Shown here piece by piece: positions 1 through 64,000 of a stretch of 64,000 nucleotides of DNA. This DNA is from Candidatus Latescibacterota bacterium (lineage in GTDB: Bacteria > Latescibacterota > UBA2968 > UBA8231). The stretch is taken from contig OZ241867.1 of the NCBI GenBank assembly GCA_965203175.1, positions 1,600,001-1,664,000 on the forward strand, given 5' to 3'. Under the pieces are notes generated by a model. That model saw nothing but the letters and a program-made list of their open reading frames with translations. It was not told the origin of the DNA and made no database searches. Within the stretch, counting starts at the first letter, position 1, and every line of letters starts with the position of its first letter. Position numbers and translations under genes: made by a program.

Positions 1-2
1 CC

Positions 3-791
3 GCGCACGATTGGCACCCGGAACAGTTGCAGCGGTGCCGAGACGCGGTCGAAGCGCAGGGCTGCTTTATCGGCGAAGTGACCCTGTACCACTGTGGCTG
101 GCCCCTAGCCAGTCCCGATCCCGACATCCGCCGAGAAGCCAGCGAATCCTTATCTCAAGGCTTCCGCGCCGCCCGCGCCCTCAACGCCCACTGCGTCGGC
201 ATCAGCGTCATTGCCAACGGTCCCGAAGAAGGCGACCTGTGGTCCGACGAGGTCTGGCACCGGCTGGTACAGGGCATCGCCCAAGTAGCGACCGAGGCCG
301 AAAACCTAGGCATCGATTTGGGCATCCACCCCGGCAATCGCGGCCCGCTCGACGCACCCGCACAACTGCACCGCCTGCTCGACGACGTGGCCTCGCCGAG
401 GCTCAAAGTGATCCTCGATCCGGTCAATATGACTACCCACCGGACCTATTACAATACCACGGCCTTCCTCGACTACGCCTTCGATTTGCTAGGCCCGGAC
501 ATTATCGCAGCCCACGCCAAGGATGTGTCCTTGGACATTTCCCACTGGGTGACCAAACTCGACGAAGTGCCCCTAGGGATGGGCCAACTCGACTACGAGA
601 CCTATCTGAGACGTTTGGGAGACTTGGACGCGGACGTGCTGCTCACCATAGAGCACTACCGAGACGTCGGCGTTTCGGGCACGGTCGCCTCGCCAGTGTA
701 CGTCAACTACCCCGACACAGACTGGGAAAACACGCGGGCGCGCAATTACATTCACGAGTTGGCGCAAAAGGTGGGCGTGGAGGTCCATTAA
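3..791 (+). CDS. Sugar-phosphate isomerase/epimerase (xylose isomerase-like TIM barrel), 5'-truncated by window edge
   Basis: Frame is open from position 3. Family motifs ILDPVN, AHAKD, VPLGMGQLDY and LTIEH. Confidence 0.8.
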   Translation, partial: AHDWHPEQLQRCRDAVEAQGCFIGEVTLYHCGWPLASPDPDIRREASESLSQGFRAARALNAHCVGISVIANGPEEGDLWSDEVWHRLVQGIAQVATEAENLGIDLGIHPGNRGPLDAPAQLHRLLDDVASPRLKVILDPVNMTTHRTYYNTTAFLDYAFDLLGPDIIAAHAKDVSLDISHWVTKLDEVPLGMGQLDYETYLRRLGDLDADVLLTIEHYRDVGVSGTVASPVYVNYPDTDWENTRARNYIHELAQKVGVEVH

Positions 792-796
792 TGATC

Positions 797-822
797 CGCA
801 GATGGACGCAGATGGACGCAGA
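797..822 (+). repeat. Intergenic 10-bp tandem repeat (CGCAGATGGA)x2.6
   Basis: cgcagatgga-cgcagatgga-cgcaga lies 6 nt after the epimerase stop codon. Confidence 0.8.
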
Positions 823-915
823 ATGGTATTGACAAGATAAGCCGCTTCTCGAATCGTTCAGCTCATTCAGGATGGCTATATCGGCCCGCTTTTTTGCAAC
901 AAAAAGGATCGCGCC

Positions 916-2487
916 ATGAACCAACCCAAGATCATGTACTACCACGACGGTCGGCATCCCCACATCTACCGCTACGAGCCGCCCATGGCCCCCGAGGAAT
1001 ACGTCGCCTTGGTCGATGAATTGGCCGGCACCACGGTCGAAGCCATCGCCTTCTGCTTGGGCGAGGGCCGCACCATGCTGCACGACACTCGGGCCAGCGA
1101 GTTGATGGGGCACAATGTCGAGGTCTGGGATCACTACGTCTTTCGCCGCGCTTGGCAAAACGCCAAGTCCCTCATCGACGCTGGCCACGATCCCTTGCGC
1201 TTGGTCTGCGACCGTGCCCACGAGTTGGGCATTCAGGTTTATCCCCTCCTGATCGTCCAGCGCGGCGGCGTTGACCACGCCTCGACGCGCTGCTCCAATT
1301 TCCGCATTGAGAACCAGCATCTCGAAATTGGCGCGGCTGGCGATCTCGACCCGGACTACCCCGGCTTAGACGGCCTCGACTTCAAGCACCCAGAGGTCCG
1401 CGACGAGCGCTTTGCCATTGTCGAAGAAGTGATGAGCGAGTATCCATCCGACGGCTTTGAACTACAGCTCAACCAAATGCCCTATTTCTTCCACCCCGAC
1501 GAAATCGACGCTGGCCGCACCCTGATGACCGACTGGATCGGTCGGGTCCACGAAGCAGTCAAACACAGCGGCACCGACAAAGAGCTGGTGGTGCATATTC
1601 CCGACCGCCTGGAAGATTGCGCCCGCGCCGGACTCGACCCAGAGGAATGGGTCAAACGGGGTCTAGTCGATGTGATCGTCGCGGAAAATTTCGGCGAGAA
1701 CTACCGCTTGAAAATGCAAGCCGACTACGCGGAATTCCTCGGCCTCACCCAAGGGACGCCCTGCCGCCTATTGGCCCCCCTAAACGGCATGGTTTTTTCC
1801 GACCGTCTGCTCGACGCACCCTTGTCCATGCTGCGGGCCGCGGCCTGCAATTTTTGGGATCAAGGCGTTGACGGCCTTTATGTTTCCGAGTGGTTCCACT
1901 TGTGGCCGTACGAGGCGTCCTTTTACGAAAAGCTCAGAGAGTTGCCCTACCCCAGCATTATGGCAGCCAAGGACAAATACTACTTCTTGCTCACTAACAC
2001 CCAAGACGGCCCCGCAGTCAGTCGGCCCAATCCGCTACCGCGTCAATTGGATCTGAACCAACCCGTCGAATTGGAATTGACCATTGCCGACGACTTGCAA
2101 AAATGGGGGGAGGCCGACCGCGTCCACGAAGTTTTGCTGCGCTTCCGCATTCACGGCAATGTCGAGACCGATCGCATCCAATTTGCGCTCAACGGCCAAA
2201 TTTTGCCCGACGACCTGCGGCGCAAGATCAATTCGCTCTACAACATGGACGGCCCGCGCTATCGGGTGATGGGCGGATACTGGCACATTTTCAAATTGGA
2301 CGCGGCCCACTGGCCGGTGCGGGGTAAAAACCGCATTGAAGTGACGCTGTTGGAGCGCGACGCGGATTTAGCCGATCCCTACTGCACCCTGACCGATGTC
2401 GAGTTGGAAACTAAGTACCTCAAGGGCAGGAATTTCCACCGCACTTATGTCGATCCAGACTTGGGACCTTCCGAGCACAAGGTGTAA
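916..2487 (+). CDS. Glycoside hydrolase-like TIM-barrel protein (GHL10/DUF187-like) with C-terminal beta domain
   Basis: 523 aa, RBS AAGGA. Motifs YYHDG, LDFKHPEVR, DGFEL, GVDGLY. Paralog of 13765..15378. Confidence 0.6.
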   Translation: MNQPKIMYYHDGRHPHIYRYEPPMAPEEYVALVDELAGTTVEAIAFCLGEGRTMLHDTRASELMGHNVEVWDHYVFRRAWQNAKSLIDAGHDPLRLVCDRAHELGIQVYPLLIVQRGGVDHASTRCSNFRIENQHLEIGAAGDLDPDYPGLDGLDFKHPEVRDERFAIVEEVMSEYPSDGFELQLNQMPYFFHPDEIDAGRTLMTDWIGRVHEAVKHSGTDKELVVHIPDRLEDCARAGLDPEEWVKRGLVDVIVAENFGENYRLKMQADYAEFLGLTQGTPCRLLAPLNGMVFSDRLLDAPLSMLRAAACNFWDQGVDGLYVSEWFHLWPYEASFYEKLRELPYPSIMAAKDKYYFLLTNTQDGPAVSRPNPLPRQLDLNQPVELELTIADDLQKWGEADRVHEVLLRFRIHGNVETDRIQFALNGQILPDDLRRKINSLYNMDGPRYRVMGGYWHIFKLDAAHWPVRGKNRIEVTLLERDADLADPYCTLTDVELETKYLKGRNFHRTYVDPDLGPSEHKV

Positions 2488-2576
2488 CGAGCGGGGCGGG
2501 TTTGCAGCGAAGAAAACCGGGGATTTTCAGTTTCTTAGAATTACTGCGATCCCATCCTACAGGGATTTCGTGTGGT

Positions 2577-2602
2577 CAAGGCACTAACACAAGGCACTGA
2601 CA
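2577..2602 (+). repeat. 13-bp tandem duplication at left edge of accessory islet
   Basis: caaggcactaaca / caaggcactgaca, 12/13 identical. Confidence 0.7.
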
Positions 2603-2618
2603 CGGCGACGGAACTAGC

Positions 2619-2882
2619 TTAATGCTCGGTGTCTTTGGGCGGATTGGGATCACGTCCTGGCGCAATCGTGTCCTTGCTTCTGATCTTGCCATTGACGCCT
2701 TTTGTGGTCAATTCGCCGCCACCTTGGTTTTGGAGCATCTGGCGTGCAGCCGCGTTAGCTGCCCGCTGGGTATCGTGCTTGCTTGACGCCCTTTCAGCGT
2801 CGTTTCGCTTGTTAATCCATTTGTCACCGCTCTTGTAGACGGTACGGTCTCTGCCCTTACCGCCACCTTTGCCTGTGCTCAT
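2619..2882 (-). CDS. DUF2188 domain-containing protein
   Basis: 87 aa. Pattern W.NKR...ERAS..HDTQ..A..AAR....GEL...G.NGKIRSKDT...DP.PP.D. ATGA overlap with the upstream gene. Confidence 0.8.
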   Translation of the reverse strand: MSTGKGGGKGRDRTVYKSGDKWINKRNDAERASSKHDTQRAANAAARQMLQNQGGGELTTKGVNGKIRSKDTIAPGRDPNPPKDTEH

Positions 2883-3898
2883 GTTTCAGTCTCCTTAGTT
2901 GAGGGTTCGGAAGCCATGCCTGCGGTCAGTTTTTCGATCAGTACCAGACAGTTGCAAACGGTAGCCGCCCGAATAACGAGACGCTGCCCGACGCGATATG
3001 TGGTGTCGCCGGTGCGGTCGATGTAGTCGGCGTCAACTATGCCCTGCGCGTGTGCGAGGAGATGACGCTGCTGAAAATAACATGTGAGTGTGTCGAGTTC
3101 GGCAGAAGTGAGGTAATCGCTGTATCGTCTGCCTGTGACCGCATGCCAGAGGTTGCTGCCTTCGGTAAGGTTTTGGAAGGCGTGGCGGCGTGGCGGCGAA
3201 GAGGACGGATACCTCGCATACAACGCCTCCGCGTAGCGTTGGAAGGCCATAACAGCGTGTTGCAGTCCGTTTTCGACAAGCAGCCGCGCAGTCGTCTCGG
3301 AGATGTCCCGATCGGAAATAGCTGTACGGATGCTATCGAGCTCATCGAGCGCGTTGCGAATGCTGGTGATGGACTGGTTGAACATCAGATCTACTGCGTT
3401 GTGTCCGCAGACAGGACAAAAGAAGGCTGCACCAATGACTGCATAGCGGCATTCGCATTTAGAGCAGATGATCTTGATCTGCATTGATTCCGCTGCGGTC
3501 GGTAGCGGAATAGGACGAGGACGACTATTCACGTTCATCGTCATGGTGATCAAGCTATTGCGGGGTTGTCGGCGATTCCACCGATCGGCGTCGCGCTTCA
3601 TGGCACGGTCGATACGGCGCTCTATATGAGACAAGGCAACCCTCTCCGCATGCTCGCGCTGTTCCTGAGTCTGCCATGCGTTGGAATCAGCCGTATAGCC
3701 GCAGAATGGGCAAAAGACTTCTTCATCGCGCACCTTGTCGCTCCAGTCGTCCTCGTGGATTTTGAACGAGAACTGACACTCGGACGACGGACACTGGCGG
3801 TCGAAGTACCCATCAGCATCCGAGGGTAGGGTTACGGTTACTGATATCTCGTGCCTGCCATCGAGGCGGTGCAACTCGCGTAGCAATTCGTCAAACAT
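2879..3898 (-). CDS. Double zinc-ribbon protein with C-terminal HEPN-like RNase domain (putative toxin/effector)
   Basis: 339 aa. Four Cys pairs (CPSSEC, CPFC, CSKC, CPVC). Helical C-terminal half with Rx4H motif RHLLAHAQGIVD. RBS GGAG. Confidence 0.65.
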   Translation of the reverse strand: MFDELLRELHRLDGRHEISVTVTLPSDADGYFDRQCPSSECQFSFKIHEDDWSDKVRDEEVFCPFCGYTADSNAWQTQEQREHAERVALSHIERRIDRAMKRDADRWNRRQPRNSLITMTMNVNSRPRPIPLPTAAESMQIKIICSKCECRYAVIGAAFFCPVCGHNAVDLMFNQSITSIRNALDELDSIRTAISDRDISETTARLLVENGLQHAVMAFQRYAEALYARYPSSSPPRRHAFQNLTEGSNLWHAVTGRRYSDYLTSAELDTLTCYFQQRHLLAHAQGIVDADYIDRTGDTTYRVGQRLVIRAATVCNCLVLIEKLTAGMASEPSTKETET

Positions 3899-3910
3899 CG
3901 AGTATCTCCA

Positions 3911-4783
3911 TCATCGCCTAAACCTCGGTTGCCAGGATTCTATCAGGGCTTCTTCTTCCTCAATCTCCTCGGGATCGGGCAGGTTGAGGGCAGTCAGGAC
4001 CGTAAGGGTTTTGCCGTATTTGCCAAGGCCAACTACTTCCTCAGTAATTTCGACGCTATGAGGTCCGTTAAACCAGTCCTGTAGATCGGACATGTCTTCG
4101 TCGTGGTCCGCGTCGCGGACACGATCCTCATCCTGATTAAAGGCAAATGTCTTGGTGTTTTTGGGGAGGGGATGGCGTTTGCGAATCCAGTCGAGGCCGT
4201 CCACTTCTTTCAGGGCATCAGACATGAAACAGTAGTCTATACGATCACCAATGCTTAGAACGATAGCTACGGGGTCACGGGTACATTGCGTATAACGGAT
4301 TGCGGTCGCGGTCCGGGAGGTCTGGCAAAGATCGGCTAAGAAGTCGATTGCAGCCAGTCCGTCGCCGGCGTCTCGCATGGCTTTGGTAAACAGGAAAGTC
4401 GGCATCAGGAGGCCTGCGGCAAAACGATCAGCTTCCATCTCGTAGCGGTCACCGGAAGTGAAATCAGCGCGTGATTGGTGGGAGCCGTTGACGAGTACGG
4501 CGTCGATATGGCCGGGCAGAAAGTAATGCCCGAGTTCGTGCGCGATACTGAAGTGCTGAAATCCGATGTTGTCAATATGGGTAGCATAAGCGATCCCGAA
4601 TTGGTCGCCGACACGCAGCAGCATACCGGAAACGCCAGGCACGCGGGTGGGTTTGGGGTAGACCTCGATGCCGAGACTTTGCGCCAAAGTGATTGGATCA
4701 ACGGGTAATGTGGTGATGCCGTGGTCCTTGACGACTTTCTCGCCGACGAGGGTGGCAAACCAGTAAGGATCGTTGTGGTTCAC
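3911..4783 (-). CDS. ImmA/IrrE (CapP-like) Zn metallo-endopeptidase
   Basis: 290 aa. FSIAHELGH (HExxH) and EMEADRFAAGLLMP. HTH-like middle and extra C-terminal domain as in IrrE/CapP. GTGA overlap with the XRE gene. Confidence 0.9.
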   Translation of the reverse strand: MNHNDPYWFATLVGEKVVKDHGITTLPVDPITLAQSLGIEVYPKPTRVPGVSGMLLRVGDQFGIAYATHIDNIGFQHFSIAHELGHYFLPGHIDAVLVNGSHQSRADFTSGDRYEMEADRFAAGLLMPTFLFTKAMRDAGDGLAAIDFLADLCQTSRTATAIRYTQCTRDPVAIVLSIGDRIDYCFMSDALKEVDGLDWIRKRHPLPKNTKTFAFNQDEDRVRDADHDEDMSDLQDWFNGPHSVEITEEVVGLGKYGKTLTVLTALNLPDPEEIEEEEALIESWQPRFRR

Positions 4784-5136
4784 TCGTCGGACTTTCGCTT
4801 GGTAGCCCTTTTGGAGAGGAGTTTGAGGAAATCCTCGGCAATGTCGCGGTCTTCGCTCGTCAACAGGTCAAAATGACGGTACAGCCTGTCAGCACCGGCC
4901 AACGCATCGGTATCGGTGACGCGACCGAGTAGGTAATCCGTGGTGACGTCGAGGGCGTCCGCTAGGCGGCGGAGATTATCGAAGGATGGCTTGCGAGCTC
5001 CGGTCTCGAAATGAGAAATAGCAGAGGCTTGCATGCCTGAGCGTTTTGCCAGTTCGCCTTGGCTAAGGTCTCGCTTCTCTCGGGCAGCGCGAAGGCGCTC
5101 GGGAAATCTACCGGTAATTGGGGTTGACTCTTCCAT
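4780..5136 (-). CDS. XRE-family HTH repressor (CapH/ImmR-like)
   Basis: 118 aa. RLRAARE..LSQGELA..SAISHFETGARKPS..LADALDVTTDYLLG, plus a short C-terminal helical domain. Confidence 0.92.
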   Translation of the reverse strand: MEESTPITGRFPERLRAAREKRDLSQGELAKRSGMQASAISHFETGARKPSFDNLRRLADALDVTTDYLLGRVTDTDALAGADRLYRHFDLLTSEDRDIAEDFLKLLSKRATKRKSDE

Positions 5137-5146
5137 GCGGATTCCG

Positions 5147-5232
5147 TATAGTCTTCTATAGACGTATTCGTAAACACCATTTTGGCCTTTTTTTGGCCCT
5201 TGGTGTAGACGAATTATTCATAATATATATGA
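5147..5232. promoter_or_regulatory. AT-rich divergent promoter/operator with 14-bp inverted repeat
   Basis: attcgtaaacacca (5166-5179) and tggtgtagacgaat (5201-5214) are 12/14 complementary. Also palindrome tatag-tctt-ctata (5147-5160) and cataatatatatg. Confidence 0.6.
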
Positions 5233-5261
5233 CGGTAACGGCAAGCACAAGGAGGAAAACC

Positions 5262-5675
5262 ATGGCCGCCAAGAGTTACATCCTTAACTTTAAGGGATAC
5301 TGGCCCGAACCCAATATCGCTGGTCTGCCCGCTGAGTCTGGCATCTATTGTGTCTATGCGTGTACAAACCACCCCAACGAGGTTCGGATCCGGAAGCTTC
5401 TATACATCGGCGAGTCGGATAATATCTGTGAGCGTGTGAAGGGACACGAGCGTTGGGACGACTGGAGGAGCGAGCTGCAACTCGGCGAGGTGCTATGTTT
5501 CAATGCTGCGCTGATCAGTCCGAAGTCGGATCGGGAGCGGGCGGAGGCAGCGATGATCTACGAGCATAAGCCACCTTGCAACGTCGAGTACGTGAATCAC
5601 TTTCCGTTTGACACGACTTCGATCCAGACCACGGGCAAGACCTGCCTGCTGAAAGCCCGCTTCACGGTGCCCTAG
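5262..5675 (+). CDS. Standalone GIY-YIG nuclease
   Basis: 137 aa from ATG after RBS GGAGG (the ORF-track start at 5118 is an extension). SGIY..LLYIGES..ERV..H..AEA..KPPCN. Confidence 0.85.
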   Translation: MAAKSYILNFKGYWPEPNIAGLPAESGIYCVYACTNHPNEVRIRKLLYIGESDNICERVKGHERWDDWRSELQLGEVLCFNAALISPKSDRERAEAAMIYEHKPPCNVEYVNHFPFDTTSIQTTGKTCLLKARFTVP

Positions 5676-5884
5676 ACCATGCGGCAAGGGCTGGGCTCGA
5701 CGCTACTCGGAGGTGGGCGGTGGACAAAGCGATGAACCGGGAGTATTGCAGTGCCATCATTCCCAAGATGATTACGCGGATTAAAATGTTATAGGCCAAT
5801 CCGGGCACGCCAAGTAGCACGATGCTGCTATGTATTAGGCACAAGATGAATATGCCGAACACCGCGCTGACGACCGTGCCGAGA
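5662..5884 (-). pseudogene. C-terminal fragment of an RbsC-type sugar ABC permease
   Basis: Reads LGTVVSAVFGIFILCLIHSSIVLLGVPGLAYNILIRVIILGMMAL, like the last two TM helices of RbsC permeases. No convincing start or RBS; abuts the racemase stop. Confidence 0.5.
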
Positions 5885-7126
5885 TCATCGCTCCAACACC
5901 GTCCCCTCCTCCACCAACCGCGCCATCATCTGAGCGAATTCAGGCGTGCCGTCGTCGTCCCAGTACTCGGTCTCAATGGGCGCGGCGTAGCTGTGTGGCA
6001 TCCCGCCCCGGGTCCAGTCGGGCCGGATCAGGAAATGGCGCGTCGTCAGGGGGTCGTATCTGTTGTACATGCGCGTCCCATTGGCGAATTGCGATTTGAC
6101 GATCCACGGCTTGATAGGCGGCAATTCCCGGCTCGCTAGCCGTTCCAACTCGTCGCGGTCCAAGGTCAAACCTAGGCCGGGTTTTTCCGGCACTCGAATG
6201 AGTCCGTTGACAGGCTCTAGGCGCTCGCTCACCACCTCGTCCTTGAGAATTTCGCTGCTGTCGACAAAGTGAAAGGTGGCGGAGGGAAAGGTCGCCATCA
6301 TGTGGCAGACCATGGCCCGGGTGATCGTGCCGCCCACGTTTTGCAACATGAACGGTATATTGCCAGCGGCGAACAAACCGGCGGCGCGGATTGCATCGCC
6401 AAATTTCTGGTGGCCGCGCATGTACACGTCTCCCGCCCCCATCAGCACCTCGTACGTGGCGTCCAGCGGCGCTTGATGGCGGACGATGGGCAGGGGAATG
6501 CGCCGGCGCAAGTCAATCGACGCCAAGGTGTCGCCGGCATTGATCGAATCTTCAAAGCAGCCGGCAATGGGATATTGGGCCAACTTAGCCAGCAGGTCCG
6601 GCATGTAGTCATCGGTGCCGCCGCCGGTGAAATCGTAGTGGATCTTGAACCCGGGCGGGGCCACGGCCTGCATGGCGTCGGTCTGATCGAAGACATTCTC
6701 AAAGGGCGACAGGTGGAACTTGAGCCAAGTGTAGCCTTGGGCGGCGTATTGTTCCACGGCCTCGGCCATGTGGCTGGGGGCGCTCGACACAGTCCAACTG
6801 CCCACCGGCACCCACGAGCGGTACTTCTGGCCGAAGAGCTTGTACACTGGCACGCCTACGGCTTGGCCCATCAAATCGTACATGGCCGTGCCCAGCCCGA
6901 TGGAGACTTCGTCTCCCATCCACTCGAAGGGGTTGCTACCCACATATTGGTCAATGACTTCCTGCGGCTCGGTGCGGCCGCTCTCGCCTAGGCCGATCAG
7001 ACCGGTATCGGTGTGGGCCACGTACACCGTGCGCCGGGTCACGCCTTGGTAGTGGCTGACCGGATAGGCGATCCAGTCTTGGTACTCTAGGCTGATTTCG
7101 TGTACTTCTATCTCAGTGACTTTCAC
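5885..7126 (-). CDS. Mandelate racemase/muconate lactonizing (enolase superfamily) protein, atypical active site
   Basis: MKVTEIEV, HTDTGLIGLGE, AMYDLMGQAVGVPVYKLFG, VPEKPGLGL. GTG start with RBS AAGGAGG. Confidence 0.85.
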   Translation of the reverse strand: MKVTEIEVHEISLEYQDWIAYPVSHYQGVTRRTVYVAHTDTGLIGLGESGRTEPQEVIDQYVGSNPFEWMGDEVSIGLGTAMYDLMGQAVGVPVYKLFGQKYRSWVPVGSWTVSSAPSHMAEAVEQYAAQGYTWLKFHLSPFENVFDQTDAMQAVAPPGFKIHYDFTGGGTDDYMPDLLAKLAQYPIAGCFEDSINAGDTLASIDLRRRIPLPIVRHQAPLDATYEVLMGAGDVYMRGHQKFGDAIRAAGLFAAGNIPFMLQNVGGTITRAMVCHMMATFPSATFHFVDSSEILKDEVVSERLEPVNGLIRVPEKPGLGLTLDRDELERLASRELPPIKPWIVKSQFANGTRMYNRYDPLTTRHFLIRPDWTRGGMPHSYAAPIETEYWDDDGTPEFAQMMARLVEEGTVLER

Positions 7127-7164
7127 GACGCCTCCTTATTGGTTTGGTCGTTAAAAACCGCAGA

Positions 7165-10100
7165 TCAGTTTTTGACTGCGAAGAGAATTTTGTAGAGCAC
7201 TGGCACGAACAGCAAGGTGATCACAGTGGCAAAAAGCAAGCCCACCATGATGGCCACCGCCATCGGCTCCCACATCAACCCACCGCCCAAATAGAGAGGA
7301 ATAAGCCCCAGCGTCGTCGTGCAAGTGGTCAGCAAGATGGGACGAAAACGCTGTTGAGCTGCGGCGACGATCGCCTCTAGGGGGTTTTCCCCGGATTGGT
7401 TCAATTCGATTTGTATGCGGTCTATGAGCACGATCGCATTGTTGATGATGATACCGGCCAGCGCAATCAATCCGAGAAAGGCGAAAAAACCAAAGAACGA
7501 GCGGAAGACGAGCAATCCGGCAATGACCCCGATCAGACCGAGCGGAATGGTGCTCAGCACGATAAAGGTCTTGCGGAAGGAGTTGAACTGGACAATCAAC
7601 AACGCCAGAATGATAAAACCGGACAGCGGCAGCTTGGCGACGACCGCGCTCATAGCCTCGCTGCTCTGCTCCGACTCGCCGCCCAACTCGTAGCGATAGC
7701 CCCGCTTCCACGATTCGCTGTCTTCTTCGAGCCAAGGGATGAACTCGTCGGTGATGTCCTGCGCCGTAAAACCGCTTTTGGCATCGCAGGTCACAGTTAA
7801 GGTGCGGTACAGGTCGCGCCGTTTGATCTTGGCGAGTTGCCACTGAGGCACGATCTGCGCCACTTGTCCCAGCGGCACGTTTTTGCCCGAACCTTGGGCG
7901 TAGATGTTGATGCTCTCCAGTTGGCGCACATCCACATCCTGACTGCTTTCGTTGCGCAGGACAATGGGGAGACTCTGGTCGCCCTCGCGGAAAGCTCCCG
8001 TATTGAACCCCGTGAGCGCGGTCTGCAACGAAAGGGCGATATCCTGGTTGGTCAGGCCGGCATTCCGGGTCTTGGACTGGTCGATGTCAACGACGACTTT
8101 TTTGATCTTGGGGCCCCAATTGTCGCCGATATTCTGCGCAGTGGATATTTCGTTGAGTTTTTGCTTGATGCGCTCGGCGAGACCGAACAGTTCGTTGGGA
8201 TCCGGCCCTGTTATCCGCACGGCCACGTCACTGCCGCCTCCGCCTCCCGCCAACCGCGAAACTCGTATTTCGGCATCTGGAAAGGAGCGGAAGCAAAAGG
8301 CATCCAGACGGTCAATTACCCACTGGTTGTCGTCGCCCGAACTGGTATTGAGCAACATATGGGCGTACCCCGAGTTGGCTTCGCCCGACTGATAACCCTG
8401 GTCGTAGGAGGGCGGCCCCTCGCTGACAAAGGTCGCCCAGTCCGTTACCCCGCGCTGGCGGTTTTTGCTCACCAAAAGGCTATCCGCGATATACGACTCG
8501 AGCCGTTCCACCCGGGCAGTCGTCGTCTCGATCTTGGTCCCTAAGGGCAAATTTAGATTTACCGTCAACAGATTGCGCTCGCTGTCGGGAAAGAAGATGA
8601 ACGGCAAAAAACCAAAGCCGAAAAGCGACAATACAAACAAACCAGCGATGATCCCCATAAATGAATAGGGGCGACCAAGGGCCTTGAGGAGTAGCTCTCT
8701 ATACTGGCTGTTGAGACGATCGATAAAAGTGCTTTTCTCGGACTGAGAGGTCTGCTGTTTCACCCGGATGAAAAACACCGCCAACAACGTGATCATGGTC
8801 AGGGAGAGCAACCAGGAAGAGAGCAGGGCTATGGTAATCACGCTGAACAGCGGCCCCATCATCTCGCCCATGATGGACGCGGCCAGAAAGAAGGACAAGA
8901 ACGCGGCTGAAGTGGTCAGCGAAGAGACTAGAAGCGGTACGGCTAGCTCCCGAGCCGATTCGATGGCCGCCTCTTTGGCGTCGGTGCCCTTTTCCATTTT
9001 GACCACAATCGCTTCGGACACCACGATGGCATTATCCACCAACATGCCCAGCGCCATGATCAGGGCCGCCAACGACACCTGATTGAGACCGATATCGAGC
9101 ACGCCCATGATGAAAAGGGTCGCGATAATGGTCATGGGAATGAGGCTGGCCACCACTAGGCCGGTGCGCAGTCCCAAAAAGATCAGCATGGACAACAGCA
9201 CGATAGCGACGCTTTGCAAGAGATTGTTGGTGAAATTGGCGACCGATTTCTCTACCTCAAAATCTTGGGAGGCCACTCTGTTGAAGGTTATTCCTATAGG
9301 TAGCCGCGCTTGGTAGAGGGCTACGAGTTGGTCAATTTCCTCACCCAACTTGATGATATTGGCCCCTTCGCTGAGCGCCACCGAGAGCGACAGCCCCGGC
9401 TGACCGTTGATTTTGACCAAGCGCTGCTGGGGCGTTTCATAGGCCCGCACGATGCGGGTTACATCGCCGAGGTACACGCTCCCGTCCTTGCCCACCGAGA
9501 TCAACGTCCTCCCCAGATCGTCTAGGTCGGCGTAACTGCCGGTCGGTTCGAGCACTAAGCGTTCATCCTCTAAGCTGACCTCGCCGCCAGAGAAAACGAT
9601 GTTAGTACTGGCGATGCTGTTCTTGATCTTCTGCGCCGAGAGGCCCAACTCGGCCAGCCGGGCGTCGTTGAATTGCAGGTATATCCGCTCCTCTTGGATG
9701 CCGCTTATTTTTACCTCGGCAGCGTCGGGTAGCTTGATGAGGTCGTCGCGCAGGTCTTTGGCGTAGGTCTCGAGTTCGGCAAAGGTGAAACCATCCCCTG
9801 TCAGGCCGATCACAATGCCGTACACCACCCCGATCCCATCGTCATTGACCTTGGGGCCGTAGATGCCCTCGGGCAGGTCCGAGCGGATGGTCTCAATTTT
9901 GCGGCGCAATCGGTCCCATACGGCTTGGAGTTCTTCTGGAGGTACTTCCTGTTTGAGTGCTACCGACACTACCGATAGCCCGGTCCGCGATTCACTAGTG
10001 ACAGTTTTCAGCTCGGGCAACTCTTGCGCGACTTCTTCAATCTTGCTGGTGATCAGGGCTTCGACTCGCTGGGGACCGGCACCGGGAAAGCTAGTCACCA

Positions 10101-10239
10101 CTGAGGCGACGCGGATCGTGTACGGGGGCATACTGTCGCGTGGCATCGTCTGATAGCCGACCAAGCCCAGCAGCACAACGACGATCAAGACCACGACGGT
10201 GACGCGGTTGTTTTCTAGGGCGATTTGGGTGAGGTTCAT
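7165..10239 (-). CDS. RND efflux permease (AcrB/AcrD/AcrF family)
   Basis: 1024 aa. FPGAGPQRVE, GMLVDNAIVV, RFRPILLT, 12-TM architecture. Confidence 0.95.
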   Translation of the reverse strand: MNLTQIALENNRVTVVVLIVVVLLGLVGYQTMPRDSMPPYTIRVASVVTSFPGAGPQRVEALITSKIEEVAQELPELKTVTSESRTGLSVVSVALKQEVPPEELQAVWDRLRRKIETIRSDLPEGIYGPKVNDDGIGVVYGIVIGLTGDGFTFAELETYAKDLRDDLIKLPDAAEVKISGIQEERIYLQFNDARLAELGLSAQKIKNSIASTNIVFSGGEVSLEDERLVLEPTGSYADLDDLGRTLISVGKDGSVYLGDVTRIVRAYETPQQRLVKINGQPGLSLSVALSEGANIIKLGEEIDQLVALYQARLPIGITFNRVASQDFEVEKSVANFTNNLLQSVAIVLLSMLIFLGLRTGLVVASLIPMTIIATLFIMGVLDIGLNQVSLAALIMALGMLVDNAIVVSEAIVVKMEKGTDAKEAAIESARELAVPLLVSSLTTSAAFLSFFLAASIMGEMMGPLFSVITIALLSSWLLSLTMITLLAVFFIRVKQQTSQSEKSTFIDRLNSQYRELLLKALGRPYSFMGIIAGLFVLSLFGFGFLPFIFFPDSERNLLTVNLNLPLGTKIETTTARVERLESYIADSLLVSKNRQRGVTDWATFVSEGPPSYDQGYQSGEANSGYAHMLLNTSSGDDNQWVIDRLDAFCFRSFPDAEIRVSRLAGGGGGSDVAVRITGPDPNELFGLAERIKQKLNEISTAQNIGDNWGPKIKKVVVDIDQSKTRNAGLTNQDIALSLQTALTGFNTGAFREGDQSLPIVLRNESSQDVDVRQLESINIYAQGSGKNVPLGQVAQIVPQWQLAKIKRRDLYRTLTVTCDAKSGFTAQDITDEFIPWLEEDSESWKRGYRYELGGESEQSSEAMSAVVAKLPLSGFIILALLIVQFNSFRKTFIVLSTIPLGLIGVIAGLLVFRSFFGFFAFLGLIALAGIIINNAIVLIDRIQIELNQSGENPLEAIVAAAQQRFRPILLTTCTTTLGLIPLYLGGGLMWEPMAVAIMVGLLFATVITLLFVPVLYKILFAVKN

Positions 10240-10246
10240 AGGCGTC

Positions 10247-11356
10247 TCACTCTTGCAAAAGGCGCACTTGCATCCCGTTCAAGAGCGATCTGAGGCCCGC
10301 GGTCGCGACCAACTCCCGGTCGGCGAGCCCCTCTTCCACGACAAAACCGTCTGCCAACAGTTTGCCGATGCGAATCGACCGACGATGGACCGTCCCCAAG
10401 CCCTTGGCGACCTCATCAATGACAAAGACATATTGGCCGTTGGCATCTTCCCCTACCGCTTTAACGGGCACCACGAGCGGATCCTCCGAAGGCTCGCCGG
10501 TGCCAAAGCGAAACTCCACCTCGCCGGCCATACCGGGCCGAATGGATGGGGAAGGAGCGTCGAGTTGCACAACGACCGGATACGTGCTAGAGGCGTCGAG
10601 CGCGTATGCTATCTCGCGCACTTGGGCGGCAAAATCTAGTCCGGGCAGAGCGGAAAAACGCACGCGCACTGGCTGTCCGGTCTGGATTTGGGCGATATAG
10701 CCCTCGGGCACCCCTACCTCCATTTCGATGTCCTCGCCCGCGCTCAACTCCACCAAGGGCGCGCCGGCTTGGATCACTTCGTTGACCTCGTTGTGGACTG
10801 CGGTGACTATGCCAGCGACAGGGGCGTATATCTCATTGTATCCTAGCTGGCGCTCCTGCAAATCCAAACTCTTCTGGGCCGATTCGTAACTGGATGTGGC
10901 CGAGGCAAAGCCGTTTTTGGCCTGTTCGTACTCGGCGAGGGAGACATTGTTGGCCTCGTAGAGCTGCCGCACGCGAATGAGCCTAGACTGGGCATTGGCC
11001 TTTTGCACGCGGGCATTTTCTAGCGCGGCCTTGGCCCGTTGATGCGCGAGAACTGCATCCCGGCTATCGAGCGCGGCAATGCGCTGACCCGCTCCGACTT
11101 GGTCGCCCACCTTTACGCTGATCGATTCGATAAGCCCACCCGTTCTGAAGCTGAGCTTGGCTTCGACGCCAGCTTTGGCAGTGCCGGCAAAACGCTGGCT
11201 CTGGACGGCACTGGCGGGACGGACTTCGGCGTATTTTACCGGGCGAATGGGTTCGGCGACCTGTGGTTCACCGCCGCAGCCAACCCACAGGCCCATCGCC
11301 GCCAGAAAAACCCCGGCAGCTTCGCAATTCCGCTTTGGCATGATACCTCGCTTCAT
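10247..11356 (-). CDS. RND periplasmic adaptor (membrane fusion protein)
   Basis: Lipobox-like LWVGC. SFRTGG, VKVGDQV, IYAPVAG, IRPGM. ATGA overlap with tolC. Confidence 0.93.
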   Translation of the reverse strand: MKRGIMPKRNCEAAGVFLAAMGLWVGCGGEPQVAEPIRPVKYAEVRPASAVQSQRFAGTAKAGVEAKLSFRTGGLIESISVKVGDQVGAGQRIAALDSRDAVLAHQRAKAALENARVQKANAQSRLIRVRQLYEANNVSLAEYEQAKNGFASATSSYESAQKSLDLQERQLGYNEIYAPVAGIVTAVHNEVNEVIQAGAPLVELSAGEDIEMEVGVPEGYIAQIQTGQPVRVRFSALPGLDFAAQVREIAYALDASSTYPVVVQLDAPSPSIRPGMAGEVEFRFGTGEPSEDPLVVPVKAVGEDANGQYVFVIDEVAKGLGTVHRRSIRIGKLLADGFVVEEGLADRELVATAGLRSLLNGMQVRLLQE

Positions 11357-13734
11357 GGTGCATTTTTTCTTTTGGCGAAGAAGGCCGTCAAGCGCCCGAC
11401 AAAGGCCTCCTGCTCCTCTGAAGTCATGAACATGGTGTAGCCCCCGATGCTGTTTTCCAACTGCAGATAGCTGACCAAGTATTCATAGACGGCTCCAGCT
11501 TCGGCCTGACGGGCGGAAAGGGCGGCGCGTTGGGCATCCACCAGTTGGGTGATTGCCAGTTGGCCCTTCTGGTACGCGTCCTGCACCAGTTCAAAGTTCT
11601 TTTGCGCGCTTGCAGCGGCCACCTCGGCAAAGTGTATGTTGGTGCGCTTGGATACCAAGTTCGTCATCCGCACCCGGACGGCCTGGGAGAGTTGCTGGCG
11701 CAAACTCTCCTCTTGGAGGTGAAGCTGCTGCTGCTGAATCGCAGTTTGGTCGATGGCGATCTTGCGCTGGTTGCCCTGAAAGAGGGGATAGGCGAAGTGG
11801 AGGGCCAAGTTCCAAGTGCCGTTGACAGGATCGGGGGAGGCCGGCGGCATTCCCTTGCCAGCGCGCCAGAAGGTGTAGTCGGCCTGTCCGCGCAAAGCCA
11901 CTGTAGGCAGGTAGTACAGCCGGCGGTTCATCTGTTGCTGGCGTTCGGCTACTTTCATATTGGCCGCTAGCTGCTTGAGCGAAGGCATGTTTTGCAGGGC
12001 CTCTGCGACGAGAAAGTCGGTCAGAATCTCCACATCGCCGGCCCGGTCGATCAGAGGACCGATGCGGGCTGGGTCAAAGCGGCCAAAAAGTTCGTCGGAG
12101 AGCCGGGCATCCTCCACCTCGAACTCCTCGCCAATATCCGTCCGATTGAGCAAGCGGTTGAGTTGCACTTTGGCTAAGTAGAGGTTGTTGAAAGCCTCAA
12201 TCGAGGCTTGGGTGGCCCGAGCCACTTCGCTCTCCCAGCGGAATACGTCGGCCACGCCGGCATAGCCGACGGCATTGCGGGTACGGGCGATCTTCAGGTT
12301 GCGGCGCGAGACCTCGAGATTCTCATCTTGAATGCGCACCCCGGTCTTGGCCAGCAGGATATTGAAATAGGCCGTCGCCAAGTTCAGCACCACGTCGAGC
12401 GCAACCAGATCGGCGCGATGGCGGGTGGCCTCGGCTAGGTACTGCTGGATTTTGACGTTGGCAAAGACCTGCTCGGAAAACAGTACCTGTTGCACGGTAC
12501 CCGTACCCGCGCCGGTGCGCTCGGGCTGTTGACCAAAAGCGCGCTCGGCGACATCTGGGTCCACTTGCAACAGGGTGGTCGAGGTTTCTACAGTGGGCAG
12601 GAGAGACGATTTAGCTCGGCGCATATCTTGGCCGGCCAAATCGACGTTGCGCTTTTCAATGCGCAGGTCGAGGTTGCTCTGCAAGCCTTCGGCGATAACC
12701 TCCTGCAAGCTCAAGCGTCGATCGCTAATGGGTTCGTCGGCCTTGAGGAAGCGGGCGGAAAACAGCGCTTCAAACGAGAGGTCGAAATCGATTCGGCGGA
12801 TTGTTGCGGCATTCAGCACCCATTGCTCGTCGAGATTGTGCCGCACGGGCATTGCCGCCAGTTCCTCGCCCAGCGCGACTCCCTCGACGATCAGGGCCAG
12901 CTTGCGGAAAATCTGGTCTCGGCCGCTCTCGTCGCCGATACAGGCCATTATTCCCGCATCCACATAAGACCGGCTCATGGCAAAGGAAGGCAGCTTGCGC
13001 TCGGCGAGGGACTCAGCCAGTAGGCCGACCTCCTCGGGTGAGCGCTCGAAAACCACCGCCAGATAGACCGCGTCAACCGCTTCGCTCAGCGCTGGGAGCG
13101 GCGCTTCCTTTCCCCAAAAAACCAACTCCACCTGGGCCCCGTAAGGCGCTGCAAGGCGTTCGAAGAAACCCGCGAAATCCAGCTTGCCTTTCAGGTTTTC
13201 ACTAATGATGACAGCTAGGTGAGCAAAGGGATGGATCCGGTGGAACGCCGCTAAGTCCTTTTGGATCGAGTGGGTACTGAGGACGTAGGTAAAATTGCGC
13301 ACTCCAGAGACGCCAGGCTCGACGAGGGGCATTTGCTGTAATTCCACGTCCAGTATCCCCACGGCGATCGTCGGTTTGGGTAAGGCACCTTGGCCAGCTA
13401 GCATCGCGGCACTGGCCGGCCCGGCGGCAATGATCAGATCGACCGCGGGGTCGTTGGCTAGGGACAGATAGTCTGCGTGCTCAGCGGAGAAACGCATGTG
13501 CTCGGGGAGGAAATGGACCGACGTATCGACCCCTAGCACCTTGTGGATTTCCTCCTGCAGGAGCGCCAACTCACTCCCTGCATCGGTTGCCTCGGGCCCA
13601 AAATCGAGCAATAGACCGATATAGAGGTCGCTCTTTTCAATTTGGGCATGCGTCGGTAGTACTAAGCCCATGACCAAAACGGCGGATATAGCTATTCCCA
13701 GCATCGAGTGGTCCACTCCAATGGGTTCGAGCAA
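11353..13734 (-). CDS. TolC-family outer-membrane channel with N-terminal ABC substrate-binding-like domain
   Basis: 793 aa. Signal peptide, then ~310-aa periplasmic-binding-like region (DLIIAAG, DAVYL, LPSF, PV..WVLNAATIRRI), then two OEP repeats (LSLQEVI..NLDL, YQKGQLAITQLVDAQ). True start may be the downstream ATG. Confidence 0.85.
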   Translation of the reverse strand: MLEPIGVDHSMLGIAISAVLVMGLVLPTHAQIEKSDLYIGLLLDFGPEATDAGSELALLQEEIHKVLGVDTSVHFLPEHMRFSAEHADYLSLANDPAVDLIIAAGPASAAMLAGQGALPKPTIAVGILDVELQQMPLVEPGVSGVRNFTYVLSTHSIQKDLAAFHRIHPFAHLAVIISENLKGKLDFAGFFERLAAPYGAQVELVFWGKEAPLPALSEAVDAVYLAVVFERSPEEVGLLAESLAERKLPSFAMSRSYVDAGIMACIGDESGRDQIFRKLALIVEGVALGEELAAMPVRHNLDEQWVLNAATIRRIDFDLSFEALFSARFLKADEPISDRRLSLQEVIAEGLQSNLDLRIEKRNVDLAGQDMRRAKSSLLPTVETSTTLLQVDPDVAERAFGQQPERTGAGTGTVQQVLFSEQVFANVKIQQYLAEATRHRADLVALDVVLNLATAYFNILLAKTGVRIQDENLEVSRRNLKIARTRNAVGYAGVADVFRWESEVARATQASIEAFNNLYLAKVQLNRLLNRTDIGEEFEVEDARLSDELFGRFDPARIGPLIDRAGDVEILTDFLVAEALQNMPSLKQLAANMKVAERQQQMNRRLYYLPTVALRGQADYTFWRAGKGMPPASPDPVNGTWNLALHFAYPLFQGNQRKIAIDQTAIQQQQLHLQEESLRQQLSQAVRVRMTNLVSKRTNIHFAEVAAASAQKNFELVQDAYQKGQLAITQLVDAQRAALSARQAEAGAVYEYLVSYLQLENSIGGYTMFMTSEEQEAFVGRLTAFFAKRKNAP

Positions 13735-13764
13735 AGTGAACTAACTGTCAAAGGACGTAAAATT

Positions 13765-15378
13765 CTACCGGCGGTACTGCAAATAGATTTCCACCTGCTC
13801 AACCCTCAAGGGTACCCGCAACCGCTCGTCCCGCTCTAGCAGACGCAGCCGGACTTGGTGGATGCCGCGTCCCACCTGTGCTGCGGTCAAGTTCCAACAA
13901 AGCCAAGCGTTCTCCGACACATCACTCGGATCGGCCGCATCTTCAGCCGCGGCATTGCGCACCATTGGCGCTGTCAACACGACCCCATCCAACATCACTT
14001 CGATCTGATCGGCAGGCGACCAGTGGGCCATTTCGATTTGCAACTCGGCACTTATCAACTCGCCTTCGGTCTCGACCTCGTCGCCGACGCGGACGTGAAA
14101 GACCGGCCCACTGTCCGTCAGCGTGGGATACAGCGTCACCGGAATCTCGCCGTACAGGCGGTCGTCGCGCTCGGCATCCACTCGGTTCCCAGTCTTGGGA
14201 CCAATGCTGCGGTGCAGGGCGGTGTACACTTTGTCTAGGCCAGTCAGTGTTTCTATCGATCCCATGGTAGTGAGCAGCGGTCGATGCGTCTGGGCATGGC
14301 CGTGCCAGTTGAACACGTACACGCCGTCCGCCCCACGCGCTAGCTGGTCCTGGGCCAAGCCGCGGAACCAATCCACCCGCCACACCCCGGGAGGTCGCAA
14401 GCGCCGCGCCTGTTGCCGCCCGTCTGAGTCAAAGCCAGCGTAGAAGCGCACGCCGTGGGGCTGGCACAGCTCGACAAACTGCTCGACCTCGGCCCCTGGA
14501 TCAGTTCCCGAATTGCCGCCGCTGATAACCATATCGCACAAGCCATCCCGCACCCAAGTCTCGACATCGTAGCCAATGCGGCGGCAGGCTTCAAAGGTCG
14601 TGGCCACCCGCACGGCCACGTGAAAGGGCCGTCCCCGTTCCTCGGCAATCTGGTCGGTCTGCGCTCGCACGGCCCGCATGAGATCGGTCAAAACGTAGCG
14701 CAAGCGGTACGCATCGTCGGCGGGCAGGTGAAAGGCGTGCCGCTGCCAGTCCAATTCGACGCCATCCCAATCGGCCAAGCGGCAGGCCTCGACAACGCGC
14801 TGCAAGATATAAGCCCGCACTTCGGGAATGGCCATATTCCACGAAGTCGAAGCCCAGCCCGGTGCCTGCTCCTCGCCCAAGAGCCACTCGGGGTGCTCCT
14901 GCCGCAGCGGCGTCAGCTCGGCCCGTTGCAAGCCTCCCAGATCGCCCGGCCGCAAATCCCAAAAGTGGTTGTCGTTCATGCGCAGCGACGGCAGCACCGC
15001 CATACCCAGTTCGCGCCCGCGCTGCACCAGTGCTCCGTACAGATCGTCCCCCCGCTCGAAAAAGGCGCGAATGTTTTCGGTGTGGCGCATAGTCTGCACT
15101 GAATCGTAGCGTCGCTCGGTCGATGCGCCTACCACATCCAATTGCTGCGACGGCCAAGGCACTTCGTGGACGCCCACGCACCAGCACAAAGCCCCCACCT
15201 GGGTATCGGCTAAGGGCGCGTACACTTTGTCGAGGAACTGATCCAGCGATTGAGGATACTCGCTGTACCCGTGGGGCGCACCGTCCCAGTTGTACACAAT
15301 GCCGTAGTTGGGCGCGGCCGTTCGCTCCGCCATAGCTTCCTCCAGCGCGTTAAGTTGGTCCAGCAGGCTGTGCTGCAT
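13765..15378 (-). CDS. Glycoside hydrolase-like TIM-barrel protein (GHL10/DUF187-like), paralog of 916..2487
   Basis: YNWDG, SLRMNDNH, EHPEW, PEVR, DGVELDW, GADGVYVFN. Confidence 0.6.
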   Translation of the reverse strand: MQHSLLDQLNALEEAMAERTAAPNYGIVYNWDGAPHGYSEYPQSLDQFLDKVYAPLADTQVGALCWCVGVHEVPWPSQQLDVVGASTERRYDSVQTMRHTENIRAFFERGDDLYGALVQRGRELGMAVLPSLRMNDNHFWDLRPGDLGGLQRAELTPLRQEHPEWLLGEEQAPGWASTSWNMAIPEVRAYILQRVVEACRLADWDGVELDWQRHAFHLPADDAYRLRYVLTDLMRAVRAQTDQIAEERGRPFHVAVRVATTFEACRRIGYDVETWVRDGLCDMVISGGNSGTDPGAEVEQFVELCQPHGVRFYAGFDSDGRQQARRLRPPGVWRVDWFRGLAQDQLARGADGVYVFNWHGHAQTHRPLLTTMGSIETLTGLDKVYTALHRSIGPKTGNRVDAERDDRLYGEIPVTLYPTLTDSGPVFHVRVGDEVETEGELISAELQIEMAHWSPADQIEVMLDGVVLTAPMVRNAAAEDAADPSDVSENAWLCWNLTAAQVGRGIHQVRLRLLERDERLRVPLRVEQVEIYLQYRR

Positions 15379-15430
15379 AGTTTATCAGGACAATTCACCG
15401 GAAACCTAACGAAGAGAGGACTATCACACC

Positions 15431-16462
15431 ATGAGCTACTACCTCTACGTGCCGATCTCGACGGACAACCAATTGCTCGTCTTTGCCATGGATGCCGATT
15501 CGGGCCAGCTCGAACGCAAGCACCAGATCACTCTGAGCAGAAGTGGCTACACGGTTGCCGCCGACCCCAAGCGCCAGTACCTGTACGTCGGCTTGCGAGA
15601 CGGCGACGACCACGCCATTGGCAGCTACGCCATCGATCCAGCCACCGGGGCTTTGACCCCGATCGGCGAAGTGGCGGTAACAGCCATGCCCTGTTATTTG
15701 TCCCCCGACCACACAGGTCGCTTTCTTTTGGCCGCTTATTACGTCGGCGGCATGGCTACAGTCCACGCCATCGGCGGCGACGGCGCTTTGCAGGCCCCGG
15801 CTGTCGATACCTACGAGACCGAGCGCTTTGCCCACTACATTGCCACCGATCCCTCCAACCGCTATGCCTTTGTGCCCCACGTCGAATCGGCCAATTCGAT
15901 CTACCAATTCCTCTTTGACGCCGATACCGGCAAACTAAGCCCCAACCCAGCCGTCCCCATTCTGGCCTGCGGAACGGGCGAAGGGCCGCGCCATCTAGCG
16001 TTCCACCCCCACCTCGACGTGGTGTACGCCGATAACGAGCAAGGCTCCAGCGTTACCGTGTACCGCTTCGACACCAGCCAAGGCACGCTGCAAGCGGTGC
16101 AGACCGTATCGACCCTGCCCGAAGAAGATTTTCCCGGCCGCGAAGCCAACAGCAACGCTCAGCTCCACATCCACCCCTCCGGCAAGTCGATCTACGCCTC
16201 CAACCGAGGCCACGACAGCATCGCGATGTTCGCCATTGATCCAGCCACCGGCTTAATCCGCTCCCTAGGACAACAGCCCGGCGAGGCCACTCCGCGCCCC
16301 TTTGCCATTGAACCCGAAGGCAAGTTCATGTACGGTGGCGGCGACGGCTCCACGCGGCTGGTCTCCTACCGCATCGACGAGATCGGCCGCCTCGAACCTT
16401 TTGGCGCGCCCTACGAGTTGGGCGGCAGCACCTGCTGGATATATCCACTGCGAGTGGGTTAA
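15431..16462 (+). CDS. 6-phosphogluconolactonase / cycloisomerase-2 family beta-propeller
   Basis: GPRHLAFHP and IYASNRGHDSIA. RBS GAGGA. Confidence 0.9.
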   Translation: MSYYLYVPISTDNQLLVFAMDADSGQLERKHQITLSRSGYTVAADPKRQYLYVGLRDGDDHAIGSYAIDPATGALTPIGEVAVTAMPCYLSPDHTGRFLLAAYYVGGMATVHAIGGDGALQAPAVDTYETERFAHYIATDPSNRYAFVPHVESANSIYQFLFDADTGKLSPNPAVPILACGTGEGPRHLAFHPHLDVVYADNEQGSSVTVYRFDTSQGTLQAVQTVSTLPEEDFPGREANSNAQLHIHPSGKSIYASNRGHDSIAMFAIDPATGLIRSLGQQPGEATPRPFAIEPEGKFMYGGGDGSTRLVSYRIDEIGRLEPFGAPYELGGSTCWIYPLRVG

Positions 16463-16491
16463 AGGATTCACTCGGAAAGTCAGGTCCAACG

Positions 16492-18462
16492 ATGTCCACC
16501 CAAGCCAAAAACCTGCTGCCCAACGCCAGCTTCGAACTCGACTTTGGCGACCACGTATGCACCAACTGGGGCGATACCCAAAACGAACTGAGCCTGCACG
16601 TGCGGGCCGCCGACCAAGTACCGGAAAAAGACCCCATCAGCGCCGCCATTCCAGATGCCATTGACGGCGAACGGGCTGCCCGCGTGGAGACGGAGGCCAG
16701 CGGAGACGAGGCTGTCGGCCACTTGCTCTCTCCCCTGATAACAGTCGATCCCTGTGCGCCGCACACCATTTCGATCTACGCCCGCAGCGACCAAGAGGGA
16801 GCACAATTGGAAATTGGCCTGTGGACCGGCCTAGTGGACTTTGGCCGCGACGCCGACCGCTTGAGTTTCCCCATGCCTCTTTCCACCGCTTGGCAGCGCT
16901 ACCACTTCACCACATCCACCGACGAGTTGGAAGAGCGCGCCGTGGTCCACTTCAAAGTCACGGCCCCGCAAGCCGAAGCCGTGGTCTGGTTCGACGCGGC
17001 GCAAATGGAACGCGGGCCGCAGGCGACTCCTTTTGAAACCCGATGCGCTATTGAAGCGGCAGTAGCAGGACGGCGCGACAAAGCCCTCATCCACCTCGCC
17101 GACGCGCCATTGGAGCTGTACCTGACGACCTACAACCACACCAGCGAGCCGAGTAATACACCCATCACGCTGGAAATCAGCGAGTTGGTCGGCGGTCGGG
17201 CGATCTTCGCCCACACGCTCACCGATCCGGTTCCGCCGGGCCGCACAGAGGGCAAACTAAGCCTCGACTTCCCCTTCATCGGCGAATTCCGCGCCCGCCT
17301 CCTCGACGGCAGCGGCCAACCCATCGCCCCTGAAGACTATATCTTCGTCAACTACCCGGTCTTTGAAGCCGACTACCAAGGCGTCATCTACGCAAAACAC
17401 AGCGCCATACGCGAAATTCCGGCCGAGCGCAGCGTCCTGCCCTGGACCAACGACCGCAACTGGTACGCCGAGCCCCAAGCCACTCTCATCGTCACCGACG
17501 ACGACGCCATCCACGCCCAAATGAGCGACGGCCACACAGTCATGCGCACCCGCGACGGTGGCCGCACTTGGGACGATTTGCAAGTCACCCAAGTAGTCAA
17601 CACCGTCTTGCGCGACGGCACTTTTTTCGCAGCGGAGAACAAAGACGGCTATCTGCAAATATCCCGCTCCAGCGACAACGGCCAGTCCTGGCGGGATTTG
17701 GGCCGCATCGACCCAACTAGGGAAGTCCAAGTCGGCCCCATCGAACAATTGCGCGACGGTTCCCTCATCATCCCAGTCGGCGTTGGCGGCCGGCAGGCGA
17801 CCGGTCCGCAAATCGTCTATGCCTTCCACTCGCGCGACTTGGGCCAGACCTGGTCTGACGGGGCTCCGATCTGCCCGGGCGGCGAGCCGCAAATCCTCGA
17901 ATTGCAATCGGGTCGCCTACTCGCTTTTTGCCGCAACAACCCCTCGGTGCCGCACAACGACTTGCAACGCCCCTTCCGCAACGAAGGCCCCTGGCGCTTG
18001 TGGCAGCGCTTCCAGGGCACGCGCGGCTTGGCTTCCTATACCAAGCGCATGACGCTGGCCGAATCGGACGATGGCGGCCACACTTGGCACAGCCAGCGAC
18101 CGGCGACTTTGCTGCTCGAAGAAATGCACGGAGCCGGCATTCAATTGCCCGACGGCCGGGTGGTTTTCCTCTACACGCACCGCGGCCCGACTTGGCGCGG
18201 CGGCGAACGCGCCAAAGTGAGCCACGACCAAGGACGCACTTGGCGCGACGAACGCTACTTTATGACCGCGACTCCTTCGTACCCAGGCTATTCGGCAAGC
18301 TGCGTCCTACCCCCTCACTTAGGCGATGGCCAAGAGGGCATGATTTTGTCGCTAGTCGGCGAGCGCTCGGAGCGCAATTGGGGCAGCGAAGGCCCCCCGA
18401 CCGCCGAAGGTTTTCAATACATGCCACAAGTCCAAGCCATCCGCTGGCGGCCCGTGGACTAG
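16492..18462 (+). CDS. Sialidase-like BNR/Asp-box propeller with N-terminal carbohydrate-binding module
   Basis: NLLPNASFE..WFDAAQME CBM-like N-terminus. Five Asp-boxes: TRDGGRTW, SSDNGQSW, SRDLGQTW, SDDGGHTW, SHDQGRTW. Confidence 0.75.
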   Translation: MSTQAKNLLPNASFELDFGDHVCTNWGDTQNELSLHVRAADQVPEKDPISAAIPDAIDGERAARVETEASGDEAVGHLLSPLITVDPCAPHTISIYARSDQEGAQLEIGLWTGLVDFGRDADRLSFPMPLSTAWQRYHFTTSTDELEERAVVHFKVTAPQAEAVVWFDAAQMERGPQATPFETRCAIEAAVAGRRDKALIHLADAPLELYLTTYNHTSEPSNTPITLEISELVGGRAIFAHTLTDPVPPGRTEGKLSLDFPFIGEFRARLLDGSGQPIAPEDYIFVNYPVFEADYQGVIYAKHSAIREIPAERSVLPWTNDRNWYAEPQATLIVTDDDAIHAQMSDGHTVMRTRDGGRTWDDLQVTQVVNTVLRDGTFFAAENKDGYLQISRSSDNGQSWRDLGRIDPTREVQVGPIEQLRDGSLIIPVGVGGRQATGPQIVYAFHSRDLGQTWSDGAPICPGGEPQILELQSGRLLAFCRNNPSVPHNDLQRPFRNEGPWRLWQRFQGTRGLASYTKRMTLAESDDGGHTWHSQRPATLLLEEMHGAGIQLPDGRVVFLYTHRGPTWRGGERAKVSHDQGRTWRDERYFMTATPSYPGYSASCVLPPHLGDGQEGMILSLVGERSERNWGSEGPPTAEGFQYMPQVQAIRWRPVD

Positions 18463-18477
18463 GAAACGGATGCCATC

Positions 18478-19188
18478 GTGCTATTCTACGACAACCTCGA
18501 AGAATTCATCTCCCAACAAAGCGCCCAACTGCAAAGCCTGAAACGGGCCAATATCCCCGAAGTCGGCGTCGTCCTCGAGGTCTTGGGACCCAACCGCGAC
18601 CAAGACCGCAAAAGCAATCCGGGCGGCCACTCAGTCACCCAACCAGTAGAGCGCTTGGCCGTCGACTGCCACGGCATTGAAGGCGACCGCCATCGCGGCC
18701 TCACCCGGGCCTCCACTGGCCGCGAAGCTCCGCTCTACAAAAGGAGCCGCGCCATCATCGTCAACCGCCGCCAGCTATTCGCCGTCTCGCCGCACGAGTG
18801 CGCCCTCCTCAGCCAGCGCCTAGGCGTCGAAGTCACGCCGCAATTGCTCGGTGCCAATATCGTCATTGGCCGCGAAGACAGTGCCCCTTTCTGCCTTTCA
18901 AGCACCCCGGTCAACACCTATTTCGTCCTAGCTCCGGCCACCGCAACTCAACCACCGACGCCACCCTTGGCTACCCTGATCCACTACGTCCAGCAAAAGG
19001 GTTGCAGCCTCACTGGAAAGGCCCTAGCCAAAGCCTATGGCGATCCCTCGCTGACTAAGCAGTTCGTCGCCCATGCCGAGCACCATCGTGGCATTCTCTG
19101 CAGCGTCGAATATCCGGTCAAAAGGCCGATCTTTCTCGAACGCGGTCAAAAGGTCTTTTTCCGCTTTCCCATGGGCTGCTGTTATTGA
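18478..19188 (+). CDS. MOSC domain-containing protein
   Basis: GIEGDRH, RQL, LGANIV, RGILCSV. Confidence 0.65.
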   Translation: MLFYDNLEEFISQQSAQLQSLKRANIPEVGVVLEVLGPNRDQDRKSNPGGHSVTQPVERLAVDCHGIEGDRHRGLTRASTGREAPLYKRSRAIIVNRRQLFAVSPHECALLSQRLGVEVTPQLLGANIVIGREDSAPFCLSSTPVNTYFVLAPATATQPPTPPLATLIHYVQQKGCSLTGKALAKAYGDPSLTKQFVAHAEHHRGILCSVEYPVKRPIFLERGQKVFFRFPMGCCY

Positions 19189-19988
19189 CCCGAGCCAGTC
19201 TCGCGTTCGACCCGGGCGATAAAATCGCGACACGCCCGAGCCACGGCTTGGGGGCATTCAAGCTGCAAATTGTGCGATACGTCGGCCATCCACTGGACCT
19301 GGATATTGGCCCGCGCCGGGATGCGCAATTGGGCCAGACTGGGCCTGTTCCGGCCCCGATCGCCGTACAATTCCAAGATGGGCAACTCGGTGCGGCAGAG
19401 AAAATCGTACCCGTCCCACTTTTTCCAGTACGTGCGAAATTCCGCTATTTGCGCGTCTGTCCAGCGCCTCAGTACCCGGTGGCGCAGGGCCTCATTGCGC
19501 GCTTGTTGCCGCGGCGAGAGCGTACTGGAGACATCGCCGCCAAAAGCATCGCTCAAGACGTGGTGACTGGTCCAGCCCTCCATAGAAATGATGCCCCGAA
19601 CCTTTTGCGGCTGCACTCGGCCCACCTCTAGGGCGATCATACCGCCAATGCTGTGGCCACCCACATAGCAGCAATCGAGCCCCAACTCATCAATGACGCG
19701 CAGCGCGTCTTGGGCGAATTGCTCAATTGAACCCCCGCGCGGGGGTGGCCAACCGCCGCCGTGGCCACGCACTTCTACGACTGCCAACTGCATGCTCGCA
19801 TCGAGTCCATCAATAATGTCCCCTAAGGCATAGGCGTCATTGAAGCTGCCCGGTATTAGCACCAGAGTCGGGGCGGCACCCGGGCGCACCCAGTAGGAAA
19901 AATGCCCCACGTCCAAGTCTATCCGGCGACCCGCAAAGCCTCGGCCCAAGTCGCGCTTGGCAGCCCCTTCGCCTTTGTCGATCTTCAC
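19182..19988 (-). CDS. Alpha/beta hydrolase
   Basis: RGHG and nucleophile elbow GHSIGG; late His in VSH. Confidence 0.85.
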   Translation of the reverse strand: MKIDKGEGAAKRDLGRGFAGRRIDLDVGHFSYWVRPGAAPTLVLIPGSFNDAYALGDIIDGLDASMQLAVVEVRGHGGGWPPPRGGSIEQFAQDALRVIDELGLDCCYVGGHSIGGMIALEVGRVQPQKVRGIISMEGWTSHHVLSDAFGGDVSSTLSPRQQARNEALRHRVLRRWTDAQIAEFRTYWKKWDGYDFLCRTELPILELYGDRGRNRPSLAQLRIPARANIQVQWMADVSHNLQLECPQAVARACRDFIARVERETGSGQ

Positions 19989-20067
19989 AAGTCCGTTCCT
20001 TTACTTGGGCATGGATACTACGGGTGAAATTCACTTAAAACAACACTTAGAAGCTGTCTGAAAAACC

Positions 20068-21498
20068 ATGGAACGCGAAACCGTCCTCGACATCGGCACC
20101 ACTAAGCAACTGTTCATCGACGACCAGATCATCGCCCAGACGCACGGAGTCGTCCGCACCTTGAACCAGCCGGCTAAATACGTCGGCAATCCTCTCTTCT
20201 ATCCCCTTTACCGTTGGGAGGGTCGAGTCGAACTCTACGGCACCGTCCTGCGCGACTCGGCCAGCGGCCACTTCCGCATGTGGTACACGGGGTTGGGCGA
20301 CATGGGCGTAGCCCAGATGGGCGCTGAGAATACCTCCAAGTGGGCCGCGATGGGTTTCGACCCGCAAAACCTGCTCTATAGCACCTGCTTTGCCACTTCC
20401 GAAGACGGCATCTTTTGGGAACGGCCCAACCTCGGCTTGGTCGCGTACGAAGGAAGCAAAGACACCAATATTGTGCTCATCAACGCGGCTGGCGGGAATG
20501 TCATTTGCGACCTGTACGATCCCGATCCAAACAAGCGCTACAAGTCGCTGTTTTACGAATCGCGCGATGCCGACGGCACTTCCAACGAAGGCGATGGCGT
20601 CTCCGTGGCCTTTTCGCCCGATGGTTTGCACTGGACCAAGTATTCGGGCAATCCGGTCATTACCCGGGCCAGCGACTCGCATACGCTATTGGGCTGGGAC
20701 GAGTTACACGGCCAGTACGTGGCGTACTGCCGCCCCTCACTCCACGAGGGCAATGAGATCCGCCGCATCGGCCGCTCGGTCAGCGACGATTTCATCCACT
20801 GGACCGATCCCAAGGAGATTCTCGAACCCGATGGGCAAGACCCCGAGGGTCTGCAATTCTACAACATGCAGGTCTTCAAATACGAGGATCTGTACATCGG
20901 CCAACTGATGGCCTACCACACCCCGCCCGAAGAACCCCACATCCACTTTTTTGGCCCTATTGACATACAATTGGCCGTCAGTCGCAACGGCATTTCTTGG
21001 GAGCGGGCGGGGGATCGCCAAGCCTTTATTCCCAACGGCCCGCCCAATAGCATCGACGCTGGCGAAGTGTACGTGGCCCGTGCGCCAGTGGTCGTGGGCG
21101 ACGAGTTGTGGTTCTACTACTCGCCCTGTCCCGTCGAACACGGTCCCACTGGCCGCAGCGGTCCCATCTGTCTAGCCAAACTGCGCGTCGATGGCTTTGT
21201 CTCGGTCAACGCGGGCGCGGAAATGGGTACTCTCATCACCAAGCCCTTTACCTGCCGGGGGGATTCGCTGCGCATCAATACTTCGGCCAAAGGCGGCTTA
21301 GTGGCGGTGGCTGTGCTCGACGAGGAGGGAGTCCAGTGCGAAGGCTTTGGCCGGATAGATTGCGCGCTCTTCGACGGCGATTCGGTCGATCATCAGATGA
21401 CTTGGCGACGGAGTGCGTATGGCGACCTAAAGGGCCGCGTGATTCGCCTCAAGTTCTACCTGCGCGATGCGCGCTTATACGGCTTTGTGCAGCAGTGA
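20068..21498 (+). CDS. Five-bladed beta-propeller glycosidase-like protein (GH32/43/130-like)
   Basis: KQLFIDD, TSEDGIFW, SPDGLHW, SDDFIHW, LRVDGFVS, LKFYL..ARLYGF. Confidence 0.65.
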   Translation: MERETVLDIGTTKQLFIDDQIIAQTHGVVRTLNQPAKYVGNPLFYPLYRWEGRVELYGTVLRDSASGHFRMWYTGLGDMGVAQMGAENTSKWAAMGFDPQNLLYSTCFATSEDGIFWERPNLGLVAYEGSKDTNIVLINAAGGNVICDLYDPDPNKRYKSLFYESRDADGTSNEGDGVSVAFSPDGLHWTKYSGNPVITRASDSHTLLGWDELHGQYVAYCRPSLHEGNEIRRIGRSVSDDFIHWTDPKEILEPDGQDPEGLQFYNMQVFKYEDLYIGQLMAYHTPPEEPHIHFFGPIDIQLAVSRNGISWERAGDRQAFIPNGPPNSIDAGEVYVARAPVVVGDELWFYYSPCPVEHGPTGRSGPICLAKLRVDGFVSVNAGAEMGTLITKPFTCRGDSLRINTSAKGGLVAVAVLDEEGVQCEGFGRIDCALFDGDSVDHQMTWRRSAYGDLKGRVIRLKFYLRDARLYGFVQQ

Positions 21499-21501
21499 TC
21501 G

Positions 21502-22302
21502 GTGGATATCGCAATAGAAAGCAACCGCTCTATGAACACCGAAGAATTCACCGTCATCGCCGGCGACCAACAGCTCCACTGCACCCTAGCCGTGCCCGAA
21601 GCCTCCTTGGCGGGCGACCACTCGGGTCTGCTGCTCAATATTAGCGCCACGGCGCAACTCGCCCTGTACGACGAGACTCAAAACCACCCAACGCATCCCT
21701 TTTTGCGGGCTGGCCACTACGTCCTCAGCTTTGATCTGCCCAACCACGGCGAGCGCATCGACGCCCACGGCGAGAGCTTATTGGGCATGGGCCGGGCCAT
21801 CATGGCCGGCGACGATCCCTTTGCGCAATTCGTCCTCGACGGCCGAGCTGCCCTCGACGCCTGCCTAGATCGCGTTGGGCCCAAGGGCAAAATCGCGGGT
21901 TACGGAGTCTCGCGCGCCGGCTACTGCCTGCTGCGCCTAGCCGCGGCCGATCCGCGAGTAGGTGCAGTGGCTGGCCTCTCCCCGGTCACTGATTGGGGCA
22001 TCCCCGAGGAATTCACCCAGACTTGCCCTCGCACCCATACGTCGCCCCTGCTCATCGATCACTGGGTCGCCCAACTGGCGGATCGGGCCATCTACTTGAG
22101 CGTGGGCAGCCAAGACGACGTGGTCGGCACCGAAGCGTGCGTCCGCTTTGCCATTAAGCTCTTTGTCGAGCAGCGCCGGATCTTGCCCCAAGACACCTTG
22201 CTGAGCCAATTGCACGTAGTGGATTCTATAGGTCATTCGCCGTCGCTGGCCTCGCGGCTACAGGCGACCCATTTCCTGTTGGATTTCTGTAACCGGGTGT
22301 GA
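21502..22302 (+). CDS. Alpha/beta hydrolase
   Basis: FDLPNHGER, GVSRAG, SQDD, GH. Start may be ATG 21532. Confidence 0.7.
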   Translation: MDIAIESNRSMNTEEFTVIAGDQQLHCTLAVPEASLAGDHSGLLLNISATAQLALYDETQNHPTHPFLRAGHYVLSFDLPNHGERIDAHGESLLGMGRAIMAGDDPFAQFVLDGRAALDACLDRVGPKGKIAGYGVSRAGYCLLRLAAADPRVGAVAGLSPVTDWGIPEEFTQTCPRTHTSPLLIDHWVAQLADRAIYLSVGSQDDVVGTEACVRFAIKLFVEQRRILPQDTLLSQLHVVDSIGHSPSLASRLQATHFLLDFCNRV

Positions 22303-22309
22303 GCCGTGC

Positions 22310-22338
22310 TTGATTGCAGCGGTTGATTGGGGTATCTT
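22310..22338 (+). promoter_or_regulatory. Putative sigma70 promoter
   Basis: TTGATT-N17-TATCTT upstream of 22389. Confidence 0.4.
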
Positions 22339-22388
22339 GAGCACCGATTTGTCGGCTGATCTCCTCAACCTCCACTCTGGGGGCCGCG

Positions 22389-23522
22389 ATGAGTTCTTCC
22401 CGCTTTAAATCTCCCGCTTCCGATTTCGATGTCGCCGAATTGGTCCGTCGCCTGCGCCGAGGCCTGCTCCTGTCCTTGGCGCTAGCCGTCGGCCTCATGT
22501 TGGTCTTCGTTGCTCTCAACCCCTTTCGACAAGTCGAGATCAAAGCCCCTCGGCCTCTCAGCACCAAATTTATCAAGCGCGAACCCCGCTTGACCAAGCC
22601 CTTAGAACTGCGCAAGATCCCCAAGCCCAAGCGCCAGCTAGCCCGCCGCCAAGTCCACTTGGCCGCCGCCCGCCTAGATCAAGTGCAGGCCACGACCAAC
22701 TTCAATGTCCGCTCATTGATTTCCAGCCACGTCGGCAACTCGGGTATTAGCTTGTTCAAGCCGATTACCGATAACAATACGAACAGCCTTGGACTCGAGC
22801 CCAAGCTCGTCTCCACCTCGGTGACCAGTACGCGGATGCCGGAACACAAAATCGACATGGCCTTGGAGATGCTCGATGTCAACAGCATGGATACCGGCCG
22901 CTACCGGGCCATGGTCGTGCAGGACGCCGGCGATCCCCAGGCGATCAAGGGCTTCATCAAAATAGCCCATGTGATTTCGGCCCGCGCCGTTACCGATCAA
23001 ATACAGGGCTACAGCAATTTGAATCTGCGCTCAATCGATGCTTTGTGCGACGTCATCAATGAATACACCGGGCTCGAAGCCAAGTTTATCGGCACGATCA
23101 CCTACGACGACAAACGCCTACTTGAACTGCCCATTCTCATCCCCCAGGGGTCCCTCAACGAGACCGAGATGGAAAACTATGCCCGCTATATGCTGTCCGG
23201 GGGCTTCATTATGGGAGGCTACCATCCCGAAGCCTTGGTAAAGTACGGAGGCTTAGTAGAAGGGTATGATTTCTGGTCCGAACGCCTACTCCCGGACCAT
23301 CCTATTTTCAGTGCCTTTTTCTCTCTAAAAGGTGGCACTGGGGGCCATGTTGACTGGAGAGATATTGTCAACGGGTACTTCATCCGCGACCGGATGGTCG
23401 GTATTGGCAACGTAGGCTGGGGCAGCAACCCGCGCTACAATCAGATGGCGGTTAACGTGATCGTCTATGCCCTGACCCAAGAAGGCTCCATCACCCAACG
23501 CCTCATGCAGGGGGTCAACTGA
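22389..23522 (+). CDS. Membrane-anchored DUF4159-like protein
   Basis: N-terminal TM. C-terminal YMLSGGF, DHPIFSAFF, MAVNVIVYALT. Confidence 0.6.
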   Translation: MSSSRFKSPASDFDVAELVRRLRRGLLLSLALAVGLMLVFVALNPFRQVEIKAPRPLSTKFIKREPRLTKPLELRKIPKPKRQLARRQVHLAAARLDQVQATTNFNVRSLISSHVGNSGISLFKPITDNNTNSLGLEPKLVSTSVTSTRMPEHKIDMALEMLDVNSMDTGRYRAMVVQDAGDPQAIKGFIKIAHVISARAVTDQIQGYSNLNLRSIDALCDVINEYTGLEAKFIGTITYDDKRLLELPILIPQGSLNETEMENYARYMLSGGFIMGGYHPEALVKYGGLVEGYDFWSERLLPDHPIFSAFFSLKGGTGGHVDWRDIVNGYFIRDRMVGIGNVGWGSNPRYNQMAVNVIVYALTQEGSITQRLMQGVN

Positions 23523-23598
23523 GATTAGTTGTCCTCGGCTTTACAAGATCGGTTCGTCTCCTATACTCACAGAACAACACTTTCCCGAGAGATATCCC

Positions 23599-24405
23599 AT
23601 GGCCATGACCGAAGAAGAACGCTTTCGCTTTGACCTCACCGGCTTTTTGGTGCGCCCCGCCATCCTGAAGCCCGATGAAGTCGCCGCCATCGTCGATCAG
23701 ATCAACCGCATCAAACACGACCCCGAATCGCTGCCGCCCGAACACCGCGACGTGCCCGGTGGCCCGGCCAGCGTACTGATTGACCATCCCCAAGTGGTCG
23801 ATGTAATTCGGGAGATAATTGGTCCTGATATCCGGCTGGAAGGCTGTAGCTGCGTCTGGCGCAAAAAGGGCGAGGAGCACGGCGGGCTACACGGGGGCGG
23901 CCCAGGTCAAGCCGATCCCATCTTTGGCTACCGAGTGAAGAACGGGCGCATCCACGCCGGTATGGTGCGGGTTATTTTTGAATTGACCGATATCGCGCTA
24001 GAAGATCAGAGCACTCATTTCTTAATCGGCAGCCACAAATCGGAATTCCCCATCCACGAAGACCACCTGTCGCTGGAAGAAGGCAAGCGCAGTCCCTTCC
24101 TCACCACGTACGCTTGCCCGGCCGGCAGCGCGGTCTTTTTTACCGAGAACTTGTGCCACGCCGGGCCGGTGTGGCACCGCGACACTCCGCGCGTCACTGT
24201 ATTAAACGCCTATTCGCATTTGGCTACCCACTGGCACCGGCTGAAGATCCCCCCGGCGGTGCTGCACAGTCTGCCGCGCGAAAAGCAGGCTTATTTCCGC
24301 CAGCCTTGGATCGCCGATTTCCGCACCAGCCCGGCGACCCACAATACCACCGAGCGCTTCTTAGACAAAGACGAAGCGCCCGTCGACACGGATCATACGC
24401 CCTAG
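23599..24405 (+). CDS. PhyH-family Fe(II)/2OG enzyme with HxG instead of HxD
   Basis: FRFDLTGFLV, LIDHP, LHGG, GSHKS, PAGSAVFFTENLCHAG. Confidence 0.8.
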   Translation: MAMTEEERFRFDLTGFLVRPAILKPDEVAAIVDQINRIKHDPESLPPEHRDVPGGPASVLIDHPQVVDVIREIIGPDIRLEGCSCVWRKKGEEHGGLHGGGPGQADPIFGYRVKNGRIHAGMVRVIFELTDIALEDQSTHFLIGSHKSEFPIHEDHLSLEEGKRSPFLTTYACPAGSAVFFTENLCHAGPVWHRDTPRVTVLNAYSHLATHWHRLKIPPAVLHSLPREKQAYFRQPWIADFRTSPATHNTTERFLDKDEAPVDTDHTP

Positions 24406-24459
24406 GGCGTCTAAACCAATCGAAGCTGGCAGATACAATCGCGGGTTGTGAATTTCCAG

Positions 24460-25581
24460 CTAGAAACGCGCCGCTGAAAGAGGCCCGGGGTCGCGTCCAT
24501 CCAGAGCCAGTTCCACCATGCGCTCGGCGGCCAGCAGGCCAATGGAGTTGCCGTAGCCGCTAAAACCGAGGGCAAAGACTGCGTCGGGCAGGTCCGAGAG
24601 CGCGCCGACAGCTACCCGGCGATCCGGTGTGAAGCCGTGGATGCCAGCCCAGTGGCGCTCGACTTCAAAGGAGATGCCCGGGAACCAGTGGCGCAAATAG
24701 GCCTCGAGGTGCTGTATCAGGTTGGGGGTGACGGCGTCCTCGGCGGTGTACTCCTGCTCCTCAAAAAAAGCCCGGGCACCGCCAATCATCAAACGTCCAT
24801 CTTCAAGTTGGCGGAAGTAATCGTACTCAGTGATGCCGGCGACTTGAAGCAGCGGTTCCACCGGGGTAGTGATGAGGATCTGGCCGCGCACGGGGCGCAC
24901 GATGCGGCGCAAGTGCGGGTGCATATCGCAGCCGTACCCATTGGTGGCGATGTACACCTTGCGGCAGCGGATGTGGGCGCGGCGCCCGCGCACTATCAGT
25001 CCCTGGCCCTCTGGTTCGATGCGATAGACCTCATTGTGGTCGTAAAAGGTGGCCCCAGAAGCAGCGGCAATGGCCTCGGTGAGGCGCGCCGGCTGCACCA
25101 TGAAATCGCCTTCCACCTGTAGAGATGCCGCGTACCCAGCGCCGTAGGGATCGCTGTGAGCAAACTCGACCTCAACGCCGTCGGCGGCAAAGGCGCGGGC
25201 CCACTTTTCCAGTTCGCGAGCATCGGCTTGGGTTTCGGCGAGGTGGATGGCACCCTCTTCCCAGGGCACCTCGTACTGCTTGGCCAAGGCGCGCATGCGG
25301 GCGACGTTGTCGCACACCATGTCGAGGATTTGGCGGGCGGCTGGGCGGCCCACTTGGGCGATGAGAGTGGGGTACGTCTCGCGCTGCGAGGTCAGCACAA
25401 AGCCGGCATTGCGGCCCGAGGCACCGGAGGCCACAAAGCGGGCGTCAACTAGGGCGACGTCGCGGCCCCGCTGGTGCAGCAGGGTGGCTGCGTACGAGCC
25501 GACAATGCCGGCACCAATCACCACATCGTCGTGTTCGGCCTGCTGTGGCTCGGATACTTCTTGCCATTTAGATACGGTCAT
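24460..25581 (-). CDS. FAD-dependent oxidoreductase (DAO/PuuB-like)
   Basis: GAGIVG, GASGRNAG, ATNGY, GFSGYG. Confidence 0.88.
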   Translation of the reverse strand: MTVSKWQEVSEPQQAEHDDVVIGAGIVGSYAATLLHQRGRDVALVDARFVASGASGRNAGFVLTSQRETYPTLIAQVGRPAARQILDMVCDNVARMRALAKQYEVPWEEGAIHLAETQADARELEKWARAFAADGVEVEFAHSDPYGAGYAASLQVEGDFMVQPARLTEAIAAASGATFYDHNEVYRIEPEGQGLIVRGRRAHIRCRKVYIATNGYGCDMHPHLRRIVRPVRGQILITTPVEPLLQVAGITEYDYFRQLEDGRLMIGGARAFFEEQEYTAEDAVTPNLIQHLEAYLRHWFPGISFEVERHWAGIHGFTPDRRVAVGALSDLPDAVFALGFSGYGNSIGLLAAERMVELALDGRDPGPLSAARF

Positions 25582-25651
25582 AGGACCTCCAAGGTAAGGT
25601 TAGCTACTCCGGAATCGCCCTCAGTTGCACAGATCCATCGTTGGATCGCCC

Positions 25652-26629
25652 TCACCCCTCCTGCTTCTCCATATCGCCTCCACTCGCTACCATGCGCTCG
25701 GGAGCGCCATTCGCATCGGTCGCCAACGCTGCGCACAGCGTGCCGAACTCGGGGCGGGCAAAGGGCAGATGGGTCCGGCCTCGCGCCAGAATGTGCTTGT
25801 AATTAGCCGCCGGTCCCTCATAGGGTGCTCCGTGGTTCCACGGCACCCAAGAGCGGGCGTTGCAATAGTGGCTGACAAAAGCCCGACGCCAGCGGTCGGG
25901 CGACTGATTGGGATGGGAGCGGTGCAGAAGGTGCGGATGGAAGAACACCACATCGCCGGCCTCAACCACCACCGGCACTGCATCACCGTAGTGCCGCGCC
26001 ACTCTCGACAGCGTATTGACCTCGTCGTCGAGATGGCTAATCCCCTCTACAGTCTCAATCTCATCAAAAGCTCCCTCGGCGTGGACCAGATGTCCCCGGC
26101 CTTCGTCTGGATAAATAGGCTCGTGGTTTGAGCCGGGCGCGACCCACAGACAGCCGTTCTCCTCGTCGGCCCGCTCCAAGGCCAACCAAGCGCCGATAAG
26201 AGTGTCCGGGTACGTCGTAATATAATAGGAATCTTGGTGCCAACCCTGTCCGCCCATGCCCGGCGCATTGAAAAACTGCATAGTCTGCAAAGCCAGCACA
26301 TCCGGCCCGATGAGCGCCTCCAAAACGTCCAAGACGCGCGGGTGCAACAAAAAGCGTTCGCAGGTGGCGTCCCAGCGGTGCAGTTGATGCACCCGCGTGA
26401 AACGCTGCACCAACTCCTCGTCCGTCGCCTCAGGAGACGGAGGCTCCTGACCGGGAACGTCGATTTGGCCCTTGAGCATGGCCATGACGTGCGCTTTGAG
26501 TTCTTCCACTTCTTCCAGATCGACCAAGCGCTCGACGACTAGGAACCCCTGTTTCTGATACTGGGCGTATTCCGCTGTGGAAACTTTGTAGCGATCAGGC
26601 CGCTGGTCGGCCACTGGTTTATAGCTCAT
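25652..26629 (-). CDS. Phytanoyl-CoA dioxygenase (PhyH) family protein
   Basis: WHQD, ENGCL..PGS, GDVVFFHPHLLHRS..N. Confidence 0.9.
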   Translation of the reverse strand: MSYKPVADQRPDRYKVSTAEYAQYQKQGFLVVERLVDLEEVEELKAHVMAMLKGQIDVPGQEPPSPEATDEELVQRFTRVHQLHRWDATCERFLLHPRVLDVLEALIGPDVLALQTMQFFNAPGMGGQGWHQDSYYITTYPDTLIGAWLALERADEENGCLWVAPGSNHEPIYPDEGRGHLVHAEGAFDEIETVEGISHLDDEVNTLSRVARHYGDAVPVVVEAGDVVFFHPHLLHRSHPNQSPDRWRRAFVSHYCNARSWVPWNHGAPYEGPAANYKHILARGRTHLPFARPEFGTLCAALATDANGAPERMVASGGDMEKQEG

Positions 26630-26654
26630 TTTTCCCTCCGCGTTGGCAATCCTC

Positions 26655-27683
26655 TCACAGCTTCTCCCGCACGGCCCTCACCCCAGCCACCATGTTCTCT
26701 AGCTTCTGCCGCGCTGCCCAGCGCGCCGTTTGGCTCAGCCCGCAATCGGGCGCAAAGGAGAGCTTGTCGGCCGGGGCATATTTCAAGCATGCCTCCACCC
26801 GCGCCGCAATGTCCTCTACGGTTTCAATATAATAGCTCTTCACATCGACGATTCCCACGGCCACATCCATCTTTGCGACAATCTGGCCGATGATCTCCAG
26901 TTCGGCGAACTCGCGGCTGGCCATCTCGACGTGCATCTCATCGACCTGCATGTCCAAGAAGGCCGGGAACATGGGCGCGTAGCGGCGCAGTCCCACGGCG
27001 CGGCCCTTGTAGTTGCCAAAGCACAGGTGGGTCGAGAGCCGGCACTTGCCCGCGACGGATTCGACCGTGCGGTTGAAGATATCGACGAAGCGCGCTGGAT
27101 CCTCGCGGTGGGCATAGCAACTCATCGACGGCTCATCAACGGTCAGCTCGGTGCAACCCGCCGCACAGAGAGCCTCCAACTCGCTCCGCACAATCGGCAA
27201 CAGCGCCTCGGTCACGGCCCAGCGGTCCGGGTACTGGTCGTTGGGGACCAGTCGGCCACTCAACGTGTAGGGCCCCGGCACACTGGCCTTGAGCGTCGGC
27301 CCTGCTGGTGCCAACCGCTTGAGCCGTGCAAACTCCGCCACTGCGCCCAAGCCGTGCGGCGCTTGCAACAGTCCAGTGATTGCGTGACGTCCTCGCTGGT
27401 CGTGGGCGGGTGGGCCGAAGCGCCTCGGCGGTGCGGACTCTAGGTCAATACCTTCGAGATAGCCGTAAAAGGAGAGGTTAAAATCAAAGCGGGTCTGCTC
27501 GCCATCGGTGACCACGTCCAACCCAGCGCGCACTTGGTCGCCGAGCGCGGCAACGACTGCGTCGTCCTGCATCTCGGCAATATCGTCCGGCCCAAAGGCA
27601 TCGAGGTGCTCAGCCGCGTGTTCGAGCCAGCTCGGGAAGGGGTAAGAGCCGATGACGGTGGTGAGCAAGGGACACTCTTTCAC
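26655..27683 (-). CDS. Cobalamin-independent methionine synthase II family (single-barrel MetE-like Zn enzyme)
   Basis: TTVIGSYP, GLDVVTDGEQ, GPYTL, DEP, HLCFGN, PDCGL. GTG 27683 overlaps the ROK stop (GTGA). Confidence 0.88.
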   Translation of the reverse strand: MKECPLLTTVIGSYPFPSWLEHAAEHLDAFGPDDIAEMQDDAVVAALGDQVRAGLDVVTDGEQTRFDFNLSFYGYLEGIDLESAPPRRFGPPAHDQRGRHAITGLLQAPHGLGAVAEFARLKRLAPAGPTLKASVPGPYTLSGRLVPNDQYPDRWAVTEALLPIVRSELEALCAAGCTELTVDEPSMSCYAHREDPARFVDIFNRTVESVAGKCRLSTHLCFGNYKGRAVGLRRYAPMFPAFLDMQVDEMHVEMASREFAELEIIGQIVAKMDVAVGIVDVKSYYIETVEDIAARVEACLKYAPADKLSFAPDCGLSQTARWAARQKLENMVAGVRAVREKL

Positions 27684-28657
27684 GGCTGGCCTCCATCGAC
27701 CTTTTCCCAAGCAATTGCCGCGGTACCCAAAACGCCGGCGTGGTCGCGCAGCTTGGACAGCACGACCGGCACGCCTGCGCCCGCTGGATGGCGGAATAAA
27801 TGTTCGTTCACTTGCTTTTGCAGCGGTGCGAGAAAGTGCTCGGCCGCATTGGTCGCCCCGCCGCTGAGGATGATGCGCTGGGGAGCGTACACGTGTACTG
27901 CACTCACCAGCAGCCAGCCCAGATTGCGGGTCCAGTGCTCCAGCTCGTCAATGCAGAGCCGATCTTGGCGCTTCACGCCGCGGATTATGGCCTTGAAATC
28001 GATCGCGTTGGAGTCCTTGAAGTACTGGTCGCTCAAGACCGAGGGAATGCCGCGCGCCAGCCCGTCCCGCACCTGCTGAGTCAGCGCCGTGGCCGAGCAC
28101 ATCATCTCGGCGGTACCCCGCGCATTGGTCAGGCACAGCCGCCCGCCGAGAGCCTGCATGACGATATGGCTCATCTGGGTCCCGAACTGGAGATGCGGGT
28201 CGCGCAGAATTTTGCCGTCGAGCAAGACCCCAGAGCCAACGCCCGTGCCAATGGTGATCGTCACCGCCCAGTCCAAATCCCGCGCTAGGCCGTAGTACCG
28301 CTCGGCGTAGATGGAGACGCGGCCGTCGTTGTCGGCGATGACAGGAATCCCCGTGGCCTTGGCCAGCCGTTTGACAATGGGATAGCCCTCCAGTCCCTTG
28401 ATCTTCCCCGGCATGTACACCACGCCGACCTCGGGATCCACGGCCCCGGGAAAGCCCAAGCCAATGGCCTGCGGCTTGCCGCCCAGCTTCTGGGAAATCC
28501 GCGCTACTTCATCCTTGAGCGTCTTGAGCAAATTGCCCATGCCCAGCGCAAACCCCGACGGATTGATGCCCGGTGCCAGCATCCGCCCGCCCCGCGTCAC
28601 CGCGCCGCTTTTGGCTCGGGTGCCGCCCACGTCAAAACCAATGACATAGTCTTTCAT
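27680..28657 (-). CDS. ROK-family sugar kinase
   Basis: DVGGT, FPG.VD, DND, GTGVGSG, ILSGG. ATG 28657 with RBS AGGAGG. Confidence 0.9.
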   Translation of the reverse strand: MKDYVIGFDVGGTRAKSGAVTRGGRMLAPGINPSGFALGMGNLLKTLKDEVARISQKLGGKPQAIGLGFPGAVDPEVGVVYMPGKIKGLEGYPIVKRLAKATGIPVIADNDGRVSIYAERYYGLARDLDWAVTITIGTGVGSGVLLDGKILRDPHLQFGTQMSHIVMQALGGRLCLTNARGTAEMMCSATALTQQVRDGLARGIPSVLSDQYFKDSNAIDFKAIIRGVKRQDRLCIDELEHWTRNLGWLLVSAVHVYAPQRIILSGGATNAAEHFLAPLQKQVNEHLFRHPAGAGVPVVLSKLRDHAGVLGTAAIAWEKVDGGQP

Positions 28658-28671
28658 GAGTCCTCCTTGCG

Positions 28672-29451
28672 TCAACTGACGCACCAACCTGCATCTACGG
28701 TCACCACCGTTCCGGTAATCGCCCGCGCCCGGTCTCCCAGCAAAAAGACCGCCATCCCCGCCACATCCGCCGCGCTCATCATCGCCCCGAGCGGCTGCTT
28801 GTCGCGCATAAACGCCATGATCTCTGCGCTTTCCCCGGCCCGCTTGCTCATGGGCGTCTCCACCAGCGCCGGCGCAATGGCATTGACCCGAATCCCGTGT
28901 GGCGCGTAGTAGCTGGCCATAGCCTTGCTCAGCGACACAATCGCCCCCTTGCTAGCCGCATAAGCGTGCGAGGCAAAAAACTTCCGCTCCGGCGCAAAGG
29001 CCAACACACTTGCCATGTTGAGAATCGCCCCGCGCGCTCCGTCTTCGCGCGATTCCTGGGTCAACATCTGTTGCAGCACGGCGCGGCACACCAAAAACAC
29101 GCTCTTGGCGTTGGCGTCCAATGTCGCGTCCCACCCCTCCTCAGTACACTCGTGCAGCGGCCCATCGCCAAAGCGCCGCCCGCTGATCCCCGCTACATTG
29201 AACAACCCGTCGATCCGCCCCCACTTTTCGACGCAGGCCCGCACGGCCTCGGCGACCTGTTCCCACTGCGTCAGGTCGGCTGCCCGGTGCGCCCCCTGCT
29301 TTCCCAGCTTCTCGGCCAAGGCCCGACAGTTTGCTTCCGTCCGCGAGGTGACAAATACGCTGGCCCCCTCCTCGGCCGCGTGCAGAGCCGTGGCCTCGGC
29401 GATGCCGGTAGAGCCGGTAATTAGACAAACCTTGTTGTCGAGAGTGCCCAC
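28672..29451 (-). CDS. SDR oxidoreductase
   Basis: TGSTGIA, NVAG, YAASK, IRVNAIAP, VDAG. Confidence 0.92.
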   Translation of the reverse strand: MGTLDNKVCLITGSTGIAEATALHAAEEGASVFVTSRTEANCRALAEKLGKQGAHRAADLTQWEQVAEAVRACVEKWGRIDGLFNVAGISGRRFGDGPLHECTEEGWDATLDANAKSVFLVCRAVLQQMLTQESREDGARGAILNMASVLAFAPERKFFASHAYAASKGAIVSLSKAMASYYAPHGIRVNAIAPALVETPMSKRAGESAEIMAFMRDKQPLGAMMSAADVAGMAVFLLGDRARAITGTVVTVDAGWCVS

Positions 29452-29501
29452 AGGTCAGTGGCAGGGGTTTGTAAATGAGGCGTTGGAACGGAAATTGATT
29501 A

Positions 29502-30272
29502 CTACTCGTACAAATGCTTGAGGCTCTTGCGGTACCCCTCGTAAAACCGCTCTAGCTGCTCTTCCGCGCTTACGTTGCCGACAAACTGATGGCTCGGCAA
29601 TAGCTCCGGCTTGATCCCCCGCGCCAACAACCGCTCGGCCACCTCGCAGCGCAGCATATTCATCATCATCGCGCCGGTCACCGTCGATACCGGCCCAGTC
29701 CGCCACTCCAACCCCTCTAGCTCAATTACGCAGTCCCCCGGCGGACACTGGTTGTCGAGGACGACATCGGCCACATCCATCAGCTTCTTGCCCGACGAGT
29801 GCGCTGGCGGCGATTGGTCGCCGTGCGGTTTCGACAGCATGGCGATCACGGGCAAGCCCCGCGCCTTAGCGCCCATGGCCATCTCGACGATCAGGGGCCG
29901 AATGCCGCTGGTCGAAATCAAGATAAAGGCATCGTGCTGCCCGAATTCGAACCCTTGGAGAATCTCCTCGGCGTAGCCTTCGTACTTCTCTAAAAAGAGC
30001 GGCCCGCGCAACCCGTTGGCGCCGACGATTGACGCATGGTTCGATACCGCTAGCTCGACCAACGCAAAAAAGCCCACGAAACATCCCTGGCGCGGCGTCA
30101 TCTCCTCGCACATCATCCGCGAGTGCCCAGCGCCAAAGAGAAAGACCAACCCGCCGTTGGCAATGCTCTCGGTGCAGATTGCCGCGGCCCGGTCGATAGA
30201 GTTCATTTGCGTATCGCGCAAACGTTGCAACAGCTCCATCGTCTGCGCGTAGTACTCTTCAGCAGCGCTCAT
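29502..30272 (-). CDS. SIS-domain sugar isomerase (UPF0309-like)
   Basis: FGAGHS, ISTSG, HSSGKKL..ADVVLDN..GD. Confidence 0.85.
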   Translation of the reverse strand: MSAAEEYYAQTMELLQRLRDTQMNSIDRAAAICTESIANGGLVFLFGAGHSRMMCEEMTPRQGCFVGFFALVELAVSNHASIVGANGLRGPLFLEKYEGYAEEILQGFEFGQHDAFILISTSGIRPLIVEMAMGAKARGLPVIAMLSKPHGDQSPPAHSSGKKLMDVADVVLDNQCPPGDCVIELEGLEWRTGPVSTVTGAMMMNMLRCEVAERLLARGIKPELLPSHQFVGNVSAEEQLERFYEGYRKSLKHLYE

Positions 30273-30290
30273 GCGCGTGATTTCTCCTGT

Positions 30291-31229
30291 TCAAAGCGCC
30301 GCAGCCTCAAATGCGGCGATGGTTTCATCTGCTACGGTGGCCGTGGCGGCCGCGACGTTCCGCTCTAGCTGCTCGATGTTCAGCGAGCCGATGGGATTGC
30401 CGTGAATGCGCTCCTCGCGCAGGCAAAATTGCAACGTCAGTTCCAGCATGTCGATGCCCTGCTCGTTGCACCACAAGCGCATGGCCTCGGCCCGGTGCTG
30501 GTCTTCGCCCCACTTGTCGCGCGGTATAAAGCGCTCCACGGGCACGCCCGTCAGCCAGCCGCGCATGATTGACCAGCCGTTGAGTACTCCGAGGTCGGCG
30601 GTCGCAGCCGCTGGCAGGATGGCATCGGTTGCGCTCTGCCGGAGCAAGTTGTAGTCGCTGAAGCACAGTATCGCGTCGGTGCGACCCGACGCAATGTGCG
30701 CGAGGTGAAAGTCGTGGGGCCTCATGCCATAGCCAATGAAGTCCACGGCGTCCTGCTGGCGCATCCGTTCCAGCCCTTCGAGCGCTCCACCTGCCTCAAG
30801 GGTCGGTTCGATTTCGGACGGGTCGTGGAGGAAGAGCGCGTCGAATTTCTCGATCCCCAAAACTTCTAGCTGATCTTCGGCATCGGCCAAGGCCCGTGCC
30901 GCCGAATAGTCGGGCCGCCCTTCGCCGTAGCCACCCCACGCAGCGGCGCTGTGACAGCATACGCGCCCGCTGATGATGATCTCGCTGCGAGCGATGACAC
31001 CTTCCTTGATCGCGCGGCCCAACTTGCGCAGTGAGTCGCCGTAGCAGCGGGCGCAGTCGAAGTGATTGACGCCCAAATCGATGGCTCGGCGCATCAGGGC
31101 CATGGCCTCTTCGTCGTCAACCGGCCCGAAGTGGCCGCCAAAGCCTTGCGTTCCGAATGGAACTACTGGTATGGAAAGCTCGGTCTTGCCCCAGCGGCGG
31201 CGGGGACAGCAGTTTTTTTCTAGGCTCAT
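30291..31229 (-). CDS. Aldo/keto reductase
   Basis: RRWGKTEL, GVNHFDCARCYG, FLHDP, YNLL. RBS AAGGAGG. Confidence 0.9.
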   Translation of the reverse strand: MSLEKNCCPRRRWGKTELSIPVVPFGTQGFGGHFGPVDDEEAMALMRRAIDLGVNHFDCARCYGDSLRKLGRAIKEGVIARSEIIISGRVCCHSAAAWGGYGEGRPDYSAARALADAEDQLEVLGIEKFDALFLHDPSEIEPTLEAGGALEGLERMRQQDAVDFIGYGMRPHDFHLAHIASGRTDAILCFSDYNLLRQSATDAILPAAATADLGVLNGWSIMRGWLTGVPVERFIPRDKWGEDQHRAEAMRLWCNEQGIDMLELTLQFCLREERIHGNPIGSLNIEQLERNVAAATATVADETIAAFEAAAL

Positions 31230-31318
31230 GACGCCTCCTTTACAGGGCGTTTAGCGGAAGCGCCTTTTTCGCGCTGTGGCAGAGGGTGAAAGTACTATAT
31301 ACCGAGGGCAGAACACGC

Positions 31319-31338
31319 AAAACCCGCCGAGCAGGCGG
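31319..31338 (-). terminator. Possible intrinsic terminator downstream of rpoZ
   Basis: Minus strand ccgcc-tgctc-ggcgg followed by gtttt. Confidence 0.45.
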
Positions 31339-31453
31339 TCCCATCCTCAGCCTCCTCTCAGTCGGCGAGTTAGGCGACCGACAGCGCGACGGCTATATGT
31401 TGGCTTTTTCGTTGGCGACGAGCCCACAAGGGCTGTCGTTAGCGGCAGGCGAT

Positions 31454-31699
31454 TCAGACCTCGTCTGAGTCCACACCTTCTTCCGGCGCGAGGACAATGC
31501 GCCCCTCGGCAAAATCCAGCATGGCACTGGCCGACGAATTGGGCAGTTCGTCTTCGGGAATTGCGCCTTCGGCTTCTTTCATTTTGCGCTCTATGTTAAT
31601 GTCTCGTGCGCGTTGCGACAGGCTACGACAGGCTTGAAAGGCGTTGATTTCGCCTTCCAGCTTGAGGGCGACTTCCCGAGAAAACATCGACTTAGCCAT
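31454..31699 (-). CDS. rpoZ: RNA polymerase omega subunit (divergent)
   Basis: 81 aa, RBS GGGAG. INAFQACRSLSQRARDIN fits the NRY..RARQI motif and SAMLDFAEGRI fits AL.EI.EGKI. Confidence 0.7.
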   Translation of the reverse strand: MAKSMFSREVALKLEGEINAFQACRSLSQRARDINIERKMKEAEGAIPEDELPNSSASAMLDFAEGRIVLAPEEGVDSDEV

Positions 31700-31820
31700 T
31701 GTAACTCCCGAGGTAAAAGGTGAATGGGGACGGAAATTATTACAAAACTATAAAAGTTATGCGATTTTGCTAAAACGGGCAACTTTCACGGGTGGCCGAG
31801 CGGCCCGACAGCAGGGCGTT

Positions 31821-32555
31821 CTAGATCGCCCAGTACTTCCACAGGTCCTCTGGCACCTCATAGCGCATAGCTTCGCGCTCGGTGTAGTGCCAGCGGGCGA
31901 AAAGTCCCAGCCGCGGCTTGGAGCGGATGTTGGCCGAGCCGGTGTGGCACAGAAAGCAGTGCCAGAAAATCACGTCTCCGGCCCGCGCCACAAATTGCTC
32001 CGGCCCGTGGGGCGAGCGGTCTGAAAACAACCCCCATTGGCGCGGCTCCCAATCTTCGCGGTCGCGGAAACTGCCGTCGATGTGGGCGGGATGCTCGCGG
32101 AAGTACGCGTGGGTCGGCAGATGGCTCTGCGGCCAGTAAACAAAGGCCCCGCCGTTTTCTTCCACATCGTCTAAGTAAGCGGTCGCCCCCAGCATAAAAC
32201 CGCCGCTCCAGCCCCCCGGTCCGTAACCGTCGATATGCCCTTTGCCCGGCCAGTCCCACGTTTCCCCCGAGCGCGGCCACTGCACCAGCATGGACCCGCC
32301 GCCGCCGCTAAACTGCCCGCCGCCCATCGCCTCGACCGCTTCCCGCATCTGCGGCAACTGCCCAAAGGCCGGTTCGACCACAAATCCGTCGATCACATAA
32401 CTATCGGGCCAACTCGCCGGATCTGCTGGATCGGCCCCTACGTGATCCCAGAACTGCCCGCGCCAAGCGGCCATCTGCTCTGGCGCGATGAAGTTTTCCA
32501 GAATCAAATAACCCTGCTGCTTAAAAAACGCGACCTGTTGCTCGCTCAGTACCAT
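31821..32555 (-). CDS. PhyH-family dioxygenase
   Basis: LSEQQVAFFKQQGYL, GHID, GDVIFWH..CH..SAN. Confidence 0.85.
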   Translation of the reverse strand: MVLSEQQVAFFKQQGYLILENFIAPEQMAAWRGQFWDHVGADPADPASWPDSYVIDGFVVEPAFGQLPQMREAVEAMGGGQFSGGGGSMLVQWPRSGETWDWPGKGHIDGYGPGGWSGGFMLGATAYLDDVEENGGAFVYWPQSHLPTHAYFREHPAHIDGSFRDREDWEPRQWGLFSDRSPHGPEQFVARAGDVIFWHCFLCHTGSANIRSKPRLGLFARWHYTEREAMRYEVPEDLWKYWAI

Positions 32556-32577
32556 GCCGTGCCTCTCACAACGATTT

Positions 32578-33756
32578 TCATCGCCTACCTCCTCGCGTTT
32601 TCTGTACGGTTAGTTTCACCTTGTCTGGCGTGATGCTTTTGACCTCCAACCCGGTTGCATCGCGCACGGACTGGGCGGACACCTCGAAAGTCCTCCGCTT
32701 CAACCTGACGAGATCGGCATCAATGACGACCTGGAGATCCGCATCACTTGCCAACAACCTGGCCCACCGCGGGCCGGTCACCTTGATCTCCACCTCTGAG
32801 GGGTCGATGTCCGTCAGCGCATATTCTTCGGGCACGTTCTCCACGTCTACGCGCACTTGGAGGACCGCCTCCTCGACCGGCACGAAGACCAGCCACACAC
32901 CCAAGGCCAAGGCAAAAGACAAAAGACCTTCTACCAAACGCCGCCCCAACCAACGCCACTCGATCCGGCGCTTCTTCACCTCGGTCCCCGCATACTCTAA
33001 GTGATCTTGAATCTTGTCCCTCAAATCGCCGGGTCTGATAGGTTCGGTGCGATTGCCCAGAATCTCGAGTTCCCCCCGCACGGCAATCCCGATGGTGCCG
33101 CGCTCCTCCGAGACTACCAGACACAGAGCATCGCTGCGTTCGGCCAACCCCAACGCAGCAGCGTGTCGCGTACCGCCTCCTTTCAGTTCGTCCCTATTCT
33201 CGGACAGCGGCAAATGCACTCCAAACTCCTTGACCCTATTATTCTCCATCACTAGCGCGCCGTCGTGCCCAGCCGAACCAGGATCGAAAAGGCTATCGAG
33301 GAGTTCTTCGCTGATCTCCGCGTCCAAAGGGACCCCATACTGCAAGAAATGCCGCTCTATCGGCTCGCGCCCCGGCAGGACCACCAAGGCCCCGCATCTT
33401 TTCGCAGCCAACTGGTACAACCCCCTAGTCAGCGTTCCCAAGCTGGAGGGATCCGGGCGCGGAGCCTTGCGGCGCAGGCTGAGCGTGGCGATCTGCTCAA
33501 AAAGCCGGCGCAAATCATCCTGGAACACCACCACTACTACCACCACTAGCGCCGCGAAAAAGCCTTGGAGGATCCAAGTCGTTAGCTGCAACTGGAATTG
33601 CTGCGCTATCAGGTAGTAGAAGACGCCCAAAAAAGCCAAACCGAGCAGGGCCATTCGCGCTCGGCGAGTCCAAACCACTAGACCCCAAAGCAGCAACGCG
33701 ACGACTGCAACGTCCACCAGATCAGTAGGTGCGATGTCCAACAGGGGTGTGTGCAA
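32578..33756 (-). CDS. dacA: Diadenylate cyclase (CdaA/DacA type) fused to a YbbR (CdaR-like) domain
   Basis: Three N-terminal TMs, FQDDLRR, HDGA, GTRHAAA, VSEERG, then a fourth TM and YbbR-like P.EV.I.V.GP..P..V. Confidence 0.8.
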   Translation of the reverse strand: MHTPLLDIAPTDLVDVAVVALLLWGLVVWTRRARMALLGLAFLGVFYYLIAQQFQLQLTTWILQGFFAALVVVVVVVFQDDLRRLFEQIATLSLRRKAPRPDPSSLGTLTRGLYQLAAKRCGALVVLPGREPIERHFLQYGVPLDAEISEELLDSLFDPGSAGHDGALVMENNRVKEFGVHLPLSENRDELKGGGTRHAAALGLAERSDALCLVVSEERGTIGIAVRGELEILGNRTEPIRPGDLRDKIQDHLEYAGTEVKKRRIEWRWLGRRLVEGLLSFALALGVWLVFVPVEEAVLQVRVDVENVPEEYALTDIDPSEVEIKVTGPRWARLLASDADLQVVIDADLVRLKRRTFEVSAQSVRDATGLEVKSITPDKVKLTVQKTRGGRR

Positions 33757-33789
33757 AGTGGTATCTCCCCCCTAAAGGAAGGGAATGGA

Positions 33790-34536
33790 TCAAGCTCCGG
33801 GGAACGCCGCCAGATACACCTTGGTGCGCTCGTTCAAAACTCCGTAAAAAGCCCGCGTCTCTGCATCCTCGCTATCCCGCCAAAACGCCGCCGGAATACT
33901 CGAATCGTTCGCCAGCGGTGCCCGGTTGCGATGCCCGTAGTAAATCTGCACCGTCCGCCGCTCTGCTTGCGTGGGCCGCGTCGTCGGCGTGTGTAGCACC
34001 GCCACATTAAACAGCGCGCAGGTCCCGGCCGGACCGTGCAAGTGGTACTCGCCGCCTCGCTTGAGTTGCTCTTCCTTATCTTCGAGCACCGGCTGGCTTA
34101 CTGCTTCCGGGGACAGCGAAAAACAATGCGTCCCCTCGTCCACATCGGACAGATAGACCATGAGCTGGATGTAGTCCATGCGGAATGGATGTTCGTCCCA
34201 ATGCGGCCTGTCGCGGTGCCAACCTTGGTGCAATGAGCCATCGTAGGCCCGCATCATCCGCAGCCCGATCTCGCCAAAGCAGAGCGGCCCACCCATCAGC
34301 GCCTCAATTGTCGGATATATTTTCGGGTGGCGGATCAGTTCGTCGAACTGCGGCGAGGTGATCAATGCCTCGTAGTTGGTGTGCTGGTGGTGGCCGTAGC
34401 GGTGCCAGAAATAGGGATACTTTTCCATATCCCCATCGAACATGGCGCGGAAGTATTGCACGTCGTCGTTGTCGAGCACCTGACCTAAGTTGAGATAGCC
34501 GTTTGCAGCAAAGAAATCGCGGTCGGCTTGGTCCAT
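33790..34536 (-). CDS. PhyH-family dioxygenase
   Basis: FAANGYL, WHRD, GPAG..FN..LH. ATG 34536 with RBS AGGAGA. Confidence 0.85.
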   Translation of the reverse strand: MDQADRDFFAANGYLNLGQVLDNDDVQYFRAMFDGDMEKYPYFWHRYGHHQHTNYEALITSPQFDELIRHPKIYPTIEALMGGPLCFGEIGLRMMRAYDGSLHQGWHRDRPHWDEHPFRMDYIQLMVYLSDVDEGTHCFSLSPEAVSQPVLEDKEEQLKRGGEYHLHGPAGTCALFNVAVLHTPTTRPTQAERRTVQIYYGHRNRAPLANDSSIPAAFWRDSEDAETRAFYGVLNERTKVYLAAFPGA

Positions 34537-34556
34537 CACCTTGTCTCCTAATTTTG

Positions 34557-36347
34557 TTAGCGATATGGAATCCGCTCGCCGTGCCAAGGCAGGCGAAAGC
34601 TGGGCTGCTGGCTGTAACGCCGCATGGCGAGCGACAATTCGATTTGGCTGGCTGGTGCCAATTCAACTTGGAAATAAGTGCTATCCACGTCGAGCACCTC
34701 GTCGCCAGCTCGCACCCGGCCAAAGCAGTGCTCGCCAAAGCTGCCAGCGCCGATGATCACCTGCCGGGTGCGGCTCGTGCTCAAGTTGACCAACGTCAGT
34801 TCCGCACTGTCAGCGCTGAGGCTGGTTACTAGGGCTCCCACGTCCGGGGGCAAACCCGGCCGCTGCTGCTCACCGTCGAAATAGCGCACCCGCCCTTGCG
34901 CCAATCCGCCCCAATAGATGGTCTGCGGCGCGCCGGTCGTTAGCTGCACTAAGGCTTCGGTAACCACCGGGTTGACCTGCTGCCACCAGTGTACGTCGAG
35001 TTGGGTCAGATCCTGTTCGTCGTCGATGACCTTGGCGATGCGGTCGCAGACCTCTCGGTAGTTGGCCTGCAAGATGCGCTCGGGGTAATCCGGGGACTCG
35101 CCAGCGAGAAAGCGGGTCCAGGCGCGGTCGTCGAGCGAACGCGGTCCGCGCTGCCCCACCTGCTTCCACTCGTCTTCGGCTCCCCTGCGCAAGGTCTCCA
35201 GCCGCTGCCAGTCGCGCTGTTCCATGGACGCGGTCCACAAGTGGATCGGCGCATTGGGATTGATGGGATTGAAGTCGGTCCAACCCTCGTCCGCGTGCTT
35301 GTAGGGCACGAGTAATCGCCCCCCTTCTTCGCGACCGTGCGCGACTAGCGCATCCATGTGCATGCGGAGCAGGTCCAAGTAGCGGGCCTCGCCCGTGACC
35401 AACAGCGCGGCCTCCACCGCCGCGGTGATCGAGTGGGCCATCATGTTGTGTCCATAGCGCCCGGTCCAGCCGTACAGCCCGCCCCACCACTGCCCTTGAC
35501 GCATCTCGCCGACAATGCCGTTGGGGCCGATGTTGTCTGGGACGATGCCGCCGTTGGTTTCGGTGCGCTCTATCCAGGCCCCCACATATTCCTCTATCCA
35601 CTCCCGATACCGCACCTCGCCGGTGTGGAGAAAGGCCGTTGCCACCAGCGCCACGACGCCTAAGTTGACGGTCACGTCGCCCTGCATGACCACTTGGTCG
35701 AATTGTTCCTCAACGCGGCGTTTAGTCTCGGGATCTTCCCACCAGTTGGCGGGCAAATCAAATCCTGGCCCCAGCGTGGCGTGGTCGTGGGTGAGGTCGT
35801 AGTGGATTTCGCCGCGCCGCATTTGCAAGAGCGGTCCCTTGCTGCCGCTACAGGGCGAGCGCACGATGCGGTGCTCGGGGTCGTAGTTGGGCACGGCTGG
35901 GTCGTCGTTCAAGTAGAATCCGGCAAAGCGCTGTGCCCGGCGGCGCGTCTCGGCGTTGGTCGGGTCGGCCATCCCTAAGTGATAAAAGTAGATGTAGTTT
36001 TCGGCGTTGTGGAACCAGTCGTCGTCGTTGATAAACTCGCGGGTGACGCGGCCGTAGTCGTGCTCTAGCTGCCGAGTAATGGCGTTCCACTCCTCTAGGG
36101 CCTTGACGCCCGTGTACTCGCTGCCGCCTAGGGCATAGTAGTGAGGCCAGTTGAAGAATGCCTCGTACAGATCGTCGGCCCAGACCCCGTCTCCGGGGTC
36201 TCCTTCCATCCATATCAGGCTGCCGCCGGGGCGGGTGTACTTTTCGAGAAAAATCGGTGCTGCCTCGTCGATCGCGTCGATCAGTCGCCGCTCCAAGACC
36301 GCCCATAGCGGCGGCGCAGTGCGCGTTTGGCTTTTTAGCGTTAGCAC
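34557..36347 (-). CDS. Conserved hypothetical ~596-aa protein, possibly an alpha/alpha-barrel carbohydrate-active enzyme
   Basis: Long ORF with typical codon usage; GTG 36347 with RBS GAGGA. Motifs DDLYEAFFNW and WWGGLYGW. Function not recognised. Confidence 0.55.
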   Translation of the reverse strand: MLTLKSQTRTAPPLWAVLERRLIDAIDEAAPIFLEKYTRPGGSLIWMEGDPGDGVWADDLYEAFFNWPHYYALGGSEYTGVKALEEWNAITRQLEHDYGRVTREFINDDDWFHNAENYIYFYHLGMADPTNAETRRRAQRFAGFYLNDDPAVPNYDPEHRIVRSPCSGSKGPLLQMRRGEIHYDLTHDHATLGPGFDLPANWWEDPETKRRVEEQFDQVVMQGDVTVNLGVVALVATAFLHTGEVRYREWIEEYVGAWIERTETNGGIVPDNIGPNGIVGEMRQGQWWGGLYGWTGRYGHNMMAHSITAAVEAALLVTGEARYLDLLRMHMDALVAHGREEGGRLLVPYKHADEGWTDFNPINPNAPIHLWTASMEQRDWQRLETLRRGAEDEWKQVGQRGPRSLDDRAWTRFLAGESPDYPERILQANYREVCDRIAKVIDDEQDLTQLDVHWWQQVNPVVTEALVQLTTGAPQTIYWGGLAQGRVRYFDGEQQRPGLPPDVGALVTSLSADSAELTLVNLSTSRTRQVIIGAGSFGEHCFGRVRAGDEVLDVDSTYFQVELAPASQIELSLAMRRYSQQPSFRLPWHGERIPYR

Positions 36348-36407
36348 GATCTCGTCCTCTCGCAAAGGGCTTCTATAAGTAGATACGCATTCGCGCCGAT
36401 GGCAAGC

Positions 36408-36448
36408 TTGACAATGTAGGTGCATTTTGTCGTATTTTATAGGACAAA
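36408..36448 (+). promoter_or_regulatory. Promoter/operator of the xre-res TA locus
   Basis: TTGACA at 36408-36413 and palindrome TTTGTCgTAT-TTT-ATAgGACAAA at 36426-36448. Confidence 0.55.
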
Positions 36449-36478
36449 CGTCGCTACACAAAGAAAGCGAGCTATGCC

Positions 36479-36916
36479 ATGACCACTGCCACGACGGCCC
36501 CCTTAGGGGAAACGGCGCAGATTCTCGGGGTGCGCCATAGGCTGAACAATGGCTTCGACCTAATTGAAATGAGCAATCGAGGCATTGCGCGGTCGGAGTT
36601 GATAAAACTAGCGGAATACCTCGCTATATCGCCGGGACAACTCATTCGCCTGCTGCCTATTAGCAAACGCACGGTGCAGAGACACAGCGACGCCAAACCA
36701 TTCAGTCGGGCCGTCTCCGAGCAGGTTATCCAGATCGCCAGTGTTGCTGCCAGAGGGGTAGCTGTCTTTGAGGACCGCGACCATTTCCTGGATTGGCTCA
36801 AACAACCCTGCGCGGCATTGGGCAACAAAGTGCCGCTCGAATTGCTCAACTCGCGTTTCGGCGCAGATATCGTTCTGGATGAGTTGGGCCGGATAGAGCA
36901 CGGGGTATTCGCCTGA
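36479..36916 (+). CDS. Xre/MbcA/ParS antitoxin (DUF2384)
   Basis: ISKRTVQR HTH. VFEDR..WL..P.AALG..PLELL..G..V..LGRIEHGVFA. Confidence 0.92.
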   Translation: MTTATTAPLGETAQILGVRHRLNNGFDLIEMSNRGIARSELIKLAEYLAISPGQLIRLLPISKRTVQRHSDAKPFSRAVSEQVIQIASVAARGVAVFEDRDHFLDWLKQPCAALGNKVPLELLNSRFGADIVLDELGRIEHGVFA

Positions 36917-37374
36917 TGCGGCTTTTCCGCATCGCCAAGACCCGCTACATAAACGATCTATCGGGAGCCGGTGCCCGCGCCAACGGTGGTCGGTGGAATC
37001 GCGTCGGGGTGGGTTTGCTTTACACTTCGCCTAGTCGGGCATTGGCTACGGTGGAATACCTAGTACATGTGCCATTGGCGCGGGTACCGAAAAATCTGAG
37101 TATCGCGACTATTGCAGTGCCCGATGATGCGTCAACAGAGACTATTACCGAGGAGATGTTGCCAAACAACTGGCGACGACATCCGGCCCCTGTCGAGCTA
37201 GAGGAGGTCGGCACTCGTTGGATTGAGGAGAAGAAATCCTTGTTGCTGCGCGTACCCTCAGCAGTAGTTAAAGGAGATTACAATGTGCTGATCAATCCAG
37301 CGCATTCAGACATGAAAGGTGTGGAAATCGCGGCGGTTGAACCGTACCTGCTTGACGAGCGGCTGGTGCGATAG
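36916..37374 (+). CDS. RES-domain toxin (NAD+-degrading family)
   Basis: FRI, SGAGA..GGRWN, YTS..LATVE, VPSAV..NVLINP.H. TGATG coupling to the antitoxin. Confidence 0.93.
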   Translation: MRLFRIAKTRYINDLSGAGARANGGRWNRVGVGLLYTSPSRALATVEYLVHVPLARVPKNLSIATIAVPDDASTETITEEMLPNNWRRHPAPVELEEVGTRWIEEKKSLLLRVPSAVVKGDYNVLINPAHSDMKGVEIAAVEPYLLDERLVR

Positions 37375-37397
37375 CCGCGAAATGTAACGGGAACGCG

Positions 37398-37556
37398 TTA
37401 GTCAGCGTGCGACCTCAGGCGACAGAAGATGTACGCCGTTGGAACTGCAATCAGCAGAATGAGTCCCAAGCGGCAGAAGATGTACGCCGGCACTACAATT
37501 AGCAGCACGAGTACCGAGACGATGTCGAAAAGGCGCTTTATTTCCGGAGATGTCAC
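37398..37556 (-). CDS. 52-aa small membrane protein with a duplicated hydrophobic helix (not in ORF track)
   Basis: GTG after RBS AAAGGAG. Translation MTSPEIKRLFDIVSVLVLLIVVPAYIFCRLGLILLIAVPTAYIFCRLRSHAD. Confidence 0.6.
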   Translation of the reverse strand: MTSPEIKRLFDIVSVLVLLIVVPAYIFCRLGLILLIAVPTAYIFCRLRSHAD

Positions 37557-37690
37557 GGCGGTTATCTCCTTTCGAAACTTGGGGGAGTGCGAAATATGGG
37601 GAGAAAGTTAATTGAGCTTGCGACAGATGGGGGAGAAGAAAAGGAAGGCAAAATTGCGCAGCCCATTAAGAGATGCAAAGGGAACTGATG

Positions 37691-37726
37691 AAGCTAGCGA
37701 TACGAGTAGTTCCGCATCGCTAGCTT
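37691..37726 (-). terminator. Stem-loop 3' of tRNA-Leu
   Basis: Perfect 11-bp inverted repeat aagctagcgat / atcgctagctt, 17 nt after the CCA end. U-tract is weak. Confidence 0.5.
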
Positions 37727-37743
37727 GCAATGATTAGTAAAAA

Positions 37744-37830
37744 TGGTGCCGGAGGTGGGACTCGAACCCACACACCCTTGCGGATACAGGATTTTGAATC
37801 CAGCGCGTCTACCAATTCCGCCACTCCGGC
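37744..37830 (-). tRNA. tRNA-Leu(CAA)
   Basis: GCCGGAG acceptor stem, D-loop GGAATTGGTAGAC, anticodon loop TTCAAAA, long variable arm, GTTCGAGTCC, encoded CCA. Confidence 0.97.
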
Positions 37831-37838
37831 TACAGTAT

Positions 37839-38333
37839 TTACCACTCCTCTCGTTCGCTTTTCGGCTTGCCGAGGATTTCCATATAGACAATCGCGTCGC
37901 GCGCCGTCTGAGGGGTGAGGAACCAACGGCTCCGGGTGCGACGAGGCCGCTGCGTCTCGCCTGCGTCCTCGTCCTCGGACTTGGTCTCCGTCAGCCGCGC
38001 CATGGCCTGCTGCTCGGCCGCCACGGCGCGCCGCTCGGCCTCTAACGCCAGTCGCTCGGCTTCTAGGGCCTCCCGCTCGGCCTCGGCCGGATCGACCTCG
38101 GCGAGAACCGGCTCCTCAAAAGGATCGCCGTCAAACGGCCAGCCAAAGGTCGGCTCTTCTTCCTTCTTCTCCTCGGCGACAACGGGCGCGTCTGGCTTGA
38201 CCTCGGCGTGCTGCTGGTCGATCTCGGCGTGCTGCTGTTGTGCCTCTTCAACCTGTTTGCGGCGTCTGCGACGCTCCATCAGCGCCGAAAATATGCTGAA
38301 CAGGATGGCGAGGAGAAATAGTAGGAGTTCCAT
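37839..38333 (-). CDS. YqfB-like membrane-anchored protein
   Basis: N-terminal TM, charged linker, C-terminal ARDAIVYMEILGKPKS. Directly follows floA. Confidence 0.7.
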   Translation of the reverse strand: MELLLFLLAILFSIFSALMERRRRRKQVEEAQQQHAEIDQQHAEVKPDAPVVAEEKKEEEPTFGWPFDGDPFEEPVLAEVDPAEAEREALEAERLALEAERRAVAAEQQAMARLTETKSEDEDAGETQRPRRTRSRWFLTPQTARDAIVYMEILGKPKSEREEW

Positions 38334-38336
38334 GGA

Positions 38337-39323
38337 CTAGTTGTCGCGGTTGTCGCGGTCCTCGCCGCTTTCGGAAATCGAGTCGCGCATGTCTGTGTCA
38401 GCTTGGATATTGCGCATGCGGTAGTAGTCCATAATGCCCAGGTTGCCCTCGCGGAAGGCCTCGGCCATCGCACGCGGTACCTCGGCCTCGGCTTCCTTGA
38501 CTCGCGATTCCATTTCCACGACTTGGGCCGTCATCTCCTGCTCGCGCGCCTGGGCCATAGCCCGGCGTTCCTCGGCTTTGGCTTGGGCGATTTTGAGATC
38601 GGCATCCGCCTGATCGGTCTGCAACTTGGCACCGATATTCTCGCCCACATCGACATCGGCGATGTCAATCGAAAGAATCTCAAAGGCGGTCTCCGAGTCG
38701 AGACCCTTTTCCAGCACGCGCCGGGAGATTAGATCGGGATTTTCGAGCACCTCTTTGTGCGTTGTCGCTGAACCGATGGTGGTAACGATCCCCTCGCCAA
38801 CCCGGGCGATGATCGTCTCCTCGCCGGCGCCGCCGACCAAGCGGTCGATATTGGCGCGCACGGTCACTCGGCAGGTAGCCTTGACCTGAATGCCGTCTTT
38901 GGCAATCGCCGCAATCAAGGGCGTGTTGATCACCTTGGGATTGACGCTGACTTTGACCGCGTCGAGCACGTCGCGGCCAGCCAAGTCGATGCTGGCGGCC
39001 CGCTCAAAGCTCAGATCGATATTGGCCTTGTCGGCCGAGATTAGAGCCAAAATCACGGCGTTGACATTGCCGCCGGCCAAGTAGTGAGCTTCCATGCTCT
39101 CCAAGCCAACATCCAGCCCCGCCTTAGCGGCGCTGATCTTGGGGCCGACGATCTGGCGCGGTGGCACCTTGCGCAGTCGCATACCCACCAAGTCCTTGAA
39201 TATCCCCACTCTGACTCCGGCGAAATAGGCCGAAATCCACAGCCCCACCGGAATGAAATAGGTGAAGAGCGACAAAAAGATGATGATGCCGAAAAGTATC
39301 AAGACCAAAAACAGAACTTCCAT
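38337..39323 (-). CDS. floA: Flotillin-like protein FloA (YqfA/UPF0365)
   Basis: [58 protein letters not shown]. Confidence 0.95.
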
Positions 39324-39347
39324 TATTAGCTCCTTGAAAGGAGTGAA

Positions 39348-39857
39348 CTAAGACTCGGACTGGACGGACTGAACTACTACTCTGTTGCCAGCCACCTTCA
39401 ATACCTCGACCTGCTCACCACGCTCAATATAGCCACCCTCGCTGACTACGTCGACTACCCGTTCGCCAAATTGCGCCCGTCCCGCCGGCCTCAGCGTCGT
39501 AACCGCCTGGCCCGTCTGCCCGAGCAACGCCTCGCGGCCGGGCTTGACCGAATCGTAGCCGGCCTTGCGCGTCATGCCATCGTTGAGCACCAAGCGGTTC
39601 CAAGCGCGGACCTTGAGCATCATTCTCACCAAGATGGCGGTGCCCAAAAGCCCCACGCCTGCCACGACGCCAGCCGCCAAGCCGCCCATGTTCACATAGG
39701 CATAGCCAATGCCGGCGACCGCGGTCAGCAAACCAACGATGCCGAAGATATTGAGCCCAGGGATGACGAAAATTTCCAAGAGCACCAGCACAAAGCCGAG
39801 CACTAGCAGGGCCAGCGAATAAACCCATTCCAACACCTCCCCTCCCAGAAAGCTCAT
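39348..39857 (-). CDS. Short NfeD-family protein
   Basis: LEIFVIPG TM region and OB-fold LRPAG..VDVVSEGGYI. Confidence 0.85.
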   Translation of the reverse strand: MSFLGGEVLEWVYSLALLVLGFVLVLLEIFVIPGLNIFGIVGLLTAVAGIGYAYVNMGGLAAGVVAGVGLLGTAILVRMMLKVRAWNRLVLNDGMTRKAGYDSVKPGREALLGQTGQAVTTLRPAGRAQFGERVVDVVSEGGYIERGEQVEVLKVAGNRVVVQSVQSES

Positions 39858-41173
39858 AGTGGCTTCACCACCACGCGACTGCCGCGAGCTTCGACGACTT
39901 TGATGGGCCGCTGCGCCTCGATGAATTCGCCTTCGGCGATCACGGTGAGCCGCTTGCCCCCCAACAGGGCTATACCCGAGGGCCGTAGGTAGCTGACCGT
40001 GACCCCTTCCTTGCCCAATAACTCCTCGTCGGTTTTGCGCGAGGAGGAAGTGTACCCGTCGGCGGCCTTGATTTCGTTGTGGAGTACTAGGCGGTTGAAG
40101 GCGGCAAATTTGGGCAGGGAGCGCAACGCGATGATCGAGAGTACAAACGCGCCGATCATCGAGCCGGCGAGACGCCCTATCACCGAGACGATTTCGTCAA
40201 AACTCCACAATTGAAAATCGCCCAATTGGGTAATCACCACGCTCGCAATCATCGCCGCGACACCCAACACGCCCACAATGCCAAAGCCCGGAATGGCCAC
40301 CAGTTCGACGACCAAAAGCGTCACGCCCACCGCAAAGAGCGCCAGTTCCTGCCACTCGGCCAAGTGGACGATCAAGTGGCTGCCAAAGAAAAGGCCCAGC
40401 GCCACTAATGCGAGCGTGCCGCCCAAGCCCCAACCGGGGGTGCGCACCTCGGCGATTAAGCCGAACATGGCCACGGCCAGCAAGATCGAAGTGACGACCG
40501 GGTGGGTCAACATGCGCAAGACGTGCTCGGTCCAATTGAGTTCGACATCCACGATTTCGGCCTCGCCTAGATCGTAGATGCGCAACAGCTCGATCAGCGT
40601 CTCGGCCGTCTCGTCGGCCATCTGGTAGTTGAGTGCCTGCTCGGTGGTCAAGGTGGCTGGCCGGCCCGCTTCGGCGCTCAGGCCCGGCACATCGACGCGC
40701 TCATCGACCATGGCCTCGGCGATCTTGACGTTGCGACCGGTGCGCTCGGCCGTGGCGCGCATTTCGGCGCGCATATAGGAAGTTATTTTGTCGCTGGCTT
40801 TGTCGCCCGTGGCATCGACCGGGGTGGTTGCGCCCATGGTTGAGGCTTGCGTCATGACGATCTTGTCGCAGGCCAGCGAGATGAGTGCCCCGGCCGAAAT
40901 CGCCCGCTTATTGATAAAGGCGATGGTCAGGGTTTCGGCGTCGAGGATGGCGTCGCGGATCACCGTGGCTGCATCGACGCGCCCGCCAAAGGTGTCGATC
41001 TCAAAGATGATCGCATCGGCCTCGGTCTCGTCGGCCTCGGTTATCACGCGCTCGACAAAGGCCGCCACGCCCGGGTCGATCATGCCCTCCAGCTTGAGGT
41101 GGACGCGATAGACGGTCTGAGCGTGGGCGCTGCCGGCCGCCAAAATTAGGAGTGTGTAAATAAGGCGTCGCAT
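39854..41173 (-). CDS. Long NfeD (YqeZ-like) membrane serine protease, ClpP class
   Basis: IDTFGG, AISAGALI, MGAT.P, AEAMVD, TM bundle, C-terminal LRPSG OB-fold. Confidence 0.9.
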   Translation of the reverse strand: MRRLIYTLLILAAGSAHAQTVYRVHLKLEGMIDPGVAAFVERVITEADETEADAIIFEIDTFGGRVDAATVIRDAILDAETLTIAFINKRAISAGALISLACDKIVMTQASTMGATTPVDATGDKASDKITSYMRAEMRATAERTGRNVKIAEAMVDERVDVPGLSAEAGRPATLTTEQALNYQMADETAETLIELLRIYDLGEAEIVDVELNWTEHVLRMLTHPVVTSILLAVAMFGLIAEVRTPGWGLGGTLALVALGLFFGSHLIVHLAEWQELALFAVGVTLLVVELVAIPGFGIVGVLGVAAMIASVVITQLGDFQLWSFDEIVSVIGRLAGSMIGAFVLSIIALRSLPKFAAFNRLVLHNEIKAADGYTSSSRKTDEELLGKEGVTVSYLRPSGIALLGGKRLTVIAEGEFIEAQRPIKVVEARGSRVVVKPL

Positions 41174-41186
41174 TTACTATTGAATA

Positions 41187-41215
41187 TATAAGGCTATAGA
41201 GTATAAGGCTATAGA
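41187..41215. repeat. Perfect 14-bp direct repeat in divergent promoter region
   Basis: tataaggctataga at 41187-41200 and 41202-41215. Confidence 0.8.
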
Positions 41216-41318
41216 TTGTAATCCAAGCATCTAACCATTGTCAACAACCTCATTTGACCCTCCTTTTGGCCCAGCCTATTTTTTGATTTTTGCCATCACA
41301 TTTCGGAACGAAAAAGCC

Positions 41319-42587
41319 ATGCCCCGCAAGCTCGAAATGCTGCTCAAAGGCGGCCACGTAATCGACCCTGTCAACGACATCAACGGCGTCGCCGATGTCG
41401 GCGTACTCGACGGCCGCATCGCCCGCGTTGAAACGGACATTGCCCCGGCGGACGCCCACCGCGTCATCGATGTAGGAAACCTCGTCGTCGTGCCGGGCCT
41501 GCTCGATATCCACGTCCATACGTACCACACCCGCGGCCACCAATCGGGTGGGTTGGTGGGCAGCCTCAACGCCGACGCCCACTTCCTCAAAGAGGGAGTA
41601 ACCACCTGTGTCGATACGGGCACGGCCGGGGCCGAGGAATTCGAGCACTTCCGCGAGACGGTGATCGACCACTCCAAGATCCGCATGTTCGCCTATGTCA
41701 ACATTGCCGCCCCAGGCATGGGCCCTCCCGAACAAATCGTCGCCAACCTAGATCCTCAGCGGGCGGCCGAGATGGCTGCGGCCCACGACGAGGTGTGCGT
41801 CGGCATCAAGACCGCCCACTATTGGACCACCAAGCCCTTTGATGACGAGCATCCGCCTTGGGCCTCAGTTGATGCTGCTGTCGAGGCCGGCGAGCGCTGC
41901 AAAATGCCGGTGATGGTCGACTTTTGGCCGCGCCCGCCCGAGCGCTCCTACCCCGACCTCATCCTCAAGCACCTGCGCCCCGGCGACATCCACACCCACG
42001 TCTTTGCTCGCCAGTTCCCCGTCGTCGATGAAGACGGCGCGGTGTACGACTACATGCGCGAGGCGCGAGAGAGGGGCATCCACTTCGACCTCGGCCACGG
42101 AGCGGCCAGTTTCTGGTACCGCGCCGCCATGCCGGCCATTGCCGATGGCTTCCCGCCCGATTCCATCAGCACCGACCTGCACATGGGCAATATCAACGGC
42201 CACGTCCACTCCATGCTCGACACGATGTCCAAGTGCTTGGCCATGAACATGTCCTTACAGGAAGTGATCTACCGCTCCACCGTCACGCCCGCCAGCGCCA
42301 TCCGCCGGCCCGAGTTGGGGACTTTGACGCCCGGCTCTGAAGCCGACATCGCCGTGCTGGGCGTCCTCGAGGGCAACTTCTACTTTCGCGACTGCGGCTG
42401 GGCCTGCATCGAAGCCCAGCACCGCCTCGAATGCGCGCTGACCTTGCGCGCCGGCGAGGTGGTGTGGGATCGCCACGGCATGACCTGCCCACACCTACAA
42501 GAGATCCCGCCAGAGGCCGAATACTGGCACCTGCCCGAGCGCCAAGCCACTAGCCCCGTGCCGCGCCTGTGGCGTACTGATGCCTGA
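41319..42587 (+). CDS. Amidohydrolase/dihydroorotase-like metallohydrolase
   Basis: LLKGGHVIDP, PGLLDIHVH, GVTTCVDTG, THVF, DLGHG, ISTDLH. Confidence 0.88.
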   Translation: MPRKLEMLLKGGHVIDPVNDINGVADVGVLDGRIARVETDIAPADAHRVIDVGNLVVVPGLLDIHVHTYHTRGHQSGGLVGSLNADAHFLKEGVTTCVDTGTAGAEEFEHFRETVIDHSKIRMFAYVNIAAPGMGPPEQIVANLDPQRAAEMAAAHDEVCVGIKTAHYWTTKPFDDEHPPWASVDAAVEAGERCKMPVMVDFWPRPPERSYPDLILKHLRPGDIHTHVFARQFPVVDEDGAVYDYMREARERGIHFDLGHGAASFWYRAAMPAIADGFPPDSISTDLHMGNINGHVHSMLDTMSKCLAMNMSLQEVIYRSTVTPASAIRRPELGTLTPGSEADIAVLGVLEGNFYFRDCGWACIEAQHRLECALTLRAGEVVWDRHGMTCPHLQEIPPEAEYWHLPERQATSPVPRLWRTDA

Positions 42588-42605
42588 ATGGCCGGCAAGT
42601 AACCT

Positions 42606-45600
42606 TTGAGCGAAACACCTACCAAACCCCACCCGATTGCTGCGCTTAAAACCCTCCTGCCTCAGTGCATGCTCCAGGATCGGGTGCGCATCAAACGGCG
42701 TCTGAATCGCCGCCTCAACCCCGAAGAGATCGAACGCCTCTTAGGCCAAGCTCGCAGCTCTGCTCGTCTGCGCCAACGGCGGCGCAAAAGCCGCCCCGTC
42801 CCGACCTACCCAGCCGCCCTACCCATCAGCGATCGCAGGGACGAAATCCTCGCGGCGATCAAGGCGCACCCCGTCGTCGTTGTCGCCGGCGAGACCGGCT
42901 CGGGCAAGAGTACGCAACTGCCCAAAATCTGCCTAGAGGCTGGCCGGGGCGAGGTCGCCCGCATCGCCGTCACGCAGCCGCGCCGCGTGGCCGCGCTCTC
43001 CATCGCTCAGCGCGTGGCCGAAGAACTCAAGGTGACCTACGGCCGCGATATCGGCTGCAAAATCCGCTTCCGCGATCAGACCGCGCCCGAGACCTGCATC
43101 AAGATCATGACCGACGGCATGCTGCTGGCCGAGACCCAAACCGATCCCGACCTGCTCGAATACGATACCATTATTGTCGATGAAGCTCACGAGCGCAGCC
43201 TCAATATTGACTTTTTGCTCGGCTATCTGCGGCTTCTGCGGCGCAAGCGGCCCGATCTCAAGATCGTCATCACCTCGGCTACCATCGACACGGAAACCTT
43301 CTCTAAGGCCTTTGACGACGCCCCGGTCATTGAGGTTTCGGGCCGGATGTTCCCGGTCGAAGTTCGCTATTGGCCACTCGACGAGATTCTGCAGGCCCGC
43401 GGCGACTACACGTATTTGGATGCGGCTGCCAGCGCGGTGGACGAGATTTTGCGCACGTCGCGGCAGGGCGACCTCTTGGTCTTTCTGCCCTCCGAGCGCG
43501 ATATCCGCGAGACCCGCGAGCGGCTCGAAGGACGCAAGTTGCGCGGCGTCGAGATCCTGCCGCTGTTTGGCCGCCTAACCGCTGGGGAGCAGCAGCGCGT
43601 ATTCGCCCCGGGAGACCGCCGCCGCGTAGTGTTGGCCACCAATATCGCCGAAACTTCGCTGACCATTCCCCGCATCCGCTACGTCGTAGATACGGGCTTG
43701 GCGCGTCTGTCGCGCTACAATCCCCGCACGCACACCCAGCGCCTGCCCATCGAACCGATTTCGCAGAGCAGCGCCCGCCAACGGGAGGGACGCTGTGGGC
43801 GGGTTGCGGATGGGGTTTGCATTCGCCTCTACTCAGAGCAGGATTTTCTCTCGCGGCCCGAATACACCCAGCCCGAGATCCAGCGCGCCAATCTCGCCGA
43901 GGTCATCCTGCGGATGATCAACCTCAAGCTAGGGGACATTGAGGCGTTCCCCTTTATCGATCCCCCGGCAAAAGCCGCTATCGTCGGCGGTTTTCAGCTC
44001 CTGAGCCAGCTCAACGCCCTCGACGAAAACCGCGCACTCACTTCCATTGGCCGCGCCATGGCGCGCCTGCCCATCGACCCCACGGTCTCGCGGATGCTGC
44101 TCCAGGCCCGCGAGGAACAAGCCCTGTCCGAAGTGCTCGTCATCGCCGCGGCCATCAGTATCCAGGATCCGCGCGAGCGGCCTCTTGAAGAGCAGGATGC
44201 GGCCGACCAAATGCACCGCCAGTTCCACGACAAAAATTCCGATTTCCTAGCTTATCTCAACATTTGGAACGCGTACCACGACAAAGTGGAAAGCGCCTCG
44301 CAGAACCAACTCCGCAAATTCTGCAAGGCGCACTACCTCTCCTACATGCGGATGCGCGAATGGCGCGATATCCACGCGCAGATCCGCGAGACACTCAACG
44401 AGATAAAAGGCTTCCGCTTCAACCGCGAACCCGCCGGGTACGACGCGATCCACCGCGCGGTACTCACCGGCCTGCTTTCGAGTGTGGCGCGCCAAGAGGA
44501 AGGCAATATCTATCAGGCAGCGCGCAACCGCGAGGTGATGATTTTCCCCGGCTCGGGACTCTTCCGCCCCAACAAGGGCAAGGAGCCGGACAAAGGCGGA
44601 CCACCCGGCTGGCTGGTCGCGGCCGAGATCGTCGAAACCTCGCGCCTGTTCGCCCGCACTGTCTCCCGCATCCAGCCCGAATGGCTCGCTGAGCTAGGCA
44701 GCCACCTGTGCCGCGCTTCGTACGACCAACCCTACTTCAACGCGCGCTCGGGGCGGGTGCTGGTGCGAGAAAAGCAGACTCTCTACGGCCTCGAAGTACT
44801 CAGCCGCCGCATCCCGTACAGCCGCATCAACGCCCGCGAGGCCACCGAGATATTCATCCGCGAGGCGTTGGTGCCCGGGACGGTGCATACTCCGCACAAG
44901 TTTCTCGCGCACAACATTCGCCTGTGTCAGAAGATCGAAACTTGGCAAACCCGCGCCCGCGGTTTGGCCGATGTCCACGTCGAAGAGGCCGCCGCCCGCT
45001 TTTACTCTCAGTACCTCGATGATGTTTCCTCGCTGCCCGACCTCAACCGATTCCTCAAAGACAAAGCCGACGACTTCCTGGTGATGCAGGAGGAAGACTT
45101 GCTCGGCACCACCCGCGACGACTTCGACCAGCAGGCCTTCCCAGACGCACTCGACCTCGACGGCAATAAACTAGCCCTCAGCTACGCCTATCGCCCAGGA
45201 CAAGACGAGGACGGCATCACCGTCAAATTGCCCTACAAGCTAGCCCACGCCGTCGATCCAGAAATACTCGAATGGTTAGTACCGGGCCTACTCGAAGAGA
45301 AAATTACCATCCTGCTGCGCTCGCTGCCCAAGTCCCTCCGCAAGCAACTAGTGCCGATTCCGGAAAAGGCCCAGCGCATCGCCGCCGATCTCAAACCGAC
45401 GCATCCCACCTTTTTGGAGTCGCTGCAAGATCACATCCGCCAGCACTACCATATCCAAATCGAGGCGTCGGACTGGAACGCCGATGACTTGCCCGATCAC
45501 CTCAAGATGCGCGTCGATATCCAAGGAACCAACGATCAATCCGTCGCGGCCGGCCGCGATTTGCAGCAACTGACCCAAAGCCTTGAACAGCACGATACCC

Positions 45601-46481
45601 CCGTCGAACTCGACGCGTGGAAAAAGGCGGCCCAACAGTGGGAACGGGAGGGGATAACTACGTGGGATTTCGGCGACCCGCCCGCCCGCATAGAGGTGAC
45701 CCAAGCGGGCGGGGTGCCGCTCTATGGCTGGCCCGGCCTCCGCCGCGACGAAGGCGGGGTGTCGCTGCGGCTCTACAAAAATCGCGCCGAAGCCGAAGCC
45801 CGCTCGCGGGAGGGGTTCTTGGGCCTGTGCGCCTTGGCGTTGCGCGACGAGTTGGCGTGGCTCCGGCGCGAACTCCAAGAGCTGGCGCAGTTCAAGGCGC
45901 GCTATCAAGGCAGTTCGCTAGAATTGCGCACCCAAGCGTTTGAACATCTCGAGCGCTATCTCTTCCACCGCGAGCAAATCCTACCCCTGCGCCAAGAAGA
46001 CTTCGACGCCGTGCTGATGCAGGCTAAGCAACGGCTGCGCGGCTTGGCCTCGCGCTTCATCTCCTTGGTCGATAGCTTGCTCGAAGCCCGCCGCGAAATT
46101 CTCCTCTCAGGCCAGTCCTATCGCGGGCTGGACGCAGACTTGGAGCGGCTGCTACCCGACGATTTTCTCGCCCGCGTCCCCTTCCACCATCTCAGCCACC
46201 TGCACCGCTACCTAAAAGCCGTCGCGGTGCGCGCCGAGCGCGCCGCAACCGATCCGCGCAAGGACACACAGAAAGCCGAGTTGATCGAGGTGTACCAGAG
46301 CCAGTTGGAAAAGCTCGTCGGGGAGACCAATTCGCCCGAGCGAGCGAGCCAAATCGAGGAATTGCGTTGGATGCTGGAAGAATATCGCGTCTCGGTCTTC
46401 GCCCAGGAGTTGGGTACCGCCCACCCGATTTCCCCCAAGCGGCTCGACAAGAAAATCGAGCAGATTCGTCAAATCCGGTGA
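42606..46481 (+). CDS. hrpA: ATP-dependent RNA helicase HrpA
   Basis: GETGSGKSTQLPK, TQPRR, DEAH, SAT, TNIAETS, QREGRCGR, C-terminal WMLEEYRVSVFAQELGT. Confidence 0.95.
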   Translation: MSETPTKPHPIAALKTLLPQCMLQDRVRIKRRLNRRLNPEEIERLLGQARSSARLRQRRRKSRPVPTYPAALPISDRRDEILAAIKAHPVVVVAGETGSGKSTQLPKICLEAGRGEVARIAVTQPRRVAALSIAQRVAEELKVTYGRDIGCKIRFRDQTAPETCIKIMTDGMLLAETQTDPDLLEYDTIIVDEAHERSLNIDFLLGYLRLLRRKRPDLKIVITSATIDTETFSKAFDDAPVIEVSGRMFPVEVRYWPLDEILQARGDYTYLDAAASAVDEILRTSRQGDLLVFLPSERDIRETRERLEGRKLRGVEILPLFGRLTAGEQQRVFAPGDRRRVVLATNIAETSLTIPRIRYVVDTGLARLSRYNPRTHTQRLPIEPISQSSARQREGRCGRVADGVCIRLYSEQDFLSRPEYTQPEIQRANLAEVILRMINLKLGDIEAFPFIDPPAKAAIVGGFQLLSQLNALDENRALTSIGRAMARLPIDPTVSRMLLQAREEQALSEVLVIAAAISIQDPRERPLEEQDAADQMHRQFHDKNSDFLAYLNIWNAYHDKVESASQNQLRKFCKAHYLSYMRMREWRDIHAQIRETLNEIKGFRFNREPAGYDAIHRAVLTGLLSSVARQEEGNIYQAARNREVMIFPGSGLFRPNKGKEPDKGGPPGWLVAAEIVETSRLFARTVSRIQPEWLAELGSHLCRASYDQPYFNARSGRVLVREKQTLYGLEVLSRRIPYSRINAREATEIFIREALVPGTVHTPHKFLAHNIRLCQKIETWQTRARGLADVHVEEAAARFYSQYLDDVSSLPDLNRFLKDKADDFLVMQEEDLLGTTRDDFDQQAFPDALDLDGNKLALSYAYRPGQDEDGITVKLPYKLAHAVDPEILEWLVPGLLEEKITILLRSLPKSLRKQLVPIPEKAQRIAADLKPTHPTFLESLQDHIRQHYHIQIEASDWNADDLPDHLKMRVDIQGTNDQSVAAGRDLQQLTQSLEQHDTPVELDAWKKAAQQWEREGITTWDFGDPPARIEVTQAGGVPLYGWPGLRRDEGGVSLRLYKNRAEAEARSREGFLGLCALALRDELAWLRRELQELAQFKARYQGSSLELRTQAFEHLERYLFHREQILPLRQEDFDAVLMQAKQRLRGLASRFISLVDSLLEARREILLSGQSYRGLDADLERLLPDDFLARVPFHHLSHLHRYLKAVAVRAERAATDPRKDTQKAELIEVYQSQLEKLVGETNSPERASQIEELRWMLEEYRVSVFAQELGTAHPISPKRLDKKIEQIRQIR

Positions 46482-47083
46482 TCCGCGCCCTGATCTTCGA
46501 TCTTTGCGACACCGTAGTGCGGACTGCCGGCCTGCCCGGATTGGCTCTTCTGCCCGGAGTTAGTGTTCGGCGCTTGGAGCAGTGGTTCAGCGACAGGGCG
46601 GAGTTTCTCGCCTTTGAACGCGGCGAAATCGGCGCGGCGGCCTTCCTCGCCGCCTTGCGTCAGGGCACGGGCCTACGCGCTACCGACGACGACTTGGGCC
46701 GCGCCTACGAAGAATTAATCCTGTACGAGATCGAGGGCGTCGCTCCGCTGCTCCGGCAGCTAGCCACCGAGTATCCTCTGTACGCGCTATCGAACAACAA
46801 CGAATTGCTCTGGCGCGGCATCCAGCGCGTCTGCACTACCCTCGATGTTTTTGAGCAGGTGTTCCTCTCGCAGGAAACCGGCCTGCTCAAACCCGATCCT
46901 GCGGCCTTCTGCTACGCGCTGGAACAGATTGGCTGTCAGCCGCGAGAAGTTGTGCTAATCGACGACAACCCGCAGTGCGTGGCCGCGGCTGCGGCGCTGG
47001 GCTTGGAGACGGTTCTCTTCTGCGACGCCGCACAAACCGCGCGCGAGTTAACCGAAATTTTGGACAGCAAAAATCGCGCGTAG
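46478..47083 (+). CDS. HAD-family phosphatase (YihX-like)
   Basis: GTG overlapping the hrpA stop. IFDL..T, LSN, LKPDP, IDD. Confidence 0.85.
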   Translation: MIRALIFDLCDTVVRTAGLPGLALLPGVSVRRLEQWFSDRAEFLAFERGEIGAAAFLAALRQGTGLRATDDDLGRAYEELILYEIEGVAPLLRQLATEYPLYALSNNNELLWRGIQRVCTTLDVFEQVFLSQETGLLKPDPAAFCYALEQIGCQPREVVLIDDNPQCVAAAAALGLETVLFCDAAQTARELTEILDSKNRA

Positions 47084-47091
47084 AACGGCGA

Positions 47092-47898
47092 TCAGACGTT
47101 CGCCACCAGCCACTGGTAGCACTTTTCGTATCCCACCTGTCCCTCGGTTTCCGGCCCTTCGTATTCAGCCGTCCAAGCTCCGTCGTAGCCAGCCGCTTTG
47201 AGGCACTTGACCGCGTGATCGAGGTGGATTTCTCCCTCGCCCAATGCCGCCCCTTTGTAATTTTGCCGCGAGCCGGTTCCGTCCTTCATGTGGGTGTGGA
47301 AGACGTGCGGAGCCAGTATTTCATAGAAGTGGTCGATTCGGTCTAGCTCGTGCCCGAACCAGCGGTAGTTCATGGTGTCCAAATTGACGCCGAGTCGGTC
47401 CGAGCCAACGCGCTCGATCAGGCTTAACTGCCAATCGCCGTCGTTGGTGGAAATCCCGTGGTTGTCGAGGGCGATCCGAACGTTGTACTCTTCGAGAAAA
47501 TCGGCGCAGCGCTTGAAGGCTTCGAGCATCATGCCGTCCCACTGGTCCTCTGGGACGTCGTCGTTGCGATTCCAGCCGCCGTCCGAGCGCACGATGTCCG
47601 TGCCGGTTGTGGGGATGATTTGGCAGACGTAGCGGTAGCGCTCGATTTGCGCGTCCAAGTCGCGGGGATCGGCTTGCAGGAAGTCATTGCCAGCCGCTAC
47701 CGCCGAGGCCTGCATCCCGTATTTGGCTAACAATTCGCGCGTGGCTGCGGCCGTCTGCTCGCCGTTTTTGGACTCGCCATCCCAGATGTCGCCGATCCGC
47801 AACTCGCAGTACTGGTAGCCGATTTCGCTAGCTCGCCGGGCGAAACCCTCTAAGTCGCAGCCGGGCCAGTTGTAGTGGATTGCGCCGATTTTTGCCAT
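47092..47898 (-). CDS. Sugar-phosphate isomerase/epimerase
   Basis: DNH, LDTMN, HMKD, LGEGEI, YDG..TAEYEG. RBS GAGGAG. Confidence 0.88.
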   Translation of the reverse strand: MAKIGAIHYNWPGCDLEGFARRASEIGYQYCELRIGDIWDGESKNGEQTAAATRELLAKYGMQASAVAAGNDFLQADPRDLDAQIERYRYVCQIIPTTGTDIVRSDGGWNRNDDVPEDQWDGMMLEAFKRCADFLEEYNVRIALDNHGISTNDGDWQLSLIERVGSDRLGVNLDTMNYRWFGHELDRIDHFYEILAPHVFHTHMKDGTGSRQNYKGAALGEGEIHLDHAVKCLKAAGYDGAWTAEYEGPETEGQVGYEKCYQWLVANV

Positions 47899-47921
47899 GT
47901 TCGTACTCCTCTTGTTTAGGT

Positions 47922-50036
47922 TCAGTAAAGCCGCCACACCTGCGTCTGTAGCGGCATGAGGCTGACCTCCGAGACCTCGTCGCTGGCGGGCATAGCCTCA
48001 ATCGCAAGGGCTTCGTACGTGTCGAAGCACTTTTGGCGCGCTGCGGGCGACTGCGGCAGGTAATCAAAGCGATAGGAAGTCCGCCGCACGGTGCGCGGAT
48101 CGAAGTTGTGCGCCACCAATAGCGCGCCTCGCTCAGTATAGCGCACATACGCCAGAATGCGGTCGTCCGGGTCGCCGCCAGCAAATTCGTTGCGGTGGAA
48201 GTACACCTCTCCGTCGCAAAATTCCGGCCATTCCTTTTGCAGTGCGAAGAGACGTTCGTAGGCCCTCGCTAGGCTGGCGTGCGGCTCGCGCTCGGCCCAG
48301 TCGAAGTGCAGGAGGGTTTCGTTTTCAAAGTCGGTGCGCGTTTCCTCGCCCCACTCACTACCCAACTCCAAACCCCGCGTCAGATTGCACCCAGAGGCCA
48401 AACCAGCCGAGCAATCGATCAAGGCAGCCTGCAAATTCTTGAGTAATGCCATCAGCAACGCCCGGTCTCCTGGGTGGATGGGACAGGTGAGGCCCTGCCA
48501 GTAGTCCTGCGCCTGCTTCTCGCATTGCAAGAGTTCCCGGAACCGCTCGTGCCACACTTGGGTGGCGCGCGGGCTGTCGTGGTTTTCAAAGTAGGCCATG
48601 GCCACGGTGCCGGGCGCGAAGGTGCGATGCATCTCCTCTAGGAAATCGATGAGGGGTTGGGCGTGCTCGACATCGCGGTGATAGTCAACTAAGAGCGCGT
48701 AGATCATATCTGTCGGGACGTCCACTGCTTCGGTCAGCGGGCACAGCGTCTCGCCCAACACCAACGCCTCGGGTGCGACAGCTTGAATGCGGTTCTTGAG
48801 CTTTTTGAGGAAGGGCCGGTCAATGGTCTGACTGGCGTCGATCCGCACCCCGTCTAACCCGCATTGCTCGATCCAATACGGGGCGATCTCCAGTAGGTAC
48901 TCTTGCAACGGCTGATTGTAAACCAAGTCGAAGAGCGCCACGTCCGAATAGACCAGCCAAGCGATCTGATGGATTTGCGGCACCCCGCATTCATCGCGCA
49001 GATACCACTCGGGATGCTCGGCGATCAGCGGGCAGTCGCGGCTGCTCTGCATCAGCACCAAGTCGAAGATGACCTTCTTGCCGAGGGCGTGTGCCTTCCT
49101 AGTCAGCACCCGCAACTCAGCGCGACCGACGAGCTGGACGAAGGCGTCGTGGCCGAGTGCCTTTTCCACTTGGGCCGCTGACAGCCCGGCGAGACCTTCC
49201 ATCTCGTTTGGGAGCACGAAACCTTCCGCCACCAGTGCCTCCCAATCCACTTCCTCGATCGGCGAAACCAGTTCGGGATCAACTTGGAAAAAATCCCGTA
49301 TAGCATAGACGCTGCCGAGGGCACCCTTGCGCACATCCGCGCCGGTGTGCAGGTCCGCAAAACCCGGACGAAAAAAGGGCAGCAGATAGATCACGTCGGC
49401 AGGTATGTCCTCTAAGCGCCGCGTCAGTTCGGCGAGCCGGCCCGAGCGGAAGCGATCCCCTTCGACGTGCGCACCTACCTTGCGCACACATACCTCGGCG
49501 ACCGTCGGCCCCGTGCGCACCCACTCCGGGCTGACGACGACGACCCCGTCGCGGTTTTCAGCCAAGTCGTTGAGGCTGATCCACTCCTTGCGCCCGGCCT
49601 CGGCGTAGCTATCGGCGGAAAACTCCACCGCGTAGTTGAAGGTGCCGGTACGCCCAAGTGTGAAAGCAGCCGACTCAAAGACGAGATTGTTGTCGGCGAG
49701 GATGGGAATACCTTCCTCGTCAACAAGCAGCCGCATCTCCACGTAATCATTTGTCCCATTAGCATCGGTCCACAGCCGCGCATCCACATCTCCCAACTGG
49801 ACTTCGTGCGGATCAACGGAGGCGACGAAAAGCTCGCAGCGCACTTGGGCCATGGCAACCGTCTTGCCAGGTTCGATATAAGCCCTAGCAAGGGGCGGCT
49901 CACAAACCCGACCGTCGATTTCAATGGTCAGGTTGCCGCCCCACACCTGCCAGTTATCGAACTCGCGGCGCTGGTAGCGGCAGTGCAATTGTTCGTAGAA
50001 CGCGACGCGTAAACCGAAGACGGCCGTAACAGTCAA
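47922..50036 (-). CDS. GH13 alpha-amylase-family protein
   Basis: GSVYAIRD, VIFDLV, DGVRIDA, LGE, ENHD catalytic regions. Confidence 0.8.
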   Translation of the reverse strand: MTVTAVFGLRVAFYEQLHCRYQRREFDNWQVWGGNLTIEIDGRVCEPPLARAYIEPGKTVAMAQVRCELFVASVDPHEVQLGDVDARLWTDANGTNDYVEMRLLVDEEGIPILADNNLVFESAAFTLGRTGTFNYAVEFSADSYAEAGRKEWISLNDLAENRDGVVVVSPEWVRTGPTVAEVCVRKVGAHVEGDRFRSGRLAELTRRLEDIPADVIYLLPFFRPGFADLHTGADVRKGALGSVYAIRDFFQVDPELVSPIEEVDWEALVAEGFVLPNEMEGLAGLSAAQVEKALGHDAFVQLVGRAELRVLTRKAHALGKKVIFDLVLMQSSRDCPLIAEHPEWYLRDECGVPQIHQIAWLVYSDVALFDLVYNQPLQEYLLEIAPYWIEQCGLDGVRIDASQTIDRPFLKKLKNRIQAVAPEALVLGETLCPLTEAVDVPTDMIYALLVDYHRDVEHAQPLIDFLEEMHRTFAPGTVAMAYFENHDSPRATQVWHERFRELLQCEKQAQDYWQGLTCPIHPGDRALLMALLKNLQAALIDCSAGLASGCNLTRGLELGSEWGEETRTDFENETLLHFDWAEREPHASLARAYERLFALQKEWPEFCDGEVYFHRNEFAGGDPDDRILAYVRYTERGALLVAHNFDPRTVRRTSYRFDYLPQSPAARQKCFDTYEALAIEAMPASDEVSEVSLMPLQTQVWRLY

Positions 50037-50052
50037 AGAATTCTCTCCAAAT

Positions 50053-51021
50053 TCACCGATGGTTCTGCCGATAGTGCCGCTTGAGCAGATCCTCGCCGAA
50101 ATCGTTGTGCAGGTCGCGCCAAACTGCGTGGATGTGATTGGCGTCGTTTTGAGTGTTGTCGTACTCGGCTAGGAAACCCGGCCCCTGTACCCGGTAGTAG
50201 TGCGGTCCCCCGCGTTCCTCTGCGCCGGCCCAAGCAAAGTGCGCCGCCCGCAAATACGCTGCTCCGAGTCGTTCCCATTCGGCTTCGGCCAGCGCTTCGG
50301 GCAAGCGCCGTACGTACACTTCGATCAAGGCGTCCAAGATCTGGCGCTGCGCCGCGCTCATCTCCGCGCTGCCCAACCCCTCCGGCTCGACCTCGCCGTG
50401 CACGTGGGGCACGTTGGTCGTGAGAATGTCCCTTGGAGCTTCGGCTCTGACGATGGCCACTGCTTTCTGTTCGCCGTCCAACTCGTGCAAAAGCTGCCGC
50501 CCCAGATCCTCTTCCTCCCGCAAAGCCCGCAGTCCAGTTTGCTCGCCGTGGCGCACCTCAGCGGGGTTTGAGCCAAAAAACAGCGGCGTCGATCCCAGCC
50601 GACCTTGTACTACCGTGTGGTTGAGCGAGACGTGATGGCCCTCAAAGCGCCAGCCCCAGGGCGCGTCGCCACCCGGCTTGCCGAAAATGCTCACGTAGTA
50701 CAGCCCGGGATCGCGCTGGAAGCGCCGCCCCGCTCCTTCTAGTTCGGCCAGTATCGGCTCCAGCGAAATGATCGTCGAGACTTTTTCGTACCCCGACGCG
50801 CTGACTCCGGTCGCTACCAGCGCGTGCGCTAGCGCCCGCTGGCGCTGGTCCATTTCCTTTAGCGGCAATCCGGCGCGCTCCCTCGGAATGTAGTGCCAGT
50901 TTTTGCGCTCCGCGCTGTCGGCAAAGTCGATCACCGCCTTCTGCCGTCCGGCCTCGTCCAGTGATGCGAGGAAATTGCCAGCGGCCTCGGCCATGCGCTG
51001 TACTGTATTAGTGTGGTCCAT
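50053..51021 (-). CDS. DUF3500 domain-containing protein
   Basis: WHYIP, WGWRFEGHH, PLFFG, YYRVQGP, EYDNTQ..ANHIH.VWRD..DFG. Confidence 0.88.
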   Translation of the reverse strand: MDHTNTVQRMAEAAGNFLASLDEAGRQKAVIDFADSAERKNWHYIPRERAGLPLKEMDQRQRALAHALVATGVSASGYEKVSTIISLEPILAELEGAGRRFQRDPGLYYVSIFGKPGGDAPWGWRFEGHHVSLNHTVVQGRLGSTPLFFGSNPAEVRHGEQTGLRALREEEDLGRQLLHELDGEQKAVAIVRAEAPRDILTTNVPHVHGEVEPEGLGSAEMSAAQRQILDALIEVYVRRLPEALAEAEWERLGAAYLRAAHFAWAGAEERGGPHYYRVQGPGFLAEYDNTQNDANHIHAVWRDLHNDFGEDLLKRHYRQNHR

Positions 51022-51033
51022 GATCTTCCTTTC

Positions 51034-51834
51034 TCAAGTCGGCCTGCGCGCCGACAAATCGTCGTGCAAGTCGATGGTAGTGTACTCTTCGTATGCTTGC
51101 TTCACGGCGATGCGCACAAACTCCAGCTTTTCCGGGCCGGGATTGTAGATGCCGTGCCCCTGCCCAATCCCCTGCCAAGTAACTGACTCTGGTTCTACAG
51201 CAAAAGTCTCGTCGTCAATCGTCATCAGCCCTTGTCCCTTTAGTACTACAAAGCTCTCTTCGAGGAAGTCGTGATAGTGATACCCTACCGATCCCCCCGC
51301 GTCGAGGATCGCGTGATCGAGAAAAGTCCAGTCACTGTAGAAGTCATCAGGAGAAAGCACGTGCCGAGTCGCGATTTGCCCACAGCCGCCGTGGATTGCG
51401 TCGCGCCACGTTAGCGCTTGCTCGTCAAAGGTGCCAGCCTTGGGCTGCACACCTTCCTGCGTCTCTGCATCCGCGTCCAGCTCGACACACACGCGCAGCA
51501 CGTTCACAGATGCATCGGTCAAATTTTTCAACTCGTGAACGCATCCGGTAGGTTTGACGACAAAACAGGGTCCTTCTCCGCTTTCCACTCGCTGCTGCCC
51601 CACGGTCAATTCCACCGGCCCGCCCGTAAACACATAGCCCTGTTCACAAGCCGTTCCTGTACCTGCGACCGGGAACGGTTCCCCCGGTGCCAATACCCAA
51701 TAATCGAACGCCTCCCACGGCGTCTCTGGCCGCAACCCCGCAAAGATCGGGCAGCCTTCTTGGTCTAACTCATCAAGACGGACGTGTTTCATGCTTTTCT
51801 CTATCATCCTCTGCCATCCCGCTAAACTACGCAT
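51034..51834 (-). CDS. Bicupin protein
   Basis: HYH..EE..G..HG..N C-terminal cupin plus a degenerate N-terminal cupin. Start probably a downstream ATG. Confidence 0.75.
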   Translation of the reverse strand: MRSLAGWQRMIEKSMKHVRLDELDQEGCPIFAGLRPETPWEAFDYWVLAPGEPFPVAGTGTACEQGYVFTGGPVELTVGQQRVESGEGPCFVVKPTGCVHELKNLTDASVNVLRVCVELDADAETQEGVQPKAGTFDEQALTWRDAIHGGCGQIATRHVLSPDDFYSDWTFLDHAILDAGGSVGYHYHDFLEESFVVLKGQGLMTIDDETFAVEPESVTWQGIGQGHGIYNPGPEKLEFVRIAVKQAYEEYTTIDLHDDLSARRPT

Positions 51835-51855
51835 CCCAATCCCCCTTCACAAACC

Positions 51856-53016
51856 TTGACACCCTTCCGCTCAACCCCCAACATAAACGCCCATCTCTAC
51901 ACGGAGCTACCCAAATTGCCTACGAAAAAAGAACCCATTCGCGTCGCTGTTCTCGGCCAAGGCCGCTCTGGTCTCAACATCCACTGCCGCTACTTCAAAA
52001 CCGCCCCGCACAAATACCAAATAGTCGCCATCGCCGATCTCCTTGACGACCGCCGCCAGCGCGCCCAAAGCGAAATGGGCTGCGACGCGTACGCCGACTA
52101 CCGCGACCTTCTCGCGCGCGGCGATATCGACCTAGTCGTCAACGCCCTGCCCAGCCACCTCCATCCTCAAGCCACCATCGATTCCCTCAGCGCCGGCCAC
52201 CACACCATCTGCGAAAAACCCCTCGCCTGGAGCGTGGCCGAACTCGACACCATGATCGCCGCCGCCCACAAGGCAGATCGCCTGCTCCTCCCCTTCCAGC
52301 AATCGCGCAATGCGCCCCAATTTCAAAAGCTGCTCCAAGTCATTGATTCGGGCGTCCTCGGCCGCATTGTCCAAGTCTCAATCTCCTTCAGCGGTTTCGC
52401 CCGCCGCTGGGACTGGCAGACCCTGCAGGAGTACCGGGGCGGCAATCTGCTCAACACCGGCCCACACCCCATGGATCAAGCCATGCGCCTGCTCGACTTT
52501 AAAATGCCGGAGCAAATCCTCTGCGCCATGGATCGCGCCAGCACCTTCGGCGACGCCGAGGACTACGTCAAAATTCTATTGCGCACCAAAGACAAACCCG
52601 TCATCGACGTGGAAATCTCCTCCTGCACCACCTTCCCACAGCCCATGTACACCGTCCACGGCGAGCGCGGCGGCCTCTCCGGCGGCCCTGCGGGGCTGGC
52701 TTGGCGCTACTACGATCCGCAAAAGGCACCCGAGCAATCGCTCATCCGCAGCCCACTGCCCGGCCCGAGCTATTGCCGCGAAGAACTGAAAATGATCGAG
52801 CGGTCCTGGGGCCCCAACGAGAACGAGCAAAACTCGTTTGCCTATATGTCCAATGCTTATTACGACGGCGTATTCGCCGCGTTGCGGGAAGCAGCCCAAC
52901 CCGAGATCACGCCGCAACAGGTGCGCGTCCAAATTGCCGTCATCGAAGAATGCCACCGCCAGAACCACCTCTCCCAACTGCCGCCCCAAGGTTGGCCCAA
53001 GGAATGCACCACATGA
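51856..53016 (+). CDS. Gfo/Idh/MocA oxidoreductase
   Basis: GQGRSG, CEKP, GGNLLNTGPHPMD. Start uncertain. Confidence 0.9.
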   Translation: MTPFRSTPNINAHLYTELPKLPTKKEPIRVAVLGQGRSGLNIHCRYFKTAPHKYQIVAIADLLDDRRQRAQSEMGCDAYADYRDLLARGDIDLVVNALPSHLHPQATIDSLSAGHHTICEKPLAWSVAELDTMIAAAHKADRLLLPFQQSRNAPQFQKLLQVIDSGVLGRIVQVSISFSGFARRWDWQTLQEYRGGNLLNTGPHPMDQAMRLLDFKMPEQILCAMDRASTFGDAEDYVKILLRTKDKPVIDVEISSCTTFPQPMYTVHGERGGLSGGPAGLAWRYYDPQKAPEQSLIRSPLPGPSYCREELKMIERSWGPNENEQNSFAYMSNAYYDGVFAALREAAQPEITPQQVRVQIAVIEECHRQNHLSQLPPQGWPKECTT

Positions 53017-54038
53017 ACTCCGCCAAAGCGAACGCCCTCACTGCAGCCATCGCCAAGCTACCCCGCGTCCAGCTAGCTTCAATCCGCCCCACCCCGCTAG
53101 AGCCGCTGCCGCGCCTGACCGCTCACCTCGACAGCCCTGCGCTCTACATCAAGCGCGACGACCTGAACGGTCTGGCCTTTGGCGGCAACAAGACGCGGAT
53201 GTTCGAGTTTGCCCTAGCCGACGCCTTGGCCAAAGGTGCCGACACCATCGTCTCCGGCGCGGCAGTGCAGTCCAACTACTGCCGCCAACTCGCCGCAGCC
53301 TGCGCTAAACTAGACTTGGAACTGTACCTGCTCCTCCGGCCGGTGCGCGCAATTGACCACACTGAATCGCAGGGCAACAACCTACTACAGCACCTGCTCG
53401 GCGCACAGATCACCGTCCTAGCGGAAGGCGATTGGCACGCCCAACAAAACGCCATAGGAGCCAAGGTCGAAGAGCTTTCCGCACAGGGAAAAAACGCGTA
53501 CTGGCCGCGCCGCGAAGATACAATCGACCTCGACGCCATTGCCTATGCCGAAGCGGGCGTGGAAATTGCTCGCCAATGCCAAGAGCAGGGCATCGATCCG
53601 TCCTATCTCTACCTCTGTGCCCTCGATACCACCCAAGCCGGCTTGGCGTTAGGCCTAGCCTATATTGAGTCGCCGATCCAAGTCCGCGGCTTCAGCCCTT
53701 TCCCCGGTCCCGACAGCCACCACGAGGCCATGGCTTCCATCGCCAACCAAGCCGCCCGCCGCCTCGGCCTCGACATTGCCATGAGTGCCGCCGACTTTGA
53801 CAACGACAATTCCTTCGCTGGGGAGGGGTACGGCATCCCCACTCCCGCTGGCTTGGATGCCCTGCGCACGTTGGCGCGCAAAGAGGGCATTCTCCTCGAT
53901 CCCGTGTACACCAGCAAGGCCCTCGCCGGCCTTGTTGCCCACGTGCGCGACGGCAGGCTAGACGGCGAGGCGATCTTCCTGCACACCGGCGGCAACCCCG
54001 CCCTGTTCGCCTATGCTCAAGAAGTGCTCGCCGACTGA
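53013..54038 (+). CDS. PLP-dependent D-cysteine desulfhydrase / ACC deaminase / cysteate sulfo-lyase family
   Basis: PTPL, KRDDL..GGNKTR, QSNY, EGILLDPVYTSKA, FLHTGG. ATGA overlap with the upstream gene. Confidence 0.88.
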   Translation: MNSAKANALTAAIAKLPRVQLASIRPTPLEPLPRLTAHLDSPALYIKRDDLNGLAFGGNKTRMFEFALADALAKGADTIVSGAAVQSNYCRQLAAACAKLDLELYLLLRPVRAIDHTESQGNNLLQHLLGAQITVLAEGDWHAQQNAIGAKVEELSAQGKNAYWPRREDTIDLDAIAYAEAGVEIARQCQEQGIDPSYLYLCALDTTQAGLALGLAYIESPIQVRGFSPFPGPDSHHEAMASIANQAARRLGLDIAMSAADFDNDNSFAGEGYGIPTPAGLDALRTLARKEGILLDPVYTSKALAGLVAHVRDGRLDGEAIFLHTGGNPALFAYAQEVLAD

Positions 54039-54758
54039 ATGGATCCCTTTTTCCTGATCGGCGTCTCCTTCCTGACCTCGACCTTTACCGCCATCATCGG
54101 CGTGGGCGGCGGTATCGCGCTGATCTCGGTCATGCCGGGCTTGCTGCCCGCCGCAGCCATCATCCCCGTCCACGGGGCCGTGCAACTCGCCTCCAACGCC
54201 AGCCGCGTATTCTTTGGTCTGCGCCACATCGAGTGGCGCATCTTCTGGCCCTTCTCGGGTGGCTCAGTCCTCGGTGCTGTCGTGGGGGCACAGGTCGTCG
54301 GCGACTTTAGCTTCGACGATCTCCCCTTGTACCTGGGCGTCTTCATCCTCCTCGTCATCTGGGTTCCCGTGCCCAGCCGCGCTTTTCGCCTTCCCGGCCA
54401 CTTTGCCATTTTCGGTGCCCTCCAGACCTTCCTCGCCCTCTTCGTCGGCGTCGCCGGGCCCCTGAGCGGTGCCTTCTTAGCCAGCGCAGGTTTGCCCAAG
54501 GACCGCTTGGTCATTACCCACGGCACGGTCATGACCGTCACCCACCTGTGCAAAATCTTGGTCTTCGGCTTTGTCGGTTTCACCTTCGCTCCTTATCTGC
54601 CTCTCATCGCCGGGATGATTGGCGCGGCGGCGCTCGGCTCGTGGTGCGGGACGCGCTTGCGCGACCGGGTTTCCGAAAACCTCTTCCGCAAAGTCTTCAG
54701 GATAGTGATCACGCTCCTCTGTTTGCGCATGATCGTAGATGCGCTCTATGCGGCTTAG
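54039..54758 (+). CDS. TauE/SafE sulfite exporter family
   Basis: GVGGG, PVHGAVQL.SN.SR, ~8 TMs. Starts immediately after the desulfhydrase stop. Confidence 0.88.
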   Translation: MDPFFLIGVSFLTSTFTAIIGVGGGIALISVMPGLLPAAAIIPVHGAVQLASNASRVFFGLRHIEWRIFWPFSGGSVLGAVVGAQVVGDFSFDDLPLYLGVFILLVIWVPVPSRAFRLPGHFAIFGALQTFLALFVGVAGPLSGAFLASAGLPKDRLVITHGTVMTVTHLCKILVFGFVGFTFAPYLPLIAGMIGAAALGSWCGTRLRDRVSENLFRKVFRIVITLLCLRMIVDALYAA

Positions 54759-54823
54759 AGGCAGTCGGTTGCAGAAGCGAACTTCGCGGGCTTATTTTAG
54801 TAACTCTTGTAAAGGAAACCTCT

Positions 54824-55564
54824 ATGAACGAACTCGAACAAGCCATCCAAGAAATTGAAATCTACGGCTTCACCCTGCTCGAAAGCGTTCTCGATTCCGA
54901 CACGGCCGCGGCCATGCGCCAAGCCCTGATCCGCTGCGAACAAGAGCACGGCACTGAACACACTAGTCGCGGCTCGGCCCGCCACGTGGCCAATCTCCCG
55001 GTCATGGATCGCATCTTCCACCAGTGCATTGACCACCCCCGCGTCTTGCCCATCCTCGAACACTTTCTCGAGCCCTCGCTGATTTTGGGCAGCCTCAATT
55101 CGCGTATCGTCCGCCCCGGCGACGGCTTCCAAAACCTGCACAGCGATATCCCCGCCTATATGCTCAACATGGACACGCCGGTGATGATGAATACGGTGTG
55201 GATGCTCGACGACTTTAGCCCTGAAATCGGCGGCACTCGCGTGGTGCCCGGCTCGCACAAGAGCGGTCTCGCCGCACCCCCGGAGGGATTCGCAGTCCAG
55301 CACGAGGTGCAGCCCACCGCCCCAGCCGGCTCGGTGATCGTCTTCAACGGCCAGTGCTGGCACGGCGGCGGTGCCAACACCGGCGACCGCAACCGCCACG
55401 CCCTTTTCGGCCACTATAGAAAGCACATGTTGGTCTTCCAACTCGACCCACACGACGGCTTCCCACCCGAGTGGTGGGACAGCTTGAGCCCGCGCCAGCG
55501 CCAACTGATGAGGATGCAAAACGGCCCGGGTGCCCTGCATGCCGCCGATGTGCATTTTCGCTAG
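54824..55564 (+). CDS. PhyH-family dioxygenase
   Basis: YGFTLL, LHSD, WMLDDF..GGT..PGSH, WHGGGAN. Confidence 0.9.
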   Translation: MNELEQAIQEIEIYGFTLLESVLDSDTAAAMRQALIRCEQEHGTEHTSRGSARHVANLPVMDRIFHQCIDHPRVLPILEHFLEPSLILGSLNSRIVRPGDGFQNLHSDIPAYMLNMDTPVMMNTVWMLDDFSPEIGGTRVVPGSHKSGLAAPPEGFAVQHEVQPTAPAGSVIVFNGQCWHGGGANTGDRNRHALFGHYRKHMLVFQLDPHDGFPPEWWDSLSPRQRQLMRMQNGPGALHAADVHFR

Positions 55565-55574
55565 GAGGCAGAAC

Positions 55575-57626
55575 ATGCTGAGCACCCGCAGCTTCGCGCT
55601 CATCCTTGGTATTGGGTTTCTAGCTCCAACCGTCCTAAAGGCTGAAGTGACGACTTGGCAACTTGGCGGCAGCCAGCCTTGGACCGGCCAAGATACAGTC
55701 AGCATTATGATTGACTTTGAGCGCGTCCCTGGTGCCATTCAGCCGGTGCGCGTCGAGCCGGGCGTCAACATCATTTCCCTGCTCAGCAACTGGACCACCT
55801 TCCGCCAGCCCAAAGACCTAGGCTATATCGACGGCGAGCGCCCCCGCATCTGGAAGTGGAACGAAGGCAACGGCGACCCAACCGAAAACGGCGTCGCACT
55901 CATTGATGCCGACAGCACCACGTACAATTCCTCCAAGGCCGAGGGCATTGGCAAGCAGTTTTTCACTATCGACTTGGCCGTGCCCGTGCCGGCGCACACC
56001 TTCGGCTTCCACACTCCTTCGGGCGGTTTCCGCTCCGACGGCACGCCGCTGCGCACGGATTCGACGCCGGCCTTTCAAATCTCGATCCAAGAGGAAAACA
56101 GCGATATTTTCGCCATCAAAGGCCCGCTGCCCCTCGCGAGGATCGTCGCCGAGCCGACGCAAAATTTTGCGCCTGACGTGCGCATTGGTTTCGACCAGCA
56201 ATACGTGCGCTTCTTTCGCTGGGCCCGCAAATTCTCCATCATCGACGAGACGGCCTTGACCCGCGTTAGCGGCACGTCCGGCGGCCAAGGCAATCAGGCC
56301 CGCTCGCTCTTGGGCACCATCAGCGAGTTTGAGGTCTATGGCGAGGGCTTTCCCAAGCGAGCCACGTACCGCTCCAAAATCATCGACCTCGGGGCCGAAC
56401 AAAACTTTGGCCGACTGTTCTTTACCGCCACGCCGATGCGCTTTGTCGGTAGCGAGGCCGTCGAGGCCCCTGATGCACGGGCCTTCGCCGAGATCGAGAT
56501 TCGCACGGGCCGAGACGACGACCCGAACATCTATCACGAGTACACGGTCACCGGCAAGGAGAAGGTCGTCTCCCGCGCCCGCTACGAGAACGATCTCCGC
56601 ACTGGGTTTGCCCGCACGTGCGCCTCCTGTGACTTTGTCCAGCGCAGCCCCCGTCCTGGAATGCGGGCCGCAATTACCTACGACCGCGATAACTGGACCT
56701 TCTGGTCAACGCCCACGACCCAGTCTGGTCTGCCGCTCAACCTCGACAGTGGCTCCTTCATACAGGTGTTCATCACGCTGCACAGTACTCGCTTTGCGGA
56801 TTTTGTGCGCTTGGATTCGCTGTGGATCGAGCGGGCACCGCTGTTGGCAGCGCGCGTCCTCGGCGAAGTGGCCCCACTCGACGATCCACGGCCCACACAC
56901 GGATTCGGCGAGGTGGCCTTGGGCGAAATGGTCGAGTTTGCGTACGACCTATCGGCCTCCTTCTCAGGGGGAAATCAGCGCGGCTTCGACCAAGTGCGTA
57001 TCCAAACGGGTGCCCGGCCCGCGTTCAAAGAGTTACTCGTCGGTGGCCAAGCGACCGACCCAGCCGCCGTCCGCGAAGAGGACAATGGGCTGACAGTAGT
57101 TCTACCCGAGCGCGTTACCCGCGCCAACAACGCGCCGTTGCGCATCGTCTTTGCCGCAGAAGTGTTTGAACTGGCTACCACATTCTTGGGCACTGTTACC
57201 GACTCGGAGATCGAGACCTTGCCCCAACCCATTGTCTCTGGCGACGCCAGCGAATTGCTCTCCACTAACAGTCTGCGCGTTCTCAGCGTTTCGGATCAGC
57301 AACCCACTCAGGTGCAAAACTTGCGCTTTTCAACGCCCGTGTTGACGCCTAATGGCGACGACGTTCACGACGAACTCCGCGTGGCCTATGCCCTCTATGG
57401 TTTGCCAGAACAAGTACCCGTCGAACTGGTGATCTACACACTCGACGGTCGCCACGTGGCGACCGTGCCCCAAGGCTTGCAAACGGCCGGTCCGCAAATG
57501 GCCCGCTGGGATGGACGCGACGCACAGGGTGCTGCCCTGCCTCCGGGCGTGTACCTAATCTCCGTAACCCTGCAATCCGAGCGCCGCGCTGCCGCCGTGC
57601 TCCGCCCCGTGGGCATAGCGTACTGA
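55575..57626 (+). CDS. Secreted protein with discoidin-like domains and C-terminal FlgD-Ig domain
   Basis: RBS AGGAGG, signal peptide, IDL..SEFEVYG. C-terminus TPNGDD..IYTLDG..WDGRD..PGVY..IAY. Confidence 0.75.
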   Translation: MLSTRSFALILGIGFLAPTVLKAEVTTWQLGGSQPWTGQDTVSIMIDFERVPGAIQPVRVEPGVNIISLLSNWTTFRQPKDLGYIDGERPRIWKWNEGNGDPTENGVALIDADSTTYNSSKAEGIGKQFFTIDLAVPVPAHTFGFHTPSGGFRSDGTPLRTDSTPAFQISIQEENSDIFAIKGPLPLARIVAEPTQNFAPDVRIGFDQQYVRFFRWARKFSIIDETALTRVSGTSGGQGNQARSLLGTISEFEVYGEGFPKRATYRSKIIDLGAEQNFGRLFFTATPMRFVGSEAVEAPDARAFAEIEIRTGRDDDPNIYHEYTVTGKEKVVSRARYENDLRTGFARTCASCDFVQRSPRPGMRAAITYDRDNWTFWSTPTTQSGLPLNLDSGSFIQVFITLHSTRFADFVRLDSLWIERAPLLAARVLGEVAPLDDPRPTHGFGEVALGEMVEFAYDLSASFSGGNQRGFDQVRIQTGARPAFKELLVGGQATDPAAVREEDNGLTVVLPERVTRANNAPLRIVFAAEVFELATTFLGTVTDSEIETLPQPIVSGDASELLSTNSLRVLSVSDQQPTQVQNLRFSTPVLTPNGDDVHDELRVAYALYGLPEQVPVELVIYTLDGRHVATVPQGLQTAGPQMARWDGRDAQGAALPPGVYLISVTLQSERRAAAVLRPVGIAY

Positions 57627-57639
57627 GGGGGTGGGAACG

Positions 57640-59985
57640 ATGCGATTTCTTCTGCCGCTTGTCTGCGTCGCTTTTGCTGCTACGGTCGTTAGCAGCGAAA
57701 CCCTGACCTTTCAAGGGCAAGATGCTTGGGCGACTTGGCAGGCACCCTTCGGCCTGACCGAAGTGGGCGACAATGGCCAGCTACAACTCGTCAAGTTCCG
57801 CAAGGACATCAACGCAGTTGCTGATGCCCATCTTTTTTCCTATGAGAGCAAGAGCCGTGGGCAAACTACGGGCGGCATCTGGGAGGCGACCTCCAATCCA
57901 GCCGATGCAGACTACATCATCGACGGGGATCTCCAGACCTTTTGGCGTCCAGACCCGGCGGATGCCGTCGAGGACTGGGCCATTGAAATAGATTTGGGCC
58001 GCGCCGTGCTGGCCCGGGAGATACGCCTCGTCTTTCCCGACGAGGAGGGTGCGCGTCCCTTCCGCCAGTTTACCGTGTACGGCAGCCCGGGGACCCGCAT
58101 CTCAGTGCAAGACGACCTGGTGCTGCTAGAGCCGCTCTTCCGCACGACCCGACCCAACGCGGCCAGCGAACTCGTCATCCCCCTCGGGTTCACCGCCCGC
58201 GACAGTGTACTTCAGCTCGACGAGGGTTTGGGTCTCGACCCGGTGACCAAAAACAACTATCGGGTGATCCAGCGCATTCGCATTGAGGCCGAAGAAAAGA
58301 CCCCAGGCGCGGCATTGGCCGAGATCGAGGTCCGCGGCATCGGCGACAACATCAGCATTGGCACCATGCAGCGGGGTCGTTTTGTCAACGGAGTCAACTC
58401 AGTCGATCCGCAAAATCTCTTCGACGCCGACATGAACACCAACAACCTAATCGGCTCTTCGTATGGCAGTCTCGGCTGGAAGGATGGCGGGGTGTGGTTT
58501 GGAGTGGATTTGGGGGCGGTGTTTTTCGTCGATGAATTCTTTCTCTATTCCTTTAGACCCGACGAGGGCTTGGTGGGCTTTTCGATCAGAGGCACCGGCC
58601 CGGGCCATACCGTGCTCTATTCAGACGGCACCCACAGCCTCAGTTCCAATCTGCCCGTGCCCGATGCATTTGACTACACAGAGCTTCTGACCCACATCAA
58701 TCCCAACGCTGATCGCCTGCTCTACATTCGCTATATGTTCAAGCCGCGCAAGATGCGCTACTTCTTCTGGCACGGCATCAGGGACACCGGCTGGGGCATC
58801 GTCAAATGGGCCGAGTTCATGTTGTTCTCCCCGGGTTATCCCGCCGAAGTAGTATTGCACTCGGACTTTGTGGACTTGGGCCAGCTCGCGGGCGATGGTC
58901 GTCCAAAAGTCATCAAAAATCTCTCTTGGGATGCCGAGCTGGCCGCGGGCACCCGCCTGCAGTTGCGCTCGCGCTCGGGCAATTCGCTAGAGCCGGTCTA
59001 TACATTTTACAACAAGATCGGCGAACAGGTCACCGAGGAGAAGTGGAATAGTTCGCCCAAGGTGCTGCGCGGCCCGGTCGATACGACACTCGTGGTCGGC
59101 GAGGATTGGGGGGAATGGAGCAACGTCTATCAGTTCTCGGGTGAGGCATTCCAATCGGAAAGCCCGCGCCGCTTCATCCTGCTGGAGATGATCCTCTCCA
59201 CCGATGACCCAAGCGTGGCACCGGTGGTCCATTCGCTCTCGGTCGAGTTTGAGGACGCGCTGTTACAGGGCGCGGTGGGCCGCATTGAGCCGCGCCAAGC
59301 CAGCCCCAACGAGGACACCCGTTTTACCTATACGCTGTGGCCGCAGATGGAGGCTGAGGATTCGGGTTTCGACCTACTGCGCTTTACCGTGCCGGGCCGG
59401 ATTGACGCCGAGAACCTCGAGCTACACATCGGCCCTGCGCCAATTGCGCCCGCCCGCGTCGAGCAGCGAGGCGACTCGCTGTTGGTCGCCTTGCCGCACA
59501 TTGTGACCGAGGACTCGATTCGGGTGGGTTTCACTACGCGGGTTTTGCACAACGCCACGGTTTTTCCCCTCGATCTCGGGTTGAGCGAGCGGCCCGGCCT
59601 CTGGCAGTCGGTCGAGCCAGCCGAGCGCCGCTCTCAGGTAGTAATGCTCCCCGAACTAGCCGAGCACGGCCAACTCATCGACGCACTAGAACTGGCCTCG
59701 CCCGTGATCACGCCCAACGGCGACGGGGTCAACGACGCGCTCGACATGCGCTTTGTGGTCTTCAAGCTAGACGCGGCGACCCCCACGCTCGCGCTCTACG
59801 ACCTAGCGGGCCGCCAAATCGCTGCGGTCGAATCCACGCCGACCGCAACGGGCCATCGCTTCACTTGGACGGCTCGCGACGAGTCGGGGACCTTAGTCGC
59901 ACCGGGCATGTATCTCTATCGCCTCGATCTGGGGGCCGAGTCGGGGCCAGGGACGCACACGGGTGCGATCTCTGTTGTCTATTAA
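57640..59985 (+). CDS. Secreted protein with discoidin-like domains and C-terminal FlgD-Ig domain (paralog of 55575..57626)
   Basis: Signal peptide, IIDGD..TFW..IDLG. C-terminus TPNGDGVND..YDLAG..W..RD..PGMY..VVY. Confidence 0.75.
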   Translation: MRFLLPLVCVAFAATVVSSETLTFQGQDAWATWQAPFGLTEVGDNGQLQLVKFRKDINAVADAHLFSYESKSRGQTTGGIWEATSNPADADYIIDGDLQTFWRPDPADAVEDWAIEIDLGRAVLAREIRLVFPDEEGARPFRQFTVYGSPGTRISVQDDLVLLEPLFRTTRPNAASELVIPLGFTARDSVLQLDEGLGLDPVTKNNYRVIQRIRIEAEEKTPGAALAEIEVRGIGDNISIGTMQRGRFVNGVNSVDPQNLFDADMNTNNLIGSSYGSLGWKDGGVWFGVDLGAVFFVDEFFLYSFRPDEGLVGFSIRGTGPGHTVLYSDGTHSLSSNLPVPDAFDYTELLTHINPNADRLLYIRYMFKPRKMRYFFWHGIRDTGWGIVKWAEFMLFSPGYPAEVVLHSDFVDLGQLAGDGRPKVIKNLSWDAELAAGTRLQLRSRSGNSLEPVYTFYNKIGEQVTEEKWNSSPKVLRGPVDTTLVVGEDWGEWSNVYQFSGEAFQSESPRRFILLEMILSTDDPSVAPVVHSLSVEFEDALLQGAVGRIEPRQASPNEDTRFTYTLWPQMEAEDSGFDLLRFTVPGRIDAENLELHIGPAPIAPARVEQRGDSLLVALPHIVTEDSIRVGFTTRVLHNATVFPLDLGLSERPGLWQSVEPAERRSQVVMLPELAEHGQLIDALELASPVITPNGDGVNDALDMRFVVFKLDAATPTLALYDLAGRQIAAVESTPTATGHRFTWTARDESGTLVAPGMYLYRLDLGAESGPGTHTGAISVVY

Positions 59986-60001
59986 AACCAGATAAAATTA
60001 A

Positions 60002-60028
60002 CGGGATTGGCAGGATTTATGGGATTAG
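60002..60028 (+). repeat. Degenerate 9-bp tandem repeat (NRGGATTNN)x3
   Basis: cgggattgg-caggattta-tgggattag just after the stop of 57640..59985. Confidence 0.5.
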
Positions 60029-60150
60029 GTCTGTCGCTTATGAAAGTTCAACACTGTTTTGGTGAAACGATGCGGTTTGTAACGAATGCCCTGTTATCTA
60101 TGCTTCTCTTTCTCCCTTCCATCGCCTTCACAACTCAAAGGAGTTCCACT

Positions 60151-61224
60151 ATGAGTGACTATCTCGTCTATATCGGCACCTATTCCAGCGGCGACGAGGA
60201 CGGCATCCATGTCTATCGCCTCGACATGGCCACCGGTGCGCTCGCGCATCAAAGCAGCATTGGCGGCATTGACAATCCGTCCTTCCTCGACATCGCGCCC
60301 AACCGCCGCTTCCTCTACGCCATCGGCGAGACCAGTGCGGTCGGCGACCGGCCCGGCGGCGCGGTTGCGGCCTTTGCCATTGACCAACAGAGCGGAGCCC
60401 TCACCCACATCAACACCGAATCGACCGTTGGCCCCGGCCCCTGCCACATCAGCATCGACCGCGCTGGTAAGTACGCGCTAGCCGCCAACTACGGCGGCGG
60501 CAGCGTCGCCATCCTGCCAATCCGCGAAGATGGCTCGCTCGGCCCGGCTACGGATTTCGTCCAACACGAGGGTTCTTCTGTCAACCCAGGCCGCCAAGAG
60601 GGGCCACATGCCCACTCGATTATGGTCGCCCCCAACAACAAACACGCCTTTGCCCCCGACTTGGGCATCGACAAGGTGCTCATCTATGCGATCAACCACG
60701 AAAATGGCAAGCTCGTCGCGCAGACGCCTGCGGAAATCGCTCCCGGCAGCGGCCCGCGCCATCTCGCCTTCCACCCCGACAGCCAACGGGCTTACGTCAT
60801 CAACGAGTTGAGCAACACCATCACGGCGTTTGACTACGACGCCGACGCCGGCACGCTCGCCACCATCCAGACCATCTCGACGCTGCCCGACGGCTATGCG
60901 GAGGTCAGCCACACCGCCGACATCCACGTCCACCCCAATGGCCGCTTCCTCTACGGATCCAATCGCGGCCACGACTCCATTGCCGTCTATGCTATCGATC
61001 AAGACAATGGCCAACTCGCACTCGTCGAGATCGTGCCAACCGGCGGTGCCAATCCGCGCAACTTCGGCCTCGACCCCACGGGCACCTACCTAATCGTCGG
61101 CAACCACAGCACCGACGACATCTTCACCTTCCGCGTTGATCCAGACACCGGCAAGCTCACGCCCACCGGCCACAAGGCCGAAGTCGGCACGCCCGTGTGC
61201 CACAAATTCATTCCGGTTTTTTAG
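60151..61224 (+). CDS. pgl: 6-phosphogluconolactonase family lactonase
   Basis: YIGTY, NPSFL, PCH, ANY, PHAH, GPRH, SNRGHDS, PRNF. RBS AAGGAG. Alternative start 60070 would add a signal-like peptide. Confidence 0.85.
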   Translation: MSDYLVYIGTYSSGDEDGIHVYRLDMATGALAHQSSIGGIDNPSFLDIAPNRRFLYAIGETSAVGDRPGGAVAAFAIDQQSGALTHINTESTVGPGPCHISIDRAGKYALAANYGGGSVAILPIREDGSLGPATDFVQHEGSSVNPGRQEGPHAHSIMVAPNNKHAFAPDLGIDKVLIYAINHENGKLVAQTPAEIAPGSGPRHLAFHPDSQRAYVINELSNTITAFDYDADAGTLATIQTISTLPDGYAEVSHTADIHVHPNGRFLYGSNRGHDSIAVYAIDQDNGQLALVEIVPTGGANPRNFGLDPTGTYLIVGNHSTDDIFTFRVDPDTGKLTPTGHKAEVGTPVCHKFIPVF

Positions 61225-61234
61225 GAATAGGCGG

Positions 61235-61276
61235 CAGGGCGTGCAACGTTGCTATTGGACCGCGTTGTACGCCCTG
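61235..61276. repeat. REP-like or terminator-like inverted repeat
   Basis: cagggcgtgcaacg / cgttgtacgccctg, 13/14 complementary. Confidence 0.65.
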
Positions 61277-61343
61277 TCGTTGAATGTCTAGCGCCGGTCA
61301 GGCACATCGCACCGTATTGGGAAAGGGGTTTGCACAACGAGCT

Positions 61344-62003
61344 ATGGCTCGGGCGATCATTTTTGACTTTGACCTTACACTAGCGGACTCAACAAAAGGC
61401 ATCATTGAGTGTGTCAATTTTGCGTTGGAAAGGTTGAATCTGCCCCAAGCCGATGACGAGCGAATAAAGCGAACTATCGGTATGTCTTTGGGGAATACCT
61501 TCCTGAGTCTGACTGGGCAAACAAACAATCAGAACGTCAACTTGTTCATAAGCAACTTTGTCGAACGAGCTGATCAGGTTATGGCGGACTTAACGTCCAT
61601 GTTTGATAGGGTTCCCGCGACAACTGAGCGGTTGATTGAAATGGGTTTTGCATTGGGAATCGCGTCGACGAAATTCCGCTATAGAATTGAGGAGATCCTA
61701 GCGAGAGAAGGGCTGTCCAATCGCTTTCGCGTCATCATCGGCGGAGAAGATGTTACCGAACACAAGCCTCATCCCAGCGCTTTGACAACCGCTATCTCTA
61801 GAATGCAAATGGATGCTAATGACGTACTTTACGTTGGCGACAGTACGATTGATGCGTTAACAGCCGAACGGGCCAAGGTGCCCTTTATTGCGGTACTATC
61901 AGGCGCTACGAGCAAAAGTGAATTTGACGAAGTTCCCAAAATTGCGGTTATCGATGATATTTCAGCGCTGCCTCGATTGCTTCGTAATTATCGAAGTCTT
62001 TGA
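61344..62003 (+). CDS. HAD hydrolase (phosphoglycolate phosphatase-like), AT-richer than flanks
   Basis: FDFDLTLADS, STK, HKPHP, YVGDS..D. Confidence 0.88.
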   Translation: MARAIIFDFDLTLADSTKGIIECVNFALERLNLPQADDERIKRTIGMSLGNTFLSLTGQTNNQNVNLFISNFVERADQVMADLTSMFDRVPATTERLIEMGFALGIASTKFRYRIEEILAREGLSNRFRVIIGGEDVTEHKPHPSALTTAISRMQMDANDVLYVGDSTIDALTAERAKVPFIAVLSGATSKSEFDEVPKIAVIDDISALPRLLRNYRSL

Positions 62004-62175
62004 GCAGTTCGGCGTTACCTTCTCTCAGAGGTTTGACGCGACATTCCATTCTCGTCAGATCACTAGCGACCAGAGTTACTTCTGACGATCCAATCCGCTC
62101 GTCAACGGCTGTAGCAAAGCCCTCGACTTGTTCAACGGTATAGATAACAGGGGCCGCGTCTAGGTAAAGCCGCAT
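61948..62175 (-). pseudogene. Truncated PIN-domain (VapC) toxin
   Basis: MRLYLDAAPVIY..SDLTRMECRVKP is the N-terminal half of a PIN domain. The ORF runs into the 3' end of the HAD gene and stops at 75 aa. Confidence 0.7.
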
Positions 62176-62178
62176 AGG

Positions 62179-62661
62179 TTACTGTTCCCAGCTTTCCCGC
62201 TCACTGTGTAGGTCAGCATCAACCTCTTCCCGAGTTGGGGGTTTATGGCCACGCACCTGCTGTCGAGCGCGTATATCTGCCATTAGCTCCCGATAGGAAC
62301 GTGAAGAACCTAGCGAAGGGGAGGCTACGCCAGCTAAGTACCGCTCCAACGCCTCTTTGACCACTTGGTTGAGGTTTGCGCCCTTCTCCTTGGCACATAG
62401 GGCTGCCCGGCGATGTAGGTCGCTGCCCATCCGCACGTTGAAACTGCCTTTGAACGGCTGTTCGGGCTGTCGTCCTTCCTGCCGGCATAGGTCGAGGTAG
62501 CCATTCACCGCTTCTTCAAAAGCGGAGCGCAGTGAGTCCACGTCTGTCCCTTCATAACTGACGAGGTCGCGGATGAATTCGAGCTTGCCGTAGAAAATCC
62601 GGTCGTCGTCGTCGTAGTGCGCCGAGCCGGTGTAGCCCTTATAAGTCATCATGTCTCTCAT
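62179..62661 (-). CDS. HicB-family antitoxin with VapB-like C-terminal extension
   Basis: MTYKGY.G..FYG..YEG..AFEEAV..YL..FKGSFNVR..LHR..LN, plus tail TREEVDADLHSERESWE. Confidence 0.8.
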   Translation of the reverse strand: MRDMMTYKGYTGSAHYDDDDRIFYGKLEFIRDLVSYEGTDVDSLRSAFEEAVNGYLDLCRQEGRQPEQPFKGSFNVRMGSDLHRRAALCAKEKGANLNQVVKEALERYLAGVASPSLGSSRSYRELMADIRARQQVRGHKPPTREEVDADLHSERESWEQ

Positions 62662-62802
62662 ATCAGTCTCTTTGTTCAAGGGCTTTAGGCATCTAAGTGC
62701 GTTTCCCAAAAATAATATATGCCGCTCTTCATAGAGTAGCAACTAAATTTAGTTGCTACATCAAACTACGGACTATTTTGGCAGAACATTTCGAAATAGC
62801 CA

Positions 62803-63963
62803 CTACCAGTTCGTATGCGACCCATCCCGGCGGCGCAAATGCGGTGCTTCCCAAAACTTGAATTCCTGCTCCTTGGCCAGCTCTTCGTTGAATTCCACGC
62901 CCAGTCCCGGCCCCTCGGGCACCTTTAACATCGACCCCACCAATTCGCACTGCTCTGGAAACAAATCCTCGTCCATGAACTTGCCCGCTTCCGTCGGCGT
63001 CACGCGGTGTTCGAGCCACGCGAAGTTGGGCACGGCCGCCGCCAGATGCACGGTCGCGGCGGTGCAGATCGGCCCCAGCGGGTTGTGGGGCATCAGGTCG
63101 ATGTAGTGGGATTCTGCCAAGCTCGCCACCTTCATCGACTCGGTTAGCCCGCCGACATTGCACACGTCGATCCGCGCAAACTGCGTGATTCCGCGTTCGA
63201 GATAGGGCAAAAACTGCCACTTGCTGGCAAATTCCTCGCCGATGGCAAAGGGTACGTCGGTCATGGTGCGGAGTGATTCGTAGGCTTCGGGACACTCGTC
63301 GCGAATGGGTTCTTCGAGGAAATCGAGCGTCCCCGGCGGCATCTTTTGGCAGAACGACGCGCTCTCGGCGACCGTCAGCCGATGGTGGTAGTCAATGCCC
63401 AAGACCGGGTCGGGACCAATTTCACGGCGCACTTCAGTCAGCCAAGCCGCGGTGATGCCGATGGACTCGCGCGGCTCGAACAGCAGCTCGTCGTCGTACT
63501 GTTTGCGCTGGGCCATTCCCGTGCGAATAACGTCCCAGCCCTTGTCCAACAGCAGCTTGCAGTTTTTGACCAAGGTCTCTAGATCCGGTGCCCCAGTCGT
63601 CGCAAAGCAGGGCACCCACTCGCGCTGCTTGCCGCCCAAAAGTTGATAGACCGGCACGCCGAGAGCCTTGCCTACCACGTCGTGTAAGGCGATGTTGAGG
63701 GCCGAAATCGCTGCGGTCAACACCCGCCCACCTTCAAAGTACTGGCCGCGGTACATCTCTTGCCAGAGCCGCCCGATCTCGCGTGGGTCGCGGCCGAGCA
63801 AAAACTCCCGGTAGTGCCGCACCGCGCCCACTACGGCCAGCTCGCGTCCCGATAGCCCCGACTCGCCCCAGCCGTGGATGCCTTCGTCGGTCTCGACCTT
63901 GACGATGAGTTGATTGCGGTGGCCAACCCAAGTTGGATAGGCTTTGATGTCGCTGATTTTCAT
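62803..63963 (-). CDS. Mandelate racemase family acid-sugar dehydratase (galactonate/mannonate dehydratase-like)
   Basis: VETDEGIHGWGE, VPVYQLLGG, DYHH, EEP, GEE, PHNP, PGLGV. Confidence 0.9.
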   Translation of the reverse strand: MKISDIKAYPTWVGHRNQLIVKVETDEGIHGWGESGLSGRELAVVGAVRHYREFLLGRDPREIGRLWQEMYRGQYFEGGRVLTAAISALNIALHDVVGKALGVPVYQLLGGKQREWVPCFATTGAPDLETLVKNCKLLLDKGWDVIRTGMAQRKQYDDELLFEPRESIGITAAWLTEVRREIGPDPVLGIDYHHRLTVAESASFCQKMPPGTLDFLEEPIRDECPEAYESLRTMTDVPFAIGEEFASKWQFLPYLERGITQFARIDVCNVGGLTESMKVASLAESHYIDLMPHNPLGPICTAATVHLAAAVPNFAWLEHRVTPTEAGKFMDEDLFPEQCELVGSMLKVPEGPGLGVEFNEELAKEQEFKFWEAPHLRRRDGSHTNW

Positions 63964-64000
63964 GGGATCTCCTCAGTTATTCGCGCAACAGCGCGACCAA

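Follow-up and report, generated by a model that had tools for sequence, protein, structure and literature searches.

The closest described systems are the CBASS and immune operons regulated by CapH and CapP, an XRE repressor and an M78 peptidase whose mechanism is described in Lau et al. 2022 (10.1101/2022.04.27.489752) and Calloji et al. 2026 (10.64898/2026.05.16.725639). According to Lau et al. 2022, capH and capP are located upstream of the operon that they control and face away from it, and the legend to Fig. 6F presents CapH/CapP-associated DUF2188 operons, citing Burroughs & Aravind 2020, with the cargo on the opposite strand. An operon of Extensimonas perlucida in the same source comprises CapP, CapH, two hypothetical proteins and DUF2188. 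Three-component modules of Xre, COG2856 protease and nuclease-toxin are predicted in Makarova et al. 2009 (PMC2701414), and in RosmerTA the antitoxin is a Zn-peptidase that is paired with toxins of various kinds (Millman et al. 2022 preprint; Ernits et al. 2023, PMC10440598).

The five-gene block considered here occupies positions 2619 to 5675 of the window, the whole 64-kb stretch of DNA analysed. It shares with the CapH/CapP operons an XRE repressor and an M78 peptidase with an HExxH motif and a long C-terminal part, together with an AT-rich divergent spacer bearing palindromic boxes, conserved with that of the CBASS-controlling locus L051. It differs from them in the absence of a cysteine switch and of a CD-NTase, none having been matched in the block by PADLOC, as the sequence-only reading had claimed. 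Its cargo is co-directional with capP and 3' of it rather than divergent, and the sole divergent gene encodes a small GIY-YIG nuclease. The same difference in strand separates it from the DUF2188 operons, with which it shares CapH, CapP and DUF2188 in the company of hypothetical proteins. With RosmerTA and the Xre-COG2856 modules it has in common an HTH and Zn-peptidase element beside a predicted nuclease-type toxin, whereas its regulator is split, not fused, and is far closer to capH/capP than to RmrA. The block had been proposed as undescribed. That is overstated in view of the DUF2188 operons in Lau et al. 2022 and of two PADLOC candidates, PDC-M14A and PDC-S16.

Gene organisation and the CapH/CapP-type regulator

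The sequence-only reading had placed all five ORFs correctly, together with both overlaps, the gap of 12 nt and the spacer of 125 nt:

2619..2882, minus strand: DUF2188 gene, 87 aa
2879..3898, minus strand: Zn-ribbon/HEPN-like gene, 339 aa, predicted effector
3899..3910, minus strand: junction of capP and the Zn-ribbon gene, 12 nt, containing GGAG, with TGGAG directly 3' of the capP stop
3911..4783, minus strand: peptidase gene (capP), 290 aa, GTG start
4526..4540, minus strand: HELGH (HExxH) active-site motif of CapP, residues 82-86
4780..5136, minus strand: XRE HTH gene (capH), 118 aa
5118..5675, plus strand: GIY-YIG-like ORF, likely gene 5262..5675, 137 aa, divergent from capH

The coupling of the four minus-strand genes was read directly from the letters. 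The capP start overlaps the capH stop at GTGA (tcac at 4780-4783), and the DUF2188 start overlaps the stop of the 339-aa gene at ATGA (tcat at 2879-2882). No terminator-like site was found in the junction at 3899..3910. It is predicted from this arrangement that capH-capP, followed by the Zn-ribbon/HEPN-like gene and DUF2188, form one transcript and the GIY-YIG gene another. The G+C content of the block is 0.548, against 0.598 for the window. Its surroundings, claimed to be purely catabolic, are so only in part: a scan of 12 large ORFs from 1 to 21.5 kb of the window matched an enolase-superfamily enzyme, a lactonase, a BNR protein and an alpha/beta hydrolase, but a three-gene RND efflux operon lies at 7165-13734 and five ORFs gave no match. 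No mobile-element genes were found among the 12.

The product of capH matched Pfam HTH_3 (2.5e-17) and the PADLOC capH model over essentially its full length (1.9e-25, profile positions 4-100 of 103). In the PDB it matched phage and ICE repressors, as well as the CapH chain 7t5u_A at 1.5e-4. CapP matched Pfam Peptidase_M78 at 1.1e-11, identifying an ImmA/IrrE-type Zn-metallopeptidase, and PADLOC capP at 2.5e-63 (positions 8-240 of 242, full length). Its sole PDB sequence match was 7t5t_A, 'CapP' (1.7e-7), with whose HELGH motif its own aligns. These matches support the assignment of the pair as a CapH/CapP-type switch, in agreement with the HTH and HExxH-peptidase switch originally claimed. 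The only cysteines of this CapP are at residues 153, 167 and 185, and alignment to the solved CapP places none of them at the switch loop, so its dependence on ssDNA may differ.

The likely start of the divergent gene is the ATG at 5262, preceded by AGGAGG. Its GIY-YIG match (E=0.038) is below the Pfam cut-off and its NCBIfam matches are weak (uvrC, 0.028). Nevertheless, it has 369 homologous clusters, and G27, Y29, Y48, G50, E51, R58, H62, E95 and N107, residues of catalytic type, are invariant in all 15 aligned members. Homologues on plasmids, named 'GIY-YIG nuclease family protein' by NCBI, stand alone. The claim of a small nuclease gene diverging from the same spacer is supported: GIY-YIG-like here, and HNH in the related locus L033. 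The gene occupies the place at which Lau et al. 2022 put the regulated operon. By this divergent-operon rule the regulated gene would be the GIY-YIG gene, and the HEPN-like gene a mere passenger of an autoregulated transcript.

The spacer between the two genes is AT-rich, as proposed, and contains the following:

5137..5261, no strand: candidate divergent promoter/operator spacer, 125 nt, GC 0.408 against the 0.598 of the window
5142..5152, minus strand: ACTATACGGAA box adjoining the capH start, conserved in L033 and L051
5166..5214, no strand: 14-nt inverted repeat, arms 5166-5179 and 5201-5214, 86% complementary

The spacers of the window, L033 and L051 share collinear conserved blocks. In the 64 kb of the window the ACTATACGGAA box has a single occurrence, where 0.02 would be expected. 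The arms of the inverted repeat enclose a GGCC-A7-GGCC hairpin, and an ACG-N4-CGT box in the arm recurs in both other spacers. The repeat is a candidate CapH operator. A promoter scan yielded a sigma-70-like site at 5124-5152 on the plus strand with 10 of 12 matches, but sites were no more numerous than in shuffles.

The Zn-ribbon/HEPN-like protein

A search with the 339-aa protein gave 1029 homologous clusters at E<=1e-3, and no Pfam domain is present in any of them. An AlphaFold2 model of the whole protein had a pLDDT of 79.7. It divides as follows:

3398..3847, minus strand: N-terminal domain with two CxxC...CxxC Zn ribbons, residues 18-167, PADLOC PDC-M14A at 3.3e-20
2894..3397, minus strand: C-terminal all-helical HEPN-like domain, residues 168-335
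3050..3067, minus strand: RHLLAH, the R278-x4-H283 motif, residues 278-283

In the N-terminal domain C36, C63, C66, C145, C148, C161 and C164 were invariant and C41 nearly so among 24 aligned sequences. The PDC-M14A match is confined to residues 18-167, and PDC-M14 is a candidate system, not validated; a full-text search for 'PDC-M14' found no paper. On an Arthrobacter plasmid this domain also forms an ORF of its own, beside a TIR gene of the CAP12/Pycsar type. No PADLOC model matched the HEPN-like half.

The model of the C-terminal domain was of higher confidence (pLDDT 94.5, pTM 0.89), and a search with a profile of the domain gave 1527 representative clusters. The best 11 Foldseek matches in the PDB were all HEPN toxins of HEPN/MNT pairs (among them 7ae6, 7ae2, 7ae8, 5yep_C and 7bxo; probability 0.91-0.99), the only consistent fold match, and a search with the whole protein agreed. 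TM-scores were 0.38-0.61, with query-normalised values below 0.5, at 9-14% sequence identity and rmsd of 6-7.7 A; E-values were 0.05-0.3, none reaching 1e-3. The toxins possess R-x4-H at a similar relative position, as judged from the mutants R102A and H107A named in PDB titles. R278 and H283 were invariant in 24 of 24 aligned sequences, and R278, H279 and H283 in 36 of 36, down to 30% identity. No HEPN sequence profile matched the protein, and none of the 36 C-terminal domains fell below E=0.1 with the HEPN Pfam models. Of the Zn-ribbon HEPN protein originally claimed, the ribbons and the invariant motif are borne out, while the HEPN assignment, which rests on RHLLAH and the fold matches, is plausible without being statistically secure. 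The protein further differs from HEPN/MNT toxins in having no MNT partner and an additional 165-residue double Zn-ribbon domain.

Genomic contexts of the family and proposed role

Neighbourhoods were compared for 80 loci, from 80 genomes, carrying a gene of the 339-aa family. Restriction-modification (RM), CBASS, RosmerTA, Gabija, Kiwa, Thoeris, Abi or TA genes were present within two genes in approximately 40 of the 80 by hand tally, which supports a location of the family in defence islands; mobile-element genes were also among the neighbours. The gene lies within or appended to RM operons in L015, L018-L022, L034, L044 and L054. PrrC and RloC, the anticodon nucleases of Type I RM loci, offer a parallel for such an HEPN-type RNase gene, although the 339-aa protein has no ABC-ATPase domain. 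A DNA-damage repair module of the IrrE/DdrO kind, in which a damage-induced GIY-YIG protein and an RNA-processing or nucleic-acid-binding Zn-ribbon protein would serve repair and recovery rather than phage defence or suicide, would accommodate the IrrE-like lack of a cysteine switch, the use of a GIY-YIG fold by UvrC as well and the insecure HEPN call. It is made very improbable by these defence and mobile, not repair, neighbours, by a scattered occurrence, across phyla and also on conjugative plasmids, that fits an accessory defence gene, and by the closest plasmid relatives of the regulator pair (~65% DNA identity), which control a CBASS operon.

The five genes did not occur together in any of the 80 loci, so a dedicated five-gene system, as first envisaged, is not upheld. 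The GIY-YIG gene was found in none, DUF2188 in seven, and a protease-type regulator in 14, leaving 66 without one; capH-capP lay directly upstream of the Zn-ribbon gene in L033 only. On these figures the cargo does not require the CapH/CapP switch. It may be that the modules are merely juxtaposed: CapH/CapP would control the GIY-YIG gene alone, or be the orphan of a lost operon, co-transcription would be functionally meaningless, the HEPN-like gene would be complete in itself, a one-gene defence or a selfish gene that tends to settle at the 3' end of other operons, and DUF2188 would be an unrelated third gene. Consistent with this, no partner is conserved (the largest cluster among 870 neighbour ORFs is found in 8 of 80 loci), and the Zn-ribbon gene lies at short distance behind genes as different as Type ISP, IIG, Type I RM, RosmerTA, CBASS, PifA and PLD, following PifA or a PLD nuclease on plasmids. 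Identities of 60-70% between members from different phyla point to frequent transfer, and the divergent orientation described in Lau et al. 2022 also favours this reading. Against it, L033 has capH-capP, a 12-nt junction starting TGGAG, the Zn-ribbon gene and the divergent HNH nuclease, and the junction has been kept even though the two CapP proteins are only 54% identical over 276 residues (CapH, 58%), supporting translational coupling of the 339-aa gene to capP in both. Protease-type regulators required 11 changes among 14 labelled rows of the tree; their association with the family arose many times. With the cargo pair also found behind a second kind of damage-responsive repressor in a sister clade, mere juxtaposition appears unlikely.

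The loci concerned are among L002, L004 and L006, with which the window groups on the tree (SH-aLRT 95) and in all of which DUF2188 occupies the same overlapped downstream position. In L002 and L004 the gene upstream of the Zn-ribbon and DUF2188 pair encodes an S24 peptidase matching lambda CI at 2.1e-14. The cassette is modular: its cargo pair is placed behind a putative self-cleaving repressor in sister lineages, and the HEPN-like gene is more often found closing other defence operons that have no such switch. In lambda cI-rexAB abortive-infection cargo is co-transcribed with a cleavable repressor, as is predicted for the window, which differs in having no prophage context.

Complete RmrT-RmrA pairs stand directly upstream of the Zn-ribbon gene in L007, L028 and L073, where an RmrT is already provided for the fused regulator. 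This weighs against a three-component addiction module of the Xre-COG2856-toxin or RosmerTA kind, in which a constitutive HEPN-like toxin would be held by CapH/CapP or DUF2188 as antitoxin, chiefly for island stabilisation and not damage sensing. Such modules are predicted in Makarova et al. 2009, RosmerTA offers the example of a Zn-peptidase antitoxin paired with various toxins, the best fold matches are to TA-type HEPN toxins, and translation of DUF2188 is coupled to that of the HEPN-like gene. However, the RmrA matches of the regulator pair (2.6e-14 and 9.7e-9) are weaker than those to capH and capP, no RmrT was found when sought in the block, and in most of the family DUF2188 and a peptidase are both missing from the vicinity, as would hardly be expected of an obligate antitoxin; the module is considered quite improbable. 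DUF2188 (Pfam 2.2e-17; PADLOC PDC-S16 3.5e-17, a candidate system, not validated) directly adjoins the regulator in L013 and L051, as its first neighbour, and comes after a fused one in L007 and L086, and so appears to accompany the regulator module more than the HEPN-like gene.

We lean, with modest confidence, towards a defence-island cassette built around the CapH/CapP switch, with the HEPN-like protein as main cargo and both divergent promoters regulated. By homology to characterised CapH/CapP, CapH dimers bound to the palindromic boxes of the spacer would repress the two promoters; ssDNA arising from DNA damage or phage replication would activate the CapP metallopeptidase, and cleavage of CapH would free both. 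The C-terminal domain of the 339-aa protein may then act as a HEPN-type metal-independent RNase through R278 and H283, and the protein, once abundant, would halt translation and bring about growth arrest or abortive infection. The double Zn-ribbon domain, paired elsewhere in trans with a TIR effector, might be a sensor or regulatory module, and DUF2188 an accessory of the regulator and cargo. The genes would thus constitute a modular, probably damage-induced cassette for defence.

Organisation of the locus and its regulatory switch

The block at window positions 2619-5675 consisted of four closely spaced genes on the minus strand and a fifth, divergent gene on the plus strand, a layout present exactly as the sequence-only reading had claimed:

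4780-5136, minus: capH-like HTH gene
3911-4783, minus: M78 peptidase gene (capP)
2879-3898, minus: gene for a 339-aa Zn-ribbon protein
2619-2882, minus: DUF2188 gene
5262-5675, plus: GIY-YIG-like gene; the ATG at 5262, behind AGGAGG, is the most likely start

The capH and peptidase genes overlap by GTGA, a 12-nt gap containing GGAG separates the peptidase gene from the 339-aa gene, and the latter overlaps DUF2188 by ATGA. The start at 5262 leaves a spacer of 125 nt with a GC content of 0.408, compared with 0.548 for the block and 0.598 for the window. Neither direct repeats nor an integrase nor a nearby tRNA was found at the block borders, the sole tRNA found lying at 37744, and a search of window positions 2300-6000 against Rfam gave no matches at E≤0.1. 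Catabolic-looking enzymes do surround the block, but the neighbourhood is not purely catabolic as had been stated, since an RND efflux operon of three genes (AcrB-type pump, HlyD-type adaptor and outer-membrane factor; 7165-13734) lies 1.5 kb away.

The XRE-type HTH protein gave a full-length match to the PADLOC capH model (1.9e-25; residues 8-109 on positions 4-100 of 103) and matched Pfam HTH_3 at 2.5e-17. The peptidase matched capP at 2.5e-63. In the CapP family, C-terminal HTH and GAF domains form the ssDNA groove; here the profile match ends at residue 264, on profile position 240 of 242. CapP 7t5t was the only solved structure matched by its sequence (1.7e-7). The pairwise alignment ends at residue 200; both HELGH (residues 82-86), the HExxH of the M78 Zn-peptidase, and the Glu of EMEAD align with 7t5t_A, the latter with the third-ligand Glu. 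A cysteine-switch loop was absent: cysteines occur only at 153, 167 and 185, with none between HELGH and the Glu ligand, and the same stretch lacks cysteine in the CapP of L033, the one locus among 80 genome loci with relatives of the 339-aa gene in which capH-capP lies directly upstream of that gene. The accessible text of a 2026 CapP preprint (10.64898/2026.05.16.725639) describes the cysteine switch as not universal, some homologues and IrrE also lacking it. Judged by its sequence, the pair falls within the CapH/CapP family, minus this one non-universal feature.

RosmerTA was considered as an alternative identity for the pair. Its regulator, RmrA, is a fused HTH-peptidase, whereas the regulator in the window is split, and the RmrA models scored 9.7e-9 and 2.6e-14 against 2.5e-63 for capP and 1.9e-25 for capH; no match to RmrT was obtained with PADLOC among the five block proteins. 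CBASS was likewise rejected for the block, as neither the five proteins nor 12 flanking ORFs (Pfam) yielded a cyclase or CBASS effector match. The absence of a CD-NTase, previously read from the sequence, thus held.

In the arrangement described in the accessible part of Lau et al. 2022 (10.1101/2022.04.27.489752), capH/capP sit upstream of, and divergent from, the operon under their control. In the window the GIY-YIG gene (5262-5675) diverges from capH/capP, and the larger cargo is co-directional and downstream of capP. The spacer, oriented towards capH, was aligned with those of L033 and of L051, a CapH/CapP-controlled CBASS locus (CapH proteins 49-58% identical). Collinear blocks were conserved among the three: an ACG-N4-CGT box, a central GC hairpin with an A-run, and ACTATACGGAA adjoining the capH start. 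A single copy of the ACTATACGGAA box is present in the window (0.02 expected), and a 14-nt inverted repeat flanks the hairpin there (arms 5166-5179 and 5201-5214). These elements probably represent operators and promoter elements.

The 339-aa protein and its companions

The 339-aa protein belongs to a family of 1029 clusters (90% identity; E≤1e-3, over the range of lengths covered by the search); no cluster has a Pfam domain. Near-invariant or invariant in 24 aligned members were four Cys pairs, making up two Zn ribbons, together with R205, E209 and FQQRHLLAH. Within the last, RHLLAH (residues 278-283) is an R-x4-H motif of the HEPN-type R-x4-6-H catalytic form; it was invariant in 24/24 and 36/36 aligned sequences, with R278, H279 and H283 retained in 36 C-domains down to 30% identity. 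AlphaFold2 modelled the whole protein with a pLDDT of 79.7 and the C-domain alone with 94.5. In Foldseek searches of the PDB both models agreed: the toxins of HEPN/MNT pairs came top, with a probability of 0.91-1.0, E of 0.04-0.3 and TM of about 0.4-0.6. For the C-domain model the 11 best matches were without exception HEPN toxins (probability 0.91-0.99, E 0.05-0.3, TM 0.38-0.48 by query length or 0.44-0.61 by target length). Neither model gave any match at E≤1e-3. No HEPN sequence profile was matched by the whole protein (Pfam/NCBIfam, E≤1), one of the 36 C-domains matched HEPN_RiboL-PSP (E=0.21), and there was no match to PDB sequences for the protein or the C-domains. An Atlas search returned unnamed clusters and one 0.77 lead to HEPN_RiboL-PSP. 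The HEPN label given earlier is therefore favoured by the invariant motif and the fold, but finds no counterpart in sequence profiles or in fold matches at E≤1e-3; the best reading is of a predicted, not proven, HEPN-like RNase. The C-domain family comprises 1527 representative clusters.

Residues 18-167, the N-domain, gave a match to PDC-M14A, a PADLOC candidate. PADLOC scans of the block proteins and of the neighbour ORFs scanned gave no match to the PDC-M14 B component, and full-text searches of open-access papers and preprints returned no mention of PDC-M14. On an Arthrobacter plasmid (NZ_AP024654.1; L083:3094-4474) the Zn-ribbon domain stands alone as a 158-aa PDC-M14A ORF, missing from the plasmid's gene table, that overlaps the end of a CAP12/Pycsar-type TIR gene. 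This separate occurrence suggests that the N-domain may be a sensor or regulatory module able to serve different effectors.

Some relatives are longer: a C-terminal extension of approximately 190 residues was seen in P0248, P0302, P0321, P0357, P0362, P0367 and P0378 (about 500-530 aa) and at L057:5734-7584, the extensions forming at least two groups, each related among themselves. At L073:6001-6789, L030:2042-2965 and L077:257-1309 the tblastn match falls in two pieces, which suggests frameshifted or decayed copies; that of L073 sits between RosmerTA and Kiwa.

The block DUF2188 protein matched Pfam PF09954 with 63.4 bits (cut-off 22) and nothing useful among PDB sequences. Elsewhere, DUF2188 directly follows a fused regulator in L007 and on a Methylocaldum plasmid (L086), and in L013 and L051 it is the first gene of the divergent operon, of which the Zn-ribbon gene is the last. 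It adjoins the regulator in all four, and appears to serve as an accessory to the regulatory module, not as a partner specific to the HEPN-like protein. The plasmid copy, 78% identical in DNA to that of the window, lies in a one-strand array (NZ_OX458334.1; L086:2470-6899) of a hypothetical gene, a 370-aa XRE regulator, DUF2188, Vsr, a cytosine methyltransferase and a 252-aa GIY-YIG nuclease.

The divergent gene product scored below the gathering cut-off of the Pfam GIY-YIG model (14.7 against 22.6 bits, E=0.038) and matched nothing useful among PDB sequences. Catalytic-type residues of GIY-YIG nucleases follow the order GIY...YIG...R...E...N; G27, Y29, Y48, G50, E51, R58, H62, E95 and N107 were invariant in 15/15 relatives, and the spacing from GIY to YIG is longer than is typical. 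Homologues on plasmids were stand-alone, with no HTH or peptidase neighbour. A weak hint of co-occurrence with the 339-aa gene is that the two match lists share two longest-contig values (4341 and 35159).

Distribution of the family and exchange of regulators

A genome scan yielded 80 of 90 confirmed loci, from many phyla, and these 80 were searched with the five window proteins (tblastn, E≤1e-3). CapH was found in six (L013, L024, L026, L029, L033, L051), CapP in ten, several matches being weak, and DUF2188 in six, with a seventh, L051, through Pfam. GIY-YIG was found in 0/80 and capH-capP directly upstream of the Zn-ribbon gene only in L033, so that the proposal of a self-contained five-gene system was not upheld. 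L033 repeats the capH-capP pair, the 12-nt TGGAG junction and the Zn-ribbon gene of the window; an HNH nuclease replaces GIY-YIG as the first divergent gene, followed by an E1-like gene.

Among operon-like neighbours, 80 ORFs were scanned with Pfam and 72 of these with PADLOC also, together with selected further ORFs; 244 of 270 second-shell ORFs were scanned with Pfam, the other 26 being mostly from near-duplicate loci or short overlapping ORFs. The immediate partners were very diverse; by a hand tally, about 40 of the 80 loci have a gene identifiable as defence, RM or TA no more than two genes away.

Partners of the 339-aa family gene
Type ISP/IIG RM: L015, L018-L020, L022
Type I HsdS: L034, L044, L054
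ResIII: L021
Complete RosmerTA pair: L007, L028, L073
CBASS: L019, L051; SAVED in L024, L026, L029; S_4TM in L055
Gabija GajA: L028
Kiwa: L073
Thoeris ThsA: L056
Ubiquitin-like E1 system: L013, L033
Others: AbiJ/Abi_C, PIN, Mrr, HNH, Schlafen, TIR; transposases, integrases, anti-restriction genes

In the 76 loci with a called family gene, a co-directional gene lay within 50 nt upstream in 32 and downstream in 24. In 18 plasmid records the family gene lies behind PifA or a PLD nuclease, with a transposase after it; no homologue was found in a phage collection of 50,697 records.

Several individual loci merit description. In a Limisphaerales MAG (L051:3002-7011), divergent capH and capP face DUF2188, a CD-NTase (SMODS), a 2TM effector and the Zn-ribbon/HEPN-like gene, in that order; a CapH/CapP-controlled CBASS is thus bracketed by the two accessory genes of the window. 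Ubiquitin-like operons (Multi_ubiq, DUF6791-ThiF E1-like, DUF6527) stand under HTH/M78 regulators at L013:2521-7005 and L033:2811-4632, that of L013 with DUF2188 first and the Zn-ribbon gene last. Rahnella sp. PCH160 carries identical family-gene copies at both ends of one 4.86-Mb contig (L067:3547-8451, L068:1781-5611), directly preceded by a D5/Toprim primase-helicase gene and followed by an IS3-type transposase. The arrangement may stem from overlapping ends of a circular assembly and from a satellite-like element.

Protease-type repressor systems were present in 14 of the 80 loci.

Protease-type regulators at family loci
Split CapH/CapP-like: L013, L024, L026, L029, L033, L034, L051
capP-like peptidase, no HTH partner detected: L049
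Fused HTH-M78: L007, L028, L037, L073
Lambda-CI-like S24: L002, L004

A family tree of 67 members was built, omitting ten loci with a gene outside 300-420 aa and four without a called gene. The protease-regulator label changed 11 times among 14 labelled rows (shuffles: mean 13.0, 35 of 500 as low); regulator association is therefore scattered over the tree and not one inherited block. The window clade (SH-aLRT 95) contains L005, L002, L004 and L006, the last three with an overlapped downstream DUF2188 as in the window. Upstream of this cargo pair, L002 and L004 have a CI-like S24 repressor; the upstream ORF of L006 matched nothing in the PDB. Two damage-responsive repressor types, CapH/CapP and CI-like S24, thus front one cargo pair within one clade, which, on comparative sequence grounds, is the strongest argument for damage-induced expression.

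Proposed mechanism and significance

The order and coupling of the genes, their motifs and the conserved blocks of the spacer are established from the sequence. For the regulator, the accessible parts of Lau et al. 2022 (10.1101/2022.04.27.489752) and of 10.64898/2026.05.16.725639 describe a cycle in which CapH represses, ssDNA activates CapP, CapP cleaves CapH and the operon is induced. In the window CapH would control both divergent promoters. As part of the autoregulated capH transcript, the cargo would be expected to be expressed weakly at rest and in a burst after damage. The HEPN-like protein would then act as an RNase effector whose level decides growth arrest, with the Zn-ribbon domain as a putative second layer of control and the GIY-YIG nuclease as a second, DNA-directed cargo. 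A wider scheme is possible, although we consider it somewhat doubtful: the Zn-ribbon/HEPN-like protein would be a portable "last-gene" RNase effector backing up varied defence operons (RM, CBASS, RosmerTA, PifA), which, with DUF2188, would in one clade have been captured on two or more occasions by distinct protease/repressor switches that sense DNA damage (CapH/CapP in the window, CI-like S24 in L002 and L004). The outcome would be a minimal abortive system that has no phage sensor of its own and makes a suicidal RNase in amounts dictated solely by the damage signal.

The locus had been put forward as a candidate undescribed system. The family and the co-directional arrangement do appear new, but CapH/CapP-linked DUF2188 operons were already reported by Lau et al. 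2022, whose accessible text includes one with two hypothetical proteins, from Extensimonas perlucida (Fig. 6F; 10.1101/2022.04.27.489752). A nuclease toxin gated by a protease was conceived as early as Makarova et al. 2009 (PMC2701414), and RosmerTA embodies the concept (Millman et al. 2022 preprint; Ernits et al. 2023, PMC10440598). No description of the 339-aa family was found in open-access papers and preprints. In the accessible portions of the literature HEPN, zinc ribbon and defense island came together only for CoCoNuT and NLR, and the relevant passages of Ernits et al. 2023 (PMC10440598) showed no pairing of HEPN with ImmA. What appears new is the effector family itself, the co-directional fusion of an effector gene to the capH-capP transcript, and the swap between CapH/CapP and CI-like control.

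After DNA damage, CapH/CapP-type switches increase the expression of CBASS and further immune operons (10.1101/2022.04.27.489752; 10.64898/2026.05.16.725639), and why only some defence genes carry such wiring is a question posed in the accessible text of the latter. The window locus is a stripped-down case in which the switch is accompanied by one predicted RNase, DUF2188 and a small nuclease, and it is therefore easy to test there whether induction alone suffices to kill or protect. The block lends itself well to experiment, and the 339-aa family is large and unannotated, spanning many phyla and conjugative plasmids without a Pfam model and repeatedly coupled to known defence operons. A function for the family would annotate thousands of genes, and DUF2188, recurrent beside protease-type regulators, would gain a testable context.
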